Of a stretch of 64,000 nucleotides of DNA, positions 1 to 64,000 are shown in pieces (positions within the stretch are counted from its first letter, which is position 1; every line of letters starts with the position of its first letter). Source of the DNA: Elusimicrobiota bacterium. GTDB taxonomy: Bacteria > Elusimicrobiota > UBA8919. The stretch covers positions 44,405 to 108,404 of the forward strand of contig JBBAAR010000001.1 of assembly GCA_041658185.1 (NCBI GenBank), in the 5' to 3' direction. Under the pieces are notes generated by a model, which was not told where the DNA came from, did not search any database, and was given only the letters and a program-made list of their open reading frames with translations. The translations under genes and the position numbers were made by a program.

Positions 1-122
1 TAATAGACACCCGTTGTTGCCAAAACTATTATCCCGATTGCAATCCATTGTTTCCAAGGACGACCTTGAATTCTATTCTCTGAAAGTTTTTTTTCTGTTT
101 GGTGCGTATTTTTTTTTGTCAT
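1..122 (-). CDS. partial CDS (first 40 codons only, runs off left edge); basic N-terminus plus one TM helix, function unknown
   Basis: ATG at 122..120 (minus) opens MTKKNTHQTEKKLSENRIQGRPWKQWIAIGIIVLATTGVY with no stop before position 1. It is absent from the ORF track only because the window edge cuts it. It overlaps the tail of the MscS-like ORF. Confidence 0.3.
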   Translation of the reverse strand, partial: MTKKNTHQTEKKLSENRIQGRPWKQWIAIGIIVLATTGVY

Positions 123-783
123 AATTTGAAAGTTCCTTTATTTCCGTGTTACGCCAGCCGATGTCAAAAACATAACCTTCCTGCCCGCCTTCCAGTTTAA
201 TGTAATCGCCCACCCTGAGCTGTTTTGAAAGCGTAATATGAAATCCGGCAAAAAGATTTGAAAGTGTGTCCTGCAAAGCGAGTGCGACTGCAAGTCCGCC
301 GACGCCCAACGCAGTGATGATGGGCGCGATTGAAATGCCGAGTTTTTCAAGCAGGATGAGAAAACCGACGACAATTACCGTCCACCTTGCAACGTTCTGG
401 GTTAAAGACGACATCCGGGGTGCGCCTTCTTTGCCCGTGACATAAACATTTATCACTCCGCCGATAATTTTGGCGGCAGCCAGCGTAAATGAAATTATCC
501 ACAGCGAAACCAGAATTTTATCGGCAAGTATAATGGTTTTGTCCGGGACTGACGTCGTTTTAATCGCGGCTGAAATTCCAATTATTACGCACCACAGCAT
601 AAACGGATTTTTTAGCGATTCTATTACGATGTCGCCTACATTTGTCTCCGTTTTTTTTGTGATTTTTTTCAAATACAAAAATAAAATTTTTCTGACGATA
701 ACTCCGGCAATTATCACTATAAACAAAACTGCAAGCGGGTTGAGATAAACCAACCAGTTCATTTTACGACCTCCGATATGCAA
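73..783 (-). CDS. MscS-family mechanosensitive channel, apparently 3'-truncated
   Basis: Pore-helix/beta-domain signature GVGGLAVALALQDTLSNLFAGFHITLSKQLRVGDYIKLEGGQEGYVFDIGWRNTEI. The ORF then ends after 18 more codons and lacks most of the cytoplasmic domain of canonical MscS. Confidence 0.7.
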   Translation of the reverse strand: MHIGGRKMNWLVYLNPLAVLFIVIIAGVIVRKILFLYLKKITKKTETNVGDIVIESLKNPFMLWCVIIGISAAIKTTSVPDKTIILADKILVSLWIISFTLAAAKIIGGVINVYVTGKEGAPRMSSLTQNVARWTVIVVGFLILLEKLGISIAPIITALGVGGLAVALALQDTLSNLFAGFHITLSKQLRVGDYIKLEGGQEGYVFDIGWRNTEIKELSNYDKKKYAPNRKKTFRE

Positions 784-784
784 G

Positions 785-2011
785 TCATTTTATCAAATCA
801 ATTGCTTTTGTAGCGAGCGATAATGTAATGAAAAACCCTGTTAAGTCGGTAATTGTAGTAAGTACGGGGCCTGTGGCGACAGCAGGGTCAACTTTTATAA
901 ACTTCAAAAATAAAGGAATCATTATTCCGACGAAACCCGCTATGTAAATGCTGCAGAACATCGCCGCACCGGCGACAAGCCCGAAATACGGATTCCATTT
1001 CCACAGATATGCAAGCAGGGCAACCTCAAGTCCTAAAACGATTCCGGTAATAAGTCCGAGAAGCGACTGCCTTTTAAAAATCTTCCAGAAATCTTTTGTT
1101 GAAATTTTTCCGAGTGCAAAACCGCGGACAATAAGCGTTAGCCCCTGAAAACCGGTGTTGCCGCTCATATCGGAAATAACAGGCATCAAAACTGCAATCG
1201 CAACAACCGCCTGAATTGTTCCCTGATAAATCGCTATGACGCTTACGGCGATTACATCTAAAAGCATATTAAATACAAGCCAAGGTAAACGCTTTTTTAG
1301 CGACAGAGATAACGGCGCATCAATTGAAAGGTCGTCGGAGGAAATACCGGTAATTCTAATCAAATCCTCTGTCGCCTCTTGTCTTACGGCTCTTGAAACA
1401 TCGTCGGCGGTTATAATGCCTAAAATACAATTTTTTTCATCTACAACAGGTATAGCAAGAAAATTATATTTCTGAAAAAAATTTGCCGTTGCTTCCCTGT
1501 CCAATATATGAGGGACGGAAATAACCGATTTTTTCAAAATATCTCTGATAACGGTCTGAGGCGGTTTTGTTATTAAATCCCGGAGTGAAATAACACCTAA
1601 TAAATGATTCTGGTCATCCACTACATAAATATAAAATGCGCGGTTTGTATCGGGCGAATCCTTTCTGATTTTGTCTATGACAAATTCAATCGCAACATTT
1701 TGATTGAAAGCGGAAAATTCAATCGCCATCATTCCGCCGGCGGTATCCTTGCCGTAAAGAAGAAGTTGGGAAACCTTTCTGGCTTTTTCCGTTTCTATGT
1801 TTTCAAGAATTTCCGCCTGTCCCGATTTCGGAAAAACTTCAAGAACATCTACCATCTCGTCGGAAGGCAAATCACCTATTATCTGTGCAATTTCGTCAGG
1901 CGGGACTTTTTTGAATATTTTTTTAATTTGTGAACTATCCGCAGAACGCAAAAAATCGCGCCTTTCCTGAACTGATAAATTTTTCAGATTTGTTATTTTA
2001 TAGTTTTGCAT
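785..2011 (-). CDS. mgtE: magnesium transporter MgtE
   Basis: MgtE N-domain (DEIAQIIGDLPSDEMVDVLE), two CBS domains (LLGVISLRDL, ILGIITADDV) and a C-terminal 5-TM domain (PWLVFNMLLDVIAVSVIA ... DPAVATGPVLTTITDLTGF). Confidence 0.9.
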   Translation of the reverse strand: MQNYKITNLKNLSVQERRDFLRSADSSQIKKIFKKVPPDEIAQIIGDLPSDEMVDVLEVFPKSGQAEILENIETEKARKVSQLLLYGKDTAGGMMAIEFSAFNQNVAIEFVIDKIRKDSPDTNRAFYIYVVDDQNHLLGVISLRDLITKPPQTVIRDILKKSVISVPHILDREATANFFQKYNFLAIPVVDEKNCILGIITADDVSRAVRQEATEDLIRITGISSDDLSIDAPLSLSLKKRLPWLVFNMLLDVIAVSVIAIYQGTIQAVVAIAVLMPVISDMSGNTGFQGLTLIVRGFALGKISTKDFWKIFKRQSLLGLITGIVLGLEVALLAYLWKWNPYFGLVAGAAMFCSIYIAGFVGIMIPLFLKFIKVDPAVATGPVLTTITDLTGFFITLSLATKAIDLIK

Positions 2012-2168
2012 ATATCGTCGGTATCGTCGGAGACGACAAACCTATTCAATCCCTAAAGGGACTCCCTGCGGTCGCTACTTTCGTCCCTAAAGGGATTTCC
2101 TTCGGTCACAACTACGCAACTACGAAAGTAGTTGACTACCAATTTTTTGATTTTCTTTTTTTGTTAAA

Positions 2169-3644
2169 TTATTTTATCAAAATCCCTGCAATTGTTGCCG
2201 TCATGAACGTAGCAATGGAACCGACTATCATCGCTTTCAATCCTAATTTTGCCAGATCGTGTCTCTTGTTCGGAGCAATCGCAGAAATTCCTCCTATTTG
2301 TATTGCTATGGATGAAAAATTTGAAAAACCGGCAAGCGCGTAAGTTGCAATCACGATTGAACGGTAAGACATATGCGTACCCTGTTTTAGCAGGTCCGCC
2401 AACTGAAGATACGCCACGAATTCGTTCACACCCGTCTTGACTCCAATTAACTTTCCTACCTGCCATGCGTCCTGGACCGGTACTCCCATCAACCACGCAA
2501 AAGGCGTTCCAATAACACCCAAAACGGTTTCAATGGTAAGTATAACAGGTGCATTAACCAGCCGGCACGTTCCGACAAGAATTGCATTCAGCAAAGCTAT
2601 CAATGCTATAAAAGCCAGAAGCATGCAGGCGACGTTCATGGCTAGCGCGAGACCTTCAGAAGCGCCGCGGGCAGCTGCGTCTATGACATTGGCATCTATT
2701 TTTTCGTGGACCATTTTTATATGAGAGCCGCCGGTAAGCGGTTTCTCCGTTTCAGGCATAACTATTTTCGCACAGGCTAAAGCCGCGGGCGCAGACATAA
2801 CCGACTGGGCAATCAGATGTCCGGCGATGTCCGGAAAATACTGACAGAGCATTCCTACGTAAGCCGCCAAAACTCCGCCCGCAGTATTGGCAAATCCGCC
2901 TACCATCACGGCAAGAAGTTCCGAGTTGGTCATATCCTTTACATACGGTTTGACGACCAGCGGGGCCTCGGTCTGGCCTACGAATATGTTCGCGGCGGTT
3001 GAAAGCGTTTCCGCACCGGAACACTTCATAGTTTTTTGCATAGCTATCGCGAATATATTGACGACCCACTGCATCGCTCCGAGATAATAGCCGACCGTCA
3101 TAAGCGACGAAAAGAAAATTATGGTGGGCAGTACATTAAAGGTAAAATTTACCATGCTACTGTCTATTTTACCGGAAATAAACGAACTGAAAAGAAAATT
3201 CGTACCCTGCTGGGAAAAGCCCAACAACGCCATTGCGCCGCTGTTCAATTTCTCAAACAGCCAAAGCCCTGGGCCGGTTTTCAGAACCAATATTCCGAAT
3301 ATGAATTGAAGACCTATTCCCCAAACAACCAACCGCCAGTTTATTTTTGAGCGGTTGTTTGACATCAGATAGCATATTCCCAAAAGCGCAAATAGACCGA
3401 AAATCGAGATTAACCGTTGCATAATGCTCAACGGTACATGTTCCTGCCGCATCTTTTCTATATGGTCCGCTATCGCCTGGGATTCCGCACTTTGGTTTTT
3501 GACGGTCGTCGTGGATACCGCCTTTCCGGCGTCCGCCTTAGTGCCCGACGCGAAAGAATTCATTACCACATATCCGACTGTCGCGCATAAAACGAAAAAC
3601 ACCCAAACCATACTCAGTTTCGTCCACTTTTTAGGCAGAATCAT
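2169..3644 (-). CDS. concentrative nucleoside transporter (NupC/CNT family)
   Basis: Typical CNT N-terminus (RLISIFGLFALLGICYLMSNNRSKINWRLVVWGIGLQFIFGILVLKT) and conserved core (FVGQTEAPLVVKPY, GFANTAGGVLAAYV, GFSNFSSIAIQIGG). 4-nt overlap with the upstream gene. Confidence 0.9.
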   Translation of the reverse strand: MILPKKWTKLSMVWVFFVLCATVGYVVMNSFASGTKADAGKAVSTTTVKNQSAESQAIADHIEKMRQEHVPLSIMQRLISIFGLFALLGICYLMSNNRSKINWRLVVWGIGLQFIFGILVLKTGPGLWLFEKLNSGAMALLGFSQQGTNFLFSSFISGKIDSSMVNFTFNVLPTIIFFSSLMTVGYYLGAMQWVVNIFAIAMQKTMKCSGAETLSTAANIFVGQTEAPLVVKPYVKDMTNSELLAVMVGGFANTAGGVLAAYVGMLCQYFPDIAGHLIAQSVMSAPAALACAKIVMPETEKPLTGGSHIKMVHEKIDANVIDAAARGASEGLALAMNVACMLLAFIALIALLNAILVGTCRLVNAPVILTIETVLGVIGTPFAWLMGVPVQDAWQVGKLIGVKTGVNEFVAYLQLADLLKQGTHMSYRSIVIATYALAGFSNFSSIAIQIGGISAIAPNKRHDLAKLGLKAMIVGSIATFMTATIAGILIK

Positions 3645-4354
3645 AATCCCTCCCTATGCGACTTAAAACGTATAATAGCCCATCCGGCTAAAAAAATAAG
3701 TTCAATCAAAGTCACTAAAATCCAAGGTTCTATTTTGTGCCATAAATTATTTTCGTAGATATAAAATAGCGGCGGAAAAGCCAAAACCAAAAGCAGCAAA
3801 TTCGTTTCATTTTTAAGAACTTTGTCCCAATTAAAAGGTCTTTCCGGTTTTCTGAAGTTTTTTATTCTCGGAAAAAACGCAGGAACAGATTTTTTGTAGT
3901 CATTGTATGCCGAGCCGAACTTATCCGACAGATATGATTCCTCCGCTTTTATTATGAAAAAATACTCAACGGCAAAGAAACCGACGATAACTGCGAAAAA
4001 ATATATTTCCCACCACATTACCGCTAATCCAAACCACATTAAAAAATTTGCGAGATAAAGCGGATTTCTGCAGACCTGATACATCCCATCGGTAACGACC
4101 TCTTTTACATCAATGTTCGTACCGCGTCCGCTTGTTCCCGGTCTCTTGTAGCCGATAACAACAACCCTTACAAAAAAACCGAGCAATGCGAGGATAAAAC
4201 CGAAAACATCAAAAAAAGCATCTGTAATTTTTGAGTCAAGCGATATTTGCGGACTTGTAAAAATTATTAGTATCAGCAAAATCGGAACAAAAAAATAACT
4301 CCTGTATTTGAAAAATATATTACCTATGATAACTGTCCAGTTTTGTTTTTCCAT
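3641..4354 (-). CDS. ICMT/PEMT-family membrane methyltransferase
   Basis: Multi-TM protein with the motif VTDGMYQVCRNPLYLANFLMWFGLAV, typical of isoprenylcysteine carboxyl / phospholipid methyltransferases. Confidence 0.7.
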   Translation of the reverse strand: MEKQNWTVIIGNIFFKYRSYFFVPILLILIIFTSPQISLDSKITDAFFDVFGFILALLGFFVRVVVIGYKRPGTSGRGTNIDVKEVVTDGMYQVCRNPLYLANFLMWFGLAVMWWEIYFFAVIVGFFAVEYFFIIKAEESYLSDKFGSAYNDYKKSVPAFFPRIKNFRKPERPFNWDKVLKNETNLLLLVLAFPPLFYIYENNLWHKIEPWILVTLIELIFLAGWAIIRFKSHREGL

Positions 4355-4365
4355 CTCAAAAATCC

Positions 4366-4387
4366 ATTATATCAAAAGCGATATAAT
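4366..4387 (-). promoter_or_regulatory. perfect palindrome ATTATATC-N6-GATATAAT (operator-like). Its minus-strand reading contains the extended -10 TGATATAAT, 11 nt before the ATG at 4354.
   Basis: Read directly; arms 4366..4373 and 4380..4387 are exact reverse complements. Confidence 0.5.
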
Positions 4388-4420
4388 TAAGCGCTTCAAC
4401 AATTTCATCGCTTTTGTTGA

Positions 4421-4443
4421 ATTATATCAAACGGCGATATAAT
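4421..4443 (-). promoter_or_regulatory. second copy of the palindrome ATTATATC-N7-GATATAAT (operator-like; also carries TGATATAAT on the minus strand)
   Basis: Arms 4421..4428 and 4436..4443 are exact reverse complements. Arms are identical to the copy at 4366..4387. Confidence 0.5.
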
Positions 4444-4489
4444 TCGGGTTTGACTTTGCCTCGCCTCTATAATTATAGGAAATTTAGAT

Positions 4490-5332
4490 TCACAACACAA
4501 CACTTTTTTTTCTTAATGCATGGCATTGTATATTTACCGCAACCGGAAGCGATGTAATATGCGTTGGTGCGGTTTCAATCAAAACTGCAAGAGATGTTGT
4601 TCTGCCGCCGAGCGCCATCGGGCCCAAACCCGTCTTATTTATATCGGCAAGAATTTCTTTTTCTAATTTTTGATAAATTTTTTTAGGGTTTTTAGAATCT
4701 AATTCTCTTAAAAGCGATTTTTTGGCAAGAAGTCCGACGGTATCAAAAGTTCCTCCAAGCCCGACGCCGACGACAACCGGTGGACAGGCGTTAGCGCCGG
4801 CGTTTTTAACCGTCTCAACTATAAAAATTTTTATATCCTTAACTGTCGCCGAGGGAGCAAACATTTTCAATGCCGACATATTTTCTGCGCCGCCGCCTTT
4901 GGCGAGAACAGAAATTTTTAATTTGCTTCCCGGAACAACTTCAGTATGTATTACGGCAGGCGTATTGTCGCCGGTATTTTTTCTTTCAAGCGGGTCAGCA
5001 ACAATTGAGTTCCTCAAATATCCTTTTTTATACGCCCGCCTTACGCCTTCGTTTATTACATCGGTTAAATTACCGCCGACAATTTGAATATCCTGACCGA
5101 CCTTCAAAAAAACAACCGCCGTGCCGGTATCCTGACAGAGCGGAATTTTTTCCCGGCGGGCAATATTTTCGTTTTTGAGGATTTGCTCAAAAATCATTTT
5201 CGCCCGCGGATTTTTTGCCTTGTTGCGTGCAATTTTTATTTTTCTCAAAACATCACGGGGAATTGAAAAATTCACATCAAGTAAAAGAGTTTCCACAGTT
5301 TCAGCAATTTTGCGAGCGGATATTCTACGCAT
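4490..5332 (-). CDS. Fe-S type hydro-lyase alpha subunit (class I fumarate hydratase / L-tartrate dehydratase alpha, TtdA-like)
   Basis: Conserved PLCQDTGTAVVFLKVGQD, NTGDNTPAVIH, AKGGGAENMS, CPPVVVGVGLGGT. No beta-subunit gene is adjacent. Confidence 0.85.
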   Translation of the reverse strand: MRRISARKIAETVETLLLDVNFSIPRDVLRKIKIARNKAKNPRAKMIFEQILKNENIARREKIPLCQDTGTAVVFLKVGQDIQIVGGNLTDVINEGVRRAYKKGYLRNSIVADPLERKNTGDNTPAVIHTEVVPGSKLKISVLAKGGGAENMSALKMFAPSATVKDIKIFIVETVKNAGANACPPVVVGVGLGGTFDTVGLLAKKSLLRELDSKNPKKIYQKLEKEILADINKTGLGPMALGGRTTSLAVLIETAPTHITSLPVAVNIQCHALRKKSVVL

Positions 5333-6830
5333 TCAGATATTCCTCATTAAATATATTTCCCTTGTTGAGAATGCCTTTCGGGTCAAGCACTTTTTTTACG
5401 GCAACCATCTGTTTTATTCCTTCTTTTCCATACATAATCTCTAAATACTGACGTTTGATTTTTCCGATCCCGTGCTCTGCAGAGACAGTGCCGCCGAGTG
5501 AAACAGCTTTTTTGGCAAAATCCAGATGAAGTTCTTTGGCTTTAAGAAACTCCTCATTATTCCTCGGAAGAATGTTCATATGGAGGTGATTTTCACCGAT
5601 ATGACCGAATATAGTGTTCTGCAACTTCATCGGTTCAAGTTTTGATTTATAATACGAAATCATTTCCAAAAAAAATTCAGCCGGCACTGCAATGTCTGCG
5701 GAAATTTTGTGAATTGCCGGATATTTTTGTTTTGTTCTTGCAAGAGTTTCGTTTATGGTCTCGGGAATAGCATGCCTGATTTGTCTTATTTTTTCAATGT
5801 CTTTTTTTTCAAAACCGCCCCAGGTATTATCCATTGAAGAATTATTTTTTTTTAGAAGTTCTTCTATCGCCGACATAGTATTTCCCAAATTATCATCGGT
5901 ATATTCAATTTCAAAAAAAATTGCGGCATTTTTATCCGAAGGTAAATCTGCAATTTTGGGTCTTAGAAGTTCAAACGCACCTTTGTCAAAATATTCAAAA
6001 ACGACTGCCGATGTAAGCATTTGCTTACATTCAAAAAAGAAATTCATTGCATTTTGTTCTTGCGGGAAAAAAGCAAGCAATGTCATTATATTTTCCGGTT
6101 TTTTTGTTAATGCAAGTTCTACTTCGGTTATCACTCCGAGCGTTCCCTCGCTGCCGATAAATAAATCTATTAAGTCCATATTTTTTTTCGCATAATAACC
6201 CGCTGCATTCTTAACGGAAGGCATTTTATATTGAGGAATTTTTATTTTTTTGATACTTCCGTCCGGTAATTTTATTTCCAAATCATAACCATTTGCAAAA
6301 ATCTTTCCTCTTTCAATTGATAAAACATTGCCGTCGGACAAAACAACCCGCAAAGACCGGACCCAGTTTCTGGTCGGGCCATATTTGAAACTTCTTTCCC
6401 CGGAAGCATTTGTAGAAACGGTGCCGCCGATTTTTGCGGTTGATTCGGTAACATCAACGGGATAAAAATATTTTTCGCCGGGGAAATTTTCGTTTTCCAA
6501 AAATTTATAAAATTCGTCAAGCGATACCCCGCTTTCAAGACGGACACGGTATTCGCTGCCGGTTTTTTTTACGCCGAAAATTTTATTAAATTTTTCAAGC
6601 GACATCAAAGCTCCGGCAACAGGCACCGCGCCGCCGACGACGCCCGTTTTGCCGTTGGAAATTGTAACGGTTATGTTTTTATTACGGCAGAATTTCAGGA
6701 ATTCGCAGACATCACTTTCATTTTCAGGGAAAGCCAGATATTCCACATCCCCGAATGAAAGTTTTGATTCGTCCTGTAAATATGCTAAAAATCCTGAAAT
6801 AATGTTTGCTTTTCCTTCAATAATTCTCAT
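5325..6830 (-). CDS. FAD-linked oxidase (GlcD / D-2-hydroxyacid dehydrogenase family)
   Basis: FAD_binding_4 pattern (ITVTISNGKTGVVGGAVPVAGALMSLEKFNKI) and C-terminal FAD-oxidase domain (SAEHGIGKIKRQYL). 8-nt overlap with the downstream gene and 4-nt overlap with the upstream gene. Confidence 0.85.
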   Translation of the reverse strand: MRIIEGKANIISGFLAYLQDESKLSFGDVEYLAFPENESDVCEFLKFCRNKNITVTISNGKTGVVGGAVPVAGALMSLEKFNKIFGVKKTGSEYRVRLESGVSLDEFYKFLENENFPGEKYFYPVDVTESTAKIGGTVSTNASGERSFKYGPTRNWVRSLRVVLSDGNVLSIERGKIFANGYDLEIKLPDGSIKKIKIPQYKMPSVKNAAGYYAKKNMDLIDLFIGSEGTLGVITEVELALTKKPENIMTLLAFFPQEQNAMNFFFECKQMLTSAVVFEYFDKGAFELLRPKIADLPSDKNAAIFFEIEYTDDNLGNTMSAIEELLKKNNSSMDNTWGGFEKKDIEKIRQIRHAIPETINETLARTKQKYPAIHKISADIAVPAEFFLEMISYYKSKLEPMKLQNTIFGHIGENHLHMNILPRNNEEFLKAKELHLDFAKKAVSLGGTVSAEHGIGKIKRQYLEIMYGKEGIKQMVAVKKVLDPKGILNKGNIFNEEYLNA

Positions 6831-8218
6831 AAGGGTTTTATCAGAAAATTGGGATTATCAACCACTGAAATCGTTTTATTGCCGAGATATTTTTCAAGCC
6901 ACAATTTTAACCGTTTTTCTACAGGTTCGGATTTATCACCCCAAAAAACAAAAGGCAAAAATTCGTGATCTTCTTCAATTATACCGTCTTGAATTATGTG
7001 TAAATTTCCCCATCCGACAAAATGCAATATCTGAAAAAGGTCAACCGGCTTTTGCTTGCCTATTTTAAAATCTTTTTTCACGGCATTTATCACGCGAACC
7101 AGCGCTTTTTTTATTCCTTTACTTTTATCCGGGTATCCGTTCAGTTCGCCCATCCCTACTTTCATAAGATTTTTGAATTCTTCATTGCCCCAACCCTGAT
7201 TGCACGGAGCGACATTAAGGACGATTCCGCCTTTTTTAACGGCGTGATATGCACAGTGGGTGGCCTTGCCCATCTGATAAAGATTTACCCCCCAGTGGCT
7301 TGCGCCGGAAATAACAATATCCGCGCGCGCTTTTATATTTACCGTCCAGACATTTTTAAGAACTTCCGCCGCTTTAAGATGGCTTTCAAATGTCTCGCCG
7401 CCGTTTAAGTAAACCAAATCACCGTCGGTATCAATGATTGATGTTATTGTATAGACCTCCCGTTTATTTTTTTTCAGCGTTTCAATAACCGCTTTTACGA
7501 TTTTTTTCTTCGTCTCAAAAACGGGATTGCCGTCTATACTTCCCAAATCAACATTGTGCGCAAACCCGCACTCGCCGAACATTTTTAAGTGCTCGTAAGT
7601 TATGGTCTCCATATCGCAAATTCCCGGACATAATGCCTTGGGACCGCCTGCGATACCGGCAAAATAATGGTTCTCTACATCGGTCAGCGGAATTATAATA
7701 TCGGAATTAAAAACTGTTTCGTTGATTTTTACCGTTAAGCCGTCAATTTTGCCTGCTTCAACATTATTTTCCCTGCATTTGTGAATTACATAATTTACCT
7801 TGCCGAACATTTGAACGCCTAAAATCTTTTTGAGTTCTTCGTCGGTAGACGGACGATGGGTGCCGGTTGCGATTACGACTTTAATTTTTTCGGAGGGAAT
7901 TTTGAATTTTACCGTGAGTTTTTCAACCAAAACCGGAAGGAGAAGCCGCGTGTGGATGTTCGGTCTGTCATGGTCGTCAACTATTATTGACAAATTTCCG
8001 CCGCGATAATTTTCTTTTATAAGAATACTTAAGGGCTTCTGGTTGCCGACCGGTTTTTCAAGCGCATCAGAGAGATTTTGCTCGACATTTTTGATAACGG
8101 GAAGTTTCTTAGGAAGAACTAAAGGCAGGAATTGCCCGTTATCAATCGCTTTTTGCGGAATGAAATCTGACAGGGTCTTTTCGCCGTAATGAAGTACGAC
8201 ATCTTTTGATTTAAGCAT
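6827..8218 (-). CDS. LarA-like nickel-pincer (NPN) dependent 2-hydroxyacid racemase/epimerase (DUF2088)
   Basis: IVDDHDRP, ATGTHRPS, NHYFAGIAGGPKALCPG and ITYEH match the positions of the LarA catalytic His residues, the NPN-tethering Lys and the Ni-ligand His. Confidence 0.8.
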   Translation of the reverse strand: MLKSKDVVLHYGEKTLSDFIPQKAIDNGQFLPLVLPKKLPVIKNVEQNLSDALEKPVGNQKPLSILIKENYRGGNLSIIVDDHDRPNIHTRLLLPVLVEKLTVKFKIPSEKIKVVIATGTHRPSTDEELKKILGVQMFGKVNYVIHKCRENNVEAGKIDGLTVKINETVFNSDIIIPLTDVENHYFAGIAGGPKALCPGICDMETITYEHLKMFGECGFAHNVDLGSIDGNPVFETKKKIVKAVIETLKKNKREVYTITSIIDTDGDLVYLNGGETFESHLKAAEVLKNVWTVNIKARADIVISGASHWGVNLYQMGKATHCAYHAVKKGGIVLNVAPCNQGWGNEEFKNLMKVGMGELNGYPDKSKGIKKALVRVINAVKKDFKIGKQKPVDLFQILHFVGWGNLHIIQDGIIEEDHEFLPFVFWGDKSEPVEKRLKLWLEKYLGNKTISVVDNPNFLIKPL

Positions 8219-8220
8219 TT

Positions 8221-9567
8221 TTATAATTTCTTGATTCTTTCCCAGAACTTTGCCGATAGTTCGCGGGATTGCCGGCAGATTTGTTCTTCGTTTATACCTT
8301 CAAGTTTTTTGTCTTTCATAAGAGTTTTACCGTTGCAGATAACCGTATCCATTGTCGCGTCAACCATTCCGAAAATCAAGTGTCCCAAGAAATTGTCTTT
8401 TGACAACGGTGTCGGCGGCGTATAGTCAAGAACAACCAAATCTGCGGGAGCGCCAACTTCAATTTTTCCCAGCTTTTTTCCGAAAATTATCTCCGAGATT
8501 TTTGAATTGTTCTGCAAAAGCATTTCTGGGGCTTCGCAGAAAGCGACTGTCGGGTCTTTTTTATTGTGACGGTGAATTAAGTAAGCACACCTCATCTGCG
8601 AAAGCATATCTGACGACATCCCGTCCGTGCCAAGCCCAACGGTAATGCCTTTTTTCATCATAGTAAGGACGTCTGCGCAGCCGACCGCATTATTCATATT
8701 GCTTTCGGGATTGTGCACCACATTAGTTTTTGTTTCCTTCATTATATCCATTTCTTTATCGTCTATGTGAATGCAGTGAATGAGTATCGTCTTTTCACCG
8801 AGGGCTCCGAATTTTTTCAGCCGCTCAACGATACGCATTTTGTATTTTTCAACGGAATCCTTTTCGTCAGCCAAGTCCTCGGCGCAATGGATGTGCATGC
8901 CTACATTGTATTTTTTCGCCAAAGCGGCGTGCGCTTCCAATGTGTCATTATTGACGGTAAACGGAGCGTGAAGTCCGACCATACCGGAAATAAGTTCGGG
9001 TTTCTCATTTTTAATTTTTGACAAAAATCTTTCGTTTTCTTCAAGCCCTTCTTTTCCTTTTTTGTACCTGTCTGACGACCCAAAACATAAACATGCGCGA
9101 ATTCCGATTTTTTCAACCGCTTTCTGAATCTCATCAAGCGAACCGATCTGGAATTCCTGCGATTCGTGATGGTCAATGAACGTTGTCGTGCCGTTTTTCA
9201 CGCACTCAATCAAAGGGATTAACGAGGAATAATAAATATCTTCCGCAGTCAAAACCCTGTCAAGTTTCCACCAGAGTTTTTCAAGGACTTCAACAAAGTT
9301 TTTTGCAGGGGTCCCCGGGATATACATCCCGCGGGCGAAAGTGGAATACAAATGGTGGTGCGTGTTGATAAATCCGGGAAGAATTATTCTTTTTTTTGCG
9401 TCAATAATTTTCAGCTGAATTTTATCACCCGATGTCTTGAAAACTCTTGACCTTACCTCGTCCGTCTTGCCTATATCCTTTATGAACCCGTCTTCAAACA
9501 AAACACCGCCGTTTTCAATAACTTCCGACGGCGTAATCACCGTCCCGTTACACAACAAAGTAAGCAT
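8221..9567 (-). CDS. TRZ/ATZ-family amidohydrolase, SsnA-like
   Basis: Metal-binding INTHHHLYSTFARGM, HIHCAED, GLGTDG. Length and layout resemble the SsnA/chlorohydrolase subgroup. Confidence 0.75.
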   Translation of the reverse strand: MLTLLCNGTVITPSEVIENGGVLFEDGFIKDIGKTDEVRSRVFKTSGDKIQLKIIDAKKRIILPGFINTHHHLYSTFARGMYIPGTPAKNFVEVLEKLWWKLDRVLTAEDIYYSSLIPLIECVKNGTTTFIDHHESQEFQIGSLDEIQKAVEKIGIRACLCFGSSDRYKKGKEGLEENERFLSKIKNEKPELISGMVGLHAPFTVNNDTLEAHAALAKKYNVGMHIHCAEDLADEKDSVEKYKMRIVERLKKFGALGEKTILIHCIHIDDKEMDIMKETKTNVVHNPESNMNNAVGCADVLTMMKKGITVGLGTDGMSSDMLSQMRCAYLIHRHNKKDPTVAFCEAPEMLLQNNSKISEIIFGKKLGKIEVGAPADLVVLDYTPPTPLSKDNFLGHLIFGMVDATMDTVICNGKTLMKDKKLEGINEEQICRQSRELSAKFWERIKKL

Positions 9568-9581
9568 AAAACCTCCATAGT

Positions 9582-9607
9582 GAAAAATTGTACCTGTCCC
9601 TTTTTTT
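9582..9607 (+). repeat. REP-type motif GAAAAATTGTACCTGTCCCTTTTTTT (copy a)
   Basis: The same 22-26-nt motif recurs at 37901, 58430 (inverted), 59191 and 61975. Core GTACCTGTCCC at 9590..9600. Confidence 0.8.
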
Positions 9608-9608
9608 C

Positions 9609-9962
9609 CTAATCTTTTATCATTACAAGAAGCATTTTGAATTTTATTTCCGCTTTGAGTGAATGCGGTTTGTTCGCAGGCATAATCACCGTTTCGCCTT
9701 TTTTTGCCGATAGAGGTTTGCCGGAAATTGTAATTTTCACTTTACCGTCAAGAATATAAACCATCGCATCAAACGGAGCGGTATGTTCGCTTAAACCCTG
9801 CCCTTTATCAAATGCGAAAAGCGTTACAGTCCCTGTCTTTTTATTGATGAGAGTGCGGCTTACGACGGAGTTTTTTTGGTAACTTATAAGATTTGCAAGT
9901 TTGAGCGACTTCGCTAAAAGAACTTCTTTTTTTTCATTTGCTTTTTCATTTTCTTTTCTCAT
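9609..9962 (-). CDS. cupin-domain protein
   Basis: Cupin_2 pattern GLSEHTAPFDAMVYILDGKVKITISGKPLSAKKGETVIMPANKPHSLKA. Confidence 0.7.
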   Translation of the reverse strand: MRKENEKANEKKEVLLAKSLKLANLISYQKNSVVSRTLINKKTGTVTLFAFDKGQGLSEHTAPFDAMVYILDGKVKITISGKPLSAKKGETVIMPANKPHSLKAEIKFKMLLVMIKD

Positions 9963-10069
9963 CTATTCTCCCCGACACTTACAAGGGTTATGTGAAGATT
10001 ATGTGAAGCGTCCCTATTTTCTATTTTCCCTTTTATCTTCTTGGAGAAATCAGAGCCGTCCCAATTATA

Positions 10070-10888
10070 TTATTTTAGACTGTTCTTCTTTTTCTCTAAT
10101 TCTATTAGTGCTTCAGTACAACTTTTTCTTACCATTGGGTCTTTATCATTAAGATATTCTGTAAGTATTTCAGATGCGTTTTCCGCTTTTGTATTTGCCA
10201 ATCTTTTTGCAGCCCTGTATCTTAAAGCTCTAATATTTGGATTATTCTCAGTAATTCCTAAAACGTCTACTAATACTGGACCATATTCTTTTTCTTTAAG
10301 CCTCCATGAATCCACAATAACATCCCTTGCCATTAACTTCAATTCTTTATTCTTTGAATAATATGCTGCAACTAATTTATTGGCTTTCAATTTATCATCA
10401 TTTATAGTTTCTATTTTTATTATCTCTTTTAACCCTTCAATGAAACTTTTTTCATTATGTTTTCGTAAATCAATTTTCCCTTGAAGTCCATGAAAAATTA
10501 TCATACCAGGTTCAAGGAAAAGTATTGCGGCTTCACCTGCTTGCGGATAAACAGCTGCTTGACAAGTAAATGGCTCATAAGTATCATTTGTTATTTTATA
10601 ATCTATCTGCAATATCTTTTTATTATAGATTCCTTTTAACACCTCTTTTACTTTATAATTGACATATCTACTATATTTTCTTGCACCACCTTTGGCTTTA
10701 TGACCTGTTTCAAAAGTATCGTAACTATTTGCATATTCTACTAAAACAATTAGATTAGAACGTTCTATTTTTTCTAGTAACGTAAAAATTCTTATCATTG
10801 CAATAATTTGAGTATTTAACAAAAACAAAACTATTGAAATTATTAAAATTCTTTTTTTCATATTATTAAAGTGTTGACTTCTGTTCAA
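10070..10888 (-). CDS. secreted HEAT-repeat protein, function unknown
   Basis: Signal peptide MKKRILIISIVLFLLNTQIIA. C-terminal HEAT/PBS-lyase-like repeats (NPNIRALRYRAAKRLANT, DKDPMVRKSCTEALIELE). Visibly more AT-rich than its neighbours. Confidence 0.6.
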   Translation of the reverse strand: MNRSQHFNNMKKRILIISIVLFLLNTQIIAMIRIFTLLEKIERSNLIVLVEYANSYDTFETGHKAKGGARKYSRYVNYKVKEVLKGIYNKKILQIDYKITNDTYEPFTCQAAVYPQAGEAAILFLEPGMIIFHGLQGKIDLRKHNEKSFIEGLKEIIKIETINDDKLKANKLVAAYYSKNKELKLMARDVIVDSWRLKEKEYGPVLVDVLGITENNPNIRALRYRAAKRLANTKAENASEILTEYLNDKDPMVRKSCTEALIELEKKKNSLK

Positions 10889-10980
10889 TTATGGAGTAAT
10901 CAGGCACAATCCAAAACTAATGATTTTCGCAAAAATCTAAATTTTATTGCTGCGGCTTTTCCGTTCCTCTTTAAATTCCT

Positions 10981-11103
10981 AAGCGAAGCAAGAAATTTGT
11001 AAGGAACCTTGAGGAGCGACTTCGCTTTCAGGAGCGACGAATAGAGCGAAATCCGACAGGGCGGTCGGATGAGCGTTTCCGACAAATTTGCTTGCGAGCG
11101 ACC
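10981..11103 (-). repeat. family-R intercistronic structured element, copy R3
   Basis: Shares the blocks TCGCTCG / GAAACGCTC(A/G)TC / (G/A)AGGTTC / ACAA / TTCGCT with 16167..16280 and 16601..16710. It starts 1 nt after the stop codon of the pseudo 3' end at 11105. Confidence 0.7.
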
Positions 11104-11104
11104 G

Positions 11105-11326
11105 TTAATCCTCTTTCAGGGCGGATTTTTCTGCGAAAGTTCTGTCGCGCATTGACAAAGCACCCGAGAAACATTTTTGGACGCAAATGCTGCAGCATAT
11201 ACATTTTTCCGCATCTGTCACAGGATGTTTGTCTTTATCAAGCGAGATTGACTGATACGGACACCTTGAACAATTACCGCAAATGAGATATATATCCGTA
11301 TTGCAATTTGTGATATCCGATTTTCT
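11105..11326 (-). pseudogene. displaced, diverged copy of the last ~73 codons (2x[4Fe-4S] tail) of the DPD-like gene
   Basis: Translates (minus) to RKSDITNCNTDIYLICGNCSRCPYQSISLDKDKHPVTDAEKCICCSICVQKCFSGALSMRDRTFAEKSALKED*. The intact gene reads ...KKISSCDTDVCLICGNCSRCPYQSISLDKDKHPVTDAEKCIGCSICVQKCFSGALSMRDRTPEEKSALKED*. There is no upstream coding continuation. Confidence 0.8.
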
Positions 11327-11848
11327 TTATCCCAAAAATCCTTTTATCTGCTTACGCGGTATTTGTAGTGGTTCAGGAGGATTTAATAAATTTTGTAGCA
11401 TTCTAAAAATATATTTTATCTGTGCGTCGTGTTCCTCAATTTTTTTCTGTAATTCTTTGTGGGTCACTAAAAATTCCCTTAATTTTACAAATGTTCTCAT
11501 AATTTGAATGTTCACTTGTATTGCTTTATTACTGTTTAATACACTTGAAAGCATAAGAATACCGTGTTCTGTAAAAACAAAAGGTTTATATCTTAAACCT
11601 TTTTTATCAGATTTGGAGGTGACAAATTGGCACCTCCAATTTGCAAATTCTTTTTCTGATAGTTCAAACATAAAATCAATAGGGAAGCGTTCTATATTCC
11701 TTCGCACCTGTCTTTTTAAGTATTTTACCTCAACTCCATACAACTCTGCTAAATCTCTGTCAAGCATTACTTTTTTGTCTCTGATTAATAAGATTTTACT
11801 TCCAATACGGTCTTCTGGAATACTGATTATTGAATTTTTCTTTTCCAT
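11327..11848 (-). CDS. ORF6N-domain (KilA-N-related) DNA-binding protein; inserted accessory gene
   Basis: ILLIRDKKVMLDRDLAELYGVEVKYLKRQVRRNIERFPIDFMFELS...KPFVFTEHGILMLSSVLNSNKAIQVNIQIMRTFVKLRE is the characteristic ORF6N pattern. Confidence 0.8.
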   Translation of the reverse strand: MEKKNSIISIPEDRIGSKILLIRDKKVMLDRDLAELYGVEVKYLKRQVRRNIERFPIDFMFELSEKEFANWRCQFVTSKSDKKGLRYKPFVFTEHGILMLSSVLNSNKAIQVNIQIMRTFVKLREFLVTHKELQKKIEEHDAQIKYIFRMLQNLLNPPEPLQIPRKQIKGFLG

Positions 11849-11919
11849 ATAATTTTATTTTACGATTTTTGACAAAAAAATCAAGACCGCTACAATTCGT
11901 GGATTTACATCCGCCGCTA

Positions 11920-14424
11920 CTAATCCTCTTTCAGGGCGGATTTTTCTTCGGGAGTTCTGTCGCGCATTGACAAAGCACCCGAGAAACATTTCTGGACACA
12001 GATGCTGCATCCGATACATTTTTCCGCATCTGTCACAGGATGTTTGTCTTTATCAAGCGAGATTGACTGATACGGACATCTTGAACAATTACCGCAGATA
12101 AGACACACATCCGTATCGCAGGATGAGATTTTTTTCACGGGCGTCAAATCCATAAAACCGGTAATCGGTTTCGGCAGCGCAATACCAATCAATTCTTTCA
12201 TTGATTTTATTCCGCGCTCTTTCATCAGGTAACTGGTGCCGTTGACAAGTTCATCAAAAACTCCGTAACCGTGTTTGGTTACAATGGTGCAGAACTGGAC
12301 CGTTTTTACTCCGAGCGCAAGAAAATTCATCGCCGATTTGTAATCCATAGGACCGCCGTTGCCGGAAACCGCAACACCCAAAGAAGATACGCTTGCAAGC
12401 GTGAGATAACTTATCGGAGTTACCCCGTCGCCGCTCATACCGACGACAATGCCTTCTTCCCATTCCTTTTTATTGCCCGGTCTGAAACACATCGTCGGAA
12501 AAGTATTCGCCAGAGTTATTCCGGCTTTTTTGTTCGGATATTTAGCAAAAACTTTTTTGATAGCATTCGCAATCGGGACTATGGACGTAACCGCAGCCGT
12601 AAGTTTGAAAAGTTTCGGGATTTCCGGGTCGCCGACCTCCATCACCCAGTCAATTATTTTTGCAGTCAGCGCGGCATTCTGCGAAACAATGTCGCCCTCA
12701 GTTCCGTCACCGCCCTGCGGGCAGGAAAGCGAATATTCTATTCCCATAACGCCGGACGCCTCAAGTTTTTTTGTATTTGACTGCCAGCCCTTTTTATCAT
12801 TTTCATCATTGCCGGTAACAGGCCCGCCGGTTGAAGCCATCGTCAGACGGTCGGGATATTCTTTAACCAGTTTTTGAATTTCCTTTACCACCCTGTCAAG
12901 ATGATGACCCGAAACATTGTCGCAGTTCCCGTAAGTCAAATCATTGAAAGCATGCATATATTCGCCGGGGATGTGAATAGGCACGTTGTCAAACGAGGTC
13001 TTCATTATGCCGCCCGACCAACCCGCTTCGTACGCTTTTTTCATCTGGTCGTAACCATCGGAAGGAGGTGCTGCGGAAAGCAAAAACGGCGTTGAAATTT
13101 TTCTGCCGAAAAAGTCGGTTTCAAGAGACACAGGAATTTGCGTGTACCCCTTCAGCACAACATCGCTTTTCACTTTATTTTTGAAAACAGGTTTTTTCAA
13201 CCCATTGATGTATGCATCAATTTCCACTGCCGTATTTTTTCCTGCGGCAGTCGCTTCCACGACGGTAGTCGGACCCTGTACGGAATCGCCGGCATAAAAT
13301 ACGGATGGGTTATCTGATTTTTCCTTTTTAGAACGAGCACCGATTGCAATTATTACCGTTGATACATCGTTTCTGACCTGATTTGTGCCCGGCACTTCTT
13401 TTATATCTTTGAGATTAAATTTTACGCCTTTTGGAAGCGAAACTTTTACCGTCTCAAGACCTGAAATATCTTTGCCTTTTTTAAGAATTGCCGTAACCCG
13501 CGTCCTTCCCGTTATTTCAATATTGTTTTCAAGAAGTTCATTCATCTCTCTGGGCGTCAGCGGCATTTCGCCGACAGTTTCCAGAGCGAGCATTTCAACA
13601 TTTGACGCGCCGCCTGCGGATTTCGCTGTCATCGCAGCGTCTGCGGCAGTCGCGCCGCCGCCGATAACCGCAACCTTGCCTTTAAGTTTATATTTTTTCG
13701 GATTTTTCAGATAATCCAATCCGACAATTGCAAGGTCTTCATTTTCAATACCCGCTTTTATCGGCTCGGTAAGACCTGTTGCCGCAAGAACTGCGTCATA
13801 GCCTTTTTTTAACAGTGTTTCCAGATTTTCTATCTCTGAATTTAATTTTATGTTTATATCGCCGAGTGTTGTCAGGAATTTTAGATCCTCTTTAAGCATC
13901 TTTTTTTCTAACCGGTATTCGGGAATCAGATTGCTCATTCCGCCTGCAAAATTTTCTTTTTCATAAATGTCAACTTTATAGCCGAGAGAACCGAGAACGG
14001 ACGCAGCGCCCAAACCGGCAGGTCCCGAACCTATTATCGCAACTTTTTTCCCGTTCGGTTTCGGCTTGGAAAATTCAGCGAGCCCGCCCAACTCCCTGGC
14101 TTTTTTTACAATTGTCGCCTGGACGGCAGGAATATTCACCGCAGAATCAAATTTTTTATGAACGCAGGCGGCAACACAAAACCTGTCGGGGCAGACCATG
14201 CCGCAGACGCCGCCGAACGGATTGTTTTTCATTATTTGGGCGGCAGACCTTTTTATATCCGAATTGCCGAAAACCCTTGCAGCCATAATAAAATCAGCCG
14301 CCGAACAGTCGCAGGGACACTTCTCCTTGCAGGGTTTCTCCTCGCAGAACTCGCATTTCGCAAATTCATTTTTTAATTGCGCATCCGTCAAAAAAAGCCC
14401 GTCATAAACAGATTTTTCAGCCAT
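11920..14424 (-). CDS. dihydropyrimidine dehydrogenase-like fusion (GltD/PreT-like FAD/NADPH module + PreA/DHODH-like FMN barrel + 2x[4Fe-4S])
   Basis: N-terminal Cys cluster CEFCEEKPCKEKCPCDC. Dinucleotide folds VAIIGSGPAGLGAA and VAVIGGGATAADAA. FMN domain PFLLSAAPPSDGYDQMKKAYEAGWSGGIMKTSF and LSCPQGGDG. C-terminal CLICGNCSRCP ... CIGCSICVQKC. Confidence 0.85.
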   Translation of the reverse strand: MAEKSVYDGLFLTDAQLKNEFAKCEFCEEKPCKEKCPCDCSAADFIMAARVFGNSDIKRSAAQIMKNNPFGGVCGMVCPDRFCVAACVHKKFDSAVNIPAVQATIVKKARELGGLAEFSKPKPNGKKVAIIGSGPAGLGAASVLGSLGYKVDIYEKENFAGGMSNLIPEYRLEKKMLKEDLKFLTTLGDINIKLNSEIENLETLLKKGYDAVLAATGLTEPIKAGIENEDLAIVGLDYLKNPKKYKLKGKVAVIGGGATAADAAMTAKSAGGASNVEMLALETVGEMPLTPREMNELLENNIEITGRTRVTAILKKGKDISGLETVKVSLPKGVKFNLKDIKEVPGTNQVRNDVSTVIIAIGARSKKEKSDNPSVFYAGDSVQGPTTVVEATAAGKNTAVEIDAYINGLKKPVFKNKVKSDVVLKGYTQIPVSLETDFFGRKISTPFLLSAAPPSDGYDQMKKAYEAGWSGGIMKTSFDNVPIHIPGEYMHAFNDLTYGNCDNVSGHHLDRVVKEIQKLVKEYPDRLTMASTGGPVTGNDENDKKGWQSNTKKLEASGVMGIEYSLSCPQGGDGTEGDIVSQNAALTAKIIDWVMEVGDPEIPKLFKLTAAVTSIVPIANAIKKVFAKYPNKKAGITLANTFPTMCFRPGNKKEWEEGIVVGMSGDGVTPISYLTLASVSSLGVAVSGNGGPMDYKSAMNFLALGVKTVQFCTIVTKHGYGVFDELVNGTSYLMKERGIKSMKELIGIALPKPITGFMDLTPVKKISSCDTDVCLICGNCSRCPYQSISLDKDKHPVTDAEKCIGCSICVQKCFSGALSMRDRTPEEKSALKED

Positions 14425-14436
14425 CTTCTTCTCCTC

Positions 14437-15789
14437 CTATCTTTTTAAAAATTTTCCGTAACTGCTAACCGACGTAAATTTGCCGTTATCATAAATTATT
14501 TTTCCGCGAAGCAGCGTCATAACCGTTTTGCCCGTGATTTTCATATTCTGATAAGGACTCCAGCCGCAGTTTGTATTAAGTTTTTTGTAATCAATCCGCC
14601 ACTTTACCTTCGGGTCAAAAATTGTTAAATCGGCATCGCTTCCGATTTTTATGCAGCCCTTTTTAGGATACAGCCTGAAAATTTTTGCGGGGTTTTGAGA
14701 TGTCACTTCCGTAAGTTTTTTCAGCGTTATTCTTTTTTTCACAACGCCTTCCGAAAATAAAATCGGAAACGATGTTTCAACCCCGGGCATACCGAACCTT
14801 AAATTCCTGAAATCATTTTTTGCTTTCTGCTTATCTTTTTTTGAAAATGCGCAGTGGTCGGTTGCAACCGTTTTCACGGTATCGTTTTTCAGACCGTCCC
14901 ACAACGCTTTATTATCAGACGGTAATTTCACCGGCGGACAGGTCGCAAAAAGATAACCGTCTTTTTTTTCGAAAACATTTTTATTCAGGACAAGATACTG
15001 CGGACAGGTTTCAATAATAACTTTAACGCCTTTTTTTCTCGCGGTCTCGGCAATTTTTACAGCGCCTTCCGTAGTCGTATGAACAACATAAAGATTTCCA
15101 TTAGATTTTTCAGCAAGAAATACCGCGTGATTTACTGCTTCTTCTTCCGCAATGTTCGGTCTTGTGTAATAAAAATTTGAAACGACCGTTTTTTTACAGT
15201 CAACAAAACTTTTAATAAATCCGTCTATAAGAGGGCTGCTTTCGGCATGAACTTCTATAAGTGCCGAAAATCTTTTTGACGCTTCCAAAATTTTCAGCAA
15301 CTCGTAATCGCCGACGCCCCAACCTTCCGTTTTCGGCATAAAAACCTTAAATGATGTGATGCCGTATTTTACAAGTTTTTTAAAATCGCTTTGACTCTGA
15401 TTGTTCCAGTTGACGATTTGCGAATGGAAAGAATAATCAATATATGATTTTTTGGCTTCAATCTTGCGGCGGGTCAGCGATTCAAACATCGTCTCGTTTT
15501 TTAGAGGAATTGCATAATCAATAACTGTTGTAACTCCGCCGGCAGCAGCGGATTTAGTTCCGCTTAAAAAATCATCCGAAGTTCTTGAACCATATGCTTT
15601 AAGACCAAAATGGGTATGGGCATCTATAACACCGGGGAAAATATATTTATTTCTTGCATCTATAATTTTGCAATTTTTCAGGAATTGGATTTTTCCGATT
15701 TTTGCAATTTTTTCACCGGATATAAAAATATCCGCATTAAATATTTTGTCAGCGGTTATAATTGTTCCGTTTTTTATAAGAAGGTTCAT
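14437..15789 (-). CDS. dihydropyrimidinase / D-hydantoinase
   Basis: Cyclic amidohydrolase signature PGVIDAHTHF, SFKVFM (carboxylated-Lys region), EVHAE, VVHTTT, ATDHCAF. Confidence 0.85.
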   Translation of the reverse strand: MNLLIKNGTIITADKIFNADIFISGEKIAKIGKIQFLKNCKIIDARNKYIFPGVIDAHTHFGLKAYGSRTSDDFLSGTKSAAAGGVTTVIDYAIPLKNETMFESLTRRKIEAKKSYIDYSFHSQIVNWNNQSQSDFKKLVKYGITSFKVFMPKTEGWGVGDYELLKILEASKRFSALIEVHAESSPLIDGFIKSFVDCKKTVVSNFYYTRPNIAEEEAVNHAVFLAEKSNGNLYVVHTTTEGAVKIAETARKKGVKVIIETCPQYLVLNKNVFEKKDGYLFATCPPVKLPSDNKALWDGLKNDTVKTVATDHCAFSKKDKQKAKNDFRNLRFGMPGVETSFPILFSEGVVKKRITLKKLTEVTSQNPAKIFRLYPKKGCIKIGSDADLTIFDPKVKWRIDYKKLNTNCGWSPYQNMKITGKTVMTLLRGKIIYDNGKFTSVSSYGKFLKR

Positions 15790-15791
15790 TT

Positions 15792-16145
15792 TTATTTTTT
15801 TAGGGGTCTGTTTTTTTCGTCGAGAAAAACAATCTTCGGTTTGTATTTTTTTGCTCTTTCTTCTTCAACAAACTCATTTGAAATAATTATAAGCTCGTCG
15901 CCGACTTCGCCGAGACGGGCAGCGCCGCCGTTCAACTCAATGCATCCCGAGTTTTTTTTACCGACAAGCACATATGTCTCAAATCTGGCGCCGGTGGTTT
16001 TGTTAACGACCAGCACGATTTCATAAGGATAGATATCGGCAAGGTCCATAAGGTTTCTGTCAATTTTTATGGAACCGAGATAATTCAGATTTTTGCCCGT
16101 AATTTTTGCCAACTGTATTTTTGACTTTGCCATCATTCTGAACAT
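15792..16145 (-). CDS. panD: aspartate 1-decarboxylase
   Basis: MFRMMAKSKIQLAKITGKNLNYLGSIKID carries the Gly-Ser self-cleavage site. 117 aa. Stop is 2 nt from the dihydropyrimidinase start. Confidence 0.9.
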   Translation of the reverse strand: MFRMMAKSKIQLAKITGKNLNYLGSIKIDRNLMDLADIYPYEIVLVVNKTTGARFETYVLVGKKNSGCIELNGGAARLGEVGDELIIISNEFVEEERAKKYKPKIVFLDEKNRPLKK

Positions 16146-16166
16146 TTTATCACCCCTTTAATAATA

Positions 16167-16280
16167 AGCGAGGGAGTTGTTGAGCAGAACCTCACGGAGT
16201 TCCGCATTCGCATTCAGCGGAACGAGTGAGAGCCCGCCTGCAGAGACGAGGCGTTTCTGCAAGACAATTCCCGAGCGACT
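16167..16280 (-). repeat. family-R intercistronic structured element, copy R1
   Basis: Starts inside the stop codon of the upstream gene (TAGtcgctcgg). Hairpin TGCAGA-aacgcctcg-TCTGCA. Closing helix gggaattgt/acaactccc. Confidence 0.7.
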
Positions 16281-16590
16281 ATTCAAGCATATAATCTTCA
16301 AACGGAATTTTTTTCTTTCTTAAATCCTCTTTCCATTTTTCAAGCGCAATAGGCATTTGTTCTTTTGACATTTTTACCCATTTTGAGTTAGGCGGAGAAA
16401 ATTGCTCAACCGACGTCTGATACCACACATATGCCATTTTCCAGTCATTTTTCCGGGCGGCTTTGTCCGCTTCCATATATGAGTGTTTGGCACGAAACCA
16501 TACATCAAGATAAATCATAATGTACATCGCTATAACGGTTAAAATTACGGCACCGGCAGAACGGACCCATTTTTTATTAAACATAATCAT
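16279..16590 (-). CDS. small membrane protein, function unknown
   Basis: One N-terminal TM helix (GAVILTVIAMYIMIYLDVWF). Strong SD (GGGGAGG) upstream. Flanked on both sides by family-R elements. Confidence 0.5.
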   Translation of the reverse strand: MIMFNKKWVRSAGAVILTVIAMYIMIYLDVWFRAKHSYMEADKAARKNDWKMAYVWYQTSVEQFSPPNSKWVKMSKEQMPIALEKWKEDLRKKKIPFEDYMLE

Positions 16591-16600
16591 TTACCTCCCC

Positions 16601-16710
16601 AGCGAAGGAGAAATTTTTGTAGAACCTCAATTTGCGACTTATTCGTTCCAGGAGCAAATTGCAGAGCGAGTTCTGACGAGCGTTTCAAAAAAATTTGCTC
16701 CGAGCGATTT
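16601..16710 (-). repeat. family-R intercistronic structured element, copy R2
   Basis: Fills the whole gap between the response-regulator stop and the next SD. Hairpin TTTTGA-aacgctcg-TCAGAA. Closing helix ggagcaaattttt/aaaaatttctcc. Confidence 0.7.
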
Positions 16711-17112
16711 TTAAACATCGTATCCCCCTAAAATTTTTTTTATATCTACCGCAAAAACAGCGGGGTCGAGCGGTTTGGAATAAAAACCCTTCACATTCGG
16801 TTGTGACTTTACAAAATCATAAGTCGTGCCGTCGGCAAATTTACCGGTAATAACAAATACCGGAATATTTTTTGTGTTTTCATTTTGCTGAAGCGATTTT
16901 AACACCTGAAACCCGCCCTGTTTAGGAAGCATAAGATCAAGTACAATGATGTCCGGTTGCGCTTCAGGAATTTTTTTAAGCGCTTCTTCGCCGTCTAATG
17001 CGGTAAAAACCTCAAGATTTTCTTTTTCAAGAATATGTTTAAAAAGTTCAACTATATTGGGGTCATCGTCAACAATAAATGCTTTTTTGTTCATAATTTG
17101 CAATTTTATCAA
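16711..17112 (-). CDS. stand-alone response-regulator receiver (CheY-like)
   Basis: AFIVDDDPNIVELF...PDIIVLDLMLPKQGGFQVLKSL...PVFVITGK, with the acidic pocket and phospho-acceptor Asp context. Confidence 0.85.
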   Translation of the reverse strand: MIKLQIMNKKAFIVDDDPNIVELFKHILEKENLEVFTALDGEEALKKIPEAQPDIIVLDLMLPKQGGFQVLKSLQQNENTKNIPVFVITGKFADGTTYDFVKSQPNVKGFYSKPLDPAVFAVDIKKILGGYDV

Positions 17113-17117
17113 TTTTT

Positions 17118-18188
17118 TTACTGTTTGTCAATCCCGCTTATGAAAATTTTAACGGACGGACTTTTCCCCGTATTTTCCCAGATGTCGGTTGCACAAACCC
17201 GAATAAAAAGTGCGGATGCGTCGCGCTTTTTGTTCTCATATCCGATATCTGCCGATAATTTTTTAGGATTTAGCGAAAATACATACGGAGCAGTGTAAAA
17301 AATTAAACCGTGTTTTTTCCAAATTTTTTTGTCTTGGGAAATTTCAAGCCAGACCTTCTGGATTTCGTTGGCAAGCACGGAAGCATAAATTACTTTTTTT
17401 TCGGCGAGCGTTTCGCCCTCTGTTATACCCATTAAACCGATTGTTATATTTTGTGATAATTCCGGGACAAATTTTATTGCGATAGCCGGTTCAAAAACAG
17501 TTATCGGCGATTTAAGTGTTGTCGTGCTGTAATGCTGCGGCGGGGCGCCTTTTATTTCGTCATTGATAAAACTGTTGGTATCCTTATTGCCCCAGGCAGC
17601 AGCGATTATCGGACTATTTGAAGAATCGGTTAAATATGCGGATGTTGACCAAAGAGCAATATAATTTTCGCCGCCGAAATTTATTTCGTCTGACCGGACT
17701 TCAGTCCAAAACCATCGGGATTCGCCGGCCTGCTCAATGGCAAGTTCATTATCGCCTTCAAAAGGAATATCATCGGTAGCTGTCAGAAATCCCCAATTTG
17801 ATTTTTTCCACGACGGTGTTGATGACACCGCCATAAAAATATCACCCGGAATTGCTTCTTTGTCAAGCGCGGGTTTTCCGTTATTATAAACTTGCTTTGA
17901 TTTCATCCGCCCGAGTTTGGCTCCGATAAAAATTTTTTTGTAATCTGAAAAATTCCCCGGTATGAATATTTTTTCTATCCAGACCCTGTTGTAACCGACA
18001 TACCAAAAACCGTCCCATCCTCCGCCGTTGGCAAAAAGCCGGTAATCATTCGGGTTTCCCGCAGCAGAAAGATAAAGAGGATATGAAATTGTCGTCTGAC
18101 CGTAAAAAAAAGTGAGAACGTGAAAAAGTAAGAAAGTGAGAAGGAAAAACCTAATGGTTTTTAAGCCACACTTTAACTGTCGCAGCAT
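17118..18188 (-). CDS. secreted protein, function unknown
   Basis: Long ORF with an N-terminal hydrophobic segment; I recognise no domain. It overlaps the upstream gene's end by 38 nt. Confidence 0.5.
   Translation of the reverse strand: MLRQLKCGLKTIRFFLLTFLLFHVLTFFYGQTTISYPLYLSAAGNPNDYRLFANGGGWDGFWYVGYNRVWIEKIFIPGNFSDYKKIFIGAKLGRMKSKQVYNNGKPALDKEAIPGDIFMAVSSTPSWKKSNWGFLTATDDIPFEGDNELAIEQAGESRWFWTEVRSDEINFGGENYIALWSTSAYLTDSSNSPIIAAAWGNKDTNSFINDEIKGAPPQHYSTTTLKSPITVFEPAIAIKFVPELSQNITIGLMGITEGETLAEKKVIYASVLANEIQKVWLEISQDKKIWKKHGLIFYTAPYVFSLNPKKLSADIGYENKKRDASALFIRVCATDIWENTGKSPSVKIFISGIDKQ
18112..18143 (-). repeat. 4 tandem 8-nt units (GTGAGAAC GTGAAAAA GTAAGAAA GTGAGAAG on +) encoding a signal-peptide core
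   Basis: Read directly. Encodes LLTFLLFHVLTF of ORF 17118..18188. Confidence 0.8.
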
Positions 18189-20292
18189 TTGAACCTCCCG
18201 GGTTTAATTGAATGTATTTCTGAAAATATTCTTTTGCTTCTTTGTTATTTTGCGATTGCGCATAAATCACGCCTATGTTGTAATAAATATCGGCGGACGA
18301 CGGTGTGTACTCAATCGCCTTTTTATATTCTGTAATTGCATCGTCAATTTTACCGTTCACAAAATTTTTATAACCTTTTCTCTGATAAATTTTTGACAGT
18401 TGTATCAGTGAATCCGAATCAGTTTTATCGTATTGGTACGCTTTCTTAAAATACTCAATTGCATTGTTGTCATCTTTTTTTTCCAGATACAAAAGCCCCA
18501 TATTATAATATGCCGGCGAATATGTTGAATCAAGTGAAATCGCATTAGATAAAGAATGTAAAGCGTCATTAAAATCTTTTTGCTGTCTTAAAATATCGCC
18601 GACATTATTGTGAAGCCAGATAAGTTCGGGACCAACTTTAAGCGATTTTTTTAATGCAAAAACTCCGTCTTTTTTATCGCCCGAATCAATTAAAAATTTT
18701 CCATAAAAATAAGAATATCTGGCAATAACTTCCTGTTCCCTGTATCCGTATTTTCTCGGCAACTCGCGAATTACATAAAAATCCCGGATGTTTTTGTTTG
18801 ACTTTTTTTCCGCCAGAGGCGAATCCGTCCATAACAAGCCGTTCAAATAAAGCGATTTATTTATTTTCGCCGTATTGACGGCAGAATAATATATTTTTGA
18901 GTTTCTGTCATGGGCTTTCAGCCCCCTTTTTGATAAAAATATATTGTTATATGAGTCAATTATTTCAACATCCGGCCTTTTTTTAAGAACATTTGTCAGA
19001 TAAGAAAGCGTAAAAATGGTTTCATCAACTTCCTCGTGAAGATATAGAACGCTGTTTCTCTCGACGGTTTTTAATATATTAACCGGATAATCGTAGGCAA
19101 TGAAATTATATCTATTTGGCGCAACTGTATAATAAAAACCGCTGAAATTAAATTTACTCCAAATAATTTGAAACGCCAATAATATTAAAACACCGTGTAA
19201 AAAAAATCTTACATTTCGCCATTCGCAAATTTTGTAGCCAGCCCAGAGCGCCGCCATAATCCATGCGGGAATATAATACGGAGTAAAAGCGTCAATATCC
19301 TGCGGCGTGAATTTGAAATTGAGTAAAATTATCAACCCGAGCGTGTTCGCCAGAAAAATAAAAACAGTAAGCAGGGCAAATTTAATATCTTTTTTAATCA
19401 AACTTATAAGTCCGAATACGGAGAGAACGGCAAATAGTCCGAAGTTTTGTACTAACTGACTAAAAAAATTTCTTATAAAAATAAGTTTAGTTGTAAATCC
19501 GACTTTTGCCGCCAACTCCAGTCCTTTGTATTGAAACCTTCCGATATGAGCAATAAAATTTTTGAGATTTTCGGGATTGCCCCAGTCAATCGGCGGATTT
19601 GCCGACGAACGAACAGGAAGATAAAGATATAAAAAAAGTCCGGGCAGAAAAAATATGAGTAAAGACAGTATCGTTTTCAAATTAAAAACTTTCGGATTTT
19701 TCCATATCAAATAAAACGCAAAAACCGGGCCGAAAAGAAACATAATGTAATGATTGGCAAGTGAAAGCCCGTAGATAAAAACCACAAGCCGTAAGTCGGA
19801 TTCAGTAAGTAATAAATAAATTATCAAAACGACAAAAAATGCGTTGAGCGTGTAGACCTCGGAAATTATTGACTGCGACCATAATGTTGATGAAAGGCAA
19901 AGTACTATCGCCGACGCCGATAAAGCGTGGGCGGCGGATAATTTTTTTTCATTATTTTCCTCTACTATAACTATTTTTTTAATTATAAAATAAAAAATAG
20001 CACAAGTACAGGCACCAAAAAACGCACTCATCAAATTGATACGGTAAGCGATATTTCCGAACGGAATTATTATGGTAAAAATTTTGCCGAGAATTGTCCA
20101 AAGCGGATATCCGGGCGGATGGGCAATCCCCAATGTATAGGCAGCAGTAATAAGTTCTCCGCTGTCACCGACCGAAATGGCAGGATGAAGGGTGAAAAGA
20201 TAAAAAAGAAAAAACGGAAAGACAAAGATAAAACCCGGCACGGACATACGACATATTTCGGAGTAAAAACGATTTGCATTTAATTTTATCAT
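18151..20292 (-). CDS. DUF2723 (PMT_2-like) membrane glycosyltransferase with C-terminal TPR repeats
   Basis: N-terminal GDSGELITAAYTLGIAHPPGYPLWTILGK, followed by many TM helices. The C-terminal ~200 aa are TPR-like (AISLDSTYSPAYYNMGLLYLEKKD..., YYNIGVIYAQSQNNKEAKEYFQKYIQLNP). Confidence 0.8.
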   Translation of the reverse strand: MIKLNANRFYSEICRMSVPGFIFVFPFFLFYLFTLHPAISVGDSGELITAAYTLGIAHPPGYPLWTILGKIFTIIIPFGNIAYRINLMSAFFGACTCAIFYFIIKKIVIVEENNEKKLSAAHALSASAIVLCLSSTLWSQSIISEVYTLNAFFVVLIIYLLLTESDLRLVVFIYGLSLANHYIMFLFGPVFAFYLIWKNPKVFNLKTILSLLIFFLPGLFLYLYLPVRSSANPPIDWGNPENLKNFIAHIGRFQYKGLELAAKVGFTTKLIFIRNFFSQLVQNFGLFAVLSVFGLISLIKKDIKFALLTVFIFLANTLGLIILLNFKFTPQDIDAFTPYYIPAWIMAALWAGYKICEWRNVRFFLHGVLILLAFQIIWSKFNFSGFYYTVAPNRYNFIAYDYPVNILKTVERNSVLYLHEEVDETIFTLSYLTNVLKKRPDVEIIDSYNNIFLSKRGLKAHDRNSKIYYSAVNTAKINKSLYLNGLLWTDSPLAEKKSNKNIRDFYVIRELPRKYGYREQEVIARYSYFYGKFLIDSGDKKDGVFALKKSLKVGPELIWLHNNVGDILRQQKDFNDALHSLSNAISLDSTYSPAYYNMGLLYLEKKDDNNAIEYFKKAYQYDKTDSDSLIQLSKIYQRKGYKNFVNGKIDDAITEYKKAIEYTPSSADIYYNIGVIYAQSQNNKEAKEYFQKYIQLNPGGSNAATVKVWLKNH
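20192..20233 (-). repeat. 6 degenerate tandem 7-nt units (GTGAAAA GATAAAA AAGAAAA AACGGAA AGACAAA GATAAAA on +) encoding the first TM segment
   Basis: Read directly. Encodes FIFVFPFFLFYLFT of ORF 18151..20292. Confidence 0.65.
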
Positions 20293-20397
20293 TTATGTTT
20301 TTCGAAATCTATGACGGTAAAATTCAACAATCTCTACGATCTTATAATATAATATTTCCCCTTAATTTGTCAAGTGCTTTTCTGTTTTATTTTTTAC

Positions 20398-20426
20398 TTG
20401 ACAATTTTTTGTAATTGCATTATAAT
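20398..20426 (+). promoter_or_regulatory. sigma70-type promoter TTGACA-N17-TATAAT
   Basis: TTGACA at 20398..20403 and TATAAT at 20421..20426, 33 nt before the ATG at 20460. Confidence 0.7.
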
Positions 20427-20459
20427 GAACATAAAAATGTAACTACAGGTTAAACCGGT

Positions 20460-21116
20460 ATGGCTGAAATTATAAATATAACGAATATCAGAGACAGGTT
20501 GCCGAAGACAATAGACGATATACAGCGGGATGGTGTAGGCAAAATAATAATTACAAAGGACTACAATACTGAAGCGGTCTTGATGGATATCTCGGAATAT
20601 GAAAGCAAATATTTATCCAAAAACCGGCGGATGCCGGCGTTAATGGTTCTGGGAGCAAAAAAATGCCCCGACACAGACGTTTCCAAAACAATAAACGTCC
20701 TAAACTTTGTATGCAAAAAATATTATTCAAAAATAATATTTGTTTACGGTAATGATACAAAAAAATATCGTTCTAACTTCAAAACAGACGATTTAAGAAT
20801 CGTTTATAACAAAAGAAGCAATTTACCTATTATTACTTCATTGAAATGCGGTATTACAGCGCTTTCGCTATCTGACAAATATTTCGTCGTAGTATTTCTT
20901 TCTCAGCCACAGGGTAAAAAGACACTGATTACAATGAGTAATGTCGCGATAAAAAGCGGCAATAAAATAATTATCTCTCGCAGAAATGGGAAACCAATCC
21001 ATCCAATAGCGTTTTCGGCGGATTGTAAAGATATACTGTTAAAAACAAGAAAAGAACTCGGAATACCGTATATAATAAAAAAATTCAAAAACGAAATAAA
21101 ATATATAGATATTTAG
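20460..21116 (+). CDS. fusion protein: Phd/YefM-like N-terminal domain + degenerate MobA/MocA-like (NTP_transf_3) domain
   Basis: N-terminus MAEIINITNIRDRLPKTIDDIQRDGVGKIIITKDYNTEAVLMDISEYESK is antitoxin-like. The C-terminal part keeps the MocA-like layout (ITSLKCGITAL, VVVFLSQPQ, IIISRRNGKPIHPIAF, LGIPYIIKKF). It lacks the LAAGxGxR nucleotide loop that is present in the bona fide MocA at 40892..41530. Confidence 0.55.
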   Translation: MAEIINITNIRDRLPKTIDDIQRDGVGKIIITKDYNTEAVLMDISEYESKYLSKNRRMPALMVLGAKKCPDTDVSKTINVLNFVCKKYYSKIIFVYGNDTKKYRSNFKTDDLRIVYNKRSNLPIITSLKCGITALSLSDKYFVVVFLSQPQGKKTLITMSNVAIKSGNKIIISRRNGKPIHPIAFSADCKDILLKTRKELGIPYIIKKFKNEIKYIDI

Positions 21117-21128
21117 GCGGAGGAAGAA

Positions 21129-22076
21129 ATGAAAAAGTGGTTTTTGGTTTTTGTGAGTTTTAGTTTGTGGATGGCGGCGCTTTTCTCTGAGGATACTTTT
21201 CCGACGATAAAGCCAACGGGATTTGCCAAGGTAAGATACACCGTTGATACAACCGCCGGGGCAAAAGACAGTTTTTCAATTGCTCAGGCAAGGTTTGGTC
21301 TTAAGGGTGACATCGCAAAAGAGATTTCTTACAAATTTACTATGGAAACAACAAACAAGGATACGGAAAACAACAAATCACTCTATGACGCTTATATGGA
21401 TATAAAATCAATTCCATATTTTGCAGTTCGTCTTGGACAATTTAAATATAAATTTTCACTTGAAAATACAACAGCCGACGAGGATTTAGAGTTAATAAAC
21501 AAATCTGATGTGGTGAACAATTTTATTAGTCCAACGAGAGATATTGGTATTGAAATATTAAAATCACTTTCTGTAAAGTCACTGAAATCGGACTTATCCG
21601 TCGGTGTCGTCAACGGTAGCGGTTCAAATTGTTCGGACGATAATGATAACAAGGCAATTATCGGAAGAATTTCCCTTTCACCCCTCAAAGATTTAAGTTT
21701 CGGCGGGTCAATGTATAGCGGTGCAACAGGTGTAAATACCACCGCAAAAGACAGATTGGGTTTTGAAATAAAATATGGGTATAAAAATATTTTATGCAAG
21801 GCAGAGTATCTGCACGGTAAAGACGGCTCAATTAAAAAAGAAGGCTATTATTTGACTGGCGGTTATGAAATTTTACCGAAGACGATTTTTCTTGCGAGAT
21901 ATGATATGTGGGATTCATCTCTTAAAGTTGCAGGGAACAACAATAACAGATGGACTTTTGGATTGAATTATTTTCTTGATAAAAACGTTTTAATACGGAA
22001 TAATTATGAAAGAAAAACGGAAGCGACGGCGGTAAAAAACGATTTGATTATGACTGAACTTCAAATTAGATTTTAA
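21129..22076 (+). CDS. outer-membrane porin, OprO/OprP (Porin_O_P) family
   Basis: Signal peptide. FSIAQARFGLKGDI...LYDAYMDIKSIPYFAVRLGQFKYKFSLENT matches the phosphate-selective porin pattern. C-terminal ...ELQIRF. Confidence 0.7.
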   Translation: MKKWFLVFVSFSLWMAALFSEDTFPTIKPTGFAKVRYTVDTTAGAKDSFSIAQARFGLKGDIAKEISYKFTMETTNKDTENNKSLYDAYMDIKSIPYFAVRLGQFKYKFSLENTTADEDLELINKSDVVNNFISPTRDIGIEILKSLSVKSLKSDLSVGVVNGSGSNCSDDNDNKAIIGRISLSPLKDLSFGGSMYSGATGVNTTAKDRLGFEIKYGYKNILCKAEYLHGKDGSIKKEGYYLTGGYEILPKTIFLARYDMWDSSLKVAGNNNNRWTFGLNYFLDKNVLIRNNYERKTEATAVKNDLIMTELQIRF

Positions 22077-22088
22077 GGATGTTATCAG

Positions 22089-22931
22089 ATGAAAAAAGTA
22101 TTTGCTGCTATAGGTATTTTGTTAGTTTTGGCTAATTTTGTCTATGCGGCGGAAGAATTGTTTTTCTTCTGCGGGGCGGCTGTTGCAGTACCTATGCGCG
22201 AAATCATTAAGAATTATGAGAGAGAAACAGGAGTAAAAGTTAACGTTATTTATGGAGGATCCGGAACGCTTCTTTCACAGATGGAGTTGACAAAAAGAGG
22301 TGATGTTTATCTTTGCGGCTCGCCAGAGTATATTGCTATAGGAATTAAACGCGGGCTTCTAATAGAAGGAACCGACAAAATCGTTTCATATCTTGTTCCG
22401 GCCATAATTGTTCCGAAGGAAAATCCAAAAAATATTCAAAAACTTGAGGATTTAGCAAAAAAAGATGTAAGAGTAGGAATAGGAAATCCGGAAACGGTAT
22501 GTTTAGGACTGTACGGAATAGGACTTCTTGATTACAACAATCTTCTTGAAAAAGTTTTGCCGAATGTCGTTGTGTTTGCCAAAAGCTGCGAGGATACCGC
22601 AACAATCTGTGTCTTAAAAAAGGTTGACGCTATAATCGGCTGGGATGTTTTTGAAAGTTGGAATCCGAGAGATGTTACGTGGATAAAAATTGATGCAAAA
22701 AAAATACCGCAACTCTCTTATATCCCGATAACGATACCCGTTTTTGTAAAAGACAGGAAACTTGCAGAAGAATTCATAAATTATGTCATAACATCCAAAA
22801 ACAGTAAAGAAATTTGGAAAAAGTATAATTATATTTCTGATATAAAAAAAGCAAGAAAATATGCACCTTATTCAAAAATCGGCAGTGACTATAAACTGCC
22901 GGAAAAATACTTTAAGTTTATAAAAAAATAG
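22089..22931 (+). CDS. modA: molybdate/tungstate ABC transporter substrate-binding protein
   Basis: Signal peptide. GAAVAVPMREIIKNYERETGVKVNVIYGGSGTLLSQMELTKRGDVYLCGSPEYI is ModA/WtpA-like. Confidence 0.75.
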   Translation: MKKVFAAIGILLVLANFVYAAEELFFFCGAAVAVPMREIIKNYERETGVKVNVIYGGSGTLLSQMELTKRGDVYLCGSPEYIAIGIKRGLLIEGTDKIVSYLVPAIIVPKENPKNIQKLEDLAKKDVRVGIGNPETVCLGLYGIGLLDYNNLLEKVLPNVVVFAKSCEDTATICVLKKVDAIIGWDVFESWNPRDVTWIKIDAKKIPQLSYIPITIPVFVKDRKLAEEFINYVITSKNSKEIWKKYNYISDIKKARKYAPYSKIGSDYKLPEKYFKFIKK

Positions 22932-23003
22932 GACACGGAAAAGACAGATAAAGATTTATCTGTGTAATCGCCTTTGAAAATCTGTGTAATCTGTGTTAAA
23001 AAA
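22932..23003 (+). repeat. family-E intercistronic element, copy E1
   Basis: gACACGGAaaaGACAGATAAagatTTATCTGTGtaatcgcctttgaaAATCTGTGTAATCTGTGTTaaaaaaATG. Hairpin ACAGATAA/TTATCTGT at 22944..22963. There is no SD before the ATG at 23004. Confidence 0.65.
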
Positions 23004-23792
23004 ATGAAGAATAAAATCTTTAAGATTGTTCTCTGGTCTTTCCTGGTATCGCTTGTTTTATTTTTTTTAATTTTCATTTCCGGGCTTTTCCAGCAGTTAA
23101 AAATTACATCTTTCCAAAAACAATTTGCGACGGGTGAAATACTTTTCGCGATAAAACTTACACTTCTAACAGCAACCGTTTCATCAACTATTGCCTTAAT
23201 ATTTGCGGTTCCTATTGCCTATATTTTGTCAAGATATAATTTCCCGTTGAAGAATCTTGTTAATTCAATCATGTATCTTCCGATTGTTATTTCACCGATT
23301 GCTCTCGGCGCGATGCTTCTTATTTTCTTTACTACACCTATCGGAAATTTTTTTGAAACACATCTTTTCAGAGTTGTATTTGAAGTCCCTGCGATAATTC
23401 TTGCACAGTTTATTGTAATTATAGGACTGGCGGTTTCACTTATAAAATCCGTTTTTGATTATATAAATCCCGAATATGAACTTATTGCAAGAACACTGGG
23501 TGCTTCACAATATCAGACATTTTTCCGTATTCTATTACCAACCGCTAAAAAAGGAATAATATCTGCATTTCTTCTCGTCTGGGCCCGAGCGGTCGGAGAG
23601 TTCGGCGCAACGGTTACGCTCGCGGGTGCTACTACAATGAAAACGGAGACATTGCCGGTTGCAATTTTTCTTTCCTTCGCATCATGCGATATCTACAATG
23701 CAATAATTTTAATACTCGTTTCGCTTTTTATAGGAATAGCAGTTTTATACGGGATACAACTTTATGCTGAAAATAGAAAACCTCAACTGTAA
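23004..23792 (+). CDS. modB: molybdate/tungstate ABC transporter permease
   Basis: ABC permease loop LIARTLGASQYQTFFRILLPTAKKGIISAFLLVWARAVGEFGATVTLAG. I moved the start from 22974 to the ATG at 23004 (MKNKIF...) because 22974..23003 lies in the E1 repeat. Confidence 0.8.
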   Translation: MKNKIFKIVLWSFLVSLVLFFLIFISGLFQQLKITSFQKQFATGEILFAIKLTLLTATVSSTIALIFAVPIAYILSRYNFPLKNLVNSIMYLPIVISPIALGAMLLIFFTTPIGNFFETHLFRVVFEVPAIILAQFIVIIGLAVSLIKSVFDYINPEYELIARTLGASQYQTFFRILLPTAKKGIISAFLLVWARAVGEFGATVTLAGATTMKTETLPVAIFLSFASCDIYNAIILILVSLFIGIAVLYGIQLYAENRKPQL

Positions 23793-24855
23793 AATTGGGA
23801 ATTTTTATCTGAAAAATATAAATCTTGAAATCAGGGAAACCGAGTATTTTGTTCTTTTGGGACCGACGGGAACCGGAAAAACTACTTTGCTAAAATGTAT
23901 TCTCGGATTGAACAAAATGACATCCGGCAAGATATTCACAGATGATAAAGAAATTACAAATTTTCTGTCTGAAGAAAGAAACATCGGTTTTTTGCCGCAA
24001 AATTATCTGCTGTTTCCAAATATGAATGTTTCCGAAAATATCGCTTTCGGATTGAAAATTAAGAAAAAATCAGACGAAACAAAAAATGAGGTCCTGAAAA
24101 TTGCAAAATTGTTGGATATAGAGTCGCTCCTTAATCGTGAAATAAAAAATCTTTCTGGTGGCGAAGCACAGCGTGTAGCACTTGCAAGAGCGTTAGTTGT
24201 AAAACCGAAAGTTTTGTTACTTGATGAGCCCTTCTCGGCAATTCACGAAGGATTGAAAAATGAATTATGGTTTGAGTTAAAAAACATATTAAAAAAATTA
24301 GGAACTCCGACAATACACATTACTCACAATCTTGACGAGGGTTATGCGGTTGCCGATAAAATGGGTATAATTATTGACGGCGAAATTATTCAGCAGGGTA
24401 CAGCAGAGCAAATTTTTACAAAACCAAAGAATGAAACAGCAGCAAAATTTCTCGGACTAAAAAATATCTTTGACGGAAAAATCATTTTGCAGAATAAACA
24501 GAATATTACTTTGGAATATAAAAGCATAAAAATAATTGTCAATAGTAACATCAAAAAACTTGAAATTGGTCAAAATATAAAATTTTGTATAAGACCCGAT
24601 GCGATAAAAGTGATAAAAGAGGATTATCCGATAAGAGAAGAACTAAAAGAAAATATGTTTGATGCAGAAATTATATCTTCCTATTTTTTTTCTGATACTT
24701 GTATGATGAAACTGCGAATTTTTTCTCATAACGAAGATGCCGTATTTTTTGCAAAGTTTCCCTCCCTTATTTATAAAAGATACGACCTCAGGGACGGATT
24801 AAAAATAAAAACAGCTTTTTGGAAAGAAGGAATAATAATTTTTGAAAATGAATAA
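23764..24855 (+). CDS. modC: molybdate/tungstate ABC transporter ATPase with C-terminal TOBE-like domain
   Basis: Walker A GPTGTGKTT, signature LSGGEAQRV, Walker B LLLDEP, then a ~120-aa C-terminal beta domain. Confidence 0.85.
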   Translation: MLKIENLNCKIGNFYLKNINLEIRETEYFVLLGPTGTGKTTLLKCILGLNKMTSGKIFTDDKEITNFLSEERNIGFLPQNYLLFPNMNVSENIAFGLKIKKKSDETKNEVLKIAKLLDIESLLNREIKNLSGGEAQRVALARALVVKPKVLLLDEPFSAIHEGLKNELWFELKNILKKLGTPTIHITHNLDEGYAVADKMGIIIDGEIIQQGTAEQIFTKPKNETAAKFLGLKNIFDGKIILQNKQNITLEYKSIKIIVNSNIKKLEIGQNIKFCIRPDAIKVIKEDYPIREELKENMFDAEIISSYFFSDTCMMKLRIFSHNEDAVFFAKFPSLIYKRYDLRDGLKIKTAFWKEGIIIFENE

Positions 24856-24862
24856 AATAATG

Positions 24863-24891
24863 TTGACAAAATAAAAAAATTATTATAAAAT
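24863..24891 (+). promoter_or_regulatory. candidate promoter TTGACA-N17-TAAAAT, ending 7 nt before the ATG at 24899 (leaderless or near-leaderless start)
   Basis: TTGACA at 24863..24868 and TAAAAT at 24886..24891. No SD between it and the ATG. Confidence 0.45.
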
Positions 24892-24898
24892 TACTTTA

Positions 24899-25744
24899 AT
24901 GAGCAATAATACCGTATATCTTCCTAAGAATCTACCTGAAGCGTTAAAAATACTTAATAACAGTAAGGAAAAGATTTTATTGCTTGCCGGCGGCACTACC
25001 ATTCTAATAAATCCAACCGAGAACGCTTCATACATAGAACTGGACGGACTGAATCTGGATTACATTAAATCAGACAAAAACAACATTTCGGTCGGAGCAA
25101 TGACAACAATCGGACAATTATCAGTTTGGCCGCAAGCCGCAAAATATTGGAACGGTTTAATCCGGAAATGTGCTATTACAATAGCATCAACGCCTAACAG
25201 AAATATGATTACGGCAGGCGGCAATATAGTTGGCTTACGACCATGGTCGGCGCTCGCGGGAGTTCTGCTTTTGCTGGACGGTAAAATAATCACGGCAAAA
25301 GGAAAAAATTATCCGGCAAAGGAATTTTTTTCCAAACTTCCGAAAACCATATTGGGAAAAGATATCGTTACTGAAATCAGAATTCCGCTGGACAGCAAAG
25401 ATTTAACCGGCGGATGGAAAAAGTTTTCTCTTACCGATACCGATTATCCTATTTTAAGCATGGGCGTACTTTATAAACTAAAAAACAAAAACACAATTGA
25501 AAACATAAAAATAGCCGTAACCGGACTGACAGTTCTTCCTCAGAGATTTATAAAAACCGAGAAACTGCTTAAAAACAAACAACTGACGGCTCATACGATA
25601 AAATTGCTGATAAAATCACTTCAAAACGAAGCGGTTATCGGCGCGGACATCCGTGTTGCATCAGAATATAAACGGGAAATATTAGGAGCAATCTTTCTTG
25701 AATTAGTCGCTCGCAAGCAAATTTCTTTGGTCGCTCCAAGATAA
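24899..25744 (+). CDS. xanthine-dehydrogenase-family FAD-binding (medium) subunit, enzyme 1
   Basis: CoxM/XdhB-like LLAGGTTILIN, GAMTTIGQL, ASTPNRNMITAGGNIV. The last 12 codons (VARKQISLVAPR) are encoded by an R-type repeat fragment. Confidence 0.85.
   Translation: MSNNTVYLPKNLPEALKILNNSKEKILLLAGGTTILINPTENASYIELDGLNLDYIKSDKNNISVGAMTTIGQLSVWPQAAKYWNGLIRKCAITIASTPNRNMITAGGNIVGLRPWSALAGVLLLLDGKIITAKGKNYPAKEFFSKLPKTILGKDIVTEIRIPLDSKDLTGGWKKFSLTDTDYPILSMGVLYKLKNKNTIENIKIAVTGLTVLPQRFIKTEKLLKNKQLTAHTIKLLIKSLQNEAVIGADIRVASEYKREILGAIFLELVARKQISLVAPR
25706..25744 (+). repeat. R-type repeat fragment forming the 3' end of the FAD-subunit CDS
   Basis: GTCGCTCGCAAGCAAATTT (25706..25724) is identical to the 5' end of element R3 (reverse complement of 11082..11100). 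Confidence 0.65.
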
Positions 25745-25758
25745 AAAAGGTTAAAAAA

Positions 25759-26229
25759 ATGAAAATTGAAACTACCGTAAACGAGCAGAAAAAAGAACTC
25801 AATGTAAAAAATTATACCGAACCTCTGCTTGATGTTTTAAGACGGCATAATTATCTCGGCGCAAAAGAAGGTTGTCGGCAGGGGCAATGCGGGGCGTGCG
25901 TCGTGCTCGTAAACGGTTTGCCTGTTAATTCCTGTATTTATCCGGCGGGGCGGACAAACGGCAAAAAAATCACAACTATAGAGGGACTCGGCAAACCGAA
26001 CAACCTGGATAAAATACAGCAGGCATATCTGGAAACAGGGGCCGTCCAGTGCGGATACTGCACGCCGGGAATGGTATTAAGCACCAAAGCGCTGCTGGAT
26101 AAAAATTCTATGCCGACGGAAGATGAAATAAAACTTGCATTAGACGGCAATCTTTGCAGATGCACGGGATATGTAAAAATTATTGATGCGGTGAAACTTG
26201 CGGCAAAAAGATACAAGAAAACTTCGTAA
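25759..26229 (+). CDS. xanthine-dehydrogenase-family [2Fe-2S] (small) subunit, enzyme 1
   Basis: CRQGQCGACVVLVNG and CGYCTPGM...CRCTGY cluster motifs. Confidence 0.9.
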   Translation: MKIETTVNEQKKELNVKNYTEPLLDVLRRHNYLGAKEGCRQGQCGACVVLVNGLPVNSCIYPAGRTNGKKITTIEGLGKPNNLDKIQQAYLETGAVQCGYCTPGMVLSTKALLDKNSMPTEDEIKLALDGNLCRCTGYVKIIDAVKLAAKRYKKTS

Positions 26230-26347
26230 CCACAGATGGACGCAGATGGACACAGATAAATTCAAAAGATAAAAATGATTTGTAGTTTTTTATCTGCGTA
26301 AATCGGCGACTGTCCCGCTTGCGGGATGTATCTGCGGTTAAAATTTT
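26230..26347 (+). repeat. family-E intercistronic element, copy E2 (long form)
   Basis: TAAccacagatggacgcagatggacacagataa...ttatctgcg...[tcccgcttgcggga]...gtatctgcggttaaaattttATG. Three tandem 10-nt words are followed by complementary words. No SD. Confidence 0.7.
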
Positions 26348-28666
26348 ATGGCAAATACTAAATTCAGTCAAGTCGGAAAAAGCAAAATAAAGGTTGACGG
26401 ACAGGCGCTTGTCACCGGCCAGCCGGTGTTCGTAGGTGATTTTATCATACCGGGCATGCTATGGGCGAAAGTTTTATGGAGTCCGCACGCCCACGCCAGA
26501 ATAAAAAAAATAGACACATCCAAAGCTGAAAAATTGCCAGGCGTAAAAGCCGTTCTCACATATAAAGACGTCCCGCGAATTCCGTTCACGACAGCAGGGC
26601 AGGGTGCGCCGGAGCCGTCGCCATATGATTCTTTCATATTAGATAATAAGGTAAGGTTCGTCGGTGATAGAGTGGCAGCGGTCGCGGCGGAAACGGAAGA
26701 AATCGCAAACGAGGCGCTGAGACAGATAAAAGTTGACTATGAGATTTTGGAGGCGATACTTGACCCGAAGAATTCCAGAAAAAAAAACGCCCCTGTAATC
26801 CACGACGAGAAAGAAGCCCACATGCCGCTGCCTCTTAAATATGACCCCAAAAAAAATATCTGCGCTCATATAGATATAAAAATCGGCGACGCGGAAAAAG
26901 CCTTGAAAGAATCTGACTATGTTATTGAGCATGAATACGATATTCATTACGCGCAGCACACTCCGATAGAGACACATATCTCAACCGCATATTTTGACGT
27001 TCACGGGAGAATGGTGATAATAACAAGCACTCAAGTCCCGTTCCACGTGCGCAGAATAGTCGCAAGATCGCTGAATATTCCGGTACAAAAAATCAGAGTG
27101 ATAAAACCGCGTATCGGCGGCGGTTTCGGAGCAAAACAGGAAGTTCTTATTGAGCCGTTAGTCGCCGCACTTGCGATGAAAACCAATCAGGCGGTATGCT
27201 TAAAATACACGAGAAGCGAGGAATTCGTATCCTCAAGATGCAGACATCCTCAGATAATAAATCTTAAAACCGGCGTAAAAAAAGACGGCACATTTTCCGC
27301 AATAGATATGAGAATACTTCAGAATAACGGAGCGTACGGTTCCCACAGTTTAACGATACTTTGCAACACGGGCAGCAAAATTCTTCCGCTATTCAAATGC
27401 AAGAATGTAATCTTCAACGGAGATGTTGTCTATACAAATCTTCCTGTTTGCGGAGCATACCGCGGCTACGGCGCTACCGAGGGATATTTCGCGATGGGAA
27501 TCCAATTGGACGAAATGGCTGATAAAATCGGCGTTGATATCGTGAACTGGTGCAAAAAAATTCACATAAAAGAAGGCGAGACATCACCCGTTTTTGCGGC
27601 GCTCGGCGAAGGAGTTGAAGGCGTTGAGCAGAATATTTCTTCCTGCGGACTTGATAAATGCATTGAATTGGGCGCGAAAGAAATCAACTGGTACCAAAAA
27701 AGAAGAAAAAAACAAACAGGCAGATACAGACGCGGAGTCGGAATGGTAATAATGATGCAGGGCTCGTCCATTCCGGAAATAGATATGGGCGCCGCATTTA
27801 TGAAAATGAATGAGGACGGCTCGTTTAATCTGCTTATAGGCGCAACGGACCTCGGAACCGGCTCAGATACTATTATGGCGCAGATTGCAGCGGAAGTTCT
27901 GGCTACTGAGACGGAAAAAATGATTGTTTATTCGTCCGATACCGACTTAACGCCTTTTGACGTCGGGGCATATGCGTCAAGCACAACATATCTTTCAGGG
28001 CAGGCGGTAATAAAAACGGCTCAAAAAGTAAAAGAACAGATACTGAAAGTCGCCGCGGAAATGCTTAAAGAACCGCTGGAAAATCTTAAAGCGGAACATT
28101 CTACGGTGATCGGGAAAAACGGAAAAGTTACCTTCTCTGAAATCGCAAATTATTCGCTTTACACAAAACATCAGCACCAGATAATGGCAGGCGAGTCGCA
28201 CATCACCCATAAATCCCCCCCGCCGTTTTCGGCTCACTTTGGCGAAGTGGAAGTAGATACTCTGACCGGCAAAGTGCGGGTTATAAAATATGTTGCGGCG
28301 GTGGATTGCGGAACTGCAATTAACCCGATTTCGGCGGAAGGTCAGACGGAGGGCGCGGTTTTAAACGGCTTGTCATATGCGCTCTGCGAAAGATACATAT
28401 TCAACGAAAAAGGCAAGATGTTAAATCCCAATTTTAATTATTACAAAATTTTTTCCACGATGGACCTGCCGGAACTTAAAACGATTTTGGTGCCGACTTA
28501 CGAACCGACCGGACCTTTCGGAGCGAAAAGCGTTTCCGAAATAGGAATTAACGGCCCGTGTCCGGTGATTGCCAATGCTATATATGACGCCGTCGGAGCG
28601 CGTCTATATAATGCCCCTTTCACGCCGGATAAAGTGCTTGCGGCAATAAAAAAAATCGCTCGCTAG
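26348..28666 (+). CDS. xanthine-dehydrogenase-family molybdopterin-binding (large) subunit, enzyme 1
   Basis: GGGFGAKQE, CGAYRGYGATEG and GAKSVSEIGING motifs; 772 aa. Confidence 0.9.
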   Translation: MANTKFSQVGKSKIKVDGQALVTGQPVFVGDFIIPGMLWAKVLWSPHAHARIKKIDTSKAEKLPGVKAVLTYKDVPRIPFTTAGQGAPEPSPYDSFILDNKVRFVGDRVAAVAAETEEIANEALRQIKVDYEILEAILDPKNSRKKNAPVIHDEKEAHMPLPLKYDPKKNICAHIDIKIGDAEKALKESDYVIEHEYDIHYAQHTPIETHISTAYFDVHGRMVIITSTQVPFHVRRIVARSLNIPVQKIRVIKPRIGGGFGAKQEVLIEPLVAALAMKTNQAVCLKYTRSEEFVSSRCRHPQIINLKTGVKKDGTFSAIDMRILQNNGAYGSHSLTILCNTGSKILPLFKCKNVIFNGDVVYTNLPVCGAYRGYGATEGYFAMGIQLDEMADKIGVDIVNWCKKIHIKEGETSPVFAALGEGVEGVEQNISSCGLDKCIELGAKEINWYQKRRKKQTGRYRRGVGMVIMMQGSSIPEIDMGAAFMKMNEDGSFNLLIGATDLGTGSDTIMAQIAAEVLATETEKMIVYSSDTDLTPFDVGAYASSTTYLSGQAVIKTAQKVKEQILKVAAEMLKEPLENLKAEHSTVIGKNGKVTFSEIANYSLYTKHQHQIMAGESHITHKSPPPFSAHFGEVEVDTLTGKVRVIKYVAAVDCGTAINPISAEGQTEGAVLNGLSYALCERYIFNEKGKMLNPNFNYYKIFSTMDLPELKTILVPTYEPTGPFGAKSVSEIGINGPCPVIANAIYDAVGARLYNAPFTPDKVLAAIKKIAR

Positions 28667-28689
28667 TAAATTTTTCCCTCGCTTGCGAT
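28655..28689 (+). repeat. R-type repeat fragment / imperfect hairpin overlapping the large-subunit stop codon
   Basis: ATCGCTCGCTAGtaaatttttccCTCGCTTGCGAT. The outer ATCGC/GCGAT arms pair. It supplies the terminal codons ...IAR*. Confidence 0.5.
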
Positions 28690-28702
28690 AAAAAATAGAA
28701 AT

Positions 28703-28948
28703 ATGAAATACACGATAGAATGTGAAGTTTTCGGGGCTTTGCAGAGAAAAAACAAAAAAAATAAATTTTCGTTGAAAATCAAGGAAGGAACTACCTACGA
28801 GCAACTCCTGACAAAATCTTTAAAATTCTCACCGGAACATTTAAGACATCTCACCGTTATTTCAAACAGCAAATCAATAGGCGACTTTTCGGAAAAAATT
28901 CCAAACAAAGCAAATATTAAAGTACTTATGGCCATCGGCGGGGGTTAA
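28703..28948 (+). CDS. MoaD/ThiS-family ubiquitin-like protein (C-terminal GGG)
   Basis: 81 aa with a beta-grasp-like pattern (YTIECEVFGALQ..., FSLKIKEGTTYEQLL). It ends ...IKVLMAIGGG*, like sulfur-carrier proteins. Confidence 0.6.
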   Translation: MKYTIECEVFGALQRKNKKNKFSLKIKEGTTYEQLLTKSLKFSPEHLRHLTVISNSKSIGDFSEKIPNKANIKVLMAIGGG

Positions 28949-28954
28949 GAAAAC

Positions 28955-29012
28955 TTAGAGAATTAGAGATTAGAGATTAGGAAAGCCCAAAACCTCAATC
29001 TCTTAATCTCTG
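28955..29012. repeat. imperfect inverted repeat built from tandem heptamers (TTAGAGA ATTAGAG ATTAGAG ATTAG ... CAATCTCTTAATCTCTG) between convergent genes
   Basis: AGAGATTAGAGATT pairs with AATCTCTTAATCTCT, giving 14 bp with one bulge. The 3' arm includes the xdhC stop and its last codons. Confidence 0.7.
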
Positions 29013-29827
29013 TCGTTACCCTGTATTCTTAAAGATTTTCCGGTGGTTTTGTTTTTCACTTTCAAAATTTCCGCGATAATGCTTAAGGCAATTCCGGCGG
29101 GAGTTTCGCTGCCGACATCAAGGCCTATTGGCGAATAAACTTTGTCTGTAATTTTTATTCTCTCTTTTTTCAGACGGTCAAAAATCGCCCCCACCTTGGT
29201 TTTGCTTCCTATCATACCGATATAATAAGCAGGAGTTTTCATCGCTGCTTTTATGCATTCATAATCATACAGATGCCCGTAAGTAATTATTACGATGGCT
29301 GTTGAGCCGGTTATTTCCGTCTCTTTGAGCGCCGAAGAAAATTTTTTACAAACTACTTTTGAGGCATTCGGGAACCGTTTCTCGTCGGCGAATTCCTGCC
29401 TGTTGTCAATAACGGCATATGAAAACCCCAAAATATCGCACATCACGGCAAGTTTTTCTCCTATATGCCCGCCGCCGCAAATTACCAGATCATTTGACGG
29501 GACCAGCGCCTCAAACATAATCTCCGCCTGACCGCCGCACAACATCCCCAGCGTAATCCCTCTTTCACTGTTCTTTTTTATCGTTAAATCGTAAGTAATC
29601 TTTACAACTTTGTTTTCACCCGATGCAAGAAGTTTCTGCGCCTCTCTCACCGCATTTTTTTCCAGACAGCCGCCGCCGATGGTCCCGAAAGTTTTACCGT
29701 CCGGCAGAATTATCACTTTTGCGCCGAGATGCTGCGGGACCGACTCGGAAGTATTCACCAGCGTCGCCAGAACAAACGGCTTATTCTCCTTCTGCAACTC
29801 CGCAATCTTTGAAAAAATATTCTTCAT
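29003..29827 (-). CDS. xdhC: XdhC/CoxI-family molybdenum-cofactor insertion chaperone
   Basis: PFVLATLVNTSESVPQHLGAKVII...GTIGGGCLE, plus a Rossmann-like C-domain LVICGGGHIGEKLA. Confidence 0.85.
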   Translation of the reverse strand: MKNIFSKIAELQKENKPFVLATLVNTSESVPQHLGAKVIILPDGKTFGTIGGGCLEKNAVREAQKLLASGENKVVKITYDLTIKKNSERGITLGMLCGGQAEIMFEALVPSNDLVICGGGHIGEKLAVMCDILGFSYAVIDNRQEFADEKRFPNASKVVCKKFSSALKETEITGSTAIVIITYGHLYDYECIKAAMKTPAYYIGMIGSKTKVGAIFDRLKKERIKITDKVYSPIGLDVGSETPAGIALSIIAEILKVKNKTTGKSLRIQGNDRD

Positions 29828-29969
29828 GCTTTATCCTGATTTTTTAAAAAACACCCCGTCACCGGTTTTGCCCGGGAATTGAAACGCCGACAGCATTACA
29901 CACCGGACGGACTTGGCGATAAATGATAAACCCGTCTGTTAAGTGCCGGTTTCAACAGTGTATTTCTAT

Positions 29970-30407
29970 TTAGAAATTCGCGTTGACGAGGACCATGAAA
30001 GGCAGAGCGCCTTTTTTAATTATATTGACAAGACCGATTTGGACACCATTCATGTATTCCGTTGAATTGATGAATCCGAGCTGCAAACCCGTCATATTAT
30101 CCGCTTGATTGTAGAAACCGTACTGAACTCCGGTGACCTCTTTCCCAATATCAACAAAACCCGCCTGAAGACCGACCATTTTCTCTTTGGTTCCGGAATA
30201 AATCCATGACAACTGTAATCCCTGAACTTCTTTGACATTATCCCCGATTAATCCGAGATTAAGTCCGTGCACTGTCTCCTGCGAGGGAATACCCACGGTC
30301 GGAACCAGTGAAACCTTGACGGGCGTCACATCGCCGGCCGCGTATGCTGCCATAAACCCAACTCCAACCATAACTGCAGTCAAAAAAACCACCGCACATT
30401 TTTTCAT
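29970..30407 (-). CDS. secreted repeat protein (LA_2272-like G-L/V-Q-x-G repeats)
   Basis: Signal peptide. Repeats VHGLNLGLIG, VQGLQLSWI, VGLQAGFV, TGVQYGFYN, TGLQLGFIN and NGVQIGLVN. The terminal residue is F. Confidence 0.55.
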   Translation of the reverse strand: MKKCAVVFLTAVMVGVGFMAAYAAGDVTPVKVSLVPTVGIPSQETVHGLNLGLIGDNVKEVQGLQLSWIYSGTKEKMVGLQAGFVDIGKEVTGVQYGFYNQADNMTGLQLGFINSTEYMNGVQIGLVNIIKKGALPFMVLVNANF

Positions 30408-30458
30408 ACTTACCCCCTTTTTTTCATTTTGAAATCCAATGCATAATTCCCTAAAAAC

Positions 30459-30487
30459 ATTATAGTTTATTCTTTATAATTTTGCAA
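30459..30487 (-). promoter_or_regulatory. sigma70-type promoter TTGCAA-N17-TATAAT
   Basis: Minus strand: TTGCAA at 30487..30482 and TATAAT at 30464..30459, about 50 nt before the ATG at 30407. Confidence 0.6.
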
Positions 30488-30600
30488 GCGAATTACTACT
30501 GGAGAAGAAAAGCGTGCATTTTCGCTGAAAAAATATTACTATTAAACTTGCGTCAAAGTTATAGAAATTAATCTTACATTACTAAACAGAACCGTCCCGA

Positions 30601-31776
30601 TTATCCTAACGAAGCCGCCGCAATTTCAAATTCAATTTCCGTTTTAGGCATACTTTTCTTACCGAATTGCAATTTAAATTTCTTATCCGCTCGGGCAACA
30701 AGAAACAGCAGAGTTCCTGTTGCTTCCGATTTGACGTCAAAATTATTTTCCATCTTATAATTCTCAAGCGGAATATTACCGCCGGACTCATTTATTAACC
30801 GGACTTCTTCGTCATAGAACATAATAACCTGCTTGTTGGAATTATTCTTGACCTCTAAGTTGAAGAGCAAGTATTCTTTCCCTTCCGGAGCATTTCTACC
30901 TTTCAACTCCATTCTTTTTTCTGCTGAAACAATCTTAAAATCAATCCCCTGGTAATTTGCTGTTTTGTTAATATCAACGATTTTGGATTTTGCCGCGGGA
31001 ATTGGTTTCTCTCCTGCCTTCACAGGTTTGAACTCGGGCAGATTGCTATCCACGGCATCATCATATTTCCACTCCCCAAATTCCTTTTGTTCTTTGAGCC
31101 ATTTTTGATACTTGGCAGGGTCGTAATTTTCTTTTCTTCCAGTCTTCTCTTCTATAATCTTTGCAAATTTCTGATACTCCTGAGCGGCATTCCTTTCCAG
31201 CATATCGCCATAGAGGAACTTCGCTTTGCTCTGTTCAAGCGTTTCCTTAAGTTTATACGCCTCTTTAAATCTCTGGTCAATGGCACTTGGCCCTAAAATA
31301 TCTTCCTGGGTAACCGCCACCTGCTGTTTAAAACCTATGGCAACACATTTTTTAGTTTTCTTATGCACGACTTCCATTGGAGAGGATTCAGAAGCAACAA
31401 CTACCGCACCATCTTTACCGACATCTATCCAGAACACAGCCATACCTTGTGGAAATCGCAATTCGGCGGTCGGAGTTATTACTTCCTTTTCTGTAGCGAT
31501 ATTAAAGAGTCCATTTACTAATTCCACTTTTTTTATCAAGCCCTTAATCCATAAAATAATCTCGCTTTTCGGAAAGATAGTAACCATTGTTCCGGTTTGA
31601 GTGTGCCCCGGTTTATCACTCAAATCAACCACATATGATGCAGCGCCGGTGATTATTTTGTCTCCGTCTTGCAATGTTACGGATTTCTTGAATGGTATCG
31701 CCTCAGCCGCTCTTTTTTTACCGTCTCTTACTAAAGAGACACCGCCGATTGTATAGGAAATTTTTACATCTGACAT
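30601..31776 (-). CDS. hypothetical protein (FecR-like N-terminal domain, DUF4352-like C-terminal beta-sandwich)
   Basis: N-terminus GGVSLVRDGKKRAAEAIPFKKSVTLQDGDKIITGAASYVVDL. C-terminus GKEYLLFNLEVKNNSNKQVIMFYDEEVRLINESG. No signal peptide. Confidence 0.45.
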   Translation of the reverse strand: MSDVKISYTIGGVSLVRDGKKRAAEAIPFKKSVTLQDGDKIITGAASYVVDLSDKPGHTQTGTMVTIFPKSEIILWIKGLIKKVELVNGLFNIATEKEVITPTAELRFPQGMAVFWIDVGKDGAVVVASESSPMEVVHKKTKKCVAIGFKQQVAVTQEDILGPSAIDQRFKEAYKLKETLEQSKAKFLYGDMLERNAAQEYQKFAKIIEEKTGRKENYDPAKYQKWLKEQKEFGEWKYDDAVDSNLPEFKPVKAGEKPIPAAKSKIVDINKTANYQGIDFKIVSAEKRMELKGRNAPEGKEYLLFNLEVKNNSNKQVIMFYDEEVRLINESGGNIPLENYKMENNFDVKSEATGTLLFLVARADKKFKLQFGKKSMPKTEIEFEIAAASLG

Positions 31777-31882
31777 TTTATACCACCTTAAAGGCTGGGA
31801 ACATATTGAACGGAGTTGAAATGGTTGAATTAATGAATTGAGGATTTACAGCCGGACGGGGCATATTCAACCGCCACAACAG

Positions 31883-32548
31883 TTACGTTATTTTTGTGCC
31901 GCATTCGCCGCAGAACTTTGTCTCAAGCTGGTTTTGCGCACCGCATTTCGGGCATTTATTCATACCTAACGTAACACCGCAGTTGTTGCAAAACTTACCT
32001 TCGCCGGCAGGTTTTCCGCATTTAGGACAAATCGTCTGTTTGCTTTCTATTTCGCCGGTGAAAACCTGGCTGGTCGCGGCTTTACCTTTGATATCGTCAA
32101 CCATTTTTTTGGCTTTTGCGGCGGCTACTTCCACATTAACCCGCGGAGCGTCATCAACGCATAAACCTTCCTGTTCGTTCCAATCGTTCTCGCAGACCCA
32201 GTGTTTGCATTTTGGACACCGTTTAAAATATCCTTTTGCTTCATTCTGCGCAAGTTCAAAAGCCGCTTCATGCTCTTTCTGCCAATCCGCAGTCATCCCG
32301 GTAAATTTTGCGCCTATGACATCCGCACCTCTTTCAGCGCCGTATCCGATATTGTACTTTCCGGTTATCTGGGCGACGGCGCCGATGATGCTTCCGATAC
32401 CCTTGATGAACTTACCTTTTTTACAGGTTTTTGATTCAACAAACTTCGTTTTGTATCCTTCCTTGCAGCAGTCGCAGTAAAATGTGAACTGAAAACCCTC
32501 CTGGGTGGAATTGTCCGCAAAATTGCTCGTGAACGCTTGCATTGCCAT
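31883..32548 (-). CDS. multi-zinc-ribbon protein, function unknown
   Basis: CDCC, CPKCKHWVC, CPKCGKPAGEGKFCNNCG and CPKCGAQNQLETKFCGECG. Strong SD AAGGAGG upstream. Confidence 0.6.
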   Translation of the reverse strand: MAMQAFTSNFADNSTQEGFQFTFYCDCCKEGYKTKFVESKTCKKGKFIKGIGSIIGAVAQITGKYNIGYGAERGADVIGAKFTGMTADWQKEHEAAFELAQNEAKGYFKRCPKCKHWVCENDWNEQEGLCVDDAPRVNVEVAAAKAKKMVDDIKGKAATSQVFTGEIESKQTICPKCGKPAGEGKFCNNCGVTLGMNKCPKCGAQNQLETKFCGECGTKIT

Positions 32549-32618
32549 ATCAATCCTCCTTTTAACGACAATTATATCTGATTACACAGATTTTTGAACA
32601 CTGATTACTCTCGTTTCT

Positions 32619-32687
32619 AAAAGAAAGTGTTGCATTTTTACTTCAAAATGATTATTGCCAAAATTGTTCAAAGATGGAGAAATCAAA
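32619..32687 (-). repeat. 69-nt conserved upstream element, copy 1
   Basis: 63/69 identical to 36998..37066. Lies 71 nt upstream of the ATG at 32548. Confidence 0.75.
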
Positions 32688-32771
32688 GTATTGGAACCCC
32701 ATACTTTTCCATACTTTTGTTTCACATTTGAGAAAATTAACTTGCATCTTCACTTCAATGTTCTTGAAATT

Positions 32772-34244
32772 TTATTTGATTGTTCTAAATTCATTCAGGA
32801 GTTTTTTAAGGTTAAAAACGGCTATAGTTGTGATACGGTCTGACATAGCGTATGGTAATATCAGATTTTGATTGTGAATTAATGCGCCGCAAGTATAAAC
32901 AACATTGGGTACATAACCCGCTCTCTCTGTTTCGTTCGGTATAATGAGCGGCTCTTCCAGCCGCCCTATGATACGCGAGGGGTCATCTCTATCTAATAGA
33001 ATCGCGCTGATACAGTATTTTCTGACAGGGCCGACGCCGTGAGTAAGAACAATCCACCCGTCATCAGTTTCTATAGGTGAACCGCAGTTGCCGATTTGAA
33101 CAAATTCCCATTCATAAGTCGGTTTCATTATAAGGCGCGCCTCATGCCAGAAATGAATATTATCTGAATACATTAAAAAAAGATTTTCGTTGTCCTGACG
33201 TGAAATCATTGCATATTTCCCGTTAATTTTTCTGGGGAACAATGCCATTCCTTTATTTTCCACAGCCCTGCCGTTAAGCGTTATCATTTTGAAATGACGG
33301 AAGTTTTTTGTCTCTAACAGCTGAGGTAAAATTGCTTTGCCGTCATAAGCCGTGTATGTCGCATAGTAGGTTTTACTGCCGTCATCATCCGTGAAAAGTA
33401 CAAACCGAGCATCCTCTATGCCGTTCTGTTCCGTCGGAGAAGCGGGGAATATTACAAAATCGGACAGTTCCTTGGATACTGGAATCTCGGCTTCATAGTT
33501 GGACAGGGCAAGCCACAAAATTTTATCGCTTGTAAATTTATCCGTTTGTGTTTTTTTCCTGTTACTGCTGAATGCCACTTTTTTTAAACTATCCGTTAAC
33601 TCCAAAAATGTAAATGTATCTTTCAGTAAATCTAATACAGCTAAAGAAAAATCATTTTCAAGCCTCATTTCAAAAAGTTTCATATAGAAACAATGTTTAT
33701 CATAAATCGGGTTCTGCACATGTATTGCGGGCACAGTATATTTTCCCGGACTATAAATAGTTATGGAGTTATTTCTATCAATAATACCGGTTCTGAAAGT
33801 TAACGACGAAATATGCCCCTCGCCTGTTGCCCTGAGGCTCATAATAAAACGCAAAGTTCCTTGCGGGAGATTGGATTGATCGGGATGGGGAACTATGGAA
33901 GGATTGAAAAGAGCGGCTGATTCAAAAGTGTATTCACCCGTAAAGTATGAACCGATTAATAATTTTCTTTCTTTAGACGGCTGCAAGTCGGTAAATAAGA
34001 ACGGACGGACTATTTCATAATGTTCAAGAAATATTGTTTCTATATTTTCATAGCGGCCTGAAAAATCATTCAATACTTTATTTAGTTGGTTTGTGACGGA
34101 ATCTTCGGGTAAAGCCATTACCCGCGAGATAATATTAATAACCTGCAATTCGTTCCTTGGTATAAAAGGTCTTTGTATTATTCTGGTTTGGTCAGGTGTC
34201 AGTAATATATTAGAATTTTCTGCAAATGACGCAATAGTTGCCAT
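32772..34244 (-). CDS. GH130-family glycoside phosphorylase/hydrolase
   Basis: GNCGSPIETDDGWIVLTHGVGPVRKYCISAILLDRDDPSRIIGRLEEPLIIPNETERAGYVPNVVYTCG is the typical GH130 C-terminal core. Confidence 0.75.
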   Translation of the reverse strand: MATIASFAENSNILLTPDQTRIIQRPFIPRNELQVINIISRVMALPEDSVTNQLNKVLNDFSGRYENIETIFLEHYEIVRPFLFTDLQPSKERKLLIGSYFTGEYTFESAALFNPSIVPHPDQSNLPQGTLRFIMSLRATGEGHISSLTFRTGIIDRNNSITIYSPGKYTVPAIHVQNPIYDKHCFYMKLFEMRLENDFSLAVLDLLKDTFTFLELTDSLKKVAFSSNRKKTQTDKFTSDKILWLALSNYEAEIPVSKELSDFVIFPASPTEQNGIEDARFVLFTDDDGSKTYYATYTAYDGKAILPQLLETKNFRHFKMITLNGRAVENKGMALFPRKINGKYAMISRQDNENLFLMYSDNIHFWHEARLIMKPTYEWEFVQIGNCGSPIETDDGWIVLTHGVGPVRKYCISAILLDRDDPSRIIGRLEEPLIIPNETERAGYVPNVVYTCGALIHNQNLILPYAMSDRITTIAVFNLKKLLNEFRTIK

Positions 34245-34260
34245 ATGTTTCTCCGAAAAA

Positions 34261-36555
34261 TTATTTAGATGTTGCTATTTTCTGGCTTTCAAGTGTATTT
34301 TGCATTGTTGTCATTTCTGCCAGCGAAATGTAAAAAGAAAGACTTGATTCTGCTCCTTCGTTCTGGTTGATACGGTCAACGTGGAGAGCATCACGGCATC
34401 CCCCTGTTGATGAATCATATAGAGAGCTATCCAGATCATTTCGTCCCATGAACCACTGAAATGCTTTTCGCGCTTCAGTATACCACATATGATCTCCGGT
34501 GGTACGAAAAGCCTCAAGGCATGCCGAAATCATCGTGTGAGTTTCGACCGGCTGCTGGTCGGCTATTGAAATTGTCTCTCCCCGTTTGTAGAACCCGTCA
34601 GACCCGACAGGACGGAAACGGTTTTTTGGCGAAGTTTGAATCTTAATCAGCCACAGAAGAGATTTAAGTCCGGTTTCAAGCATTTCTTTATTTTCAAGCC
34701 ACCTGCCGCTCAAGATAAGCGCCTGAGAAAGCTGTGCATTGCAATACGTAACAACCGGCTCGAACCATGGCCAATCCTTGTCGCTGTGGACACGGTAAAG
34801 TTCAAAGAGTTTTTTGGCTAATGTCTGGCGTATCTGACGGACACGGCGGTCTCCGTCAAAACATCTGAGATATTCGTGTATGCCTATGATAGCAAATGCC
34901 CATGCCCTTGGAGAAGAGAAATCACAAACAGGCGGTAATGCTTTTTCAAAAATTGTATTTGCAAAATTTCTGAATCCTGCGTTCGTAGTCCTGCCGATGC
35001 AAGTACCTAATGCCCAGACAGTCCTGCCATGAGAATCTTCCGAACCCATCCCGTTCACTTCATCTGCCCATGTCCGATTATAATTCATATAATTCCTGAA
35101 GCGGCAGGTTTTTGCGTCAAAAGCACTATTGAGGAATGCAAAGTATATAGTCGCCATATCCGTAAGTTTTGTCTTATCGCCTTTTTTAAGTTCATCAAGA
35201 TAGATTGTCAGAATAAGAGCCCGCGCATTATCGTCGGTACAATAACCTTCTGCAAGATTAGGTATATTGTATATCGCATGCTGTATAATTCCGGTTGAAT
35301 CAGTCATTCTGTATAAATGGTCAAGTTTAAAAGCAGGTAATTCCGGTAATTCCTGGTCAAGTGAGGGTAGGACAAGTTTTTTATAAATAAGTGTGGGATG
35401 TTTTAATCTGGCTTCTTTGAAAACGTCCAAGTAAAGCCTGCCTACATTGTTCCATATCATTTCTCTGCCGAGTATAAAAGCATTTTTTCGCAGAGCGTTC
35501 CGTTTATTGTCATTACGAACTAAGTCCAATACTTCCCTGGCTATTGCATCCGGGTCATTAAAAGGCACGATTATTCCTCTTCCTTCATCAAGCAATTCTG
35601 CAGCATGCCAATAGGGAGTTGAAATCACAGCATTACCGGCGCCAAAACAGTAAGCAAGAGTTCCCGAAACAATCTGTTTTTCATCAAGATAAGGGGTTAT
35701 GTAAATGTCAGCTGTAACAATGAATTCCTTTAATTCTTCCATCGTAACAAACCTGTTATAAAAAACCACATTTTTGGCAATTCCAAGTTCTTCTGCAATG
35801 TTCTGCAGTTTTAAACGATATATTTCACCTTCTTCACGTACAAGACTGGGATGGGTGGCTCCGAGAACCACATAAACAACATTTGGGTATTCTTTGACAA
35901 TGGAGGGTAACGCGTAAAGAACATTTTCTATTCCTTTATTAGGCGAAAGAAGTCCGAAGGTCAGCAGAACAAACTTACCGGTCAGGCCAAATTGGTCTTT
36001 GTAGAAATTAGAATCAATGAAGGGAATGTCCGGAATACCGTGCGGGATTAAACGAATCTTGTTTTCGGGCACTTTGTAAATTTCTTTTAAAAATTCAACT
36101 GATCTTTTAGTCATAACCACAAAGATATCTGATAATTCCGTTAATCCTTCCATGACATGTATTTGTTCGGAGTTTGGTGTTTTAAGAACAGTATGCAGAG
36201 TGGTAACCACAGGCATCTGTAATTTTTTCAGAAGTGTAAGGATATAAATACCTGCAGGGCCGCCGAAAATACCATATTCATGCTGCAGCGAAACAACGTT
36301 TACAGCATTGATATTGATATAATCTGCGGCACGCTTATATGAATCAATTTCCTGTTCCTTAATTTCAAATCTGACGCAATCAGGATAGTTATATCCTTCC
36401 TTAATGTCATTAACCGGAATAGCAAAACAATGAATATTATGGAATTGCTCCGCGATAGATTCATAGAGGGTAGCTGTAAATGTAGCAATACCGCATTTAC
36501 GGGGTAAGTAATTGCCGATAAAAGCAATCTTTTTTATTTCAGGAATATTATACAT
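34261..36555 (-). CDS. GT4-family glycosyltransferase fused to a C-terminal (alpha/alpha)6-barrel-like domain
   Basis: N-terminal GT-B fold (IAFIGNYLPRKCGIATFT ... PYWHAAELL). The C-terminal ~360 aa have helical-toroid features (CTDDNARALIL, HGRTVWALG, NEGAES). Confidence 0.75.
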   Translation of the reverse strand: MYNIPEIKKIAFIGNYLPRKCGIATFTATLYESIAEQFHNIHCFAIPVNDIKEGYNYPDCVRFEIKEQEIDSYKRAADYININAVNVVSLQHEYGIFGGPAGIYILTLLKKLQMPVVTTLHTVLKTPNSEQIHVMEGLTELSDIFVVMTKRSVEFLKEIYKVPENKIRLIPHGIPDIPFIDSNFYKDQFGLTGKFVLLTFGLLSPNKGIENVLYALPSIVKEYPNVVYVVLGATHPSLVREEGEIYRLKLQNIAEELGIAKNVVFYNRFVTMEELKEFIVTADIYITPYLDEKQIVSGTLAYCFGAGNAVISTPYWHAAELLDEGRGIIVPFNDPDAIAREVLDLVRNDNKRNALRKNAFILGREMIWNNVGRLYLDVFKEARLKHPTLIYKKLVLPSLDQELPELPAFKLDHLYRMTDSTGIIQHAIYNIPNLAEGYCTDDNARALILTIYLDELKKGDKTKLTDMATIYFAFLNSAFDAKTCRFRNYMNYNRTWADEVNGMGSEDSHGRTVWALGTCIGRTTNAGFRNFANTIFEKALPPVCDFSSPRAWAFAIIGIHEYLRCFDGDRRVRQIRQTLAKKLFELYRVHSDKDWPWFEPVVTYCNAQLSQALILSGRWLENKEMLETGLKSLLWLIKIQTSPKNRFRPVGSDGFYKRGETISIADQQPVETHTMISACLEAFRTTGDHMWYTEARKAFQWFMGRNDLDSSLYDSSTGGCRDALHVDRINQNEGAESSLSFYISLAEMTTMQNTLESQKIATSK

Positions 36556-36561
36556 CTGTTT

Positions 36562-36909
36562 TTACCTTAAAATGAAATTTAAAAAAATTTCTTTTTTTGC
36601 GTCATCCAAATGATTTTTTCTTTCTTCTTTGAATCTTGCTTTGATATATTTATCTATTTCCGCTTCACCCTTTTTTGTATTTCTTTTCAAAATATTTTTA
36701 GTTGCAATCATACCTCGAATATAATACTGAAAATAGTTTGCCTTTTTTTGCCCTTCAATCATTAGCAATATAGGAAGCGATAGAGATTCAAGCAACTGGT
36801 CAGCGCTAATTTTATAATTACCTAAAAGTCGTTTTAATCCCAACTCTTTTATTTGAGTAAAGCACTTTTCAATTTCTTCTATTTCAAAACCTACACTTCC
36901 TAAATCCAT
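36562..36909 (-). CDS. hypothetical protein
   Basis: ORF ends 6 nt upstream of the GT4 gene start. No recognisable domain. Confidence 0.4.
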   Translation of the reverse strand: MDLGSVGFEIEEIEKCFTQIKELGLKRLLGNYKISADQLLESLSLPILLMIEGQKKANYFQYYIRGMIATKNILKRNTKKGEAEIDKYIKARFKEERKNHLDDAKKEIFLNFILR

Positions 36910-36997
36910 ATTAAATACCCGCTAACATCTGAATTTATGCCGACATTATGGCGGCTAATAATCTTTCAAAATTTTTGTCTCTGATTTGTCACCATGT

Positions 36998-37066
36998 AAA
37001 AGAAAGTGTTGCATTTTTACTTCAAAATGATAACTGTCAAATTCGTTCAAAGGTGGAGAAATCAAA
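36998..37066 (-). repeat. 69-nt conserved upstream element, copy 2
   Basis: 63/69 identical to 32619..32687. Lies 89 nt upstream of the ATG at 36909. Its minus-strand reading contains TTGACA. Confidence 0.75.
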
Positions 37067-37153
37067 TTTACGCCACTTGCGACTTTAAAGAATTGAGGAC
37101 CGTTCCCAATTCCCCAATCTTTTTCTCATATCAGGTGTTTTTTTGTAAAAAAG

Positions 37154-37411
37154 TTAATAAGTTCTTTCACTTCTTCGTCTTATGAAGATGATTTCAATAA
37201 GTTTCTCTGTTGTGTCAAATCTGTAACCAATCCTAAAATCACCCTGTCTTATCCTGTAATAAGATTCCTTACCTTTTTTGATTTTATTCACTCCCACTGG
37301 TAACGGATTCAATTTAAGAGCCTTAATATTATCAGCAATCCGTTGGAGGTCATCTTTGTTGATATTTTCAATATCCTTTTTAACGCTTTTCTTTAAAATA
37401 AGATTAAACAT
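37154..37411 (-). CDS. RelE/ParE-family type II toxin
   Basis: 85 aa; ...ESYYRIRQGDFRIGYRFDTTEKLIEIIFIRRRSERTY is the RelE/StbE pattern. 8-nt overlap with the antitoxin gene. Confidence 0.8.
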   Translation of the reverse strand: MFNLILKKSVKKDIENINKDDLQRIADNIKALKLNPLPVGVNKIKKGKESYYRIRQGDFRIGYRFDTTEKLIEIIFIRRRSERTY

Positions 37412-37640
37412 TTATACCTTTATGCTTTAAGTATTTGTTCCATTCTGCTTCACTTATTGAGGATTCATTCTTCCGGGCCTCTATAATAGCAATATCTTCC
37501 GCTTCTTCTTTTGCTTCCCTGATTCTCTCGGCAACTGCCTCAGTAACAAAATGAGATATTATAGTTCCGTGTGTCTTACGAAGATTTTTTAGTTCTTCAA
37601 TAAGATTTACAGGCATCCTAACGGCCAATAATTTTGTCAT
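37404..37640 (-). CDS. ribbon-helix-helix antitoxin
   Basis: MTKLLAVRMPVNLIEELKNLRKTHGTIISHFVTEAVAERI is an RHH fold. I moved the start from GTG 37655 to ATG 37640, which is preceded by GGAGGTGG. Confidence 0.75.
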   Translation of the reverse strand: MTKLLAVRMPVNLIEELKNLRKTHGTIISHFVTEAVAERIREAKEEAEDIAIIEARKNESSISEAEWNKYLKHKGINV

Positions 37641-37661
37641 CTTTACCACCTCCACTATCTA

Positions 37662-37690
37662 ATTATAACATAGTATAACAATTTTGTCAA
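37662..37690 (-). promoter_or_regulatory. sigma70-type promoter TTGACA-N17-TATAAT for the toxin-antitoxin operon
   Basis: Minus strand: TTGACA at 37690..37685 and TATAAT at 37667..37662. Confidence 0.7.
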
Positions 37691-37722
37691 GTAAAAAATG
37701 ATTGTTGTGAATCTTTTTATTT

Positions 37723-38055
37723 TAAAGTAAGGTTTTACCACAACCAACACTTTTCAGTCGGCCAAAAAAGAAAGAACTTTTTGGCACGCCGTAGTATTTT
37801 AGGGTATTTATTTTTGGGCTGGAGTTTCTGCGGGTAGACCGTGCCGCACCAGTAAGATAGGGAAAACCGGACGGGCCTATTTCAATCATGTAATCGTTGA
37901 GAAAAATTGTATCTGTCCCCTTTTTCCCTAGGAATAAGGATACCGCAGGCGGTAATTGATTTTTTCAATTCTTCCAATTTTTCTTTGTCTTCTCTCCCTC
38001 TTAAAAGCGGACTGGCAAAATTTAATTTATCCAGCCGGATTTGCACAAATTCCAT
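37723..38055 (-). pseudogene. small ParB-like (ParBc/sulfiredoxin-fold) gene interrupted by a REP insertion
   Basis: ATG at 38055 gives MEFVQIRLDKLNFASPLLRGREDKEKLEELKKSITACGILIP. Reading then runs into the REP copy (..REKGDRYNFSQRLHD*). A shifted frame continues IEIGPSGFPYLTGAARSTRR..., with a ParB-box-like Y-L-x-G-x-x-R. Confidence 0.45.
37901..37928 (+). repeat. REP-type motif, variant GAAAAATTGTATCTGTCCCCTTTTTCCC (copy b)
   Basis: One mismatch in the core (GTATCTGTCCC). Lies inside the ParB-like reading frame. Confidence 0.75.
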
Positions 38056-38065
38056 AAATCATCCC

Positions 38066-38395
38066 TTATTTTAACGGTTTCCCGCATTTTACGCATTGAG
38101 CGCCGCTCGGCGGTTGTTCCGTTTTGCATTTCGGGTTATTACAGGTAACCAGCAGGCGTTCGCCGCACTGACTGCAATAATCGCCGAAGAAAGTTGTTTT
38201 GCCGCATTTCGGGCAGGCAACTTCAAGCAATAGTCCGCAGTTGGAACAACTCTTCCAGTTATTTTCAACCGGGTTTTTGCATTTCGGGCATCTTTCGGGT
38301 CCCAAGGGATTAACTTTACCGCATAATGGGCAAACGTTTGATTCGGCTGGCGTGAGTCCTGAGCAGTAACGACAGGGGTGCTTGTATCCGGGCAT
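38066..38395 (-). CDS. multi-zinc-ribbon protein (about ten CxxC pairs in 109 aa)
   Basis: CRYC, CPLCG, CPKCK, CSNCG, CPKCG, CSQCG, CNNPKC and CVKCG. Confidence 0.6.
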   Translation of the reverse strand: MPGYKHPCRYCSGLTPAESNVCPLCGKVNPLGPERCPKCKNPVENNWKSCSNCGLLLEVACPKCGKTTFFGDYCSQCGERLLVTCNNPKCKTEQPPSGAQCVKCGKPLK

Positions 38396-38440
38396 AAATA
38401 TAACCTCCGTTATGACAACTTTTGCTGATGTACCATCGGA

Positions 38441-39775
38441 CTATCCGTTTTTCGTCCATCTTTCGGAATCATTTTTTGAATCAACGTTGAATTTCAGGAG
38501 GTCCGACACGTCTTTTTTCCACTGGTCAAAAGAGGAATGAATAATTCTTCCGATAAAAAGCTCGCGCAGGGTTCTTAACTCCGGAAGGCGTGCGATTGAA
38601 AAATTATACCGCATATATTTCGGGTCTTGCAGTTTTTCTTCGGTTAAATAAATCGGTTCCCGACGGAAATTTATCGCAATCATGCACGAGTTTATGGTTT
38701 TTAATAATTTATCGGCTTCTTTATCCATGAGTCCGGCATCTTTCATATTCGCGTAATCTTTTCTCGGACATATCCTGAAAAAATAAGTTGCCTTCCCGCC
38801 TTCTTCCTCGGAAATTGCTTCCATCGCGACTGCATTTCCGCCGGCATTACCGGATTTTTTTGAGAGGTCGCCGCATATCGGGAAAAGAAACCAGACGTAG
38901 TCGCCGGTGAGTGCGCCCATTAAACCCCTTTTAAGTCCTATGCAGAGTTTATCCCGGCTTGAAAGATTTTTCAGAAAATCATATTCATTCCAGAAATCAA
39001 GGCTTTTTACCTTTCTTTCAAGTTTCTCCCATAACGCCGGCGAAACCGAATCTATGTTTTTCTTGGATACTGCCTTTCCGTCTTTCATAAGCCGTGCGGC
39101 TTTTCTTATGCTTTGAGAATCTATATCCGGCGCGAGTTCCTTTAAAAGCGACTGGGCTTTAAGCGAAAGTTCGTTTATTGCGTCTGCGAGTTCTTTTTTA
39201 ACGGAGTCATATTTATTTCCCAAACTTGAAAATATGAATTTGTCGCCGGAATCGCACGTGATGGTAATTTTATAATCTTCCGCCGAAAATTCCAGTATGC
39301 CGCTGTAGGGTATCCTTGTGATTTCCGCTTTTTCCGGCGTAAAAACAAGAGACGTTTCAAGGAGTTTTATTTCGCACTCAAGGTTACCTCCCCGCAGTTC
39401 ATTTAAGACGTACCTTTCCACTTCGGCTTTTATACCGGATTTTACTATGGATTCGCCGATAAGCATATCCTTTTCTATCAGTTCGTTCCTGAGTTTGTTC
39501 AGGTATCTTATGAAATCTTCGTATTTATAGCCGAGACCGTAAAGTTCAAGTTTCTCGCCGGACGAAGTAGGGATATGCAACTTATAATCTTTTGGTGAGA
39601 TTTCTATGAGTTCGCGGTATGTGAACATCAGGGGTTCGCCGGTTTCCGGCAGTATGGAAAGTTCCTCTTTAGAAAGTTTTGATGCGGCTTTTCCTGAAAC
39701 CGGTTTTTCGCTGCCTGATTCAAAAAAGGAATATTCCAAAGAAAATTCTGCTACGGCATCGTTATCATCAGCCAC
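38441..39775 (-). CDS. hypothetical protein with an internal tandem duplication (PH-like modules?)
   Basis: Two related segments: LSILPETGEPLMFTYRELIEISPKDYKLHIPTSSGEKLELYGLGYKYEDF and TSLVFTPEKAEITRIPYSGILEFSAEDYKITITCDSGDKFIFSSLGNKYDSV. The rest is unrecognised. Confidence 0.5.
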   Translation of the reverse strand: MADDNDAVAEFSLEYSFFESGSEKPVSGKAASKLSKEELSILPETGEPLMFTYRELIEISPKDYKLHIPTSSGEKLELYGLGYKYEDFIRYLNKLRNELIEKDMLIGESIVKSGIKAEVERYVLNELRGGNLECEIKLLETSLVFTPEKAEITRIPYSGILEFSAEDYKITITCDSGDKFIFSSLGNKYDSVKKELADAINELSLKAQSLLKELAPDIDSQSIRKAARLMKDGKAVSKKNIDSVSPALWEKLERKVKSLDFWNEYDFLKNLSSRDKLCIGLKRGLMGALTGDYVWFLFPICGDLSKKSGNAGGNAVAMEAISEEEGGKATYFFRICPRKDYANMKDAGLMDKEADKLLKTINSCMIAINFRREPIYLTEEKLQDPKYMRYNFSIARLPELRTLRELFIGRIIHSSFDQWKKDVSDLLKFNVDSKNDSERWTKNG

Positions 39776-39818
39776 AAAAAAACTCCTTATTCACAGCGCC
39801 GATTTATGAACCTATAAC

Positions 39819-39910
39819 TTTTTTATTTTTATTTTCAAGCGAGCGAGTGAAAAGCAAACTTGTTTGTTTTTCCGAGTGAGCGCTGAAAACAAAGGGTTAA
39901 ATACCCTTTA
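39819..39910 (-). repeat. family-R4 repeat, copy a (follows a KK-stop)
   Basis: The core ttcaagcgagcgagYgaaaagcaaacttgtttgtttttccgagYgaRcgctgaaaacaaag is shared with 48961..49046, with 3 mismatches. Confidence 0.8.
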
Positions 39911-40783
39911 TTTCTTTTCTACTTTATCGTTTTGTTTGATATCTTTTCCGTCTACGATTTTTGCTTTTGAATATTTTTCCTTTACCTCGGTTATTTTTAT
40001 CTCGCCGATTTCAGAGTCCTCGCCGCCCAGCGACTCCCCCGTTTCCGGGTCTTTCATTTCCTCGCCTTTTCTTATTACCTTAAAAACATCGTTAACTTTG
40101 ATATCTGCGTTTGTTCCGCCGTTGATAGTTACCGACCCGTCCGCGACTTTGATGATGGCACCTCTCCATCTTCCGCCGAGATTTTTGGTTATCTTTTCAA
40201 CTGCGTCTTCAACGGCGCCTCTGGTTGCCTGTCCGATAAGAGAAGTTGCAAATTCCGGGCTTCCTACTTTAACATCCGTCGGGAACAGGTCTCTGTTGCT
40301 TAAGCCGACTGCTTTCGTACTTTTTTTACACTGGCCTGTCGCGGCAGTGGTTATTTCAGCCGTTGTTGTGTTAATTACTCTGATATCAAGCCCTACCGAT
40401 GCCGTATGGTTTATCACCTGAACGCCAAAAGCGCTGGTTTCGGAAGATTTGAGTCCGTATTCATTAACGCTTCCTATAATCATGTACTCTACACCAAGAA
40501 TCTTGCCGACGGCAGCAGCTGTCTGAGCGGTTATTGTCCCGGACAAACCGAGTTTTTGTTCCTCCATAACTTTATCCAACTCCGCTCTTTCTATTACTTT
40601 GAATTTTTTTGTTTCAACTAATTTTGTGACTAACATATCCGCAGTACCGCCCTCAAGATCATTCAACGACCCACGGTATGCTGTCTTATTCTCAAGTTTC
40701 ATAACAGCAATGCGGGGTAAAGCAGCAAACACCTGCGATGATACAAAAAACGACAAAACTACGGATAACATCACTCTATTCAT
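39908..40783 (-). CDS. CsgG/LpoB-like periplasmic protein
   Basis: Signal peptide. PRIAVMKLENKTAYRG...TADMLVTKLVETKKFKVIERAELDKVMEEQKLGLSG...GKILGVEYMIIGSVNEYG is CsgG-family-like. Confidence 0.65.
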   Translation of the reverse strand: MNRVMLSVVLSFFVSSQVFAALPRIAVMKLENKTAYRGSLNDLEGGTADMLVTKLVETKKFKVIERAELDKVMEEQKLGLSGTITAQTAAAVGKILGVEYMIIGSVNEYGLKSSETSAFGVQVINHTASVGLDIRVINTTTAEITTAATGQCKKSTKAVGLSNRDLFPTDVKVGSPEFATSLIGQATRGAVEDAVEKITKNLGGRWRGAIIKVADGSVTINGGTNADIKVNDVFKVIRKGEEMKDPETGESLGGEDSEIGEIKITEVKEKYSKAKIVDGKDIKQNDKVEKK

Positions 40784-40847
40784 AACTGTTTCCTCCCTGA
40801 AAAATTTTGTGTCGTCCCATCCGAAAAAGTGACAGGTCCTTTTTTTA

Positions 40848-40875
40848 ATTATAGTTTTAATTTATAATTTGTCAA
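40848..40875 (-). promoter_or_regulatory. sigma70-type promoter TTGACA-N16-TATAAT
   Basis: Minus strand: TTGACA at 40875..40870 and TATAAT at 40853..40848, about 65 nt before the ATG at 40783. Confidence 0.6.
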
Positions 40876-40891
40876 GAAAAATTATTTAAAA

Positions 40892-41530
40892 TCATGGTTT
40901 TGGGTTTTTTAAACCGTATTTCTGGAAATCCCCCGTACTATCAAAATCATTCACTGTGCCGGGGTCGTGAACGACGACATATTTCACTTTTTCAGGGTAT
41001 TTTTTAATTATGGCGCGGGCGCCGCCGGCGAGCTTTTCAGTTAAAATTTTTTCAAATATCCCTTTCGGAAATATCGCCGGATGACCTTTGCGGTAATTAA
41101 AACTGGGAAGACAAATTTTGTTTTTGTCTTTTTGGAAGGCGGACAAAAGTTTTTTATATGTTGTTAATTTAACCAGCGGGTGGTCAACTGGCGTAAAAAT
41201 TATACCGGCGCAATTTTCGGGCAGATTTTTTATCGCTAACTTCAAAGATGTCAGTTGCTGCGAATTGTAATTACGGTTGACAAAAACATTTATGGACATT
41301 TGTCCGTTTATTATTTTTTTTTCTTTAAGATATTTTTTAACGAGGTGGGCTTTGTACCCGAGAACGATAACGACATTTTTAATTCCGGATTTTTCAAAAT
41401 TTGAAATGATTGTTTCTATAAATGTTTTTTTGCCGGTTTTAAGGAGCGATTTTACTTTGCCGCCGAGCCGGAGGCCTGAGCCTGCGGCAAGAATGATTCC
41501 CGTTACGGAGAGATTTTGAGAACTATCCAT
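40892..41530 (-). CDS. mocA: molybdenum cofactor cytidylyltransferase (MocA, NTP_transf_3)
   Basis: GIILAAGSGLRLGGKVKSLL nucleotide loop, FTPVDHPLV and RKGHPAIFPKGIF. Confidence 0.8.
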   Translation of the reverse strand: MDSSQNLSVTGIILAAGSGLRLGGKVKSLLKTGKKTFIETIISNFEKSGIKNVVIVLGYKAHLVKKYLKEKKIINGQMSINVFVNRNYNSQQLTSLKLAIKNLPENCAGIIFTPVDHPLVKLTTYKKLLSAFQKDKNKICLPSFNYRKGHPAIFPKGIFEKILTEKLAGGARAIIKKYPEKVKYVVVHDPGTVNDFDSTGDFQKYGLKNPKP

Positions 41531-41534
41531 TAAA

Positions 41535-42410
41535 TCAGTCCTTTACAATTTCATTTAATGCCTGTTCAAATAAAGGACAGATAACTTCTTTTCTATACTC
41601 GGCGGTGGAGCGAAAATCATCTATCGGAGAGGCGAGTTTGCGGATTTCATCTTTGCATTTTTCCGTTAATTCCGGCGAAACCTCGTAACCTGCTAAAATT
41701 TTTGATATGTTTTTTACTTCAATTATCTTAGGTCCTACGGCGCCGAGCGACACGCTGATATAGTCCACTGATTTATTTTTGACGCCGGCAAAAACCGCCA
41801 CGGACGCTTTGGCGATTATATGTGATGAGCGTCCGCCGATTTTTTTAAAAGTTCCGGCGAGGAGGAAACCGTCTTTTGCGCTGATTTTCGGGATAATAAC
41901 TGCTGTAATGAGTTCACCGTTGGCAAGTGTTGTCTTTTTGGGACCTGCAAATACATCTAATATATTAATCAACCGGCTGACTTTTGGATTGGTAATTTCA
42001 ACTTTTGCAAAATGAGCCGCAAGAGGAGGAAGGGCGTCGCCGGCAGGAGAAGCATTGGCAATATTCCCGCCGATAGTCGCCCTGTTTGCTATCTGCGGAG
42101 TCCCCATCACTTTTGCCGCAGCAACCAAATCAGGACAATATTTTTTCAATAATTTGCTTTCTGAAATACTGCTGAAAGTCGTAAATGCGCTGATTTTTAT
42201 ATTTCCCATTTCTTCAACTATGCCGTTCGCTTCGGCGCCTTTCAGCAAAGTGATATCAACAAAACAACTATTTTCGGCATCTACCAGCCCGTCTCTTAAA
42301 TAATTAAATAAATCGGTCCCGCCGGCAAGGAAATAAATTTTCTTATCCTGCGGTATTTTGCTCCATAAATCGGTTAATGAAACCGGCTGAATGTATTGCG
42401 GGTAAATCAT
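41535..42410 (-). CDS. xanthine-dehydrogenase-family FAD-binding subunit, enzyme 2
   Basis: FLAGGTDLFNY and GTPQIANRATIGGNIANASPAGD. I moved the start from 42482 to ATG 42410 (MIYPQY...), which overlaps the upstream stop by 4 nt. Confidence 0.85.
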   Translation of the reverse strand: MIYPQYIQPVSLTDLWSKIPQDKKIYFLAGGTDLFNYLRDGLVDAENSCFVDITLLKGAEANGIVEEMGNIKISAFTTFSSISESKLLKKYCPDLVAAAKVMGTPQIANRATIGGNIANASPAGDALPPLAAHFAKVEITNPKVSRLINILDVFAGPKKTTLANGELITAVIIPKISAKDGFLLAGTFKKIGGRSSHIIAKASVAVFAGVKNKSVDYISVSLGAVGPKIIEVKNISKILAGYEVSPELTEKCKDEIRKLASPIDDFRSTAEYRKEVICPLFEQALNEIVKD

Positions 42411-42907
42411 TTTTTCCCTCTTAAAAATACCGCCGCTTTTTTTACTGCGCTGAATATTTTTGAATAACCGGTGCAGCGGCACAGATTACCGGAAATCGCG
42501 GCGCGTATTTCTTCGGAAGATGGCGTTAAAGTCCTGTCAAGCAAAACCGAAGCTGCAAGTATTATGCCGGGAATGCAGAACCCGCACTGGACGGCGCCTT
42601 CTTCAATAAAAATCTTTTGGAGCGGGTGAAGTTCGCCTTTTTTAGATATGCCGGCAATCGTAATAATGTTTTTGCCTACCGCCTGACCAACCGGAAAGAT
42701 GCAGGAATTTACTATTTTGCCGTCTATAATCACGGTGCAACTGCCGCATTCACCCTGCTCGCAGCCCGCTTTCACTTCAATATGATTAAGGTCTTCGCGC
42801 AATACTTTTAGCAGCGTTTTGAGCGGATTGCAGAACACCGTGACCTTTTCGCCGTTCAAGATAAATGATAAGTCCCTCGCTTCACTCGGGACAAGTTTTT
42901 TTTCCAT
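42407..42907 (-). CDS. xanthine-dehydrogenase-family [2Fe-2S] subunit, enzyme 2
   Basis: CEQGECGSCTVIIDG and CGFCIPGI...CRCTGY. Confidence 0.9.
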   Translation of the reverse strand: MEKKLVPSEARDLSFILNGEKVTVFCNPLKTLLKVLREDLNHIEVKAGCEQGECGSCTVIIDGKIVNSCIFPVGQAVGKNIITIAGISKKGELHPLQKIFIEEGAVQCGFCIPGIILAASVLLDRTLTPSSEEIRAAISGNLCRCTGYSKIFSAVKKAAVFLRGKK

Positions 42908-42911
42908 AATT

Positions 42912-45209
42912 TTATTTTTGTCTTTTTATATCCAGCAGCACTTCGGGCGTTGCGGGTAATTTATTCGTCCGCCACCCCGTGGCATTATAAATTGCATTCG
43001 CTATAGCCGTAGCCGGAGTAATCATCGGCGGCTCGCCGAGCCCTTTTGCGCCGTAAGGACCGTCGTGATACGGTTCTTCAACGATTATCGGAATAATTTC
43101 GGGAATATCGGACGATGTCGGAATTAAATATCCCGCGAAACTCGGATTTATTATTACGCCGTTTTTAAGCACGAGATTTTCCGTTAAAGCATAGCCCATA
43201 CTCTGAATAACGCCGCCTTCAATCTGACCTTCGCAGAGCTGCGGATTTATCGCCTTGCCTATGTCATGCCCGCTGACCAGTTTTTTTACGCTCACCTCGC
43301 CGGTTTCCGTATTAACTTTTACAATTGCCGCAGTCGCCGAATACGAATATGCATAATACGCCTTGCCCTGACCGTTTTCCTGAGAAAAAGTTACATCTTC
43401 GCCGGCGTACCAGCCGTTTGAAGTAAGATTTATTCTTTTACCGTAACATTTTTTGACAACGTCCTGATAACTGACTTTCTTTTTAGGGGCGGCTGATAAA
43501 AAATAATTTTTACCGTCGGATTTAACGACTCCGCTTTTTACATTAAGCATTTCCAGAACCATTTTATCTATTCTTGAACGAATAATTTCCGCTGCGTTTT
43601 TTACGGCATTACCGGACATCAGCGTTGACCTTGATGCGACCGTAGGTCCGCTGTCCGGAACACGGGTGGTATCCGGCTTCATCACCCTTACAAAGTTATA
43701 CGGAGCGCCGAGCGTTTCCGCGGCAATCTGCGAAATAACCGTAAACACGCCCTGTCCGAGTTCAGTGTTGCCGATGGCTATTAAAACGGTGCCGTCTTTT
43801 TGGACCTGGACATAACTTCCCGCGCGGTCTAAATATTTTCCGCCGGCGCCGAGACCCACCCCATAAAAACTTGCCGCAATGCCTATGCCTGTGCGAATCG
43901 TGCCAGTGCGTAATTCCGGAGGCAAATATATTTTATCCCAGTCCGATTTTTTTACGACTTGCCTGACGACTTTCTCCAGTCCGCAGGAACGTGTGATTTT
44001 CTGGCCGGTGGCAGTCCGGGAACCGATTCTCATCATATTGAGCCGTCTCAATTCCAACGGCGAAATGTTCAATTTAACGGCTAATTCGTCAATCAGCGAT
44101 TCATTGGCAAAAGTCACCTGCGGCTGGCCGAAACCGCGGAACGCGCCGCACGGCACTTTATTTGTGGCAGCGCAAATCGCTTCAATTTTAACATTGGGAA
44201 TATTATAGGGACCGGCCGCATGAACGGCGCCGCGCCATAAAACCACCGGACTTAAAGTTGAAAACGCACCACCGTCTAAAATATATCGGACATTAGCCGC
44301 GGTTATTTTTCCTTTTTTATCGGCGCCATATTTTATTTCAATGTAACTGGGATGGCGTTTTGACATTGACTGAAAGTCCTCTTCGCGGGAATAAATAATT
44401 TTTACCGGTTTTTTGGATAAATAAGCCGCAAGTGCGGCGTGCCCCGCAACTATTGAAGGGACGTCCTCTTTACCGCCGAAGCCGCCGCCGGTTGTCACCT
44501 GTACTATCCGCACTTTATTTTGCGGAACATTAAGAATATGAGATATTGCATCGTGGATATAAAACGGACACTGCATAGAACCGTAAATAACAACTCCGCC
44601 TTCCGGCGTAGGATCCGCTATCATCCCCTGCGGCTCAAGGTAAGCATGCACTTGATAGTTAGTGGTATATGTCCCGCCGACTTCAATATAGGCATTCTTA
44701 AACGCCTTTTCCGCATTGCCTCGGACAATATCGTATTTCCTGAAAATATTATCGGTGCCGAAAATTTTAACAGCATCTTTTTTTAACGACTGATGAACAT
44801 CGGTAATAGCCGGCAGTTCCTGGTATGTGACCTCCACTTTTTTGGCGGCAAATTTTGCAATCTCCGGCGTTTTTGCGACGACGAGCGCAATCGGCTGACC
44901 GTGAAATAATACCCTGTCAGAAGCTAATAGCGGATAATCATTTAACACAAACGGGACTTCATTTTTGCCGGGAATATCCTTGTGCGTATAAACCGCTACA
45001 ACACCGTCTATTTTTAAGGCAGGAGCGGAATTTAATGACTTTATATTTCCGTGAGGTACCGTTGAACGGACAGTGGCGCCGTAAAGCATATCGCCGAATT
45101 TATAATCGTCTATGTATTTCGCGATGCCCGTGACCTTTTCAAATACATCGTTTCGGGTTACGGACTTACCTACTGAATGGAAATTATCTTTAGATATGTT
45201 TTTTTTCAT
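42912..45209 (-). CDS. xanthine-dehydrogenase-family molybdopterin-binding subunit, enzyme 2 (most XDH-like active-site signature)
   Basis: GGGFGGKED, CGAFRGFGQPQV and GAKGLGEPP motifs. Confidence 0.9.
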   Translation of the reverse strand: MKKNISKDNFHSVGKSVTRNDVFEKVTGIAKYIDDYKFGDMLYGATVRSTVPHGNIKSLNSAPALKIDGVVAVYTHKDIPGKNEVPFVLNDYPLLASDRVLFHGQPIALVVAKTPEIAKFAAKKVEVTYQELPAITDVHQSLKKDAVKIFGTDNIFRKYDIVRGNAEKAFKNAYIEVGGTYTTNYQVHAYLEPQGMIADPTPEGGVVIYGSMQCPFYIHDAISHILNVPQNKVRIVQVTTGGGFGGKEDVPSIVAGHAALAAYLSKKPVKIIYSREEDFQSMSKRHPSYIEIKYGADKKGKITAANVRYILDGGAFSTLSPVVLWRGAVHAAGPYNIPNVKIEAICAATNKVPCGAFRGFGQPQVTFANESLIDELAVKLNISPLELRRLNMMRIGSRTATGQKITRSCGLEKVVRQVVKKSDWDKIYLPPELRTGTIRTGIGIAASFYGVGLGAGGKYLDRAGSYVQVQKDGTVLIAIGNTELGQGVFTVISQIAAETLGAPYNFVRVMKPDTTRVPDSGPTVASRSTLMSGNAVKNAAEIIRSRIDKMVLEMLNVKSGVVKSDGKNYFLSAAPKKKVSYQDVVKKCYGKRINLTSNGWYAGEDVTFSQENGQGKAYYAYSYSATAAIVKVNTETGEVSVKKLVSGHDIGKAINPQLCEGQIEGGVIQSMGYALTENLVLKNGVIINPSFAGYLIPTSSDIPEIIPIIVEEPYHDGPYGAKGLGEPPMITPATAIANAIYNATGWRTNKLPATPEVLLDIKRQK

Positions 45210-45262
45210 AATCTGACGAGAATGCCGAAATTATCCTTCAGCAATCTTGGGATTTACAATTT

Positions 45263-45727
45263 TTATATTTTTTTAACTTTGACTTTTTTGAATGCTTTGA
45301 ATATGGCATCGTATCCCGTACACCTGCACAGATGACCGCCGAGCGCTATTTTTATGTCATCGTCGGTGGGATTTTGCGTTCTCTTAAACAGGGCTTCGCC
45401 GGCCATAATAAAACCGGGTGTGCAGAAACCGCACTGCACGGCGCCTTCTTCAAGCATTGACTTCTGCAACTCCGTAATACCTGCGTCGGAAACGGCTTCA
45501 ACGGTGATTATTTCGCTGCCGGACGCTTCAACTCCCAAAATGAGACAGGAGCGGACTGGCTTGCCGTTCATAATTACAGTGCAGGCGCCGCATTCGCCGT
45601 TGCCGCAGCCGCACTTCGTGCCGGTGAGTTCAAAGACATCCCGCAGTACTTCAAGTAGCGTCATATTAGGGACGAGCTCGGCAGTTTTTATCTCACCGTT
45701 TAATTTGATTTTTATATTATATTTCAT
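45263..45727 (-). CDS. xanthine-dehydrogenase-family [2Fe-2S] subunit, enzyme 3
   Basis: CGNGECGACTVIMNG and CGFCTPGF...CRCTGY. Confidence 0.9.
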   Translation of the reverse strand: MKYNIKIKLNGEIKTAELVPNMTLLEVLRDVFELTGTKCGCGNGECGACTVIMNGKPVRSCLILGVEASGSEIITVEAVSDAGITELQKSMLEEGAVQCGFCTPGFIMAGEALFKRTQNPTDDDIKIALGGHLCRCTGYDAIFKAFKKVKVKKI

Positions 45728-46593
45728 TAAAACGTTACCCCGAAAATTTTAGAAATTCCGGTTTTCAGAAAATACTCTACCATAAAGCGTTTGTATTCCG
45801 GAGTGGCACGCAGAGATGTTGCCCTCGGATTTATCTCGGAATTTATAACGGCTGCCGCCTGTTTTATCAAATCCAAAGTGATTTTTTTGCCCGACAAAAT
45901 CTCCTCCGCTTTTTTTGACCTGTAGGGCGTGGGCATAACGGTTCCGAATGCCGCACGCACCTGACACTCCCCAATATTTTTTAAATTCACAACCAGAATA
46001 GAGCAATTGACCGATGCCAGGTCCATACCTTTCACTCGCTGTCTCCTCATATAATAACCTGCCGTCAACTGCGGGTAAAAAGGAAGAATTATTTTTGTTA
46101 CTATTTCGCCGCGCGCAAGCACCGTATTGTTGGGACCCGTAACGAATTTATGGAGCGGAATGAGTTTTTTGTTATTATTGCTGGAAACTTCTACCGACGC
46201 ATGAAGTGCTGTAAGAGGCGTAAGTGTCTCGGCGCCGGGCGAGGCGTTTATTATGTTGCCGCCGACGGTAGCCCTGTTCCTTATTTCATAACATCCCATA
46301 ATTTTTGCGGCATAACTTAAAAGCGAGTACGGGCCTTTGAGCAGAGGTGATTCGGCCAGTTCGTTCATAGTCGTAAGCGGACCTATTTCTATGCCTTTGT
46401 CGGTTTTCGCCACGCCGGAAAGCCACTTGATTTTTTTCAAGTCCACAACGACTACGGGTTTTATTTTACCGGAACGGATGTTGACGATGACATCGGTACC
46501 GCCGGCAAGTATGCGGGCGTTTTCATTACGGTTTAACGCCGTGAACGCTTCGTTTAACGTCTGAGGTGCAAAATAATCAAACCGCGAAAACAT
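45727..46593 (-). CDS. xanthine-dehydrogenase-family FAD-binding subunit, enzyme 3
   Basis: ILAGGTDVIVNI and IRNRATVGGNIINASPGAE. Confidence 0.85.
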   Translation of the reverse strand: MFSRFDYFAPQTLNEAFTALNRNENARILAGGTDVIVNIRSGKIKPVVVVDLKKIKWLSGVAKTDKGIEIGPLTTMNELAESPLLKGPYSLLSYAAKIMGCYEIRNRATVGGNIINASPGAETLTPLTALHASVEVSSNNNKKLIPLHKFVTGPNNTVLARGEIVTKIILPFYPQLTAGYYMRRQRVKGMDLASVNCSILVVNLKNIGECQVRAAFGTVMPTPYRSKKAEEILSGKKITLDLIKQAAAVINSEINPRATSLRATPEYKRFMVEYFLKTGISKIFGVTF

Positions 46594-46595
46594 AT

Positions 46596-48878
46596 CTATT
46601 TTTCCTTTAATTTTATAAGCAATTTATCGGCTGTCATAGGCAATTCAAAAAACTCAATGCCTGTTCCGTTGCTTACAGCGTTGCCAACCGCCGACGGTAA
46701 AGCCACAATTGCATGCTCCCCTAAACTCCTGGCGCCGAACGGGCCGCCTGCCTCCGGCGTCTCAACAAAAATTACATCCATCTCGCAATGGAAAATATCT
46801 TCAGGAGTCGGGATTTTATAATCGGTGAAATGGTCGGTTCTCATTTTGCCGGTATCGGAATAAATTATACTTTCGTATATTGCGGAACCCAACCCCTGAA
46901 CCATCGCACCGACAATTTGTCCGCGGGCAAGTTTGGGATTTATGATTTTTCCGGCATCTATCGCAGTTACCATTTTCAGCGGAGTTATAACGCCGGTTTC
47001 CCTGTCAATTTCTATTATAGTCGCCTGGCAGCCGCCGGTCCATTCGCCCACGCATCTGCCCTGTCCGGTTTCCCTGTCTGCTGTCTGGATGTTAGGCATA
47101 AAATAACCGTAGCCGACGACAGGTCCCCCTTCGGTATGCCCGTCCTCAAACATATAACCGTGTATAATCCGCTCTATCGGAATTTTCTTTTTCGGTTTGT
47201 TTTTTACAAAAACTAAGCCCTTTTCATAAACCAGATTTTTCGCAGGCGTCTTAAAAACATAAGCCGCATTTTGTTTTATTTTTTCTATTGCGTCCTCGCA
47301 GGCGGTAACTATCGCATTTCCGACCGACCATGTGCCGCGGGAAGCGACCGTCTGCCACTCGTAAGGAGAGAACTGCGTGTCGGTTTCCCTCGCCATATGT
47401 ATTTTTTCAAACGGGAGCTGCAGTTTTTCCGCGCAAATCTGGCTAAGCACCGTTAATGCGCCCTGCCCGTAGTCAATAGTTCCCATAGAAAGATTGATTG
47501 AACCGTCCGGCGCAAATTTTACTATCGCGCAAGAGGCGGCATTAGTTGTCATAACAGGCGACTTCATAAAACAAGCAAGTCCTTTCGCGATGATTTTATT
47601 TTCTCTGACAACTTTTCTGTCTTTATCAAATTCAATTGCAGCCGCTGCTTTTTTGATGCAGACATCCAGCCGTCCATTGTGTTTTTGTATAATCTGACCT
47701 ATCTGGTTTGTCCCGCCCGGTTTCCAGCAGTTTTTAAGACGAATCTGAACGGGGTCAATGCCAAGTTTTTTTGCGATGATGTCAAGTTGCCGCTCCGTCA
47801 TCCAATTACCCTCGGGATGACCGTACCCGCGGAATGCTCCTACGAAAGGCAGGTTTGTATAAACGCCGTAAGCGTCTATTTTGATATTGTCAATCATATA
47901 GGGCCCGCAAGCGTTCTGACCGCCGCCGCAGACGACAGGCAGGCAGTAATCCGCATATGCGCCGGAGTTAAAATACATCTGTATATCAACCGCAACTATT
48001 TTTCCGTCTTTTTTCACGCCCGTTTTTATTTTCCCGCGCATCCCTCTGCCTAAGAGCGAGCCGTAAAACGCTTCTTCTCGCGATAAAATCAGGCGGACGG
48101 GACGGCCGGGGACGAATTTTGAAATATAAGCGACGAGAGGTTCTATGGTTACGTCCGATTTGCCGCCGAACCCGCCGCCGACATAAGGCACCCGCACCCG
48201 GATTTTGTTGTGAGGCAGTTCAAACATTTTTGCGAGCACTTCCCTGAGGACAAACGGCGATTGACTGGACGCCGTTATCTCTATAAATCCCTCTTTTTTC
48301 CACAAGGCAACGCAGGAATGGGTCTCTAATTGTGTGTGACTTATATGCGGAAGCGAGAAATCGTTGGAAAGTATAAGGTCGCAGTCCTGGAATCCTTTTT
48401 CTACTATACCTTTTTTCAATTTGTAGTGATGAAAAATATTTGTGCCGGCGGCGGAGTGTACGAGCGGCGCATCTTTTTTTACCGCATCATAGACGTCAAA
48501 AACGGCAGGCAGCGGCTCGTATTCAATTTTGACAAGTGAAGCGGAATATGCGGCAATCTCTTCGTCGTCTGCAATAACCGCCGCGACCGGCTCACCGACA
48601 AACCTTACTTTTTTAACTGCAATCGGCGACTGGTCGCCGGTAATTACTTCTATTTTTTTATCGCAGGAGGCGCCTGTAACTATTTTTTTTACACCTGCTA
48701 TTTTTTCCGCGGCAGAAATATCTATTTTTTTTATCCGGGCGTGTGCGTGAGGCGAACGTATAATCTTGGCGGTAAGAAGCCCTGCAAACTTGAAATCCGG
48801 TGTGAACTGCGCTTCGCCGGTCACTTTTTCAAATCCGTCGGAACGCATAATATTTTTACCAACAGTATTAAATTTCAT
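46596..48878 (-). CDS. xanthine-dehydrogenase-family molybdopterin-binding subunit, enzyme 3
   Basis: GGGFGGKSD, VGAFRGYGHPEG and GARSLGEHA motifs. Confidence 0.9.
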   Translation of the reverse strand: MKFNTVGKNIMRSDGFEKVTGEAQFTPDFKFAGLLTAKIIRSPHAHARIKKIDISAAEKIAGVKKIVTGASCDKKIEVITGDQSPIAVKKVRFVGEPVAAVIADDEEIAAYSASLVKIEYEPLPAVFDVYDAVKKDAPLVHSAAGTNIFHHYKLKKGIVEKGFQDCDLILSNDFSLPHISHTQLETHSCVALWKKEGFIEITASSQSPFVLREVLAKMFELPHNKIRVRVPYVGGGFGGKSDVTIEPLVAYISKFVPGRPVRLILSREEAFYGSLLGRGMRGKIKTGVKKDGKIVAVDIQMYFNSGAYADYCLPVVCGGGQNACGPYMIDNIKIDAYGVYTNLPFVGAFRGYGHPEGNWMTERQLDIIAKKLGIDPVQIRLKNCWKPGGTNQIGQIIQKHNGRLDVCIKKAAAAIEFDKDRKVVRENKIIAKGLACFMKSPVMTTNAASCAIVKFAPDGSINLSMGTIDYGQGALTVLSQICAEKLQLPFEKIHMARETDTQFSPYEWQTVASRGTWSVGNAIVTACEDAIEKIKQNAAYVFKTPAKNLVYEKGLVFVKNKPKKKIPIERIIHGYMFEDGHTEGGPVVGYGYFMPNIQTADRETGQGRCVGEWTGGCQATIIEIDRETGVITPLKMVTAIDAGKIINPKLARGQIVGAMVQGLGSAIYESIIYSDTGKMRTDHFTDYKIPTPEDIFHCEMDVIFVETPEAGGPFGARSLGEHAIVALPSAVGNAVSNGTGIEFFELPMTADKLLIKLKEK

Positions 48879-48891
48879 ATTTTATATCTAT

Positions 48892-48919
48892 ATTTTAGAA
48901 AAAAAATATTATTTTGCAA
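48892..48919 (-). promoter_or_regulatory. candidate promoter TTGCAA-N16-TAAAAT, 13 nt before the ATG at 48878 (near-leaderless)
   Basis: Minus strand: TTGCAA at 48919..48914 and TAAAAT at 48897..48892. No SD before the ATG. Confidence 0.45.
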
Positions 48920-48960
48920 GTGGTTTCTGCTGTTTCTAAAAATTTTTATTTGTTTTGAGG

Positions 48961-49046
48961 TTTTTTATTTTCAAGCGAGCGAGCGAAAAGCAAACTTGTT
49001 TGTTTTTCCGAGCGAACGCTGAAAACAAAGAGTTTACTATCCTTTA
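48961..49046 (-). repeat. family-R4 repeat, copy b (follows a KK-stop)
   Basis: See 39819..39910. It begins at the stop codon of the HEAT-repeat gene. Confidence 0.8.
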
Positions 49047-49919
49047 TTTTTTTGGGCTTGCTAACTTTTCTATTGCCTGTTTAACTGCCCCGATAACTTC
49101 CGTATTTTCATCTTCAACCATGACCGCTTTTTTAAGCGGCTCAATTGCCGATTTATCCCCTATCTCTCCGAGTGCTTTTGCAGATTCAGCTCTTACTGTC
49201 GGGTTAACATCAGTAAGATTTTTTATCAAATTCACAACGGCAGATTTAAGTTTCAGCGAGGATACCGATTGAATCGCCGTAAGACGGACGCCTTCGGCTT
49301 CGTCGTTAAGATGCTCAACTATAATTGATTGTACCTCCGGTTTATCGGAAAAAACCATCAGTGTTTTCAATGCCGTAATCCTAACGACAGGACGACCGTC
49401 GGTAAGAAGTTTTTTCAACGAAGGAATGGAAGAGTCGTCCTTAAATTTTGCAAGCGAATTTGCACTATCAATAATCATTCCGCCGTCAGCGTCGTTAAGC
49501 GATTTGAGCAAATGCGGAACTGCCTGTTTATCGCCGATTTCACCGAGTGAAACAGCGGCGCACCGGCGGACCTCTGTATTTTGGTCTTTGAGCAAACTGA
49601 TTAAAGGTAACACAGCATTTTTATTTTTTTCGGTTCCAAGAGAAATTGCGGCGTTTCTTCTTATGAGCCAGTTTGCATCTTTTAGTTTTTGAACATTTGT
49701 CCTTTTGTCGGTTTTCGGTTTTTCGGTTTTAACGGGCGCTGGCGTTTTTTCGGCACGAGCCGGAGCGGTTACATGCCCCGTAGATTTTTTTGCTTCATAT
49801 TTAGGAGACACTTTGGTTACAGCATCTTTTTTCTCTTCTGCGGAAAGGACAGTGAGAAGTAAAAAGTGAAAAGTGAAAAGTAAAACCATAAACTGAGAAA
49901 TCTTCTGTCTGTTTTTCAT
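49044..49919 (-). CDS. secreted HEAT-repeat protein
   Basis: Signal peptide MKNRQKISQFMVLLFTFHFLLLTVLSA. PBS-lyase-type HEAT repeats (WLIRRNAAISLG, TEVRRCAAVSLGEIGD, PTVRAESAKALGEIGD). I moved the start from 49991 to ATG 49919 to remove the overlap with the upstream gene. Confidence 0.65.
   Translation of the reverse strand: MKNRQKISQFMVLLFTFHFLLLTVLSAEEKKDAVTKVSPKYEAKKSTGHVTAPARAEKTPAPVKTEKPKTDKRTNVQKLKDANWLIRRNAAISLGTEKNKNAVLPLISLLKDQNTEVRRCAAVSLGEIGDKQAVPHLLKSLNDADGGMIIDSANSLAKFKDDSSIPSLKKLLTDGRPVVRITALKTLMVFSDKPEVQSIIVEHLNDEAEGVRLTAIQSVSSLKLKSAVVNLIKNLTDVNPTVRAESAKALGEIGDKSAIEPLKKAVMVEDENTEVIGAVKQAIEKLASPKK
49852..49886 (-). repeat. 5 tandem 7-nt units (GTGAGAA GTAAAAA GTGAAAA GTGAAAA GTAAAAC on +) encoding a signal-peptide core
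   Basis: Encodes LLFTFHFLLLT of the HEAT-repeat protein. Confidence 0.85.
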
Positions 49920-49930
49920 ATTGCCTCCAG

Positions 49931-51307
49931 TTACTCCAACATTTTTTTTGCAATTCTGTTTGTCTTTTCGTAAAGTTTTTGCTCGTCGCAATTTACCAAT
50001 TTTCCATTTTTAACTACTATTTTACCGTTGACTATGGTCGTATCAACAATATCCGAATCGCCGCAAAAAAGCAAAGATGCAAGAACATCGTGAATACCGC
50101 CGGCATAACCGATTTTTTCAACGTCAAATAAAACAATATCCGCTGCCTTACCCGACTCAATTGCGCCTATGTCATCCCGTCCTAAAACCTGAGCGCCGCC
50201 GCGGGTTGCCATCCATAAAACATCTTCGGCAGGCATTGATTTTACGCCTGATTTCAAACGATGAACCAAAAGACATGTTTTTAATTCCCGGAGCATATTT
50301 GAGGAATCATTTGATGCGGAACCGTCTACCGCAAGGGAAACGGGGACTCCGTTTTCAATCATCTTTCTTACCGGCGCAATACCGCTTCCTAACCGTAGAT
50401 TTGAAACTGGACAATGCGCAACGCCAGTTTTTGTTTTCCCCATCAATTTTATTTCATCGTCATTAAGATGGATGCAATGAGCAAACCAGATATCATCTCC
50501 TAACCAGCCGACTTTTTCCATATAAGCGAGTGGTTTTAAGTTGTGTTCTTCCAGACAAAATTTTTCTTCATCAATCGTTTCGGCGATATGCGTGTGACAT
50601 TTTATTTTTTTCTTGCGGGCAAAATTTACCGTCTCCTTTAGTAACTCCGTTGTAACTGAAAACGGCGAGCAGGGAGACAGGGCAATCCGGCACATTGAAA
50701 ATTTCTCGGAATTGTGATATTTGTCCACTACCCGTTCGGAGTCCTTCATTATCTCGTTTTCCGTCTGAACCACATCGTCCGGCGGAAGACCGCCTTTCGA
50801 CTGACCTCGCGACATTGAACCGCGGGTAGGATGGAATCTAATCCCGATTTCCGATGCCGCTTTAATTTCAAAATCCAACAAATCCTTTGGCTGGTTTTTC
50901 GGAAAAATATAAAACTGGTCGGTTGATGTAGTGCATCCAGTCAGCAGCAGTTCACCCAAACCCACAATCGCCGATGTATAAACCGCATCCGGAGTGATAT
51001 TTTTCCAGACGGTATAAAGATATTTTAACCAGTCAAAAAGTTCGGCATCCTGGACTTCCCGGATGTTTCTGTAAAGCGTCTGGTACAAGTGATGATGAGT
51101 GTTGACAAATCCCGGAAGCACAACGCATTTTGAGGCATCAATAATGGTACAGGCAGAAGGCAGCGGGTGTAGGGTGGACGGTAAATTTTTACCGACGAAT
51201 TTTATTTCATTATCTTCTATGAAAATATTACCGCCGGCGATTTTTGTTCTCTTATTGTCCATTTGAACAACAAGTTTTGCATTTTTAATCAGAATGTTTT
51301 TTTTCAT
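49931..51307 (-). CDS. TRZ/ATZ-family amidohydrolase (guanine / 8-oxoguanine deaminase-like)
   Basis: FVNTHHHLYQTLYRNI, HTHIAET, LAVDGSASND. I moved the start from 51373 to ATG 51307 (MKKNILIKNAKLV) because 51310..51391 is repeat E3. Confidence 0.8.
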   Translation of the reverse strand: MKKNILIKNAKLVVQMDNKRTKIAGGNIFIEDNEIKFVGKNLPSTLHPLPSACTIIDASKCVVLPGFVNTHHHLYQTLYRNIREVQDAELFDWLKYLYTVWKNITPDAVYTSAIVGLGELLLTGCTTSTDQFYIFPKNQPKDLLDFEIKAASEIGIRFHPTRGSMSRGQSKGGLPPDDVVQTENEIMKDSERVVDKYHNSEKFSMCRIALSPCSPFSVTTELLKETVNFARKKKIKCHTHIAETIDEEKFCLEEHNLKPLAYMEKVGWLGDDIWFAHCIHLNDDEIKLMGKTKTGVAHCPVSNLRLGSGIAPVRKMIENGVPVSLAVDGSASNDSSNMLRELKTCLLVHRLKSGVKSMPAEDVLWMATRGGAQVLGRDDIGAIESGKAADIVLFDVEKIGYAGGIHDVLASLLFCGDSDIVDTTIVNGKIVVKNGKLVNCDEQKLYEKTNRIAKKMLE

Positions 51308-51309
51308 TT

Positions 51310-51391
51310 TCGTAACCGCAGATACACACAGATTGTCGCAGATAAAATCTTTTTTGAACTTATCCGCGTTCATCTGCGTTCATCTGTGGTT
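51310..51391 (-). repeat. family-E intercistronic element, copy E3 (short form)
   Basis: Minus strand: TGAaaccacagatgaacgcagatgaacgcggataagttcaaaaaagattttatctgcgacaatctgtgtgtatctgcggttacgaaaATG. Confidence 0.75.
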
Positions 51392-53011
51392 TCACTTTTT
51401 AGATAATTCCTGCAGTCTTTCGGTTGCTTTTTTAGCCCACTGGGTATCACTATATCTTTTTTTCACAATTTCATAATTTTGTTTTGCATCTTTAATAAAT
51501 CCTATTTCTTCCGATGCGCGGGCAGACATGTAATGGGATTCCGGGACATATTGTGAATCGCTGAAAAGATAAACCACTTTCAGATATTCTCGCGCAGCTT
51601 CCTTGTATTTTTTCTGCATGAAATAACAATCCGCTGCCTTTTTCTGCGCAATAGCGCCCATATCCTCGTCCGCTGTGCTCAACAATCCGTTCGTCTTCTC
51701 GGCCTTGCCGATACCTTTATTTTTAGAAATGCTTGCGGCAAGTTCATAGTTCTCAATCGCAGCAAAATAATCGCCGCTCCTTTCAAATTCGCTGCCCCGC
51801 CTAAGATACATTTCAGCAGCAGCAAGCGATTTCGGATACCTGTAAAGTATCTCGCTGTAGCATTTCTCTGCCTCAAGTGTATTACCAGTTTTTTCATAAG
51901 CAACGCCACTGTTATATTTCATCATCGCAAAAATTTCCGAGTCGGATGTTTCAAGTTTAAGTCCGATATTATAACTCTCAATTGCTTTGCGATAGTCAGA
52001 CGACTCAAGGTAACAATTTCCGATATAAAACATCGCCTCGGCATAATTTTTTGATAACGGATATTCTTCAATAAACTTTTGAAATGAATTTATGGCGACA
52101 GCCGGCACGCCGGTTTTGTAGTAAATTTTAGAGCGCAAGAAATTTGACTCTTCCGCAATATTATGCTCTGGAAAATTAGATGCAATCTGTTCAAAATATT
52201 TTGCGGCTTTATCATAATCTTTTTTTTTGTAAAAATATTCGGCAACTTGATAGGTAATTTCCGGCGAGAGTTGCGACTTCGGATATTTTTCGGAAAACTG
52301 GATGTAGACCGCCATTGCATCAAAAACGGCTCCCTCAGATTCATATACGCGGCCGACGGAGTAAAGCGCAAACTCTGCCGGCGTTGATGCAGGATATTTT
52401 GTTAAAACTTTTCTGTATGAATTTCTCGCCTGCTTGTATTTTTTTAGATTGAAATAACTGTCGCCGAGACGAAGCCATCCGTCGGCAGCATAATCGGATT
52501 TCGGATAATTCCGGACAAGCGCGGTAAAAGAAACGGCAGCTTTTTTAAAATTTTTGTTTTTGAAGTGGAGCATCCCGACCCAGTATTGTGCATCGTCGGT
52601 TATTTTTGTACCGGGGAACCGTTTTACAAAATTCAAAAAATAGTCGCGGGCTTTTTCGTAACTGTTTTTTTTATAATAAACAAGTCCGATACCGAGCCGC
52701 GCAAGCAAGGATTCGTTTGTATTGGGAAATTTTTCTGTTATGCGAACATATTCTTTAAGTGCGTCATCAAGTTGCAAAAGTTCCGACATAGAATCCGCTC
52801 TATAAAGATATGCCTTTTTCAGAAAATCTTTATCTTTCTTTGTAGCGGTAGAAATTACGGCATCAAAAGACTCAATAGCAGATTTACAGTTGCCATCTTG
52901 AAACTGTTTAACGCCTGTATTATATATCTGTTCAATGTGTGACTGGGCATAAAGACAGCAGATAGCGAATAGGAAGTAGAAAATAGCAAGAAACAATAAA
53001 CTTTTTTTCAT
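51392..53011 (-). CDS. secreted TPR-repeat protein
   Basis: Signal peptide, then more than 10 TPR-like units (e.g. AQYWVGMLHFKNKNFKKAAVSFTALVRNYPKS). Confidence 0.7.
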   Translation of the reverse strand: MKKSLLFLAIFYFLFAICCLYAQSHIEQIYNTGVKQFQDGNCKSAIESFDAVISTATKKDKDFLKKAYLYRADSMSELLQLDDALKEYVRITEKFPNTNESLLARLGIGLVYYKKNSYEKARDYFLNFVKRFPGTKITDDAQYWVGMLHFKNKNFKKAAVSFTALVRNYPKSDYAADGWLRLGDSYFNLKKYKQARNSYRKVLTKYPASTPAEFALYSVGRVYESEGAVFDAMAVYIQFSEKYPKSQLSPEITYQVAEYFYKKKDYDKAAKYFEQIASNFPEHNIAEESNFLRSKIYYKTGVPAVAINSFQKFIEEYPLSKNYAEAMFYIGNCYLESSDYRKAIESYNIGLKLETSDSEIFAMMKYNSGVAYEKTGNTLEAEKCYSEILYRYPKSLAAAEMYLRRGSEFERSGDYFAAIENYELAASISKNKGIGKAEKTNGLLSTADEDMGAIAQKKAADCYFMQKKYKEAAREYLKVVYLFSDSQYVPESHYMSARASEEIGFIKDAKQNYEIVKKRYSDTQWAKKATERLQELSKK

Positions 53012-53044
53012 ACTGAGAAATTATATAAAAAATTGGGAAATTTG

Positions 53045-54310
53045 TCAAGGCGAGCAAACAGGATTTGTAGATTCCTTTGCGATAGAACTGATTGATTTCT
53101 GATCGGTGCCGTTGGCATACATACTGAAAAGTTCATATTTACCGGTCCTGTCGGAAGAAAATATTATACGCCGGCCGTCACTGGAAAATGAGGGGTTTTC
53201 GTTTGAGCCGGAATTTTTCGTCAGTTGATATTCCTTGTTTGTGCTTACATCCATAACGTAAATATCAAAAAGCGAGCCGGTTCTTTTTGCAAATGCAATC
53301 GCACCGCCGACGGGAGACCAGCAGGGCGAATCATTATATCCGCCGTGTGTAATTTTTCTCAAATTTGTACCTTCTATATCCATAATATACAACTGCGGAT
53401 TGCCACCTCTATCGGAAACAAAAGCAAATTCATTGGAGTTGGGTGAAAAAGATGCGGCAGTATCTACCCCCCTTGAATATGTAAGCCGCTTGTTAATTTT
53501 ACCTTCCGCCGTAAAGAGATAAAGTTCAGGGTCGCCGTCTTTTGAAAGAGTGGCTATAAAATACTTGCCGTCGCAGGATGCGGAACCGGTAATGTTTAAT
53601 CCCTGATATGTGATAAAAGGAACGGATCTGTTTTTTTCGAAATCATATCTGAATATATCCGGATTGCCGTCTTTGTATGTAGTGTAATAAATGTATTTTC
53701 CGTCGGAAGAAAACTTAGGCAAAACGGAAATTGAATTATTGTAGGTAAGCCGCGTAAGATTTTTGCCGTCGTAATCAACGCACCATATTTCTTTGCTGCC
53801 AGACATAGTGTTTGAAAATGCAATTTTGGAAGAAAAACTTATCTTCTGGCCGGTAAGCGATTTTATTATATCCTCTGAAAAATTATGGGCAAGTTTTCTT
53901 GTTTCATAGTCGGCATATTTATATTCTTTGTCAAAAATTTTTTTAACAGAGACAACATCCCAGCAGTATCCGGAAAGCGTAATTTTGTTTGATTTTATTT
54001 TTGATTCAAATTTCACTATGGTATCTATTCCGTTTGCGACGGAGATATCACGGTCTGTTTTGTCAAAATCAAGTTTTTTCGCGAATAATTGATCCGGCGG
54101 CAGAGAAATTAAATTAAAAATTCCGGAATAAACAAGGTCTTCGGAAACAATTTTCTGAATATCCGAAGAGAGTTTTGAGTTATCCGTAGGGTAAATAAAA
54201 ATGTTTGTTTTTCTACCGCCGGATTTAAGTTGCAAAAAAATATCGGCACCGGAAAGGCAGGTTAAAGGTATAAGGTTAAAGGTTAAAATTAAAAAGTAAA
54301 GTTTTTTCAT
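53045..54310 (-). CDS. tolB: Tol-Pal system beta-propeller protein TolB
   Basis: Repeated PxFSPDG-type propeller blades (PKFSSDGKYIYYT, ASFSPNSNEFAFVSDRGGNPQLYIMD, PCWSPVGGAIAF, PSFSSDGRRIIFSSDRTG). Start set to ATG 54310 rather than GTG 54325. Confidence 0.85.
   Translation of the reverse strand: MKKLYFLILTFNLIPLTCLSGADIFLQLKSGGRKTNIFIYPTDNSKLSSDIQKIVSEDLVYSGIFNLISLPPDQLFAKKLDFDKTDRDISVANGIDTIVKFESKIKSNKITLSGYCWDVVSVKKIFDKEYKYADYETRKLAHNFSEDIIKSLTGQKISFSSKIAFSNTMSGSKEIWCVDYDGKNLTRLTYNNSISVLPKFSSDGKYIYYTTYKDGNPDIFRYDFEKNRSVPFITYQGLNITGSASCDGKYFIATLSKDGDPELYLFTAEGKINKRLTYSRGVDTAASFSPNSNEFAFVSDRGGNPQLYIMDIEGTNLRKITHGGYNDSPCWSPVGGAIAFAKRTGSLFDIYVMDVSTNKEYQLTKNSGSNENPSFSSDGRRIIFSSDRTGKYELFSMYANGTDQKSISSIAKESTNPVCSP
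54261..54302 (-). repeat. 6 tandem 7-nt units (GTTAAAG GTATAAG GTTAAAG GTTAAAA TTAAAAA GTAAAGT on +) encoding the TolB signal peptide
   Basis: Encodes LYFLILTFNLIPLT. Confidence 0.85.
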
Positions 54311-54415
54311 ATATTTTTTAGCCACGAATTAACACTAATTTGCACGAATAAATTCGTGCCTACAATCTTTATTATTCGCGGCCATTCGTGTCCATTCGTG
54401 GTTTATTTTTTTCAT
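54311..54415 (-). repeat. family-E intercistronic element, copy E4 (word-swapped: CGAAT/ATTCG instead of CAGAT/ATCTG)
   Basis: Minus strand: ...aaaccacgaatggacacgaatggccgcgaataa...gcacgaatttattcgtgc...ttaattcgtggctaaaaaatatATG. Confidence 0.75.
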
Positions 54416-55111
54416 TCAACTTCCTGAAAGTTCAAACATAAAATAAACACCGAGATAATCGTCGGCATAACCGGCAGGTAAAGGCGGAAACGGCGCCGAA
54501 TTCGTAATCGCTCTTATTGCTGACCTGTCTATAAAAGAAACGCCGGCGGATTCTTTTACCGTCAGATTTTCCACTTTGCCGTCTTTTAATATCTTAAAAT
54601 ATACCAAAACTTTTTTTGGGATGCTTGACGGATACGGCTCCGGATTCCAGTTTTGTGCAACCTTGTTTCTTAAAATGTTGACATAGCCCATATACGGGAA
54701 ATTGCCGGCATCAACGCCGATACCCGTGCCGTTGCCTGTGCCGCTTCCCGAAACCGTGCCGGCGCCCTCGCCTTTTCCTGTTTCTTTCTCCCACTTCAAA
54801 ACATCTTTTTTATCTATTTTTGACTTCTTTGAAACAACTTTACCTGCCACAATATCACCGGGTTTTACAACATCCCCAGATTTTTTCGCCGCCGGTATTT
54901 TTTCTGCAGAAATACCGCGGCCCGCAGAACTTCCACCTTCGCCGCCGTTTCCGCCTAAACCACCGGAGCCGACGCTACCGTAACTTGAACCGATTACCTG
55001 TATGGGAATATAATAAATTTTTGACGATGATTTGGAAACGCGGGATAAAACTAAAAAAAACAAAAAATGAACTGATATGGAAATAATAAAACCGAATTTT
55101 ATGTCTGTCAT
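54416..55111 (-). CDS. TonB/TolA-like energy-transducer (TonB_C domain)
   Basis: N-terminal TM helix, Gly/Ser-rich linker and C-terminus YMGYVNILRNKVAQNWNP...VYFKILKDGKVENLTVKESAGVSFIDRSAIRAITNSAPFPPLP. Confidence 0.7.
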   Translation of the reverse strand: MTDIKFGFIISISVHFLFFLVLSRVSKSSSKIYYIPIQVIGSSYGSVGSGGLGGNGGEGGSSAGRGISAEKIPAAKKSGDVVKPGDIVAGKVVSKKSKIDKKDVLKWEKETGKGEGAGTVSGSGTGNGTGIGVDAGNFPYMGYVNILRNKVAQNWNPEPYPSSIPKKVLVYFKILKDGKVENLTVKESAGVSFIDRSAIRAITNSAPFPPLPAGYADDYLGVYFMFELSGS

Positions 55112-55836
55112 TGAGATTTTTTGAGAGAAGAAAGATAATTCGCTGACTGTCTGGCTTCGGAGGTTTTTGGATAATTTTTAACAATATCTTCAAATAACAT
55201 AATTGCTCCCGATTCTTTTTTAAGTTTCAGAAGTGAATATGCCTTTTTCAGTTTTGCCGAGGGTATTTTTTCCGATTTCGGATAGTTTGCAATCAGTTTG
55301 TCAAAATTTTCAACTGCTTTTTCGTAATCGCCTTTATCGTAAAAACATACACCTATCCAAAACTGTGCATTTGAAACAAGCGTGCCGTTCGGATACTGCT
55401 GAATATATTCCTGAAATCCTCCGACTGCCAAATCGTAATTTGTCATAGTATAATCGGTATAGGCAGCACCGTAAATCTGGGTCGGAGTCGGCTTTGTTTC
55501 TTCCAATTTTTTTGTAACTTTTTCGGATAACAACGAAAGTTTATTTGTGAAATCCACATTCGTATCTTCAAGTTTTTGACCGAAAATCACAAATCGTTCG
55601 TTGGTCTCCTCTATTTTTGAATTTAGTGTTTTTATATTGGCATTCAGGTCTTCCATCTGAACGGATAAGTCCGCCTGATTTTTCTGCATTTCGGAAAGTT
55701 GATTCTGGAGTTTTACTATGTCAGATTGAAGATTTATAACATCTTTTTGTGTCGCAACACAACCGGAAAAAGAAAGGTAAAAAGTAAAAGGTAAAAGATA
55801 AAAGATAAAGCGGAAACCAAGAAATCTATTTCTCAT
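55108..55836 (-). CDS. cpoB: CpoB/YbgF-like lipoprotein (coiled coil + TPR)
   Basis: Lipobox LSFSGC. Coiled coil (DVINLQSDIVKLQNQLSEMQKNQADLSVQMEDL). C-terminal TPR (AQFWIGVCFYDKGDYEKAVENFDKLIANYPKS). Confidence 0.7.
   Translation of the reverse strand: MRNRFLGFRFIFYLLPFTFYLSFSGCVATQKDVINLQSDIVKLQNQLSEMQKNQADLSVQMEDLNANIKTLNSKIEETNERFVIFGQKLEDTNVDFTNKLSLLSEKVTKKLEETKPTPTQIYGAAYTDYTMTNYDLAVGGFQEYIQQYPNGTLVSNAQFWIGVCFYDKGDYEKAVENFDKLIANYPKSEKIPSAKLKKAYSLLKLKKESGAIMLFEDIVKNYPKTSEARQSANYLSSLKKSQ
55777..55810 (-). repeat. 5 tandem 7-nt units (GTAAAAA GTAAAAG GTAAAAG ATAAAAG ATAAAG. on +) encoding the CpoB signal peptide
   Basis: Encodes FIFYLLPFTFYL. Confidence 0.85.
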
Positions 55837-55862
55837 TTTAATTTTTTAACCTTTAAACTTAA

Positions 55863-56417
55863 CTATTTCTTTACAGGTTCCGTCTTCTCGGATTTTGTGC
55901 TTTCCGGGATTCTACCGAGCATATCTGCACGCCGGTTTTTTGACCAGGCCGCTTCGTCATGACCTGAGTCAACCGGTCTTTCCTCACCATATGAAATTGT
56001 CGCCATGCGGTTCCCTTTTATGCCGAGTTTCATCAGATAACTTCTCACCGATTTTGCGCGGCGGTCGCCCAATGCAATATTGTAATCCGTCGTTCCTCTC
56101 TCGTCACAATGTCCCTCAACAATAATTTCCACATCTTTATTTTCTTTAAGCCACTTTGCGTTTTGGGCAAGTATGTTTCTTGCATCAGAGCGTAATGTCG
56201 CATCATCGTAATCAAAGTAGACCGTCTCAAGTTGTGTAACCTTTTTATACTCTTTTCCCCTTAAAGACGGCTCTTCAACTACTTTTTCAACCACCTGTTG
56301 AATCGGCTCCGGTGGTCTCACAATTTTTTTCTTGGCGCAGCCGGTAAATACAGTGAATAGTGAGTAGTGAATAGTGAACAGCAAAAACAAAATTAACAAC
56401 TTGACCGCTTTTTTCAT
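55863..56417 (-). CDS. pal: peptidoglycan-associated lipoprotein Pal (OmpA_C domain)
   Basis: Lipobox VFTGC. VYFDYDDATLRSDARNILAQNAKWLKENKDVEIIVEGHCDERGTTDYNIALGDRRAKSV. Confidence 0.85.
   Translation of the reverse strand: MKKAVKLLILFLLFTIHYSLFTVFTGCAKKKIVRPPEPIQQVVEKVVEEPSLRGKEYKKVTQLETVYFDYDDATLRSDARNILAQNAKWLKENKDVEIIVEGHCDERGTTDYNIALGDRRAKSVRSYLMKLGIKGNRMATISYGEERPVDSGHDEAAWSKNRRADMLGRIPESTKSEKTEPVKK
56352..56379 (-). repeat. 4 tandem 7-nt units (AGTGAAT AGTGAGT AGTGAAT AGTGAAC on +) encoding the Pal signal peptide
   Basis: Encodes LFTIHYSLFT. Confidence 0.85.
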
Positions 56418-56513
56418 AAAACACCTCCAAAATTTATGTTTAATTCTTGTAGGATGATTTTAACTAATTTTTGAGATTTTGTCAAGAAGAATCGGGTTAA
56501 ATAATCTGTTTTT

Positions 56514-58292
56514 CTAACTTGACGGATTTTTTGCCGAGACGAGTTCTGCGAGTTCATTTTCTAATTCCGGCGGAAATTTTTTCCCGAACTGTTTGAAAAA
56601 TTTTCCGGTATCCTCTAATTCATTTTTCCAATCGGCGATTTTTACCTCAAATAGTTTTTCCAGATTTTTTTTAGGTATGTTCATGCCGCTTGTATCCAAA
56701 TCTTCTAAATCGGGCACAAGACCTACGGGTGTGGAAACCGCTTTCACTTTGTTATCTACACGGTCAATAATCCATTTCAAAACCCTGATATTATCTCCGA
56801 AACCGGGCCAAATAAACGAACCGTTTTCATCAGTCCTAAACCAGTTGACGGAAAATATTTTCGGCGGATGTGATAATTTTTTTCCTACATCAAGCCAGTG
56901 TTTGAAATAATCGCCCATATTATATCCGCAGAAAGGTAACATTGCCATCGGGTCTCTTCGTACGCCTGCTTTCAAACCTGTAGCAGCAGCAGTCGTTTCG
57001 GAACCCATTCTTGCACCCAAAAACACACCATTCTGCCAGTTGAAACTTTCAACTACGAGTGGTATAAGTTGCGATCTTTTTCCGCCGAAAATTATCGCGG
57101 ATATCGGAACACCTTTGGGATTGTCAAACTCTTTTGAGAGTGTAGCAGAATTATAAACTGAGACGGTAAATCTTGAGTTCGGATGCGCCGCTTTCGTCCC
57201 GCTTTCTTTTGTCCATTTGTTGCCCTGCCAATCAATCATATTTTCAGGCACCGCACCGTCAAGCCCTTCCCACCAAGGTTCGTTTTTGTCCAAATCAACA
57301 CCGGTATTCGTAAAAAGCGTCGGGAAAAATTTTCCCGCTTTAAGCGTTTTAATCATATTCGGATTTGTTTTAAGCGCCGTACCGGGCGCGACGCCGAAAT
57401 ATCCGGTTTCAGGATTTATCGCCCAGAGCCGCCCGTCGGGACCTATATTCATCCATGCTATATCGTCTCCGATAGTCCACACTTTGTAGCCGGGAAGTGC
57501 TGACTGCAACATCGCAAGATTTGTTTTTCCGCAGGCAGACGGTAATGCCGCAGCGATATATGTAATTTTTCCTTGCGGGTCTTCTACCCCGATTATCACC
57601 ATATGTTCGGCAAGCCAGCCCTCTTTAAGTCCGAGACAGGAAGCGAGACGCAAAGAAAAACATTTCTTTCCTAAAAGTGCATTCCCTCCGTAACCGGAGC
57701 CGATACTCCATACGAAACTCTCATCCGGAAAATGCATGATGAACCGTTTGTCCGGGTCAAAATCACCGACGGAATGAAGCCCTTTTACAAAATTTTCAGA
57801 GTTGCCTATTTTTTTGATAACATCGCTGCCCAACCGCGTCATTATTCTCATACTTACCGCGACATAACTCACATCCGTTATTTGAACGCATGCTTTGGAA
57901 TAAGGAGAATCAGGATGACCCATCATATACGGAAGAACATACATAGTCCTTCCTTTCATACAGCCGTCTGAAAGTTTTGTAAGTTTCATCTTCGCTTCGT
58001 CAGGGCGCATCCAGTTGTTGTTAGGTCCTGCCGTTTCTTTGTCGGGGTGGCACACAAATGTTAATTGTTCCGTTCTTGCAACATCAGTCGGGTGGCTTCT
58101 GTGATAGTATGCATTAGACCATGTTTTTTGATTTAACTCGGTAAATACCGGCTCGTCGTTGATTTTTTCTTCCCGCATTCCGATTCCAACGATTTCCCTT
58201 GCCTCTTTTTCGGAACCGTTACACCAATAAATTCTCTTTGGCTTTGTAAGTTCCGCCTGTTTTTCAACCCATTTCTCAAGTGGTGTGGACAT
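56514..58292 (-). CDS. pckG: phosphoenolpyruvate carboxykinase (GTP)
   Basis: 592 aa. GSGYGGNALLGKKCFSLRLAS, SACGKTNLAM kinase loop, FGVAPGT, NWFR. Confidence 0.9.
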   Translation of the reverse strand: MSTPLEKWVEKQAELTKPKRIYWCNGSEKEAREIVGIGMREEKINDEPVFTELNQKTWSNAYYHRSHPTDVARTEQLTFVCHPDKETAGPNNNWMRPDEAKMKLTKLSDGCMKGRTMYVLPYMMGHPDSPYSKACVQITDVSYVAVSMRIMTRLGSDVIKKIGNSENFVKGLHSVGDFDPDKRFIMHFPDESFVWSIGSGYGGNALLGKKCFSLRLASCLGLKEGWLAEHMVIIGVEDPQGKITYIAAALPSACGKTNLAMLQSALPGYKVWTIGDDIAWMNIGPDGRLWAINPETGYFGVAPGTALKTNPNMIKTLKAGKFFPTLFTNTGVDLDKNEPWWEGLDGAVPENMIDWQGNKWTKESGTKAAHPNSRFTVSVYNSATLSKEFDNPKGVPISAIIFGGKRSQLIPLVVESFNWQNGVFLGARMGSETTAAATGLKAGVRRDPMAMLPFCGYNMGDYFKHWLDVGKKLSHPPKIFSVNWFRTDENGSFIWPGFGDNIRVLKWIIDRVDNKVKAVSTPVGLVPDLEDLDTSGMNIPKKNLEKLFEVKIADWKNELEDTGKFFKQFGKKFPPELENELAELVSAKNPSS

Positions 58293-58307
58293 TTATATAT
58301 CTCCTGT

Positions 58308-58352
58308 GAAAAAAGCCAATACCAAAAACATAAATCCTTTATGATATTGGCT
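58308..58352 (-). terminator. terminator-like hairpin plus U-tract inside the pckG leader
   Basis: Minus strand: AGCCAATA-t-CATAAA-gga-TTTATG-tttttgg-TATTGGCT followed by TTTTTT, then cacAGGAGatatataaATG. Confidence 0.55.
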
Positions 58353-58363
58353 TACGCAGTTTG

Positions 58364-58392
58364 ATTATACAAAAAATCTAAACAAATATCAA
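58364..58392 (-). promoter_or_regulatory. sigma70-type promoter TTGATA-N17-TATAAT upstream of the pckG leader hairpin
   Basis: Minus strand: TTGATA at 58392..58387 and TATAAT at 58369..58364. Confidence 0.6.
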
Positions 58393-58462
58393 GTTTTTTT
58401 AGTAAAATTTAAAAAAGGGACATAAAAAAGGGACAGGTACTTTTTTGTGTTTGTGTTTTCGT

Positions 58463-59152
58463 TCATTTCGCAGCCGCGCTTTTCTTCTTTGGTCTGCCTT
58501 TATGCGACCACAAAGATTTTAAACCCGATACTTTCATTGCTTCCACAAATTGTTCGCTCCCATAAGCACCAGATCTAAAAAATCTTTTCAATTGACGTTT
58601 TTCTTTATGTCCGGATGCGACAAAATCACGATATAATCGTCGTCTTTGTTCCGCAGTATCGCCCAACCCAAGATACTCTGGACTCAAATCCGTTATACCA
58701 TCATTTTTTCCTAATGCATACACCGTATAACTAGACCATTTGTAATCTTCCGGTTTACTGACCATTCCCGCTCTTACCGCATTTAGTTCAATATACCGCC
58801 CGCATTCAAGTAGATATCTACCGCTTTCAATAATAAAATTTTTAAATCTTTCCTCCCAAAGATGCCCGGTCCCACCATACTTTTTTCTGTAATATTGCGC
58901 ATAGAGAAGTTTTATACTTTTCAGTGCATCGCTCAATTTTTTGCCGGTTTCCGACTCAATTATTGCGTGAAAGTGATTGCTCATCAATTTATAATGATAA
59001 ATTTTAAGTCCATATCTTCGTTTGTAATACTTCACTAAACTTAAAAACTGCTTAAAATCTTTTTCATCGTGAAAAACTACTTGGCGATTATTCCCTCTGC
59101 TTAAAATATGGTAAATCCCGTTTTCTATCGTGAATCTTGCTCTACGCGGCAT
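58463..59152 (-). CDS. REP-associated tyrosine transposase (IS200/IS605-like Y1, RAYT)
   Basis: YHILSRGNNRQVVF, HUH motif LMSNHFHAII, GHLWEERFKNFII, catalytic-Tyr region GRYIELNAVRAGMVSKPEDYKWSSY. Confidence 0.8.
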   Translation of the reverse strand: MPRRARFTIENGIYHILSRGNNRQVVFHDEKDFKQFLSLVKYYKRRYGLKIYHYKLMSNHFHAIIESETGKKLSDALKSIKLLYAQYYRKKYGGTGHLWEERFKNFIIESGRYLLECGRYIELNAVRAGMVSKPEDYKWSSYTVYALGKNDGITDLSPEYLGLGDTAEQRRRLYRDFVASGHKEKRQLKRFFRSGAYGSEQFVEAMKVSGLKSLWSHKGRPKKKSAAAK

Positions 59153-59185
59153 TTTCGTTTCCCTCCGTATTAAAAATTCAAAAAC

Positions 59186-59683
59186 TCATAAAAATTGTAC
59201 CTGTCCCCTTTTTCTCAAATCAATATTTTTGCCGCCGAGAAATTCAAAATTGTCAGTTAACGAACCATGAGGAATATTCACTGCATGAGGAGGAACTGCC
59301 TGGTCTTGTGTCAGATGACAAATGTTACCCATGTAATAATAGACACCAATCTTTTCTCCGGAAAATTTATATTGCTCTTCATATAAATTTTTTAAGATTT
59401 TAATTTCCCATAAATCTTTTAAATCTTTAACATTAGCACCCATAGGAGTAGTATGCGCACTTTCTGCATCAAAACCATTACTACCATTTACAATGTCATT
59501 TGAAAATTTAACTATATCCGGATATTCACCAAGCTCTGATAAGAGACTGATAGATTGTTGAGCAAGAGGACCATGTGTATCAGGTAAAACAGCATTCCAA
59601 CCAAATGCTGAAATTTTCAATCTAAATAATATCCAAGGGACTAAAACAAATAGAAATAAAAAATTTCTTTTTTTAATAATCAT
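59186..59683 (-). CDS. secreted zinc-dependent phospholipase C / S1-P1 nuclease-fold protein, probably 3'-truncated by the REP
   Basis: Signal peptide, then GWNAVLPDTHGPLAQQSI (W...H start of the fold), FDAESAH, ICHLTQDQAVPPHAVN. The last 8 codons (KRGQVQFL*) are encoded by the REP copy at 59191..59215. Confidence 0.45.
   Translation of the reverse strand: MIIKKRNFLFLFVLVPWILFRLKISAFGWNAVLPDTHGPLAQQSISLLSELGEYPDIVKFSNDIVNGSNGFDAESAHTTPMGANVKDLKDLWEIKILKNLYEEQYKFSGEKIGVYYYMGNICHLTQDQAVPPHAVNIPHGSLTDNFEFLGGKNIDLRKRGQVQFL
59191..59215 (+). repeat. REP-type motif AAAATTGTACCTGTCCCCTTTTTCT (copy d)
   Basis: Core at 59198..59208. Confidence 0.8.
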
Positions 59684-61071
59684 TTCTTTTGGGGAATATA
59701 ATCTTTTCTTCTCAAAGAAAGACCTTCTAATGCGAGATCTATCTCTTGTTGAACTCCTTTATCTTTTTCAGTTTTGCGAAGGTCTTGTAAAATACGTATT
59801 ATTTTTTCTCTCGCAAATTCTCTACCAATATCTCCTAAAGAACTTATTGCAGAATTTCTATTTTCAGTATTGTCATCAGTTTTAATAACTTCTAATAAAA
59901 TATTAATTGATTCTTCGTCTTTAATGCATCCCAATTGTATTATTGCACTATCCTGTTCACGCGGAAGTTGCATAAGTCTTTTTAAAAAAGGAATGGCTTT
60001 CTTGGAACCACTATATCCGATAGCGGATATAATGGTCCATTTTAGAGAACCTCGGTCCCTACCTATTTCACCAAGTTTTTTATCTCTTTCATAAAATTCA
60101 TAAAGTTTTATTAAGTTATTCAAACTATCTTCATCATTAGTTTTTCCAATTATATAGCCAATTGATATAACAGCATCTTCTCGAATTTGTATATGCTGAT
60201 TGTCATCCTTAGCTATTTCAAATAATTGTGGAATTGCTTCCTTGTCTCTAATTCTTTTTATCACCGAACCAATGTTTTGCTTGGTTTCTTCATTTGATGT
60301 TTTAGCAATTTCTATTAACTTTGGTAAGATTTCTTTACCATAATAACCAAGTGTTTCAATTAGAGTCAGTGGCATAGTACCTTCATAATAATCTCTTGGT
60401 TGTTTATGTGAATCTATTTCTTTAAACTGTTTTAGTAAGATTGGTAAAGCTTTTTTTGATCTAATAACCCCACACATTTTTATTCCTATAAATTGTGCAC
60501 TAAATTTAGTGTCACGAAGCATTTTTACAAAAATTGGTTCTAACTGTTTATCTTCTGGAGTTATCTTTTCTAACACTTTGTATGCAGTTTTTGTCATATC
60601 TACATCATTCATTGTTAGCATATTTGTTACAAGTTTAACTTCTTTTTCTGTTTCTGGCTTTTTTTCTGCTAAAATTTTTAATAATTTATCTTTTTCTTCT
60701 TTTACTTTTCGTATTTTTTGAAATTCTTGCCTATTATCTTTTTCAAATTCCAATGCTTTATTACTATATGTTTCTTTGGAAAGACCACTAACACCTTGCA
60801 TTTGCTCTTTCCATTTTTTTCCTATGTTTTCTTCCAATTTATCCACATCTTTATTCATTTCTTTCCATCTATTCAGTTCTGTTACTATTTCGTCCATCGT
60901 GTATTTATTTACTTCCGTTTCTGGAATCGTTTGCACCGACATGGTAGATGATAAAATCGTTTCTTTACTTTTAACGTTTTTCGTTTCATCTTTAACGACC
61001 CTTGTTGAACTCTCCCCCCACCCCAACCCGACACCCACCACCATCACAACCATTAAAATTATTTTTCTCAT
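59680..61071 (-). CDS. secreted coiled-coil + HEAT-repeat protein, function unknown
   Basis: Signal peptide MRKIILMVVMVVGVGLGWG. Lys/Glu-rich coiled region. HEAT-like repeats (QIREDAVISIGYI, NRNSAISSLGDIG). Confidence 0.55.
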   Translation of the reverse strand: MRKIILMVVMVVGVGLGWGESSTRVVKDETKNVKSKETILSSTMSVQTIPETEVNKYTMDEIVTELNRWKEMNKDVDKLEENIGKKWKEQMQGVSGLSKETYSNKALEFEKDNRQEFQKIRKVKEEKDKLLKILAEKKPETEKEVKLVTNMLTMNDVDMTKTAYKVLEKITPEDKQLEPIFVKMLRDTKFSAQFIGIKMCGVIRSKKALPILLKQFKEIDSHKQPRDYYEGTMPLTLIETLGYYGKEILPKLIEIAKTSNEETKQNIGSVIKRIRDKEAIPQLFEIAKDDNQHIQIREDAVISIGYIIGKTNDEDSLNNLIKLYEFYERDKKLGEIGRDRGSLKWTIISAIGYSGSKKAIPFLKRLMQLPREQDSAIIQLGCIKDEESINILLEVIKTDDNTENRNSAISSLGDIGREFAREKIIRILQDLRKTEKDKGVQQEIDLALEGLSLRRKDYIPQKK

Positions 61072-61107
61072 AAATTCTTAACCTCCAACATGTTTTTTAA
61101 TTTTTAG

Positions 61108-61545
61108 TTATACTAAATTTGTCTTTGAATTCCTATAACAGTTATTTATCAACCCGTCATCTATCTTGTCATTATTATTAGCGTCTATGTCAGGAGAGAA
61201 GTTTTTATCACCGTCTTGAACCTTTACCCATAGTGTATATTCGCCTTTGCGAAGGGCTTCCCCTTTTACTGCACCTGTCCAGTTAATATTAAATTCTCTC
61301 TCCCGATTGAGATTCAGCGGATACCTTTTCGTGTTCAATTTTATCATACCAAATTTTATTATTTTGTCAAAAAAAATCATAGCAATTGTGGAAAAGAAAT
61401 CTTTTTTCACTAATACTAACGGTGTTACTATTGTTTGTTCTGCAACCTCCATCGGCTGAATAAAAGATTTTTCACACCAGTGGCAAATTTGTTCTTCATC
61501 AGGGCAATAGTTCTTACAATGCGAACATTGCTTACTCATATACAT
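61108..61545 (-). CDS. hypothetical protein with N-terminal zinc ribbon
   Basis: CSHCKNYCPDEEQICHWC followed by a hydrophobic stretch and a beta-rich C-terminus. SD GGAG 8 nt upstream. Confidence 0.5.
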   Translation of the reverse strand: MYMSKQCSHCKNYCPDEEQICHWCEKSFIQPMEVAEQTIVTPLVLVKKDFFSTIAMIFFDKIIKFGMIKLNTKRYPLNLNREREFNINWTGAVKGEALRKGEYTLWVKVQDGDKNFSPDIDANNNDKIDDGLINNCYRNSKTNLV

Positions 61546-61560
61546 ACACTCCGTAAAAAC

Positions 61561-61720
61561 AAAAAAGCCAAGTTACCTAAAACAACTGTGCCCAATTATT
61601 GAACACAGCATTATCTTCGGTAACCCGGCTAACTTTTATCCTTCGGCAACTCGGCGAACTCTCAAAAAGTCCCGTGGTTTTGCGTCCCCGACTCGCGTCG
61701 GCTCTGGCTTTTGCCAGAGG
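61561..61720 (-). promoter_or_regulatory. probable GEMM-I (c-di-GMP-I class) cyclic-dinucleotide riboswitch with intrinsic terminator
   Basis: Minus strand: UCUGGC-AAAAGCCAGAG-CCGAC-GCGA-GUCGG-GGACGCAAAACCACGGGAC...GUUAGCCGGGUUACCGAAG. It has a GNRA-capped hairpin, the ACGCAAA(G/A)CC-CGGG core and the AGCCGGGUUACCGA 3' strand. AGCCGGGUUACC (61630..61619) can alternatively pair with GGUAACUUGGCU (61577..61566), which is followed by U6. Confidence 0.6.
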
Positions 61721-61926
61721 GTCTTCTCCCGCCTAACGGCAGGTCAGACCGTGTGCCTTTATCGTGTTAACTTTATCTAATTTTCAAAGAAACAAAAAGC
61801 CCCTGACTTTTTCGCCAAGGGTTTATAAGGGTATTATGTTCTGAATTTATTTACTTGAACGTAAGAGTAGGTATTATTACACTTCACTACTGCTCCCTTA
61901 CTTTTACTTCTTTTACATCCGCTATA

Positions 61927-61955
61927 AGTATAAAGTATTTTAGGCGTTTTGTCAA
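61927..61955 (-). promoter_or_regulatory. sigma70-type promoter TTGACA-N17-TATACT upstream of the riboswitch leader
   Basis: Minus strand: TTGACA at 61955..61950 and TATACT at 61932..61927. Confidence 0.6.
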
Positions 61956-61974
61956 GCACTTTTTGCACTTTTGG

Positions 61975-62000
61975 AAAATTGTACCTGTCCCTTTTTTATT
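61975..62000 (+). repeat. REP-type motif GAAAATTGTACCTGTCCCTTTTTTAT (copy e)
   Basis: Core at 61981..61991, immediately 3' of the uvrA stop. Confidence 0.8.
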
Positions 62001-62001
62001 T

Positions 62002-64000
62002 TTACAACATTTCTTTTAGGTATTTCGTAGTATAAGATTTTTCGGATTTAAGTATATTTTTGAGAACGCCTTGATACACAACCTCGCCGCCCTTGTCGCC
62101 GCCGTCAGGACCCAAATCAACGAGCCAGTCGGCAGTTTTTATCACATCTAAATTGTGCTCAATAACAATAACTGTATTGCCCGCATCAACGAGACGGTGC
62201 AGAACCTCCAAAAGTTTATGAATATCAGCAAAATGAAGCCCCGTCGTCGGCTCATCCAAAATATAAACGGTCTTTCCTGTCGCCCTTTTTGTAAGTTCCG
62301 ACGAAAGTTTTACCCTCTGCGCCTCGCCGCCGGAAAGCGTTGTCGCCGACTGACCCAATTTCATGTATCCCAATCCGACATCGTAAAGTGTGAGCAGTGT
62401 CTTTTTTATCTGCGGAATATTTTCAAAAAATTTCTGCCCCTCCTCAACGGACATATTTAACACTTCCGAGATATTTTTGTTTTTATATTTTACGGAAAGC
62501 GTTTCCTCGTTGAATCTGGCGCCCTTGCAGACCTCGCATTTTACATAAACATCCGGTAAAAACTGCATCTCTATTTTAATAGTTCCGTCGCCGCCGCACG
62601 CCTCACACCGGCCGCCTTTCACATTAAAAGAAAATCTGCCCGGCGTATAGCCCCTCATTTTTGATTGCGGAAGTTTGCTGAATAAATCCCTTATATGCGT
62701 ATAGACGCCGGTGTATGTCGCGGGGTTGCTCCGGGGCGTTCTTCCTATCGGCGATTGGTCCACTATAATAACTTTGTCAATGTTTTGCCAACCCAAAATA
62801 TCTCTGTGCATTCCCGGAATTTCTTTTGAGTTGTAAATTTTATGCGTCAGTGATTTGTATAAAATTTCGTAGATGAGAGTTGATTTTCCGCTCCCCGAAA
62901 CGCCGGTTATCGCCGTAAAATTTCCCAGCGGAATTTGGACATTTATGTTTTTTAGATTGAACTGCGCGGCGCCTTTTATCTCTAAAAATTTTTTAATTTT
63001 TCTTTTTGATTTTTCCGGAATGGGAATTTCTAATTTGCCGTTTAAGTATTTTGCCGTCAGAGATTTTTCATTTTTGAGGAAATCCTCAATTTTGCCTGCG
63101 AAAACAATCTCGCCGCCGTTTTCTCCGGCACCTGGACCCAAATCAATAATATAGTCGGCGGACCGAATCGTTTCTTCGTCGTGTTCAACCACAATTAGTG
63201 TATTACCGAGATTTTTTAAATTTGAAAGCGTGTCCAAAAGCCGCCTGTTATCCCTCTGGTGAAGCCCGATGGTCGGCTCGTCCAAAACATACAAAACACC
63301 GACGAGACCGGAGCCTATTTGAGTCGCTAACTGTATCCTCTGCGACTCGCCGCCGGCAAGTGTGGATGACTCCCTTCCCAATGTGATGTAGTCAAGCCCT
63401 ACGTTTTCCAAAAATGAAAGCCGGGCAGTTATTTCTTTTGTTATTTCTTTTGATATAAATTTTTCGGTTTCGGTTAATTGAACATTTTTAAAAAATTCAA
63501 GCGCATCTTTTATTGACATTCCGGTAATTTCTGAAATATTTTTCCCGCTGAAGGTAACTGCGAGCGATTCGTCTTTGAGACGATGACCGCGGCATTTTTC
63601 GCATACTTTTGAACGCATAAATTTTGTGAAAATTTCTTCGCGGACATATTCCGACTCCGTTTCTTTATACCTTCTTTCAAGATTCCCGATAACACCCTCA
63701 AATTCACTGTCGCCGTATAGCAAAAATTTCTGATTTTCGTGGGAGAGTTTCTTAAAAGGAGTATCAAGCGAAAAATTATGACGGCGGGCAAGAGCGCTTA
63801 AAAGAGAAAAATAATAATTTGACCAGGCACCCGACCAGCGATGCCTTTTTGTTGTGATTGGTTTTGACCACGGAAGAATTGCACCGTCATAGACGGACAA
63901 ATTTTTATCCGGCACAACAAGTCCTTCGTCAACCTCTATTTTTGTACCGAGCCCGTCACATGTAGGACACGCACCGTAAGGAGCGTTAAATGAAAAAAAT
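62002..64000 (-). CDS. uvrA: excinuclease ABC subunit A (C-terminal ~665 aa; N-terminus beyond the right edge)
   Basis: Two ABC modules ([44 protein letters not shown]) and zinc-finger cysteines ([14 protein letters not shown]...CEVCKG). The frame stays open upstream of M63915 to position 64000. Confidence 0.9.

Follow-up and report, generated by a model that had tools for sequence, protein, structure and literature searches.

Mobile repeats that occupy intergenic regions of bacterial genomes and carry compensatory base changes are documented, with bcr1 and ERIC as examples (PMC3184786). In the Bacillus cereus group, the bcr1 element (about 155 bp) is flanked by short direct repeats and maintains its fold through base-pair compensatory changes (PMC3184786). 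ERIC or IRU sequences of Enterobacteriaceae (about 127 bp) are imperfect palindromes located in transcribed intergenic regions, with a reported influence on mRNA decay, and BOX elements of Streptococcus pneumoniae, composed of a head, variable internal modules and a tail, are non-autonomous, intergenic and transcribed, with a stable secondary structure (PMC3184786). REP, BIME and REPIN sequences are hairpin-forming extragenic repeats of mosaic, modular build and are associated with a RAYT transposase (PMC2817692, PMC3333891, PMC3116915).

Here we examined R3, an element at positions 10981–11103 (minus strand) of a 64,000-nt stretch of DNA from an Elusimicrobiota bacterium, hereafter called the window. 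Our data make it very probable that R3 is one copy of a mosaic intergenic repeat that is non-coding, non-autonomous and restricted to one lineage, as exemplified elsewhere by ERIC, bcr1, BOX and REPIN. The R family is apparently an undescribed repeat within a familiar class of small selfish DNA and not a new RNA switch. Its elements are about 110–125 nt long and consist of a TCGCTCG head, an imperfect inverted repeat of 17–19 bp, a variable interior with further TCGCTC motifs and a TTCGCT(CC..GAT) tail.

As judged from its sequence, R is no member of bcr1, ERIC, BOX or REP/BIME/REPIN. It shares with bcr1 the small size, the non-coding nature, the restriction to one species group, the intergenic location and a distribution that is not conserved between close strains, but the two have unrelated sequences and host phyla, and the 5-bp duplication is regular in bcr1 whereas in R a duplication, of 8 bp, is clear at only one of the two dated sites. 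ERIC has about the same length as R, is also an imperfect palindrome and also occurs in variants with internal insertions or deletions (ERIC variants reportedly carry internal insertions). However, ERIC has terminal inverted repeats with TA at both termini, whereas the inverted repeat of R is sub-terminal and bracketed by direct TCGCT motifs, and R has a strong sense bias. BOX is likewise modular, non-autonomous and intergenic, but its modules are unrelated to those of R and it is thought to be mobilised by ISStso1, whereas no insertion sequence is known for R. The MIRU repeats of Mycobacterium tuberculosis are said to be intercistronic and oriented in the sense of the genes, with open frames that reach up to the stop and start codons of their neighbours, which recalls the 43-codon frame of the R2 copy abutting a regenerated ATG; MIRUs differ in that they are direct repeats in tandem and lack a long closing hairpin, and the R frame is not conserved among copies. 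The likeness to REP and REPIN lies in the mosaic hairpins, the same-strand TCGC motifs, the presence of a RAYT-like gene in the window and a nested micro-repeat at a fixed motif. Against this, R lacks a GTAG-type head with a G+C-rich palindrome of 20–40 nt, and one R insertion has an 8-bp duplication; the REP arrangement of tetranucleotide and palindrome is replaced by a TCGCTCG head and, after it, a 19-nt A+T-rich arm that pairs with a partner about 80 nt away.

[quoted passage not shown] It is nevertheless atypical when set against classical MITEs, since its inverted repeat begins 7–9 nt inside the conserved ends and the ends themselves, the outermost parts of the element, are direct TCGCT motifs. 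We also considered integron attC sites, which have the R''/R' core consensus RYYYAAC/GTTRRRY and belong to cassettes that lack promoters and are arrayed beside an integrase. This candidate was rejected, the neighbours of the R elements being syntenic housekeeping operons and the arms having no R''/R' core sites. The likenesses to a hammerhead, to CRISPR repeats (GTCGC...GAAAC), to attC and to the tRNA T-arm (GGTTC) were all dropped in view of the lack of an Rfam match and of the defining layouts.

R3 at the DPD gene end and the R family

The sequence-only reading described R3 on the minus strand from 11103 to 10981, and the letters it quoted are identical to those of the window. R3, read from the sequence and matched by a covariance model (148.7 bits, E=3.6e-35), is a full-length copy of what we call the R3-type subfamily, with the head GG-TCGCTCG, the tail TTCGCT and the closing arms GCAAG(C)AAATTTGT and ACAAATTT-CTTGC. 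It is situated 3' of a dihydropyrimidine-dehydrogenase-like (DPD) gene, next to a displaced 3' remnant of that gene (11105–11305, minus strand). The remnant duplicates the DPD gene end, being identical to the intact end (11920–12120) at 184 of 200 nt, and terminates in a TAA at 11107–11105. R3 starts 1 nt past this stop codon, as had been stated, and its conserved core TCGCTCG 3 nt past it. The proposal of R3 as a marker of where the DPD gene ancestrally ended is borne out in the relatives L147, L151 and L013, where the intact DPD stop directly precedes the R3 ortholog.

Copies of R are numerous in groundwater Elusimicrobiota. A metagenome scan anchored on the 3' half of the element, which imposed nothing on the hairpin or the 5' arm and covered both strands, retrieved 17 loci, all 17 of them true members. 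Together with the covariance model and further loci, the scan places R in at least 26 distinct genomic contexts. The proteins encoded around the elements assign the window to an uncultured Elusimicrobiota bacterium, and its DNA is itself part of a groundwater contig (ena:ERZ27247322:k141_333455). A looser pattern (TCGCTCG N13-16 GAAACGC N48-70 GGTTC) gave at least 120 chance matches on genome contigs, in high-GC genomes; none among the matches listed fit the family HMM, a result that says nothing on GTDB representative genomes.

Eleven R3-type copies in unrelated flanks are 89–96% identical to R3, and some of these non-orthologous copies are closer to R3 than is its ortholog in L147 (92.7% identical). 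The DNA fetched from relatives with proteins 83–85% identical (L001, L003, L011, L152 and L154) contained no copies; the 103-aa protein as called here matched no contigs, and relatives were reached through homologs. From the high identity between copies and their absence from the 83–85% relatives, we infer that the R family is young and lineage-restricted. No existing RNA family was found when the sequence was checked against Rfam 15, in which nothing passed the gathering threshold and a search at E<=10 yielded chance-level matches only (IRE, PART1 and ctRNA). Plasmid and phage collections likewise contained no match to the R family.

The window holds two further copies on the same strand. R2 (16585–16710, minus strand) is a 126-nt element between a response-regulator gene and a 103-aa gene, delimited by empty orthologous sites in relatives, and panD is separated from the 103-aa gene by R1 (16161–16280, minus strand), a divergent copy. 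All three share the blocks TCGCTCG, GAAACGC, GGTTC and TCGCT on the same strand, although R3 is only 58% identical to R2 and 46% to R1. An R3 query nonetheless recovers R2 by nhmmer (E=6.6e-6), and the covariance model, which gives R3 148.7 bits, scores R2 at 88.4 bits and R1 at 66.7 bits. These values are beyond chance and, with helices that are kept via compensated changes, establish R1–R3 as a real family, as the sequence-only reading had supposed. R3-type copies contain an extra 13 nt, ATCCGACCGCCCT, which provides the second GTCGGA partner of R3, and MAFFT pairs the 3' hairpin arm of R2 with this second GTCGGA. Because of this arm placement and of the 13-nt insertion, the hairpins of R1, R2 and R3 may lack positional homology.

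The covariance model detected no other full copies in the 64-kb window and two weak mini forms only. Mini form 1 (25705–25742, plus strand) is an internally deleted copy whose 5' end is identical to that of R3 at 19 of 19 nt and whose first 30 nt match the copy in L156; the FAD-subunit ORF upstream of it reads through to a stop in the tail and ends at 25744. In mini form 2 (28654–28689, plus strand), the self-complementary AAATTT marks the junction of a 5' end with a 3' end, the tail has the same sequence as the L137b tail and the upstream ORF has its stop inside the element, at 28666. Both are products of internal deletion that joined the 5' end to the 3' end or tail.

Alternative helices and covariation

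The extended closing helix of R3, defined by RNAalifold consensus and covariation, is formed by a 5' arm at 11077–11095 (minus strand; GCAAG-C-AAATTTGT-C-GGAA) and a 3' arm at 10988–11006 (minus strand; TTCC-TT-ACAAATTT-CTTGC), and it pairs the GAA of the conserved GGAAAC with the TTC of GGTTCC. Hairpin 1 (11064–11083, minus strand; GTCGGA AACGCTCA TCCGAC) is an alternative to the top of this helix. The two are never both complete, because they share the bases GT at R3 positions 21–22. A second GTCGGA lies 6 nt downstream of hairpin 1 and forms part of another hairpin, ATCCGAC-CGCCCT-GTCGGAT (11051–11070, minus strand), which is seen in folds and alignments. The minimum-energy fold includes this hairpin, and the insertion specific to R3-type copies makes up its first 13 nt.

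When 16 copies were analysed together, RNAalifold picked the 17-bp extended closing helix and not hairpin 1. Double changes are found in 6–7 of its 17 pairs, a level that no more than 1 of 500 shuffles attained, and 94–95% of the closing-helix cells are paired, compared with 42–61% when the partner is slid. Arms compensated in this way include AAATTTGT/ACAAATTT, AAATTTCT/AGAAATTT and AAATTTTT/AAAAATTT, and in R2-type copies GAAAC...GGTTC has become GAGAC...GGCTC, so that the GAA/TTC pairing is replaced by GAG/CTC. These counts demonstrate that the closing inverted repeat has been kept through compensated changes, and the claim that the closing helix differs in its letters across R1–R3 while remaining paired is supported.

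Compensation of this type does not by itself point to RNA. Quasi-palindrome template switching can yield compensated changes in DNA palindromes without any selection on RNA, and G.U and A.C cells are equally frequent at the paired positions (8 each), so the counts do not distinguish RNA from DNA, nor do they indicate which strand is constrained. The paired arms might persist either because the hairpin is needed for mobilisation or because they are repaired by quasi-palindrome template switching.

Hairpin 1 is less constant. The sequence-only reading described three different 6-bp stems around one loop, and the stems TGCAGA/TCTGCA of R1 and TTTTGA/TCAGAA of R2 are indeed present next to that of R3, with an AACGC(C)TC loop, but the loop of R1 has 11 nt and not 8–9. 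The stems differ with compensation, and hairpin potential near the apex has therefore been kept. In the minimum-energy folds of R1, R2 and R3, however, the 5' arm pairs distally, within the extended closing helix; the predicted occupancy of hairpin 1 is 1–12% across the three elements and 1–2% in R3, and forcing it costs 1–3 kcal/mol over the minimum-energy fold in each of them. Hairpin 1 is missing from L137b, from L140, from the L151 copy at 6386 and from the L156 copy just outside the window, and the interior that includes it varies between subfamilies and is not conserved. Fold-energy z-scores are exceptional for R1 only (–4.2, compared with –0.66 for R3 and –0.12 for R2).

Insertion, placement and decay

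Two insertions can be dated by comparison with empty sites. At the R2 site, L013, L151, L001 and L011 have no element, and the response-regulator gene overlaps a 101-aa gene by ATGTTTAA, or by ATGTTTGA in L011. The window instead has 126 extra nt (16710–16585) between two copies of ATGTTTAA, an 8-bp duplication in which the response-regulator gene has its stop codon inside the left copy (16711–16718, minus strand), while the right copy (16577–16584, minus strand) regenerates the start of the 103-aa gene. This comparison shows R2 to be a recent insertion. The second pair of filled and empty sites involves an R2-type copy of ~130 nt in L151 (6386–6517), placed between the panD stop and the ATG of an amidohydrolase gene; the panD/amidohydrolase junction is empty in the window (TAAAAATG, 15789–15792) and in L152. 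No recognisable target duplication accompanies the L151 insertion, and among 21 copies a flank match of at least 8 nt was found in 33%, compared with 18% in a cross-copy control, which is a weak enrichment.

Orthologous sites do not preserve the elements. In L013 the ortholog of R1 is disrupted, L001, L011 and L152 lack R1 altogether, and in L151 it is intact but has substitutions that break pairs in two helices. The R3 ortholog is split in L013 by a 1.25 kb cargo with a nucleotidyltransferase gene pair and contains two nested 25-nt modules in L151. Taken together, these sites and the mini forms demonstrate that the R family has recently multiplied and reached new intergenic junctions, and that its copies decay through internal deletion, nested insertion and interruption by cargo genes. 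The possibility raised at the outset against a novel RNA family, that the copies are decaying fragments of a known mobile element, is thus essentially what insertion and decay reveal, except that the mobile element itself is undescribed.

The copies are strongly biased in orientation. Among 26 distinct loci, 24 are in the sense of the flanking genes (binomial p ~1e-5), and this bias is no artefact of the search, because the pattern scan took in both strands. The two antisense copies are at L137 1809–1939, beside minus-strand tRNA genes, and in L144. Typically, a copy lies 0–8 nt after a stop codon and 10–35 nt before the next ATG. Both dated insertions are at junctions that relied on gene overlap or coupling when empty, and both end with a Shine-Dalgarno sequence (SD) 9–11 nt before the downstream ATG, GGGGAGG in R2 and GGGAGAAAG in L151. 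R3 has no terminator-like site in the sense direction; hairpin 1 is flagged as terminator-like when read in antisense, which may contribute to the sense bias. Placement and orientation would reflect selection in a compact genome, the surviving insertions being those that leave both neighbouring genes intact and translated.

These features have also been gathered by considering that R was exapted as an intercistronic module acting at the RNA level, in which the hairpin protects or processes operon mRNA and the SD tail replaces translational coupling. The sense orientation and the covarying helix would then be kept by selection on RNA, a reading that is compatible with a mobile origin. It draws on the 24 sense copies directly after stop codons at a short distance from the next ATG, on the SD of both dated insertions at formerly coupled junctions, on the covariation of the closing helix and on the terminator-like signal being confined to the antisense strand, and ERIC and REP elements have been reported to alter mRNA decay (PMC3184786). 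Several observations speak against it: fold stability is unremarkable in R3 and R2, R1 orthologs gather pair-breaking changes, G.U is not in excess over A.C, the interior with hairpin 1 is not conserved across subfamilies and antisense copies exist. We therefore regard an exapted module as possible but rather unlikely, and favour a selfish mobile repeat whose surviving copies are those tolerated by their operons. R3 would be transcribed together with the DPD operon and would affect the mRNA only incidentally or, at most, through a modest stabilisation or decoupling, with no ligand- or signal-dependent switching.

A conserved peptide was rejected, as the reading frame differs between copies. 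In R2, a frame of 43 codons opens with the retained ATG and closes with a TGA that lies 2 nt before the regenerated one, and stop-free sense frames were found in 25 of 48 cases, compared with 21% in shuffles, in a set of copies that are not independent.

Mobilisation and significance

As a non-autonomous repeat, R would be copied by an enzyme supplied in trans, either some transposase whose cuts are staggered by 8 bp or the RAYT-like Y1 enzyme encoded in the window, acting on a folded single strand. No transposase or parent insertion sequence with ends matching R was found in the window, and plasmids and phages gave no match to R. The R ends to be matched to a parent transposase gene are TCGCTCGCAAGCAAATTT...AAATTTCTTGCTTCGCT. 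The RAYT-like Y1 (HUH) transposase gene (58463–59152, minus strand) covers the full NF047646 model at 78.3 bits, just under the cutoff of 80, and matches PF01797 (E=8.4e-15); its protein has the HUH motif NHFHAII and RYIELNAVRAGMV...YKWSSY.

One may ask whether R elements are REPIN-like single-stranded hairpins mobilised by this transposase, with the same-strand TCGC motifs as cleavage or target sites. The full-length RAYT-like gene with its HUH and YKWSSY motifs, the R ends that bear same-strand TCGC instead of inverted termini and the lack of a target duplication at the L151 insertion are what this reading would predict. So is the behaviour of a micro-module of 22–25 nt, CCCTNAAGGGAYTYCCTTYGG: all 9 of its 9 occurrences, within R copies or at their heads, directly adjoin TCGC(T/C)C on its 5' side, as expected from Y1 insertion 3' of the target; this placement hints that Y1-type, 3'-of-target insertion may operate in this lineage. 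However, the inverted motif on either side of the RAYT-like gene is another one, 23 nt long, GGGGACAGGTAC (AAAAAGGGGACAGGTACAATTTT), with dispersed copies in its own right, and the covariance-model scan of the window found no R copies near the gene. Because these flanks belong to another motif, the association of gene and flanking repeat that characterises REP-RAYT pairs is not seen for R. In addition, neither of the two empty R sites contains TCGC, the 8-bp duplication at R2 is not a product of Y1 transposition and the NCBIfam score is slightly under its cutoff. We consider mobilisation by this enzyme improbable, and the same degree of doubt applies to the broader idea that the R family and the micro-module at TCGC constitute a REPIN-like single-strand system driven by a domesticated RAYT-like Y1, the elements being mobile intercistronic spacers that carry an SD and a hairpin.

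The reading suggested by the sequence alone at first sight, namely that R3 is a dedicated switch-like cis-regulatory RNA (riboswitch or attenuator) in which TCCGAC toggles between two GTCGGA partners, is extremely improbable: R3 does allow three mutually exclusive pairings, hairpin 1 is cheap to enforce and its stems differ among R1–R3 around a similar loop, but hairpin 1 is a minor conformer absent from four copies, the second GTCGGA stems from the 13-nt insertion that R3-type copies alone possess, the toggle in R3 is linked to neither a terminator nor a helix that sequesters an SD, R2 and the L151 copy are recent insertions, other copies decay, the family is neither conserved at orthologous sites nor associated with a single gene family or pathway, its 26 or more contexts share no common gene (they include DPD, panD, nadA/nadB, a xanthine-dehydrogenase-like operon and tRNA genes), and it matches no curated RNA family in Rfam.

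Read as a mobile repeat, R3 carries a lesson for other genomes. Compensated stems and alternative pairings resemble a new riboregulator and are here part of a mobile repeat, and copies of a palindromic mobile element can covary, which is a warning for RNA-motif discovery in uncultured phyla. What is unusual in R is its strong gene-sense bias, its insertion exactly between tightly coupled genes and the ribosome-binding site supplied by both dated insertions. The family can be used as a strain marker and constitutes a hotspot for cargo insertion. If R elements were REPIN-like spacers, they would be more than junk, with an action on operon mRNA. The family may also open a way into RAYT biology outside Proteobacteria.

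Reading frames around R copies

Insertion of R2, the copy of the mobile intergenic R repeat between the response-regulator gene and the gene for a 103-aa protein, left the original start codon in place upstream, and this codon opens a 43-codon frame that spans the entire repeat (16587-16718, minus strand). The frame stops at a TGA 2 nt ahead of the regenerated ATG (TGATTATG), and therefore translational coupling could survive the insertion. Two internally deleted R copies alter reading frames in one xanthine-dehydrogenase-like operon: mini form 1 (25705-25742) extends the ORF of the FAD subunit (24899-25744, plus strand) by about 13 codons (25705-25744), and that of the molybdopterin subunit (26348-28666, plus strand) runs into mini form 2 (28654-28689) over 28654-28666 and is terminated there by a TAG arising through a CAAG to CTAG change.

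A RAYT-like gene, a dispersed motif and a micro-repeat

A RAYT-like Y1 (HUH) transposase gene lies on the minus strand at 58463-59152 with housekeeping genes on either side. Its product reaches 78.3 bits against NF047646, whose cutoff is 80, and carries the motifs NHFHAII and RYIELNAVRAGMV..YKWSSY. The gene is bracketed by 23-nt inverted repeats, AAAAAGGGGACAGGTACAATTTT (58424-58446 and 59191-59213), the downstream copy being preceded by a tandem TAAAAAAGGGACA. An intergenic motif, AAAAA(A/G)GGGACAGGTACAATTTTT, is dispersed through the window, with five copies at no more than one mismatch (9590-9601, 37909-37920, 58429-58440, 59197-59208 and 61981-61992) and, when up to two mismatches are allowed, six where 1.1 would be expected. 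Of the copies, four are oriented with the genes and precede either a gene or a c-di-GMP-I riboswitch (RF01051; 61616-61718, minus strand; 50.2 bits, gathering score 35). Since the motif contains TACAAT, it could be either a promoter-like element or the REP that is cognate to the RAYT-like gene.

The 8-mer AAAGGGAC occurs both in the motif that flanks the RAYT-like gene and in a micro-repeat of 22-25 nt, CCCTNAAGGGAYTYCCTTYGG, which lies inside R copies or abuts them. We found this micro-repeat in the close relative GCA_030650945.1 (L013, 1838-1862 and 4734-4758), in L134 (about 2620-2645), L140 (9320-9345 and 9360-9382) and L151 (10455-10480 and 10506-10530), and in L144 and L146. That TCGC(T/C)C follows directly 3' of it in 9/9 cases suggests a tiny element with TCGC as its target.

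Further repeats, and cargo at R-bearing junctions

A fourth full R copy, between nadA and nadB, lies on the same contig about 4 kb past the right end of the window (L156, 2989-3100); the closing helix and tail are kept, the interior differs (CCTGCAGG...CCTGCAG) and the GAAACGC hairpin is absent from this copy. Within the window, a pair of intergenic repeats of about 75 nt each (48960-49030 and 39830-39900, minus strand), with the layout TTTGTTTTC-AGCG(T/C)TC(G/A)CTCG-GAAAAACAAA...TTC(G/A)CTCGCTCGCTTGAAAATAAAAA, resembles the R family in its TCGCTCG motif and type of tail; the covariance model of the family gives no more than a weak hit here (9.9 bits).

R3, the copy associated with the dihydropyrimidine-dehydrogenase-like (DPD) gene, directly follows the DPD stop codon in L147 and L151. 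In the window, an ORF6N-domain (Rha/antirepressor-like) gene (11327-11848, minus strand; within 11105-11920) separates the intact DPD gene from a duplicate of the DPD 3' end that is 200 nt long and 92% identical; L151 has an ORF6N gene further downstream. The R3 ortholog of L013 is interrupted in the region of hairpin 1 (GTCGGA/TCCGAC in the window) by about 1.25 kb (4785-6032). This insert codes for a nucleotidyltransferase of the NTP_transf_2 type together with a partner of 127 aa, and in their arrangement the two resemble a toxin-antitoxin pair.

At the same junctions, more distant relatives carry other intergenic repeats (L152, 12676-12800; L001, 10307-10440), examples being GTAGCGGTGGGATTGTTATCCCACAATGTAGCGGTG and GGGATAGTGAG...CACAATCCCAC. 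Because the repeats there are different ones, we read these spacers as general landing sites for lineage-specific repeats.

Follow-up and report, generated by a model that had tools for sequence, protein, structure and literature searches.

Two structured elements in an Elusimicrobiota operon are probably copies of a new MITE/REPIN-like non-coding repeat adapted to operon junctions

What are the two related, structured elements R1 and R2 that bracket a small membrane-protein gene in an operon of an Elusimicrobiota bacterium, and is their structure a sign of regulation of the genes behind them? The window referred to below is the whole stretch of 64,000 nucleotides that was analysed (contig JBBAAR010000001.1, positions 44,405 to 108,404). 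The initial annotation described R1 and R2 as related minus-strand elements, each filling an intercistronic gap and starting 0-3 nt past a stop codon, and the coordinates of the following features confirm this description.

17103..17131, minus strand: promoter-like site TTGACA-17-TAAAAT with TG (11/12) upstream of the response-regulator gene, a consensus match only
17112-16711, minus strand: response-regulator gene
16713..16711, minus strand: stop codon TAA of the response-regulator gene; the R2 core begins 3 nt further on
16601..16710, minus strand: R2, full-length copy of the dominant R2 subfamily (132.3 bits), between the response-regulator stop codon and the small membrane-protein gene
16707..16601, minus strand: core of R2, TCGCTCGG...TTCGCT
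16590-16279, minus strand: gene of a 103-aa membrane protein without Pfam family
16281..16279, minus strand: stop codon TAG of the small-protein gene, directly abutting the R1 core
16167..16280, minus strand: R1, full-length copy of the R1 subfamily (59.4 bits), between the small-protein stop codon and panD
16278-16167, minus strand: core of R1, TCGCTCGG...CTCGCT
16145-15792, minus strand: panD
15789-14437, minus strand: amidohydrolase (dihydropyrimidinase-like) gene
14424-11920, minus strand: dihydropyrimidine-dehydrogenase-like gene

R2 is followed by GGGGAGGTAA and the small-protein ATG at 16590, and R1 by TATTATTAAAGGGGTGATAAA and the panD ATG at 16145; the position of the 3' strand CTCC(C/T)TCGCT next to the Shine-Dalgarno sequence (SD) of the following gene is thereby confirmed. 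To judge from its sequence, the promoter-like site looks as if it would put R2 and R1 on a single, putative polycistronic transcript, and no promoter- or terminator-like sites were detected inside R1 or R2. The sequence blocks listed as common to the two elements are present in both. The pattern TCGCTCGG-N5-30-GAAACGC-N0-2-TCGTC matches the window only at the R1 and R2 sites, and the same block pattern gave 0 matches in 100 dinucleotide shuffles of the window. In Rfam 15, small ribozymes included, R1 and R2 are without a match at gathering score, with nothing relevant up to an E-value of 10, in line with the earlier statement that they cannot be assigned to a known RNA family. An exact look-up of the small membrane protein returned no identical record. 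Taken individually, R1 folds far better than its shuffled versions (z = -4.2), and R2 alone folds no better than its shuffled versions (z = -0.2 to -0.7).

Further copies of R1 and R2 were sought with a covariance model built from 18 copies and run on the window and the fetched contigs. This search yielded 102 distinct copies, all of them from one low-GC clade of Elusimicrobia. In the metagenome-assembled genome (MAG) JACRDL, copies occur on approximately 19 contigs, and in UBA4817 on 17. When species-representative genomes were scanned with a pattern, copies were revealed on many contigs of five Elusimicrobia MAGs; four pattern matches outside the Elusimicrobia lie in GC-rich genomes and are attributed to chance, as are all matches of a first genome scan with a loose pattern, likewise in GC-rich genomes. 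The same pattern as in the species-representative scan occurs on 24 metagenome contigs with names pointing to groundwater samples, e.g., Hainich H41 and H43. With a pattern for the 5' arm, 50 real stretches were obtained in Elusimicrobia, 38 of them newly fetched, and one further match is due to chance. At least three subfamilies (R1, R2, and R3 types) can be distinguished. Copies are usually about 108-145 nt long, some being longer, with nested small hairpins, and others being short, internally deleted forms. Several contigs terminate within a copy, as expected because the family is a repeat.

The consensus fold is a three-way junction closed by helix P1 and carrying a small hairpin P2 and a longer hairpin P3. 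From 5' to 3' the element consists of the invariant box TCGCTCG, the P1-closed junction, and the 3' box CTCGCT. P1 comprises 13 pairs plus three more past a small internal loop, and its arms form imperfect inverted repeats of 13-20 bp at the element ends. In 68 distinct sequences, 98.4% of the cells are paired and 19 of the 33 pairs display compensatory changes on both sides (192 cells), a covariation reached in 0 of 500 shuffles; if the partner is slid by 1-3 columns, pairing falls to 35-59% of the cells. Fitting of the alignment to the model does bias the result toward the structure, yet the margin remains large. Swaps between the arms are visible in the raw sequences as well (GGGAA/TTCCC, GGGAG/CTCCC, GGAAG/CTTCC, and GCAAG/CTTGC). 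A MAFFT re-alignment of trimmed copies misaligned R1 and was left out of the analysis.

R1 and R2 thus belong to a structured element with statistically supported covariation, as had been proposed, and the observation that their closing helices and third hairpins differ and are paired all the same extends to the whole family in the form of compensatory changes. Less fortunate was the proposed loop hairpin (TGCAGA/TCTGCA in R1, TTTTGA/TCAGAA in R2), the arms of which are indeed complementary in both elements but do not represent the pairing that is conserved in the family. In the consensus, GAA/GAG of the motif GA(A/G)AC pairs with (T/C)TC of GAGG(T/C)TC, one of these pairs being G-C in 58 copies and A-U in 6, and the smaller hairpin then follows. 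As to the strand on which the fold is formed, the consensus pairs contain 101 G-U cells vs. 14 A-C cells, most of the G-U cells being supplied by two columns. The folding energy of the whole element is -39.4 kcal/mol in antisense vs. -34.1 kcal/mol in sense, i.e., the antisense strand is the more stable one, and in only 11 of 91 copies does the sense strand fold better. An assignment of the strand of action from thermodynamics was therefore rejected, since the G-U excess and the stability of the antisense strand point in opposite directions.

A comparison of orthologous loci bears on the nature of the family. The small protein led to 18 loci, all of them in Elusimicrobia genomes. In the closest relatives, L121, L122, and L123, the gene order of the operon is kept, and the occupation of its junctions is as follows.

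Response regulator/small protein junction: R2 in the window; empty in L121, L122, and L123
Small protein/panD junction: R1 in the window; R1 orthologue with 93.8% identity in L121; empty in L122 and L123
panD/amidohydrolase junction: empty in the window (TAAAAATG); R2-type copy in L121; empty in L122; R3-type copy in L123

At the empty response-regulator junction of L121, L122, and L123, the two genes overlap by ATGTTTAA. The more distant loci L124 and L125 contain unrelated palindromic repeats at the small-protein/panD junction. Outside this operon, an R1-type copy adjacent to a tRNA gene is present in L172 and L219 and missing from L163, and the R2-type copy of L171 corresponds to an R3-type copy in L150. 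Filled/empty orthologous pairs are available for four sites. Hence, the elements come and go at the junctions of one conserved operon, and in closely related genomes the family as a whole is gained, lost, internally deleted, and exchanged between subfamilies at orthologous sites. That R1 and R2 bracket the small membrane-protein gene is therefore coincidental: two independent insertions have entered the same operon, at sites that are empty in relatives.

The R1 orthologue in L121, the closest relative, differs from R1 of the window at 7 of 112 positions. Of these seven changes, three disrupt pairs, namely two pairs of P3 and one of P1, without any compensation, which speaks against a local constraint on R1. 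The genes flanking R1 display 85-92% identity at third codon positions between the window and L121. Other orthologous copies are more conserved than their flanks (96% vs. 89-90% and 94% vs. 84%). That orthologous copies are at least as conserved as the flanking DNA could point away from neutral decay and toward functional constraint or gene conversion.

The comparison of filled with empty sites also delimits the inserted DNA of R2.

16711..16718, minus strand: left copy of an 8-bp duplication, ATGTTTAA, containing the response-regulator stop codon
16585..16600, minus strand: 3' tail of the R2 insertion, GGGGAGGTAAATGATT
16577..16584, minus strand: right copy of the 8-bp duplication, ATGTTTAA, containing the ancestral start codon of the small protein

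The tail of R2 brings a new SD and the in-frame ATG at 16590, both of which are missing at the empty sites. Including this case, three insertions (R2 of the window and those of L121 and L123) are located at junctions that have an overlap or a 2-nt spacer when empty, and behind each of them lie an SD-like sequence and a start codon, both absent from the empty site. At the panD/amidohydrolase junction, the insertion of L121 brings CCGGGAGAAAGAATTGAACAAATG and that of L123 brings CTGGAAAAAAGAATG, where the old ATG is now ATA. The tail C(C/T)GCGAT(T)AAAAAAGG is shared by copies of all three subfamilies at unrelated loci, and related forms are also found after antisense copies in L213. In its general form, C(C/T)GCGAT(T)A-rich-GG, the tail is recognisable in only about 30% of the copies, and an outer ATCGC/GCGAT pair is confined to these tail-bearing copies. 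No donor locus for the unusual tail of R2 was detected among the fetched loci. At the opposite end, ATAG, GTAG, or AAAG precedes the 5' box in roughly a third of the copies. In case of the L172/L163 pair, the inserted segment stops at the 3' box and is without a duplication. TA occurs on both sides of many copies and could belong to the element itself. A uniform target duplication could not be established, as neither TA nor 8 bp is consistent across the four filled/empty pairs.

The window itself holds five copies of the family, three full-length ones and two short ones, as well as two related short elements. In addition to R1 and R2, these are the following.

10966..11105, minus strand: R3, full-length copy of the R3 subfamily, TCGCTCGCAAGCAAATTTGTCGGAAACGC... 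(62.4 bits)
25703..25751, plus strand: short, internally deleted copy (TCGCTCGCAAGCAAATTTCTTTGGTCGCTCC AAGATAAAAAAGG; 15 bits, E = 0.036) with an exact match to the 5' arm
28652..28699, plus strand: short copy (TCGCTCGCTAGTAAATTTTTCCCTCGCT TGCGATAAAAAA), supported by the covariance model and a full-length orthologue in L156
39826..39883, minus strand: related short element with the TCGCTCGG box, a simple hairpin, and TCGCTCGCT (11.4 bits, weak)
48962..49019, minus strand: second, near-identical related short element (14.7 bits)

A 3' remnant of the dihydropyrimidine-dehydrogenase-like gene is present as a duplicate, and R3 follows the stop codon of this remnant. The short copy at 25703..25751 lies between two plus-strand genes, the upstream one of which runs into the copy. 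In L156, a full-length copy occupies the orthologous site, so the short copy at 28652..28699 has arisen by deletion between the AAATTT stretches in both arms. The related short elements at 39826..39883 and 48962..49019 are each located between two minus-strand genes. All seven copies of the window follow the direction of the genes through flips from minus to plus and back to minus within 40 kb, which argues against an effect of the replication strand.

The same regularity holds across the family. With the coding strand called by codon-usage log-odds trained on long ORFs of these loci, copies are in sense to the upstream gene in 60 cases vs. 5 in antisense (p = 5e-13), and in sense to the downstream gene in 54 cases vs. 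3 (p = 4e-13). The stop codon of the upstream frame ends 0-4 nt ahead of TCGC in 56 of 75 copies, and a stop triplet occupies this position in 82 of 100 copies vs. 22-30 of 100 at control offsets. Exceptions are given by a few antisense copies between genes and by copies that abut tRNA genes in either orientation. The genes downstream are unrelated to each other and encode GroEL, MetRS, GpsA, PdxA, MoaC, a RecN-like protein, ETF-alpha, a FecCD permease, a LysM-M23 peptidase, and UDPGP, and essential operons such as groES-groEL contain copies as well. The family has no conserved ORF: 29 of 91 copies are without an open frame, and in the others it is not always the same frame that is open. Many cores measure 108, 109, or 110 nt, and in the window only R2 is spanned by an ORF. 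The 12:1 sense bias and the exact adjacency to stop codons are not explained by a plain DNA transposon; they need either strong selection or a mechanism linked to RNA or transcription.

According to the initial annotation, the 3' strand of the element acts as a mimic of the anti-SD sequence that could pair with the SD of the following gene. For R2 in its context, folding predicts an alternative structure in which the 5' arm GGAGCAAAUU pairs perfectly with AAUUUGCUCC of P3, and the 3' arm AUUUCUCC that is thereby freed pairs with the SD GGGGAGGU at a probability of about 0.9. In case of R1, the closing helix forms in context and the panD SD GGGUGA is predicted to be paired (probability of being unpaired 0.01-0.07), but its partner is the 5' UCGCUC box, and this pairing is not kept in the L121 orthologue. 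For 73 copies with automatic and thus noisy calls of start codon and SD, the mean unpaired probability of the SD is 0.49 with the real element vs. 0.40 with a shuffled element, and in only 20 of the 73 is the SD less accessible than in the shuffled control. Masking of the SD as a family-wide property was rejected, the SD being on average more accessible than in the control. The 3' strand thus retains its proposed role as a prediction for R2, and the proposal holds neither for R1 nor for the family.

Considering the evidence as a whole, R1 and R2 are probably copies of a new non-coding repeat of the MITE/REPIN kind that is adapted to operon junctions; at orthologous sites, the family is seen to behave in the manner of a putative non-autonomous mobile element. 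That either of them is a dedicated cis-regulatory RNA, in which the closing helix competes with a pairing of the 3' strand and the SD of panD or the small gene, appears very improbable. Such a switch is suggested by the predicted pairing of the R2 SD GGGGAGGU with the 3' arm AUUUCUCC and by the predicted pairing of the panD SD behind R1. It is at odds with the partner of the latter, which is the 5' box and not the 3' strand and is lost in L121, with the family-wide accessibility of the SD (0.49 vs. 0.40), with the occurrence of the same element ahead of unrelated genes, and with relatives that carry the same operon with both sites empty. Due to the roughly 100 other sites, the empty sites of the relatives, and the broken pairs of the R1 orthologue, a regulator acting specifically on panD or the small gene is not supported, and the dedicated cis-regulatory reading appears to be largely refuted by the comparative data. 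If R1 or R2 influence panD or the small gene at all, they would do so only incidentally, e.g., through changes in processing, stability, or coupling. Rather doubtful is a host-selected intercistronic module that provides a useful sense-strand RNA in many operons, be it as a processing site of RNase III or RNase E, as a protection of the 3' end of the upstream cistron, or as a means of keeping or tuning translational coupling through an approach of the stop codon to the next start, and that would have become domesticated after spreading through recombination or former mobility. The strong sense bias and the tracking of gene direction, the exact stop-codon adjacency, the compensatory changes that keep the structure, the conservation of orthologous copies at or above that of their flanks, the presence in essential operons such as groES-groEL, and the on average accessible SD are all in agreement with such a module, and so is the precedent of effects on mRNA stability and processing, which are orientation-dependent and involve RNase E in case of ERIC and consist in RNase III processing in case of Correia elements (PMC2229807). 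Opposed to it are the variable presence at one and the same junction in close relatives with unchanged gene order, the pair-breaking changes of the R1 orthologue, the persistence of short deleted remnants, the at least equal stability of the antisense fold, and the existence of antisense and tRNA-adjacent copies.

The mode of movement leaves room for further explanations. A system of the REPIN/RAYT type, in which a Y1 (HUH) transposase encoded by a single-copy gene recognises the hairpin of a single-stranded-DNA fold together with a 5' (A/G)TAG ahead of TCGCTCG and moves the element without target duplication, seems quite unlikely to us. The clean empty/filled pair without duplication, ATAG, GTAG, or AAAG ahead of the box in many copies, and the ability of both strands to fold are consistent with it, as are the hairpins with compensatory changes, which are also known from REPINs (PMC3116915). 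A Y1 transposase was not detected in the fetched loci with a weak query, though, and within 40 kb the orientation follows transcription instead of a single replication direction; moreover, the element is built as a three-way junction in which the TCGCT boxes are direct, and not from two inverted REPs, and the R2 insertion carries an 8-bp duplication. In detail, a tblastn search with an IS200-type TnpA sequence in approximately 0.8 Mb around the copies returned nothing with E < 0.2, and an inspection of the ORFs beside antisense or convergent copies revealed no transposase; by eye, we take these ORFs to be sugar-phosphate isomerase-like, DinG-like helicase-like, and V-ATPase subunit I-like. Neither a RAYT gene nor a transposase gene with matching ends was found in the fetched loci, with the weak query and the approximately 0.8 Mb mentioned. 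A recombination site or a repeat of another system, such as an integron attC site or a solitary CRISPR-like repeat, would be in accordance with the position of copies after ORF stop codons and in a single orientation, and the first 27-28 nt (GTCGCTC...GAAAC) presumably bear a superficial resemblance to some CRISPR repeats. Since the base of the helix is TCGCTCGG.../...CCCTCGCT, RYYYAAC/GTTRRRY core sites are absent, the copies are solitary and scattered among housekeeping genes without arrays, and the small gene keeps its position where the flanking elements are missing, this explanation is extremely improbable. Finally, it is conceivable, if unlikely, that the family represents a portable intercistronic region with a stop codon at its start, meeting ends, and its own ribosome-binding site, which would make it specifically adapted to insertion between translationally coupled genes. 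Its fold would then be a structural bypass that hands terminating ribosomes to the next start, and the near-exclusive sense orientation would imply an involvement of the RNA or of transcription itself in spread or retention.

Returning to the preferred reading, a mobile repeat adapted to operon junctions, the simplest account is that insertion right behind a stop codon and in sense orientation is either tolerated or targeted. P1 would pull the ends of the element together and thereby keep the stop codon upstream near the ribosome-binding site downstream, and at junctions without a spacer the inserted DNA would supply a new SD and sometimes a new start codon. Jointly, closure of P1 and the supplied SD might enable the element to sit in an operon with little polar effect. 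Antisense copies were presumably purged, because SD-like GGAG and GAGGGA motifs would be exposed. The fold may be conserved since only fold-competent copies propagate, or since only those are tolerated, and we infer that its conservation is explicable without a host function at any single locus. REPINs are likewise mobile, and their hairpins keep compensatory changes under a selection that acts on the replicative unit and not on a function for the host (PMC3116915).

A structured, covarying intergenic sequence in uncultivated bacteria can be a selfish repeat and not a regulator, which calls for caution in the automated discovery of RNA motifs. If the placement is an adaptation to operon junctions, the family offers a natural test of how much structure is tolerated by translational coupling and polycistronic expression, and it might serve as a tool in the form of a compact insulating spacer for synthetic operons. 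In practical terms, the repeats account for several of the contig breaks in these MAGs. Overall, the family is of moderate interest for the biology of mobile elements and operons.

Among known systems, the family resembles MITEs in that it is short and non-coding, occurs in many dispersed copies with terminal inverted repeats, and is found at filled and empty sites; it departs from riboswitches, as no consistent association with functionally related genes was observed. Like a REPIN, it is a hairpin repeat, probably non-autonomous, and it may share with REPINs a short conserved motif 5' of the hairpin. REPINs, however, consist of two inverted REP units, lie at random in extragenic space according to published descriptions, and are tied to a RAYT gene that they flank, whereas the placement of the R family is strongly non-random and no RAYT gene was found for it (approximately 0.8 Mb, weak query). 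RUP, an IS630-derived MITE of about 107 bp with terminal inverted repeats and many intergenic copies, is similar in size and arrangement (PMC2229807). Both RUP and the R family have TA on both sides of many copies, which in case of the R family may be part of its own ends, and unlike for RUP, no insertion sequence with matching ends was present in the fetched R-family loci. To our knowledge, RUP has not been reported to be confined to stop-proximal, sense-oriented positions.

Intercistronic repeats that are transcribed are known in the form of MIRU, ERIC, and Correia elements (PMC12548453, PMC2229807, PMC3184786). ERIC (IRU) and Correia (NEMIS) elements share with the R family the form of imperfect palindromes of approximately 100-160 bp with ends that form a long hairpin, and they are transcribed together with the flanking genes (PMC2229807). 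They differ from it by their restriction to Proteobacteria and the absence of sequence similarity, and Correia elements additionally by promoter and IHF motifs and a TA duplication. We know of no sense bias or stop-codon adjacency of comparable strictness for either of them. MIRUs come closest in placement: like the R family, they are short, intercistronic in operons, co-oriented with the flanking genes, and polymorphic between relatives. They are transcribed in polycistronic mRNA, and their insertion is thought to be minimally disruptive to the expression of the next gene (PMC12548453, PMC3184786). A MIRU works via a small ORF that overlaps the neighbouring stop and start codons, whereas the R family is without a conserved ORF; a coupling ORF of the MIRU type was rejected for the family on the basis of the 29 of 91 copies that lack an open frame. 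Furthermore, the R family possesses a long terminal helix and a three-way junction, occurs in a different phylum, and has no sequence similarity to MIRU. The R family thus combines the terminal helix of a MITE with a placement like that of MIRU, i.e., in sense, after stop codons, and sometimes bringing an SD of its own.

In all copies of R, the dispersed structured repeat family found at operon junctions, 3-6 hexamers per element read TCGCTC or differ little from it, always on the same strand. These hexamers are mostly unpaired, being located in the 5' box, at the junction of hairpins P2 and P3, and in the 3' box, and could represent a protein-binding or cleavage motif. At tRNA genes, R copies are located either antisense between two tRNAs or in sense immediately past the tRNA 3' end. 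Direct adjacency to tRNA genes was observed at L172:1-420, L163:1550-1960, L173, L183, and L219:3900-4430 in other Elusimicrobia; one of these sites is empty in L163.

Two short elements, which are internally deleted R copies, are entered by upstream ORFs:

24899-25744, plus strand: ORF reading into the short element at 25703-25751 and stopping within it
26348-28666, plus strand: ORF reading into the short element at 28652-28699 and stopping within it

Because these ORFs end inside the elements, element DNA supplies the codons for the final few residues of both encoded proteins.

R1 and R2 lie in an apparent single operon (17131-11920, minus strand; window 11920-17131), which encodes a response regulator, a conserved small membrane protein, PanD, a dihydropyrimidinase-like amidohydrolase, and a fused dihydropyrimidine-dehydrogenase-like (DPD-like) enzyme. 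Two beta-alanine routes would thus adjoin in this operon. In the region 11106-11920 (minus strand), the end of the DPD-like gene, approximately 190 nt, recurs as a second, remnant copy past the true gene end, and R3 is located after the stop of this remnant. The arrangement looks like a duplication of the gene end by an insertion event. The corresponding features are:

17131-17103, minus strand: strong promoter-like site, by sequence match
11920, minus strand: stop at the true end of the DPD-like gene, first copy of the approximately 190-nt end
11848-11327, minus strand: 173-aa ORF between both end copies
11300-11106, minus strand: remnant second copy of the approximately 190-nt end

Elsewhere in the window, a c-di-GMP-I riboswitch aptamer is situated at 61616-61718 (minus strand; 50.2 bits versus a gathering score of 35).

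In more distant relatives, the junction of the small-protein gene and panD carries palindromic repeats unrelated to R (L124:4304-4400, L125:2271-2420, and on both sides of the small gene in L129). Different repeat families have colonised this junction independently. Some R copies contain one or two nested units of a smaller hairpin repeat, CCTGCCTnnCGGnAGGCAGG (L152:2462-2610 and L160:7375-7604).

The whole of R2 is covered by a 43-codon ORF (16587-16718, minus strand), whose ATG, the left ATGTTTAA, overlaps the response-regulator stop and whose TGA overlaps the ATG at 16590 (ATGA). In this respect R2 resembles MIRU, as it shows a chain of overlapping stops and starts in the window; in contrast to MIRU, however, this chain, seen at R2, is not a property of the R family.

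Follow-up and report, generated by a model that had tools for sequence, protein, structure and literature searches.

A tandem-word palindromic element between the FeS and Mo subunit genes of an Elusimicrobiota bacterium: a probable gene-less member of a repeat family associated with GxxExxY genes

The genes for the FeS and molybdopterin-binding (Mo) subunits of one Elusimicrobiota enzyme are separated by a palindromic element, E2, whose arms are built of tandem 10-nt words. We have identified a widespread family of such arms and demonstrated that they are tightly associated with genes of the GxxExxY family, whether the search starts from the arms or from the protein. E2, its clean relative E3 and the decayed E1 are, in our judgement, probably gene-less, non-autonomous copies of a nuclease-associated palindromic selfish element. 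Throughout, the window means the whole stretch of 64,000 nt that was analysed.

Results

E2 and its relatives in the window

The original prediction described three tandem words, their complements, an inserted hairpin and a final aaaattttATG, and the sequence of 26230-26347 reads exactly so (Table 1). The first word directly abuts the TAA stop of the FeS gene (26227-26229) and, at the other end, AAAATTTT lies between the terminus GTATCTGCGGTT and the ATG at 26348. With an arm profile made from 222 arms taken from other genomes, nhmmer recovered the E2 core at E = 2.7e-10. The words and their complements had also been expected to nest into a long interrupted hairpin. RNAfold (-37 kcal/mol, z = -3.7) does pair each word with its anti-word, but the earlier description had overlooked the degenerate anti-word 2, AAATCGGCGA; because this is present, all three words are partnered in the predicted fold and the small extra hairpin occupies a three-way junction. 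An assembly artefact is excluded, since an independent assembly from another run (L121) has the identical sequence, in a contig that begins inside the element.

Table 1. Positions in the window of E1, E2 and E3, of the parts of E2 and of the genes on either side of E2
Feature	Position	Strand	Basis
E1, degenerate relative (GACAGATAA / TTATCTGTG / AATCTGTGTAATCTGTGTT) between modA and modB	22932..22997	.	
FeS (2Fe-2S) subunit gene	25759..26229	+	Pfam Fer2/Fer2_2
E2 core (AACC...GGTT), palindromic element without a gene	26228..26339	.	arm profile, fold
E2 left arm, three tandem 10-nt words	26230..26259	+	matches arm consensus
E2 word 1, CCACAGATGG	26230-39	+	sequence
E2 word 2, ACGCAGATGG	26240-49	+	sequence
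E2 word 3, ACACAGATAA	26250-59	+	sequence
E2 loop, 30 nt, A/T-rich	26260..26289	+	sequence, predicted fold
E2 anti-word 3, TTATCTGCGT	26290-99	+	pairs with word 3 in MFE and centroid folds
E2 degenerate anti-word 2, AAATCGGCGA	26300-09	+	pairs with word 2 in MFE and centroid folds
E2 extra small stem-loop TCCCGC-TT-GCGGGA, between anti-words 2 and 1	26313..26326	+	
E2 anti-word 1 and terminus, GTATCTGCGGTT	26328..26339	+	sequence, fold
A/U-rich 8-nt spacer, no SD, unpaired in predicted fold	26340..26347	+	
Molybdopterin-binding large subunit gene	26348..28666	+	Pfam Ald_Xan_dh_C, MoCoBD_1/2
E3, clean copy, three words and three anti-words	51314..51391	.	sequence, fold, arm profile

Within the window, the arm profile strongly matches only E2 (26228-26259) and E3 (51391-51360), both with E values of about 1e-10, and E1 weakly. 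The 21-mer AACCACAGATGRACGCAGATG occurs twice when up to three mismatches are allowed, against an expectation of 0.01. E3 is located between the stop of a TPR-protein gene (TGA, 51392-51394, minus strand) and the start of an amidohydrolase gene (51307), and its RNAfold structure is also stable (-39 kcal/mol, z = -8.2). E3 had been described as E2 without an insert of about 40 nt. The shared 21-mer and the arm profile do place the two in one family, but the difference of 36 nt is not one insert: it consists of a loop that is 16 nt longer in E2 and of the extra TCCCGC-TT-GCGGGA stem-loop, about 20 nt, which is missing in E3. The interiors of E2 and E3 measure 30 and 14 nt and the window has no GxxExxY ORF; thus, both are gene-less members, like the 68-300-nt class described below.

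The amidohydrolase gene that follows E3 is affected by the element at the level of annotation. Gene callers start this gene at an ATG inside word 2 of E3 (region 51307-51373, minus strand), giving a protein of 480 aa that gains 22 residues encoded by E3 (MNADKFKKDFICDNLCVSAVTK). The true start is likely to be at 51307, which gives 458 aa.

The same junctions in relatives

In L122, the relative whose proteins are 95% identical, the FeS and Mo genes overlap, stop with start, at an ATGA and no element separates them. The FeS/Mo junction is similarly element-free in L123 (85%) and L124 (78%), and in L125 (93%) it is occupied by a different, composite variant, the first-word TGA of which ends the FeS ORF. 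The modA/modB junction, where E1 is found, is tight and empty in L123, and L122 and L125 have other variants there. At the E3 site, L243 (82%) has no element, L217 (94%) has an E1-type element and L218 (94%) one of the composite type. In this composite subfamily (L125 5850-6000 and L218 2850-3010), outer CAGAT arms enclose an inner hairpin of CACGGAG/CGGAAG words, and the two composite copies, at two loci of one Elusimicrobia genome (L125/L218), are about 93% identical.

The left end of E2 is a further point of comparison. Its 28-nt sequence CAAGAAAACTTCGTAACCACAGATGGAC, which includes the last five FeS codons (AAG AAA ACT TCG TAA), is identical in the modA-modB copy of L125, and the alignment continues through the loop, about 75% of which can be aligned between the two copies. 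Copies therefore share sequence beyond the words, in flank and loop, and are homologous, contrary to the suggestion that such elements are repeatedly generated. The other origin that had been suggested, mobility, agrees well with junctions that are empty in relatives of 78-95% protein identity and with the same subfamily at different loci in sister genomes. Taken together, the empty or differently occupied junctions and the near-identical copies elsewhere show that E2 arrived by insertion, at a FeS/Mo junction that was formerly an overlapping one.

Copies resemble their genome-mates more than their positional counterparts, as would be expected if stop/start junctions were targeted repeatedly or if the copies underwent gene conversion. 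The occurrence of different subfamilies at one junction in genomes that are about 94% identical could likewise be due to gene conversion and not to transposition. The repeat also breaks contigs. A search for target-site duplications across 137 elements gave no consistent direct repeat, and the sole candidates were A-rich, ATGA-like repeats at E3-orthologous sites. A TA target-site duplication of the IS630 type was weighed and dropped.

E2 is an imperfect palindrome with AAC...GTT ends between co-oriented genes and in this respect recalls an integron-type attC site separating gene cassettes. We regard that reading as scarcely credible. It failed on the defining core sites, as the termini (TCGTAAC / GTTAAAA in E2, GTGAAAC / GTTACGA in E3) do not fit RYYYAAC / GTTRRRY; moreover, the flanking genes are subunits of one enzyme that are contiguous in relatives, and the gene-bearing units of the family carry two arms, one on either side, in place of a single attC.

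A family of arms in many phyla

An exact search for AACCACAGATGRACGCAGATG in GTDB species-representative genomes returned at least 119 stretches from many phyla, against fewer than one match expected by chance in 596 Gb (simple arithmetic), in line with the expectation that additional copies would exist. The matches listed include Verrucomicrobiota, Planctomycetota, WOR-3, Latescibacterota, Chloroflexota, Acidobacteriota, cyanobacteria (Prochloron, Nostocaceae), Flavobacteriales and Proteobacteria and, among archaea, Methanoperedens. Approximately half of the stretches, read in register, have an E3-like architecture. Each arm contains two to four tandem words of about 10 nt, with the core CRCNGAT and the outer end AACC. 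The left-arm consensus reads AACC-RCAGATGAAC-RCAGATGAAC-RCAGATAA; its reverse complement, ending in GGTT, forms the right arm, and the interior varies. E2 and E3 both have the tandem words and the reverse-complement second arm with its GGTT end. The inverted repeat often runs on into the flanks, which are purine-rich on the left and pyrimidine-rich on the right. All three frames of the consensus arm contain stop codons, and the complement strand contains none; E3 has stops in all three, and E2, with its GATGG words, in only one frame.

The lengths of complete elements are bimodal, with a gene-less class of 68-300 nt and a gene-bearing class of 418-750 nt. The gene-less copies are mostly found just after gene ends (10 in convergent, 12 in tandem and three in divergent contexts). 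Scanning metagenomes for the Elusimicrobia-type end TTCGTAACCRCAGATG yielded 120 stretches and nine real elements, none of the nine from the source lineage and one (L409) carrying GxxExxY. Viral contigs yielded only 26 stretches and thus phages are not obviously the main home of the family. A plasmid of Bacteroides finegoldii has a copy after aspD that is unannotated in the RefSeq record. At the gathering score, Rfam 15 had no match at E2 or E3, its sole match in the window being a c-di-GMP-I riboswitch elsewhere, and E-value scans of E2 and E3 gave chance miRNA/lncRNA matches only. Open-access papers and bioRxiv contained passing mentions, and we found in them no account of the repeat or of any connection with GxxExxY.

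The distribution of the words also bears on their possible role as operators. A phasing of 10 nt sets the words on one face of the helix, and both E1 and E2 lie in the mod/Mo-enzyme operon, as might be expected of a phased array for a host DNA-binding regulator (for example, one that responds to molybdate). Nevertheless, E3 lies between unrelated genes, the same words occur beside unrelated genes in many phyla and the sites are missing from orthologous operons, and so we consider such an array very improbable.

Several other repeats were seen in the collected loci. In seven WOR-3 MAGs (L003, L016, L031, L044, L075, L100 and L118) the CAGAT left arm lies inside a longer multi-copy repeat, GGCCTCGGAGGCCGCAACCAAACCCGATGG-arm-TTGAGTCCCGAATCGAAC..., with no right arm nearby. 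In a distant relative (L219, 2870-2990), a hairpin of ATGCAAA words and TTTTGCG anti-words has the same architecture; it precedes the amidohydrolase homologue, but the gene on its other side is a different one. A second hairpin repeat, GTCATKCYGAGCG...AGCG...GAATC / ...CCTCAGAATGAC, was found in MAGs of several phyla (L122 2560-2660; also L011, L044, L067, L106 and L111), nested in CAGAT elements or beside them.

Arms and GxxExxY genes

In two of the AACCACAGATGRACGCAGATG matches, the left arm runs straight into an ORF of the GxxExxY / PDDEXK_3 family (NCBIfam and Pfam; E about 1e-39). When all ORFs in the 119 loci listed were searched with phmmer, five GxxExxY genes were found. Each is enclosed by arms or abuts them, and the order is always arm, gene, anti-arm. 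For the reverse test, 80 loci from many phyla were fetched through the GxxExxY protein alone, including the isolates Holophaga foetida, Geothrix paludis, Scytonema, Microcoleus and Rhodopirellula as well as archaea. Enough flanking sequence was present in 77 of these, and in 63 of the 77 the gene has a flanking inverted repeat that scores above every shuffled control. Nearly all 63 repeats are of the tandem-word type, with word variants such as CCGCAGATGAAC, CCGCCGATGAAC, CCACCGATGAAC and CGCAAAACACGCAAAAC, and the arms in Holophaga consist of the 9-nt words GGGGATAAA. The association of arms with GxxExxY genes therefore appears in both directions of the test. An unbiased screen of all collected loci for small ORFs flanked by inverted repeats gave a similar picture, as 41 of the 63 ORFs that it recovered are GxxExxY. 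The others include several antisense shadows of GxxExxY, one four-helix-bundle protein and two RAYTs, which serve as a positive control.

The start codon of GxxExxY is often within the first word (CCACAG-ATG-AAC), giving N-termini of the form MNADE.../MNTD..., and 35 of 120 database GxxExxY proteins (about 29%) begin with M[ND][AT]D, their N-terminus being encoded by the arm. By crude ORF calling, 33 gene-bearing copies are co-oriented with both neighbours and five are opposed to both. Word type is linked only weakly to protein similarity (identity of 0.604 within types and 0.586 between types; permutation p about 0.01), which counts against claiming direct recognition of words by the protein.

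In 81 kb of the source contig there is no GxxExxY gene, and extending the contig by 17 kb revealed neither further copies nor GxxExxY. Approximately 0.7 Mb of loci around homologues of two window genes, many of these loci in Elusimicrobia MAGs, also contained no GxxExxY gene.

A cassette of the same architecture but with another small gene was seen in a WOR-3 MAG (L055, 5860-6345). It encodes a four-helix-bundle protein (TIGR02436, the '23S rRNA IVS protein' family; E = 6e-34), with tandem GTTAGGA words upstream and their complements downstream.

The GxxExxY protein

GxxExxY (PF13366/TIGR04256) is a protein of about 125 aa with a predicted PD-(D/E)XK nuclease fold, in which D75, E85 and K87 are invariant. 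The family is large (at least 6,610 clusters at 90% identity). A sequence search of the PDB found no GxxExxY relative. The AF2 model has a mean pLDDT of 91.6 and its Foldseek matches are weak (best E = 1.5e-3, TM at most 0.56). All of these neighbours are PD-(D/E)XK nucleases (Cas4 SSO0001, lambda exonuclease-like proteins, Hjc, tRNA-splicing endonuclease and I-Bth0305I); since they are generic to the fold, no specific mechanism can be read from it. A 2012 survey of PD-(D/E)XK proteins listed the function of PDDEXK_3 as 'unknown' and noted 'multiple transfers' between divisions and domains (PMC3424549).

RNA structure and the start of the Mo gene

If the hairpin were maintained as RNA, its arms might be expected to carry traces of pairing. 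In elements oriented by their GxxExxY gene, arm mismatches are of the G-U type in 87 cases and of the A-C type in 73 (p = 0.30). Strong co-variation links the R/Y positions of words with those of anti-words (odds ratios of 35, 4.6 and 38), but pairing partners are no more closely correlated than non-partners and therefore the signal is one of word homogeneity within elements, not of compensatory pairing. Such homogeneity fits repeated protein-recognition words or a homogenising copying process. As the arms have neither pair-specific covariation nor a bias of G-U over A-C, RNA structure as the selected unit is unsupported.

The original prediction held that E2 takes the place of a ribosome-binding site. 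It was correct that no SD is present, as the 22 nt before ATG 26348 are without a GGAG-like motif. If E2 were a structured RNA spacer under selection to stand in for such a site and to control expression of the large subunit, a start placed 8 nt past a stem of -37 kcal/mol would also fit, as would the position of E1, E2 and E3, each of which ends 6-8 nt ahead of a start codon. We nevertheless find this reading improbable. By a relaxed test, 30 of the 56 window genes have an SD-like motif and 26 are without one; with about half of the genes lacking the motif, the notion of replacement is unsupported. The Mo gene start is equally SD-poor in element-free relatives, where it overlaps the upstream stop. 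Furthermore, the element is also found in convergent intergenic regions and in dozens of phyla, and covariation lends its structure no support.

Other local signals were considered. An intrinsic terminator (GC-rich stem and T-run) was rejected, as a scan of 25700-26700 found no terminator-like site, and a promoter scan gave nothing persuasive. A leader peptide, encoded by a mini-ORF reading MDADGHR and a stop, was dropped; the TAA of the third word is not conserved among copies. DnaA boxes were also weighed and dropped.

Discussion

The family described here resembles the REP/REPIN-RAYT systems, which are among the closest known to it. As in those systems (PMC3116915), short palindromic repeats are located in intergenic regions just after genes, one small enzyme gene is flanked by inverted repeats, and gene-less copies outnumber gene-bearing ones, with families within genomes and insertion polymorphism. 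The differences are also clear. The enzyme of the CAGAT family has a PD-(D/E)XK nuclease fold (PF13366), whereas RAYT is an HUH/Y1 transposase. CAGAT arms consist of two to four tandem words of about 10 nt, whereas a REP is a single palindrome of 20-40 nt with a GTAG head, and no GTAG-type head was found in the tandem decamers of the arms. Finally, REPs are typically species-specific, whereas the sequence of the CAGAT arms is common to many phyla.

The window itself has a RAYT-like ORF (58463-59152, minus strand), which matches Pfam Y1_Tnp and scores 78.3 bits against NF047646 (cut-off 80). The repeats on either side of it, inverted relative to each other, are of the GTACCTGTCCC type and are not CAGAT words. 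In the window, repeats of this type are at 58430-58440, 59197-59207, 9590-9600 and 61981-61991, with a variant near 37913. This is a separate system of the REP/RAYT type, unrelated to the CAGAT words.

Other known elements share single features with E2. The terminal inverted repeats, the length of 78-112 nt, the lack of coding capacity, the presence/absence polymorphism and the nesting of E2 and E3 are MITE-like. However, no target-site duplication could be defined across the 137 CAGAT elements, and the gene-bearing relative encodes a predicted nuclease of 125 aa, not a DDE transposase, in only about 430 nt. Identity with the end of a known MITE or IS, once considered for E2, thus finds no backing, as there is no transposase cargo and GxxExxY is the sole recurrent cargo. 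The intervening sequences of 23S rRNA in Leptospira and Coxiella contain an S23p/four-helix-bundle ORF (TIGR02436) within long inverted repeats, in sense orientation, with the stem lying in the host transcript. They are similar to GxxExxY cassettes in enclosing a small ORF, in sense orientation, between long inverted repeats; however, E2 lies between protein-coding genes and not in rRNA, and the cargo family is different. In type III toxin-antitoxin systems such as ToxIN, tandem RNA repeats stand beside an endoribonuclease gene. This is like GxxExxY units in that short tandem repeats are placed directly upstream of a small nuclease gene, but ToxI repeats are 36 nt long and direct only, with no inverted partner downstream, and GxxExxY is predicted to have the PD-(D/E)XK fold rather than that of ToxN. 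Gene-less dispersed copies are not known as a feature of ToxIN.

By analogy with RAYT and REP/REPIN, the GxxExxY nuclease may recognise the phased words, or a hairpin or cruciform formed by them, and would drive the copying of both gene-bearing and gene-less copies. Three results speak against this: the source contig (81 kb) and the related loci that were searched contain no GxxExxY gene that might act in trans, target-site duplications were not consistent among elements, and word type follows protein similarity only loosely. E2 itself may be a passive passenger in the mRNA, tolerated for its shape. At the base of the predicted hairpin, the Mo start would come to lie within about 10 nt of the FeS stop, and E2 might be tolerated because it keeps the two adjacent in this way. 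A ribosome terminating at 26227-9 might then open the outer stem and expose the start region, which has no SD, so that translational coupling could survive the insertion.

An alternative is that the hairpin is primary and useful to the host in the manner of REPs, as a protector of mRNA 3' ends, an RNase III site or a decoupler of operons, and that GxxExxY is a secondary homing gene that targets pre-existing hairpin loops. The predicted folds are indeed very stable, the preference of gene-less copies for the ends of genes would suit such roles, and the nesting of other hairpin families in the loops indicates that loops accept insertions. We nevertheless regard this as unlikely. Close relatives lack the element at the same junctions, so that those operons do not need it, and the arms have neither pair-specific compensation nor a sense-strand bias of G-U over A-C. 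The share of GxxExxY N-termini that are encoded by the arm argues for a co-evolved unit rather than insertion into a loop, and a bare hairpin would have no obvious way to cross phyla with about 30 nt conserved.

We therefore return to a nuclease-associated selfish element as the probable source of E2 and E3. A broader version of this reading, to which we assign rather less than an even chance, is that GxxExxY and tandem-word arms make up a hitherto unrecognised class of nuclease-driven selfish cassettes across prokaryotes, with four-helix-bundle cassettes as a sister class. Such cassettes would be passed horizontally between phyla and insert at stop/start junctions within operons, leaving behind gene-less hairpins like E2 and E3 that keep coupling intact.

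If the selfish-element reading is true, GxxExxY/PDDEXK_3, a large family, gains a job, namely acting on the phased-word palindromes that flank it, and RAYT/REPIN is joined by a second partnership of enzyme and repeat. This partnership appears to cross the borders of phyla and domains with its arms of about 30 nt almost unchanged. There are also practical consequences for genome annotation. CAGAT hairpins separate operon genes that would otherwise overlap, give rise to spurious ORFs and to false N-terminal extensions (such as that of the amidohydrolase after E3) and interrupt assemblies, and even the RefSeq records of cultured Bacteroides do not annotate them.

Finally, some features of the window lie apart from the CAGAT elements. 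The c-di-GMP-I riboswitch (Rfam RF01051, 50.2 bits) is at 61616-61718 on the minus strand, upstream of the ORF at 61108-61545. Three further repeats are each present in two copies: one of 209 nt at 90% identity (11106-11314 and 11921-12129), one of 70 nt at 91% (32618-32687 and 36997-37066) and one of 92 nt at 91% (39826-39917 and 48962-49053), the last with a GCGAGCG/CGCTC-type hairpin of its own.
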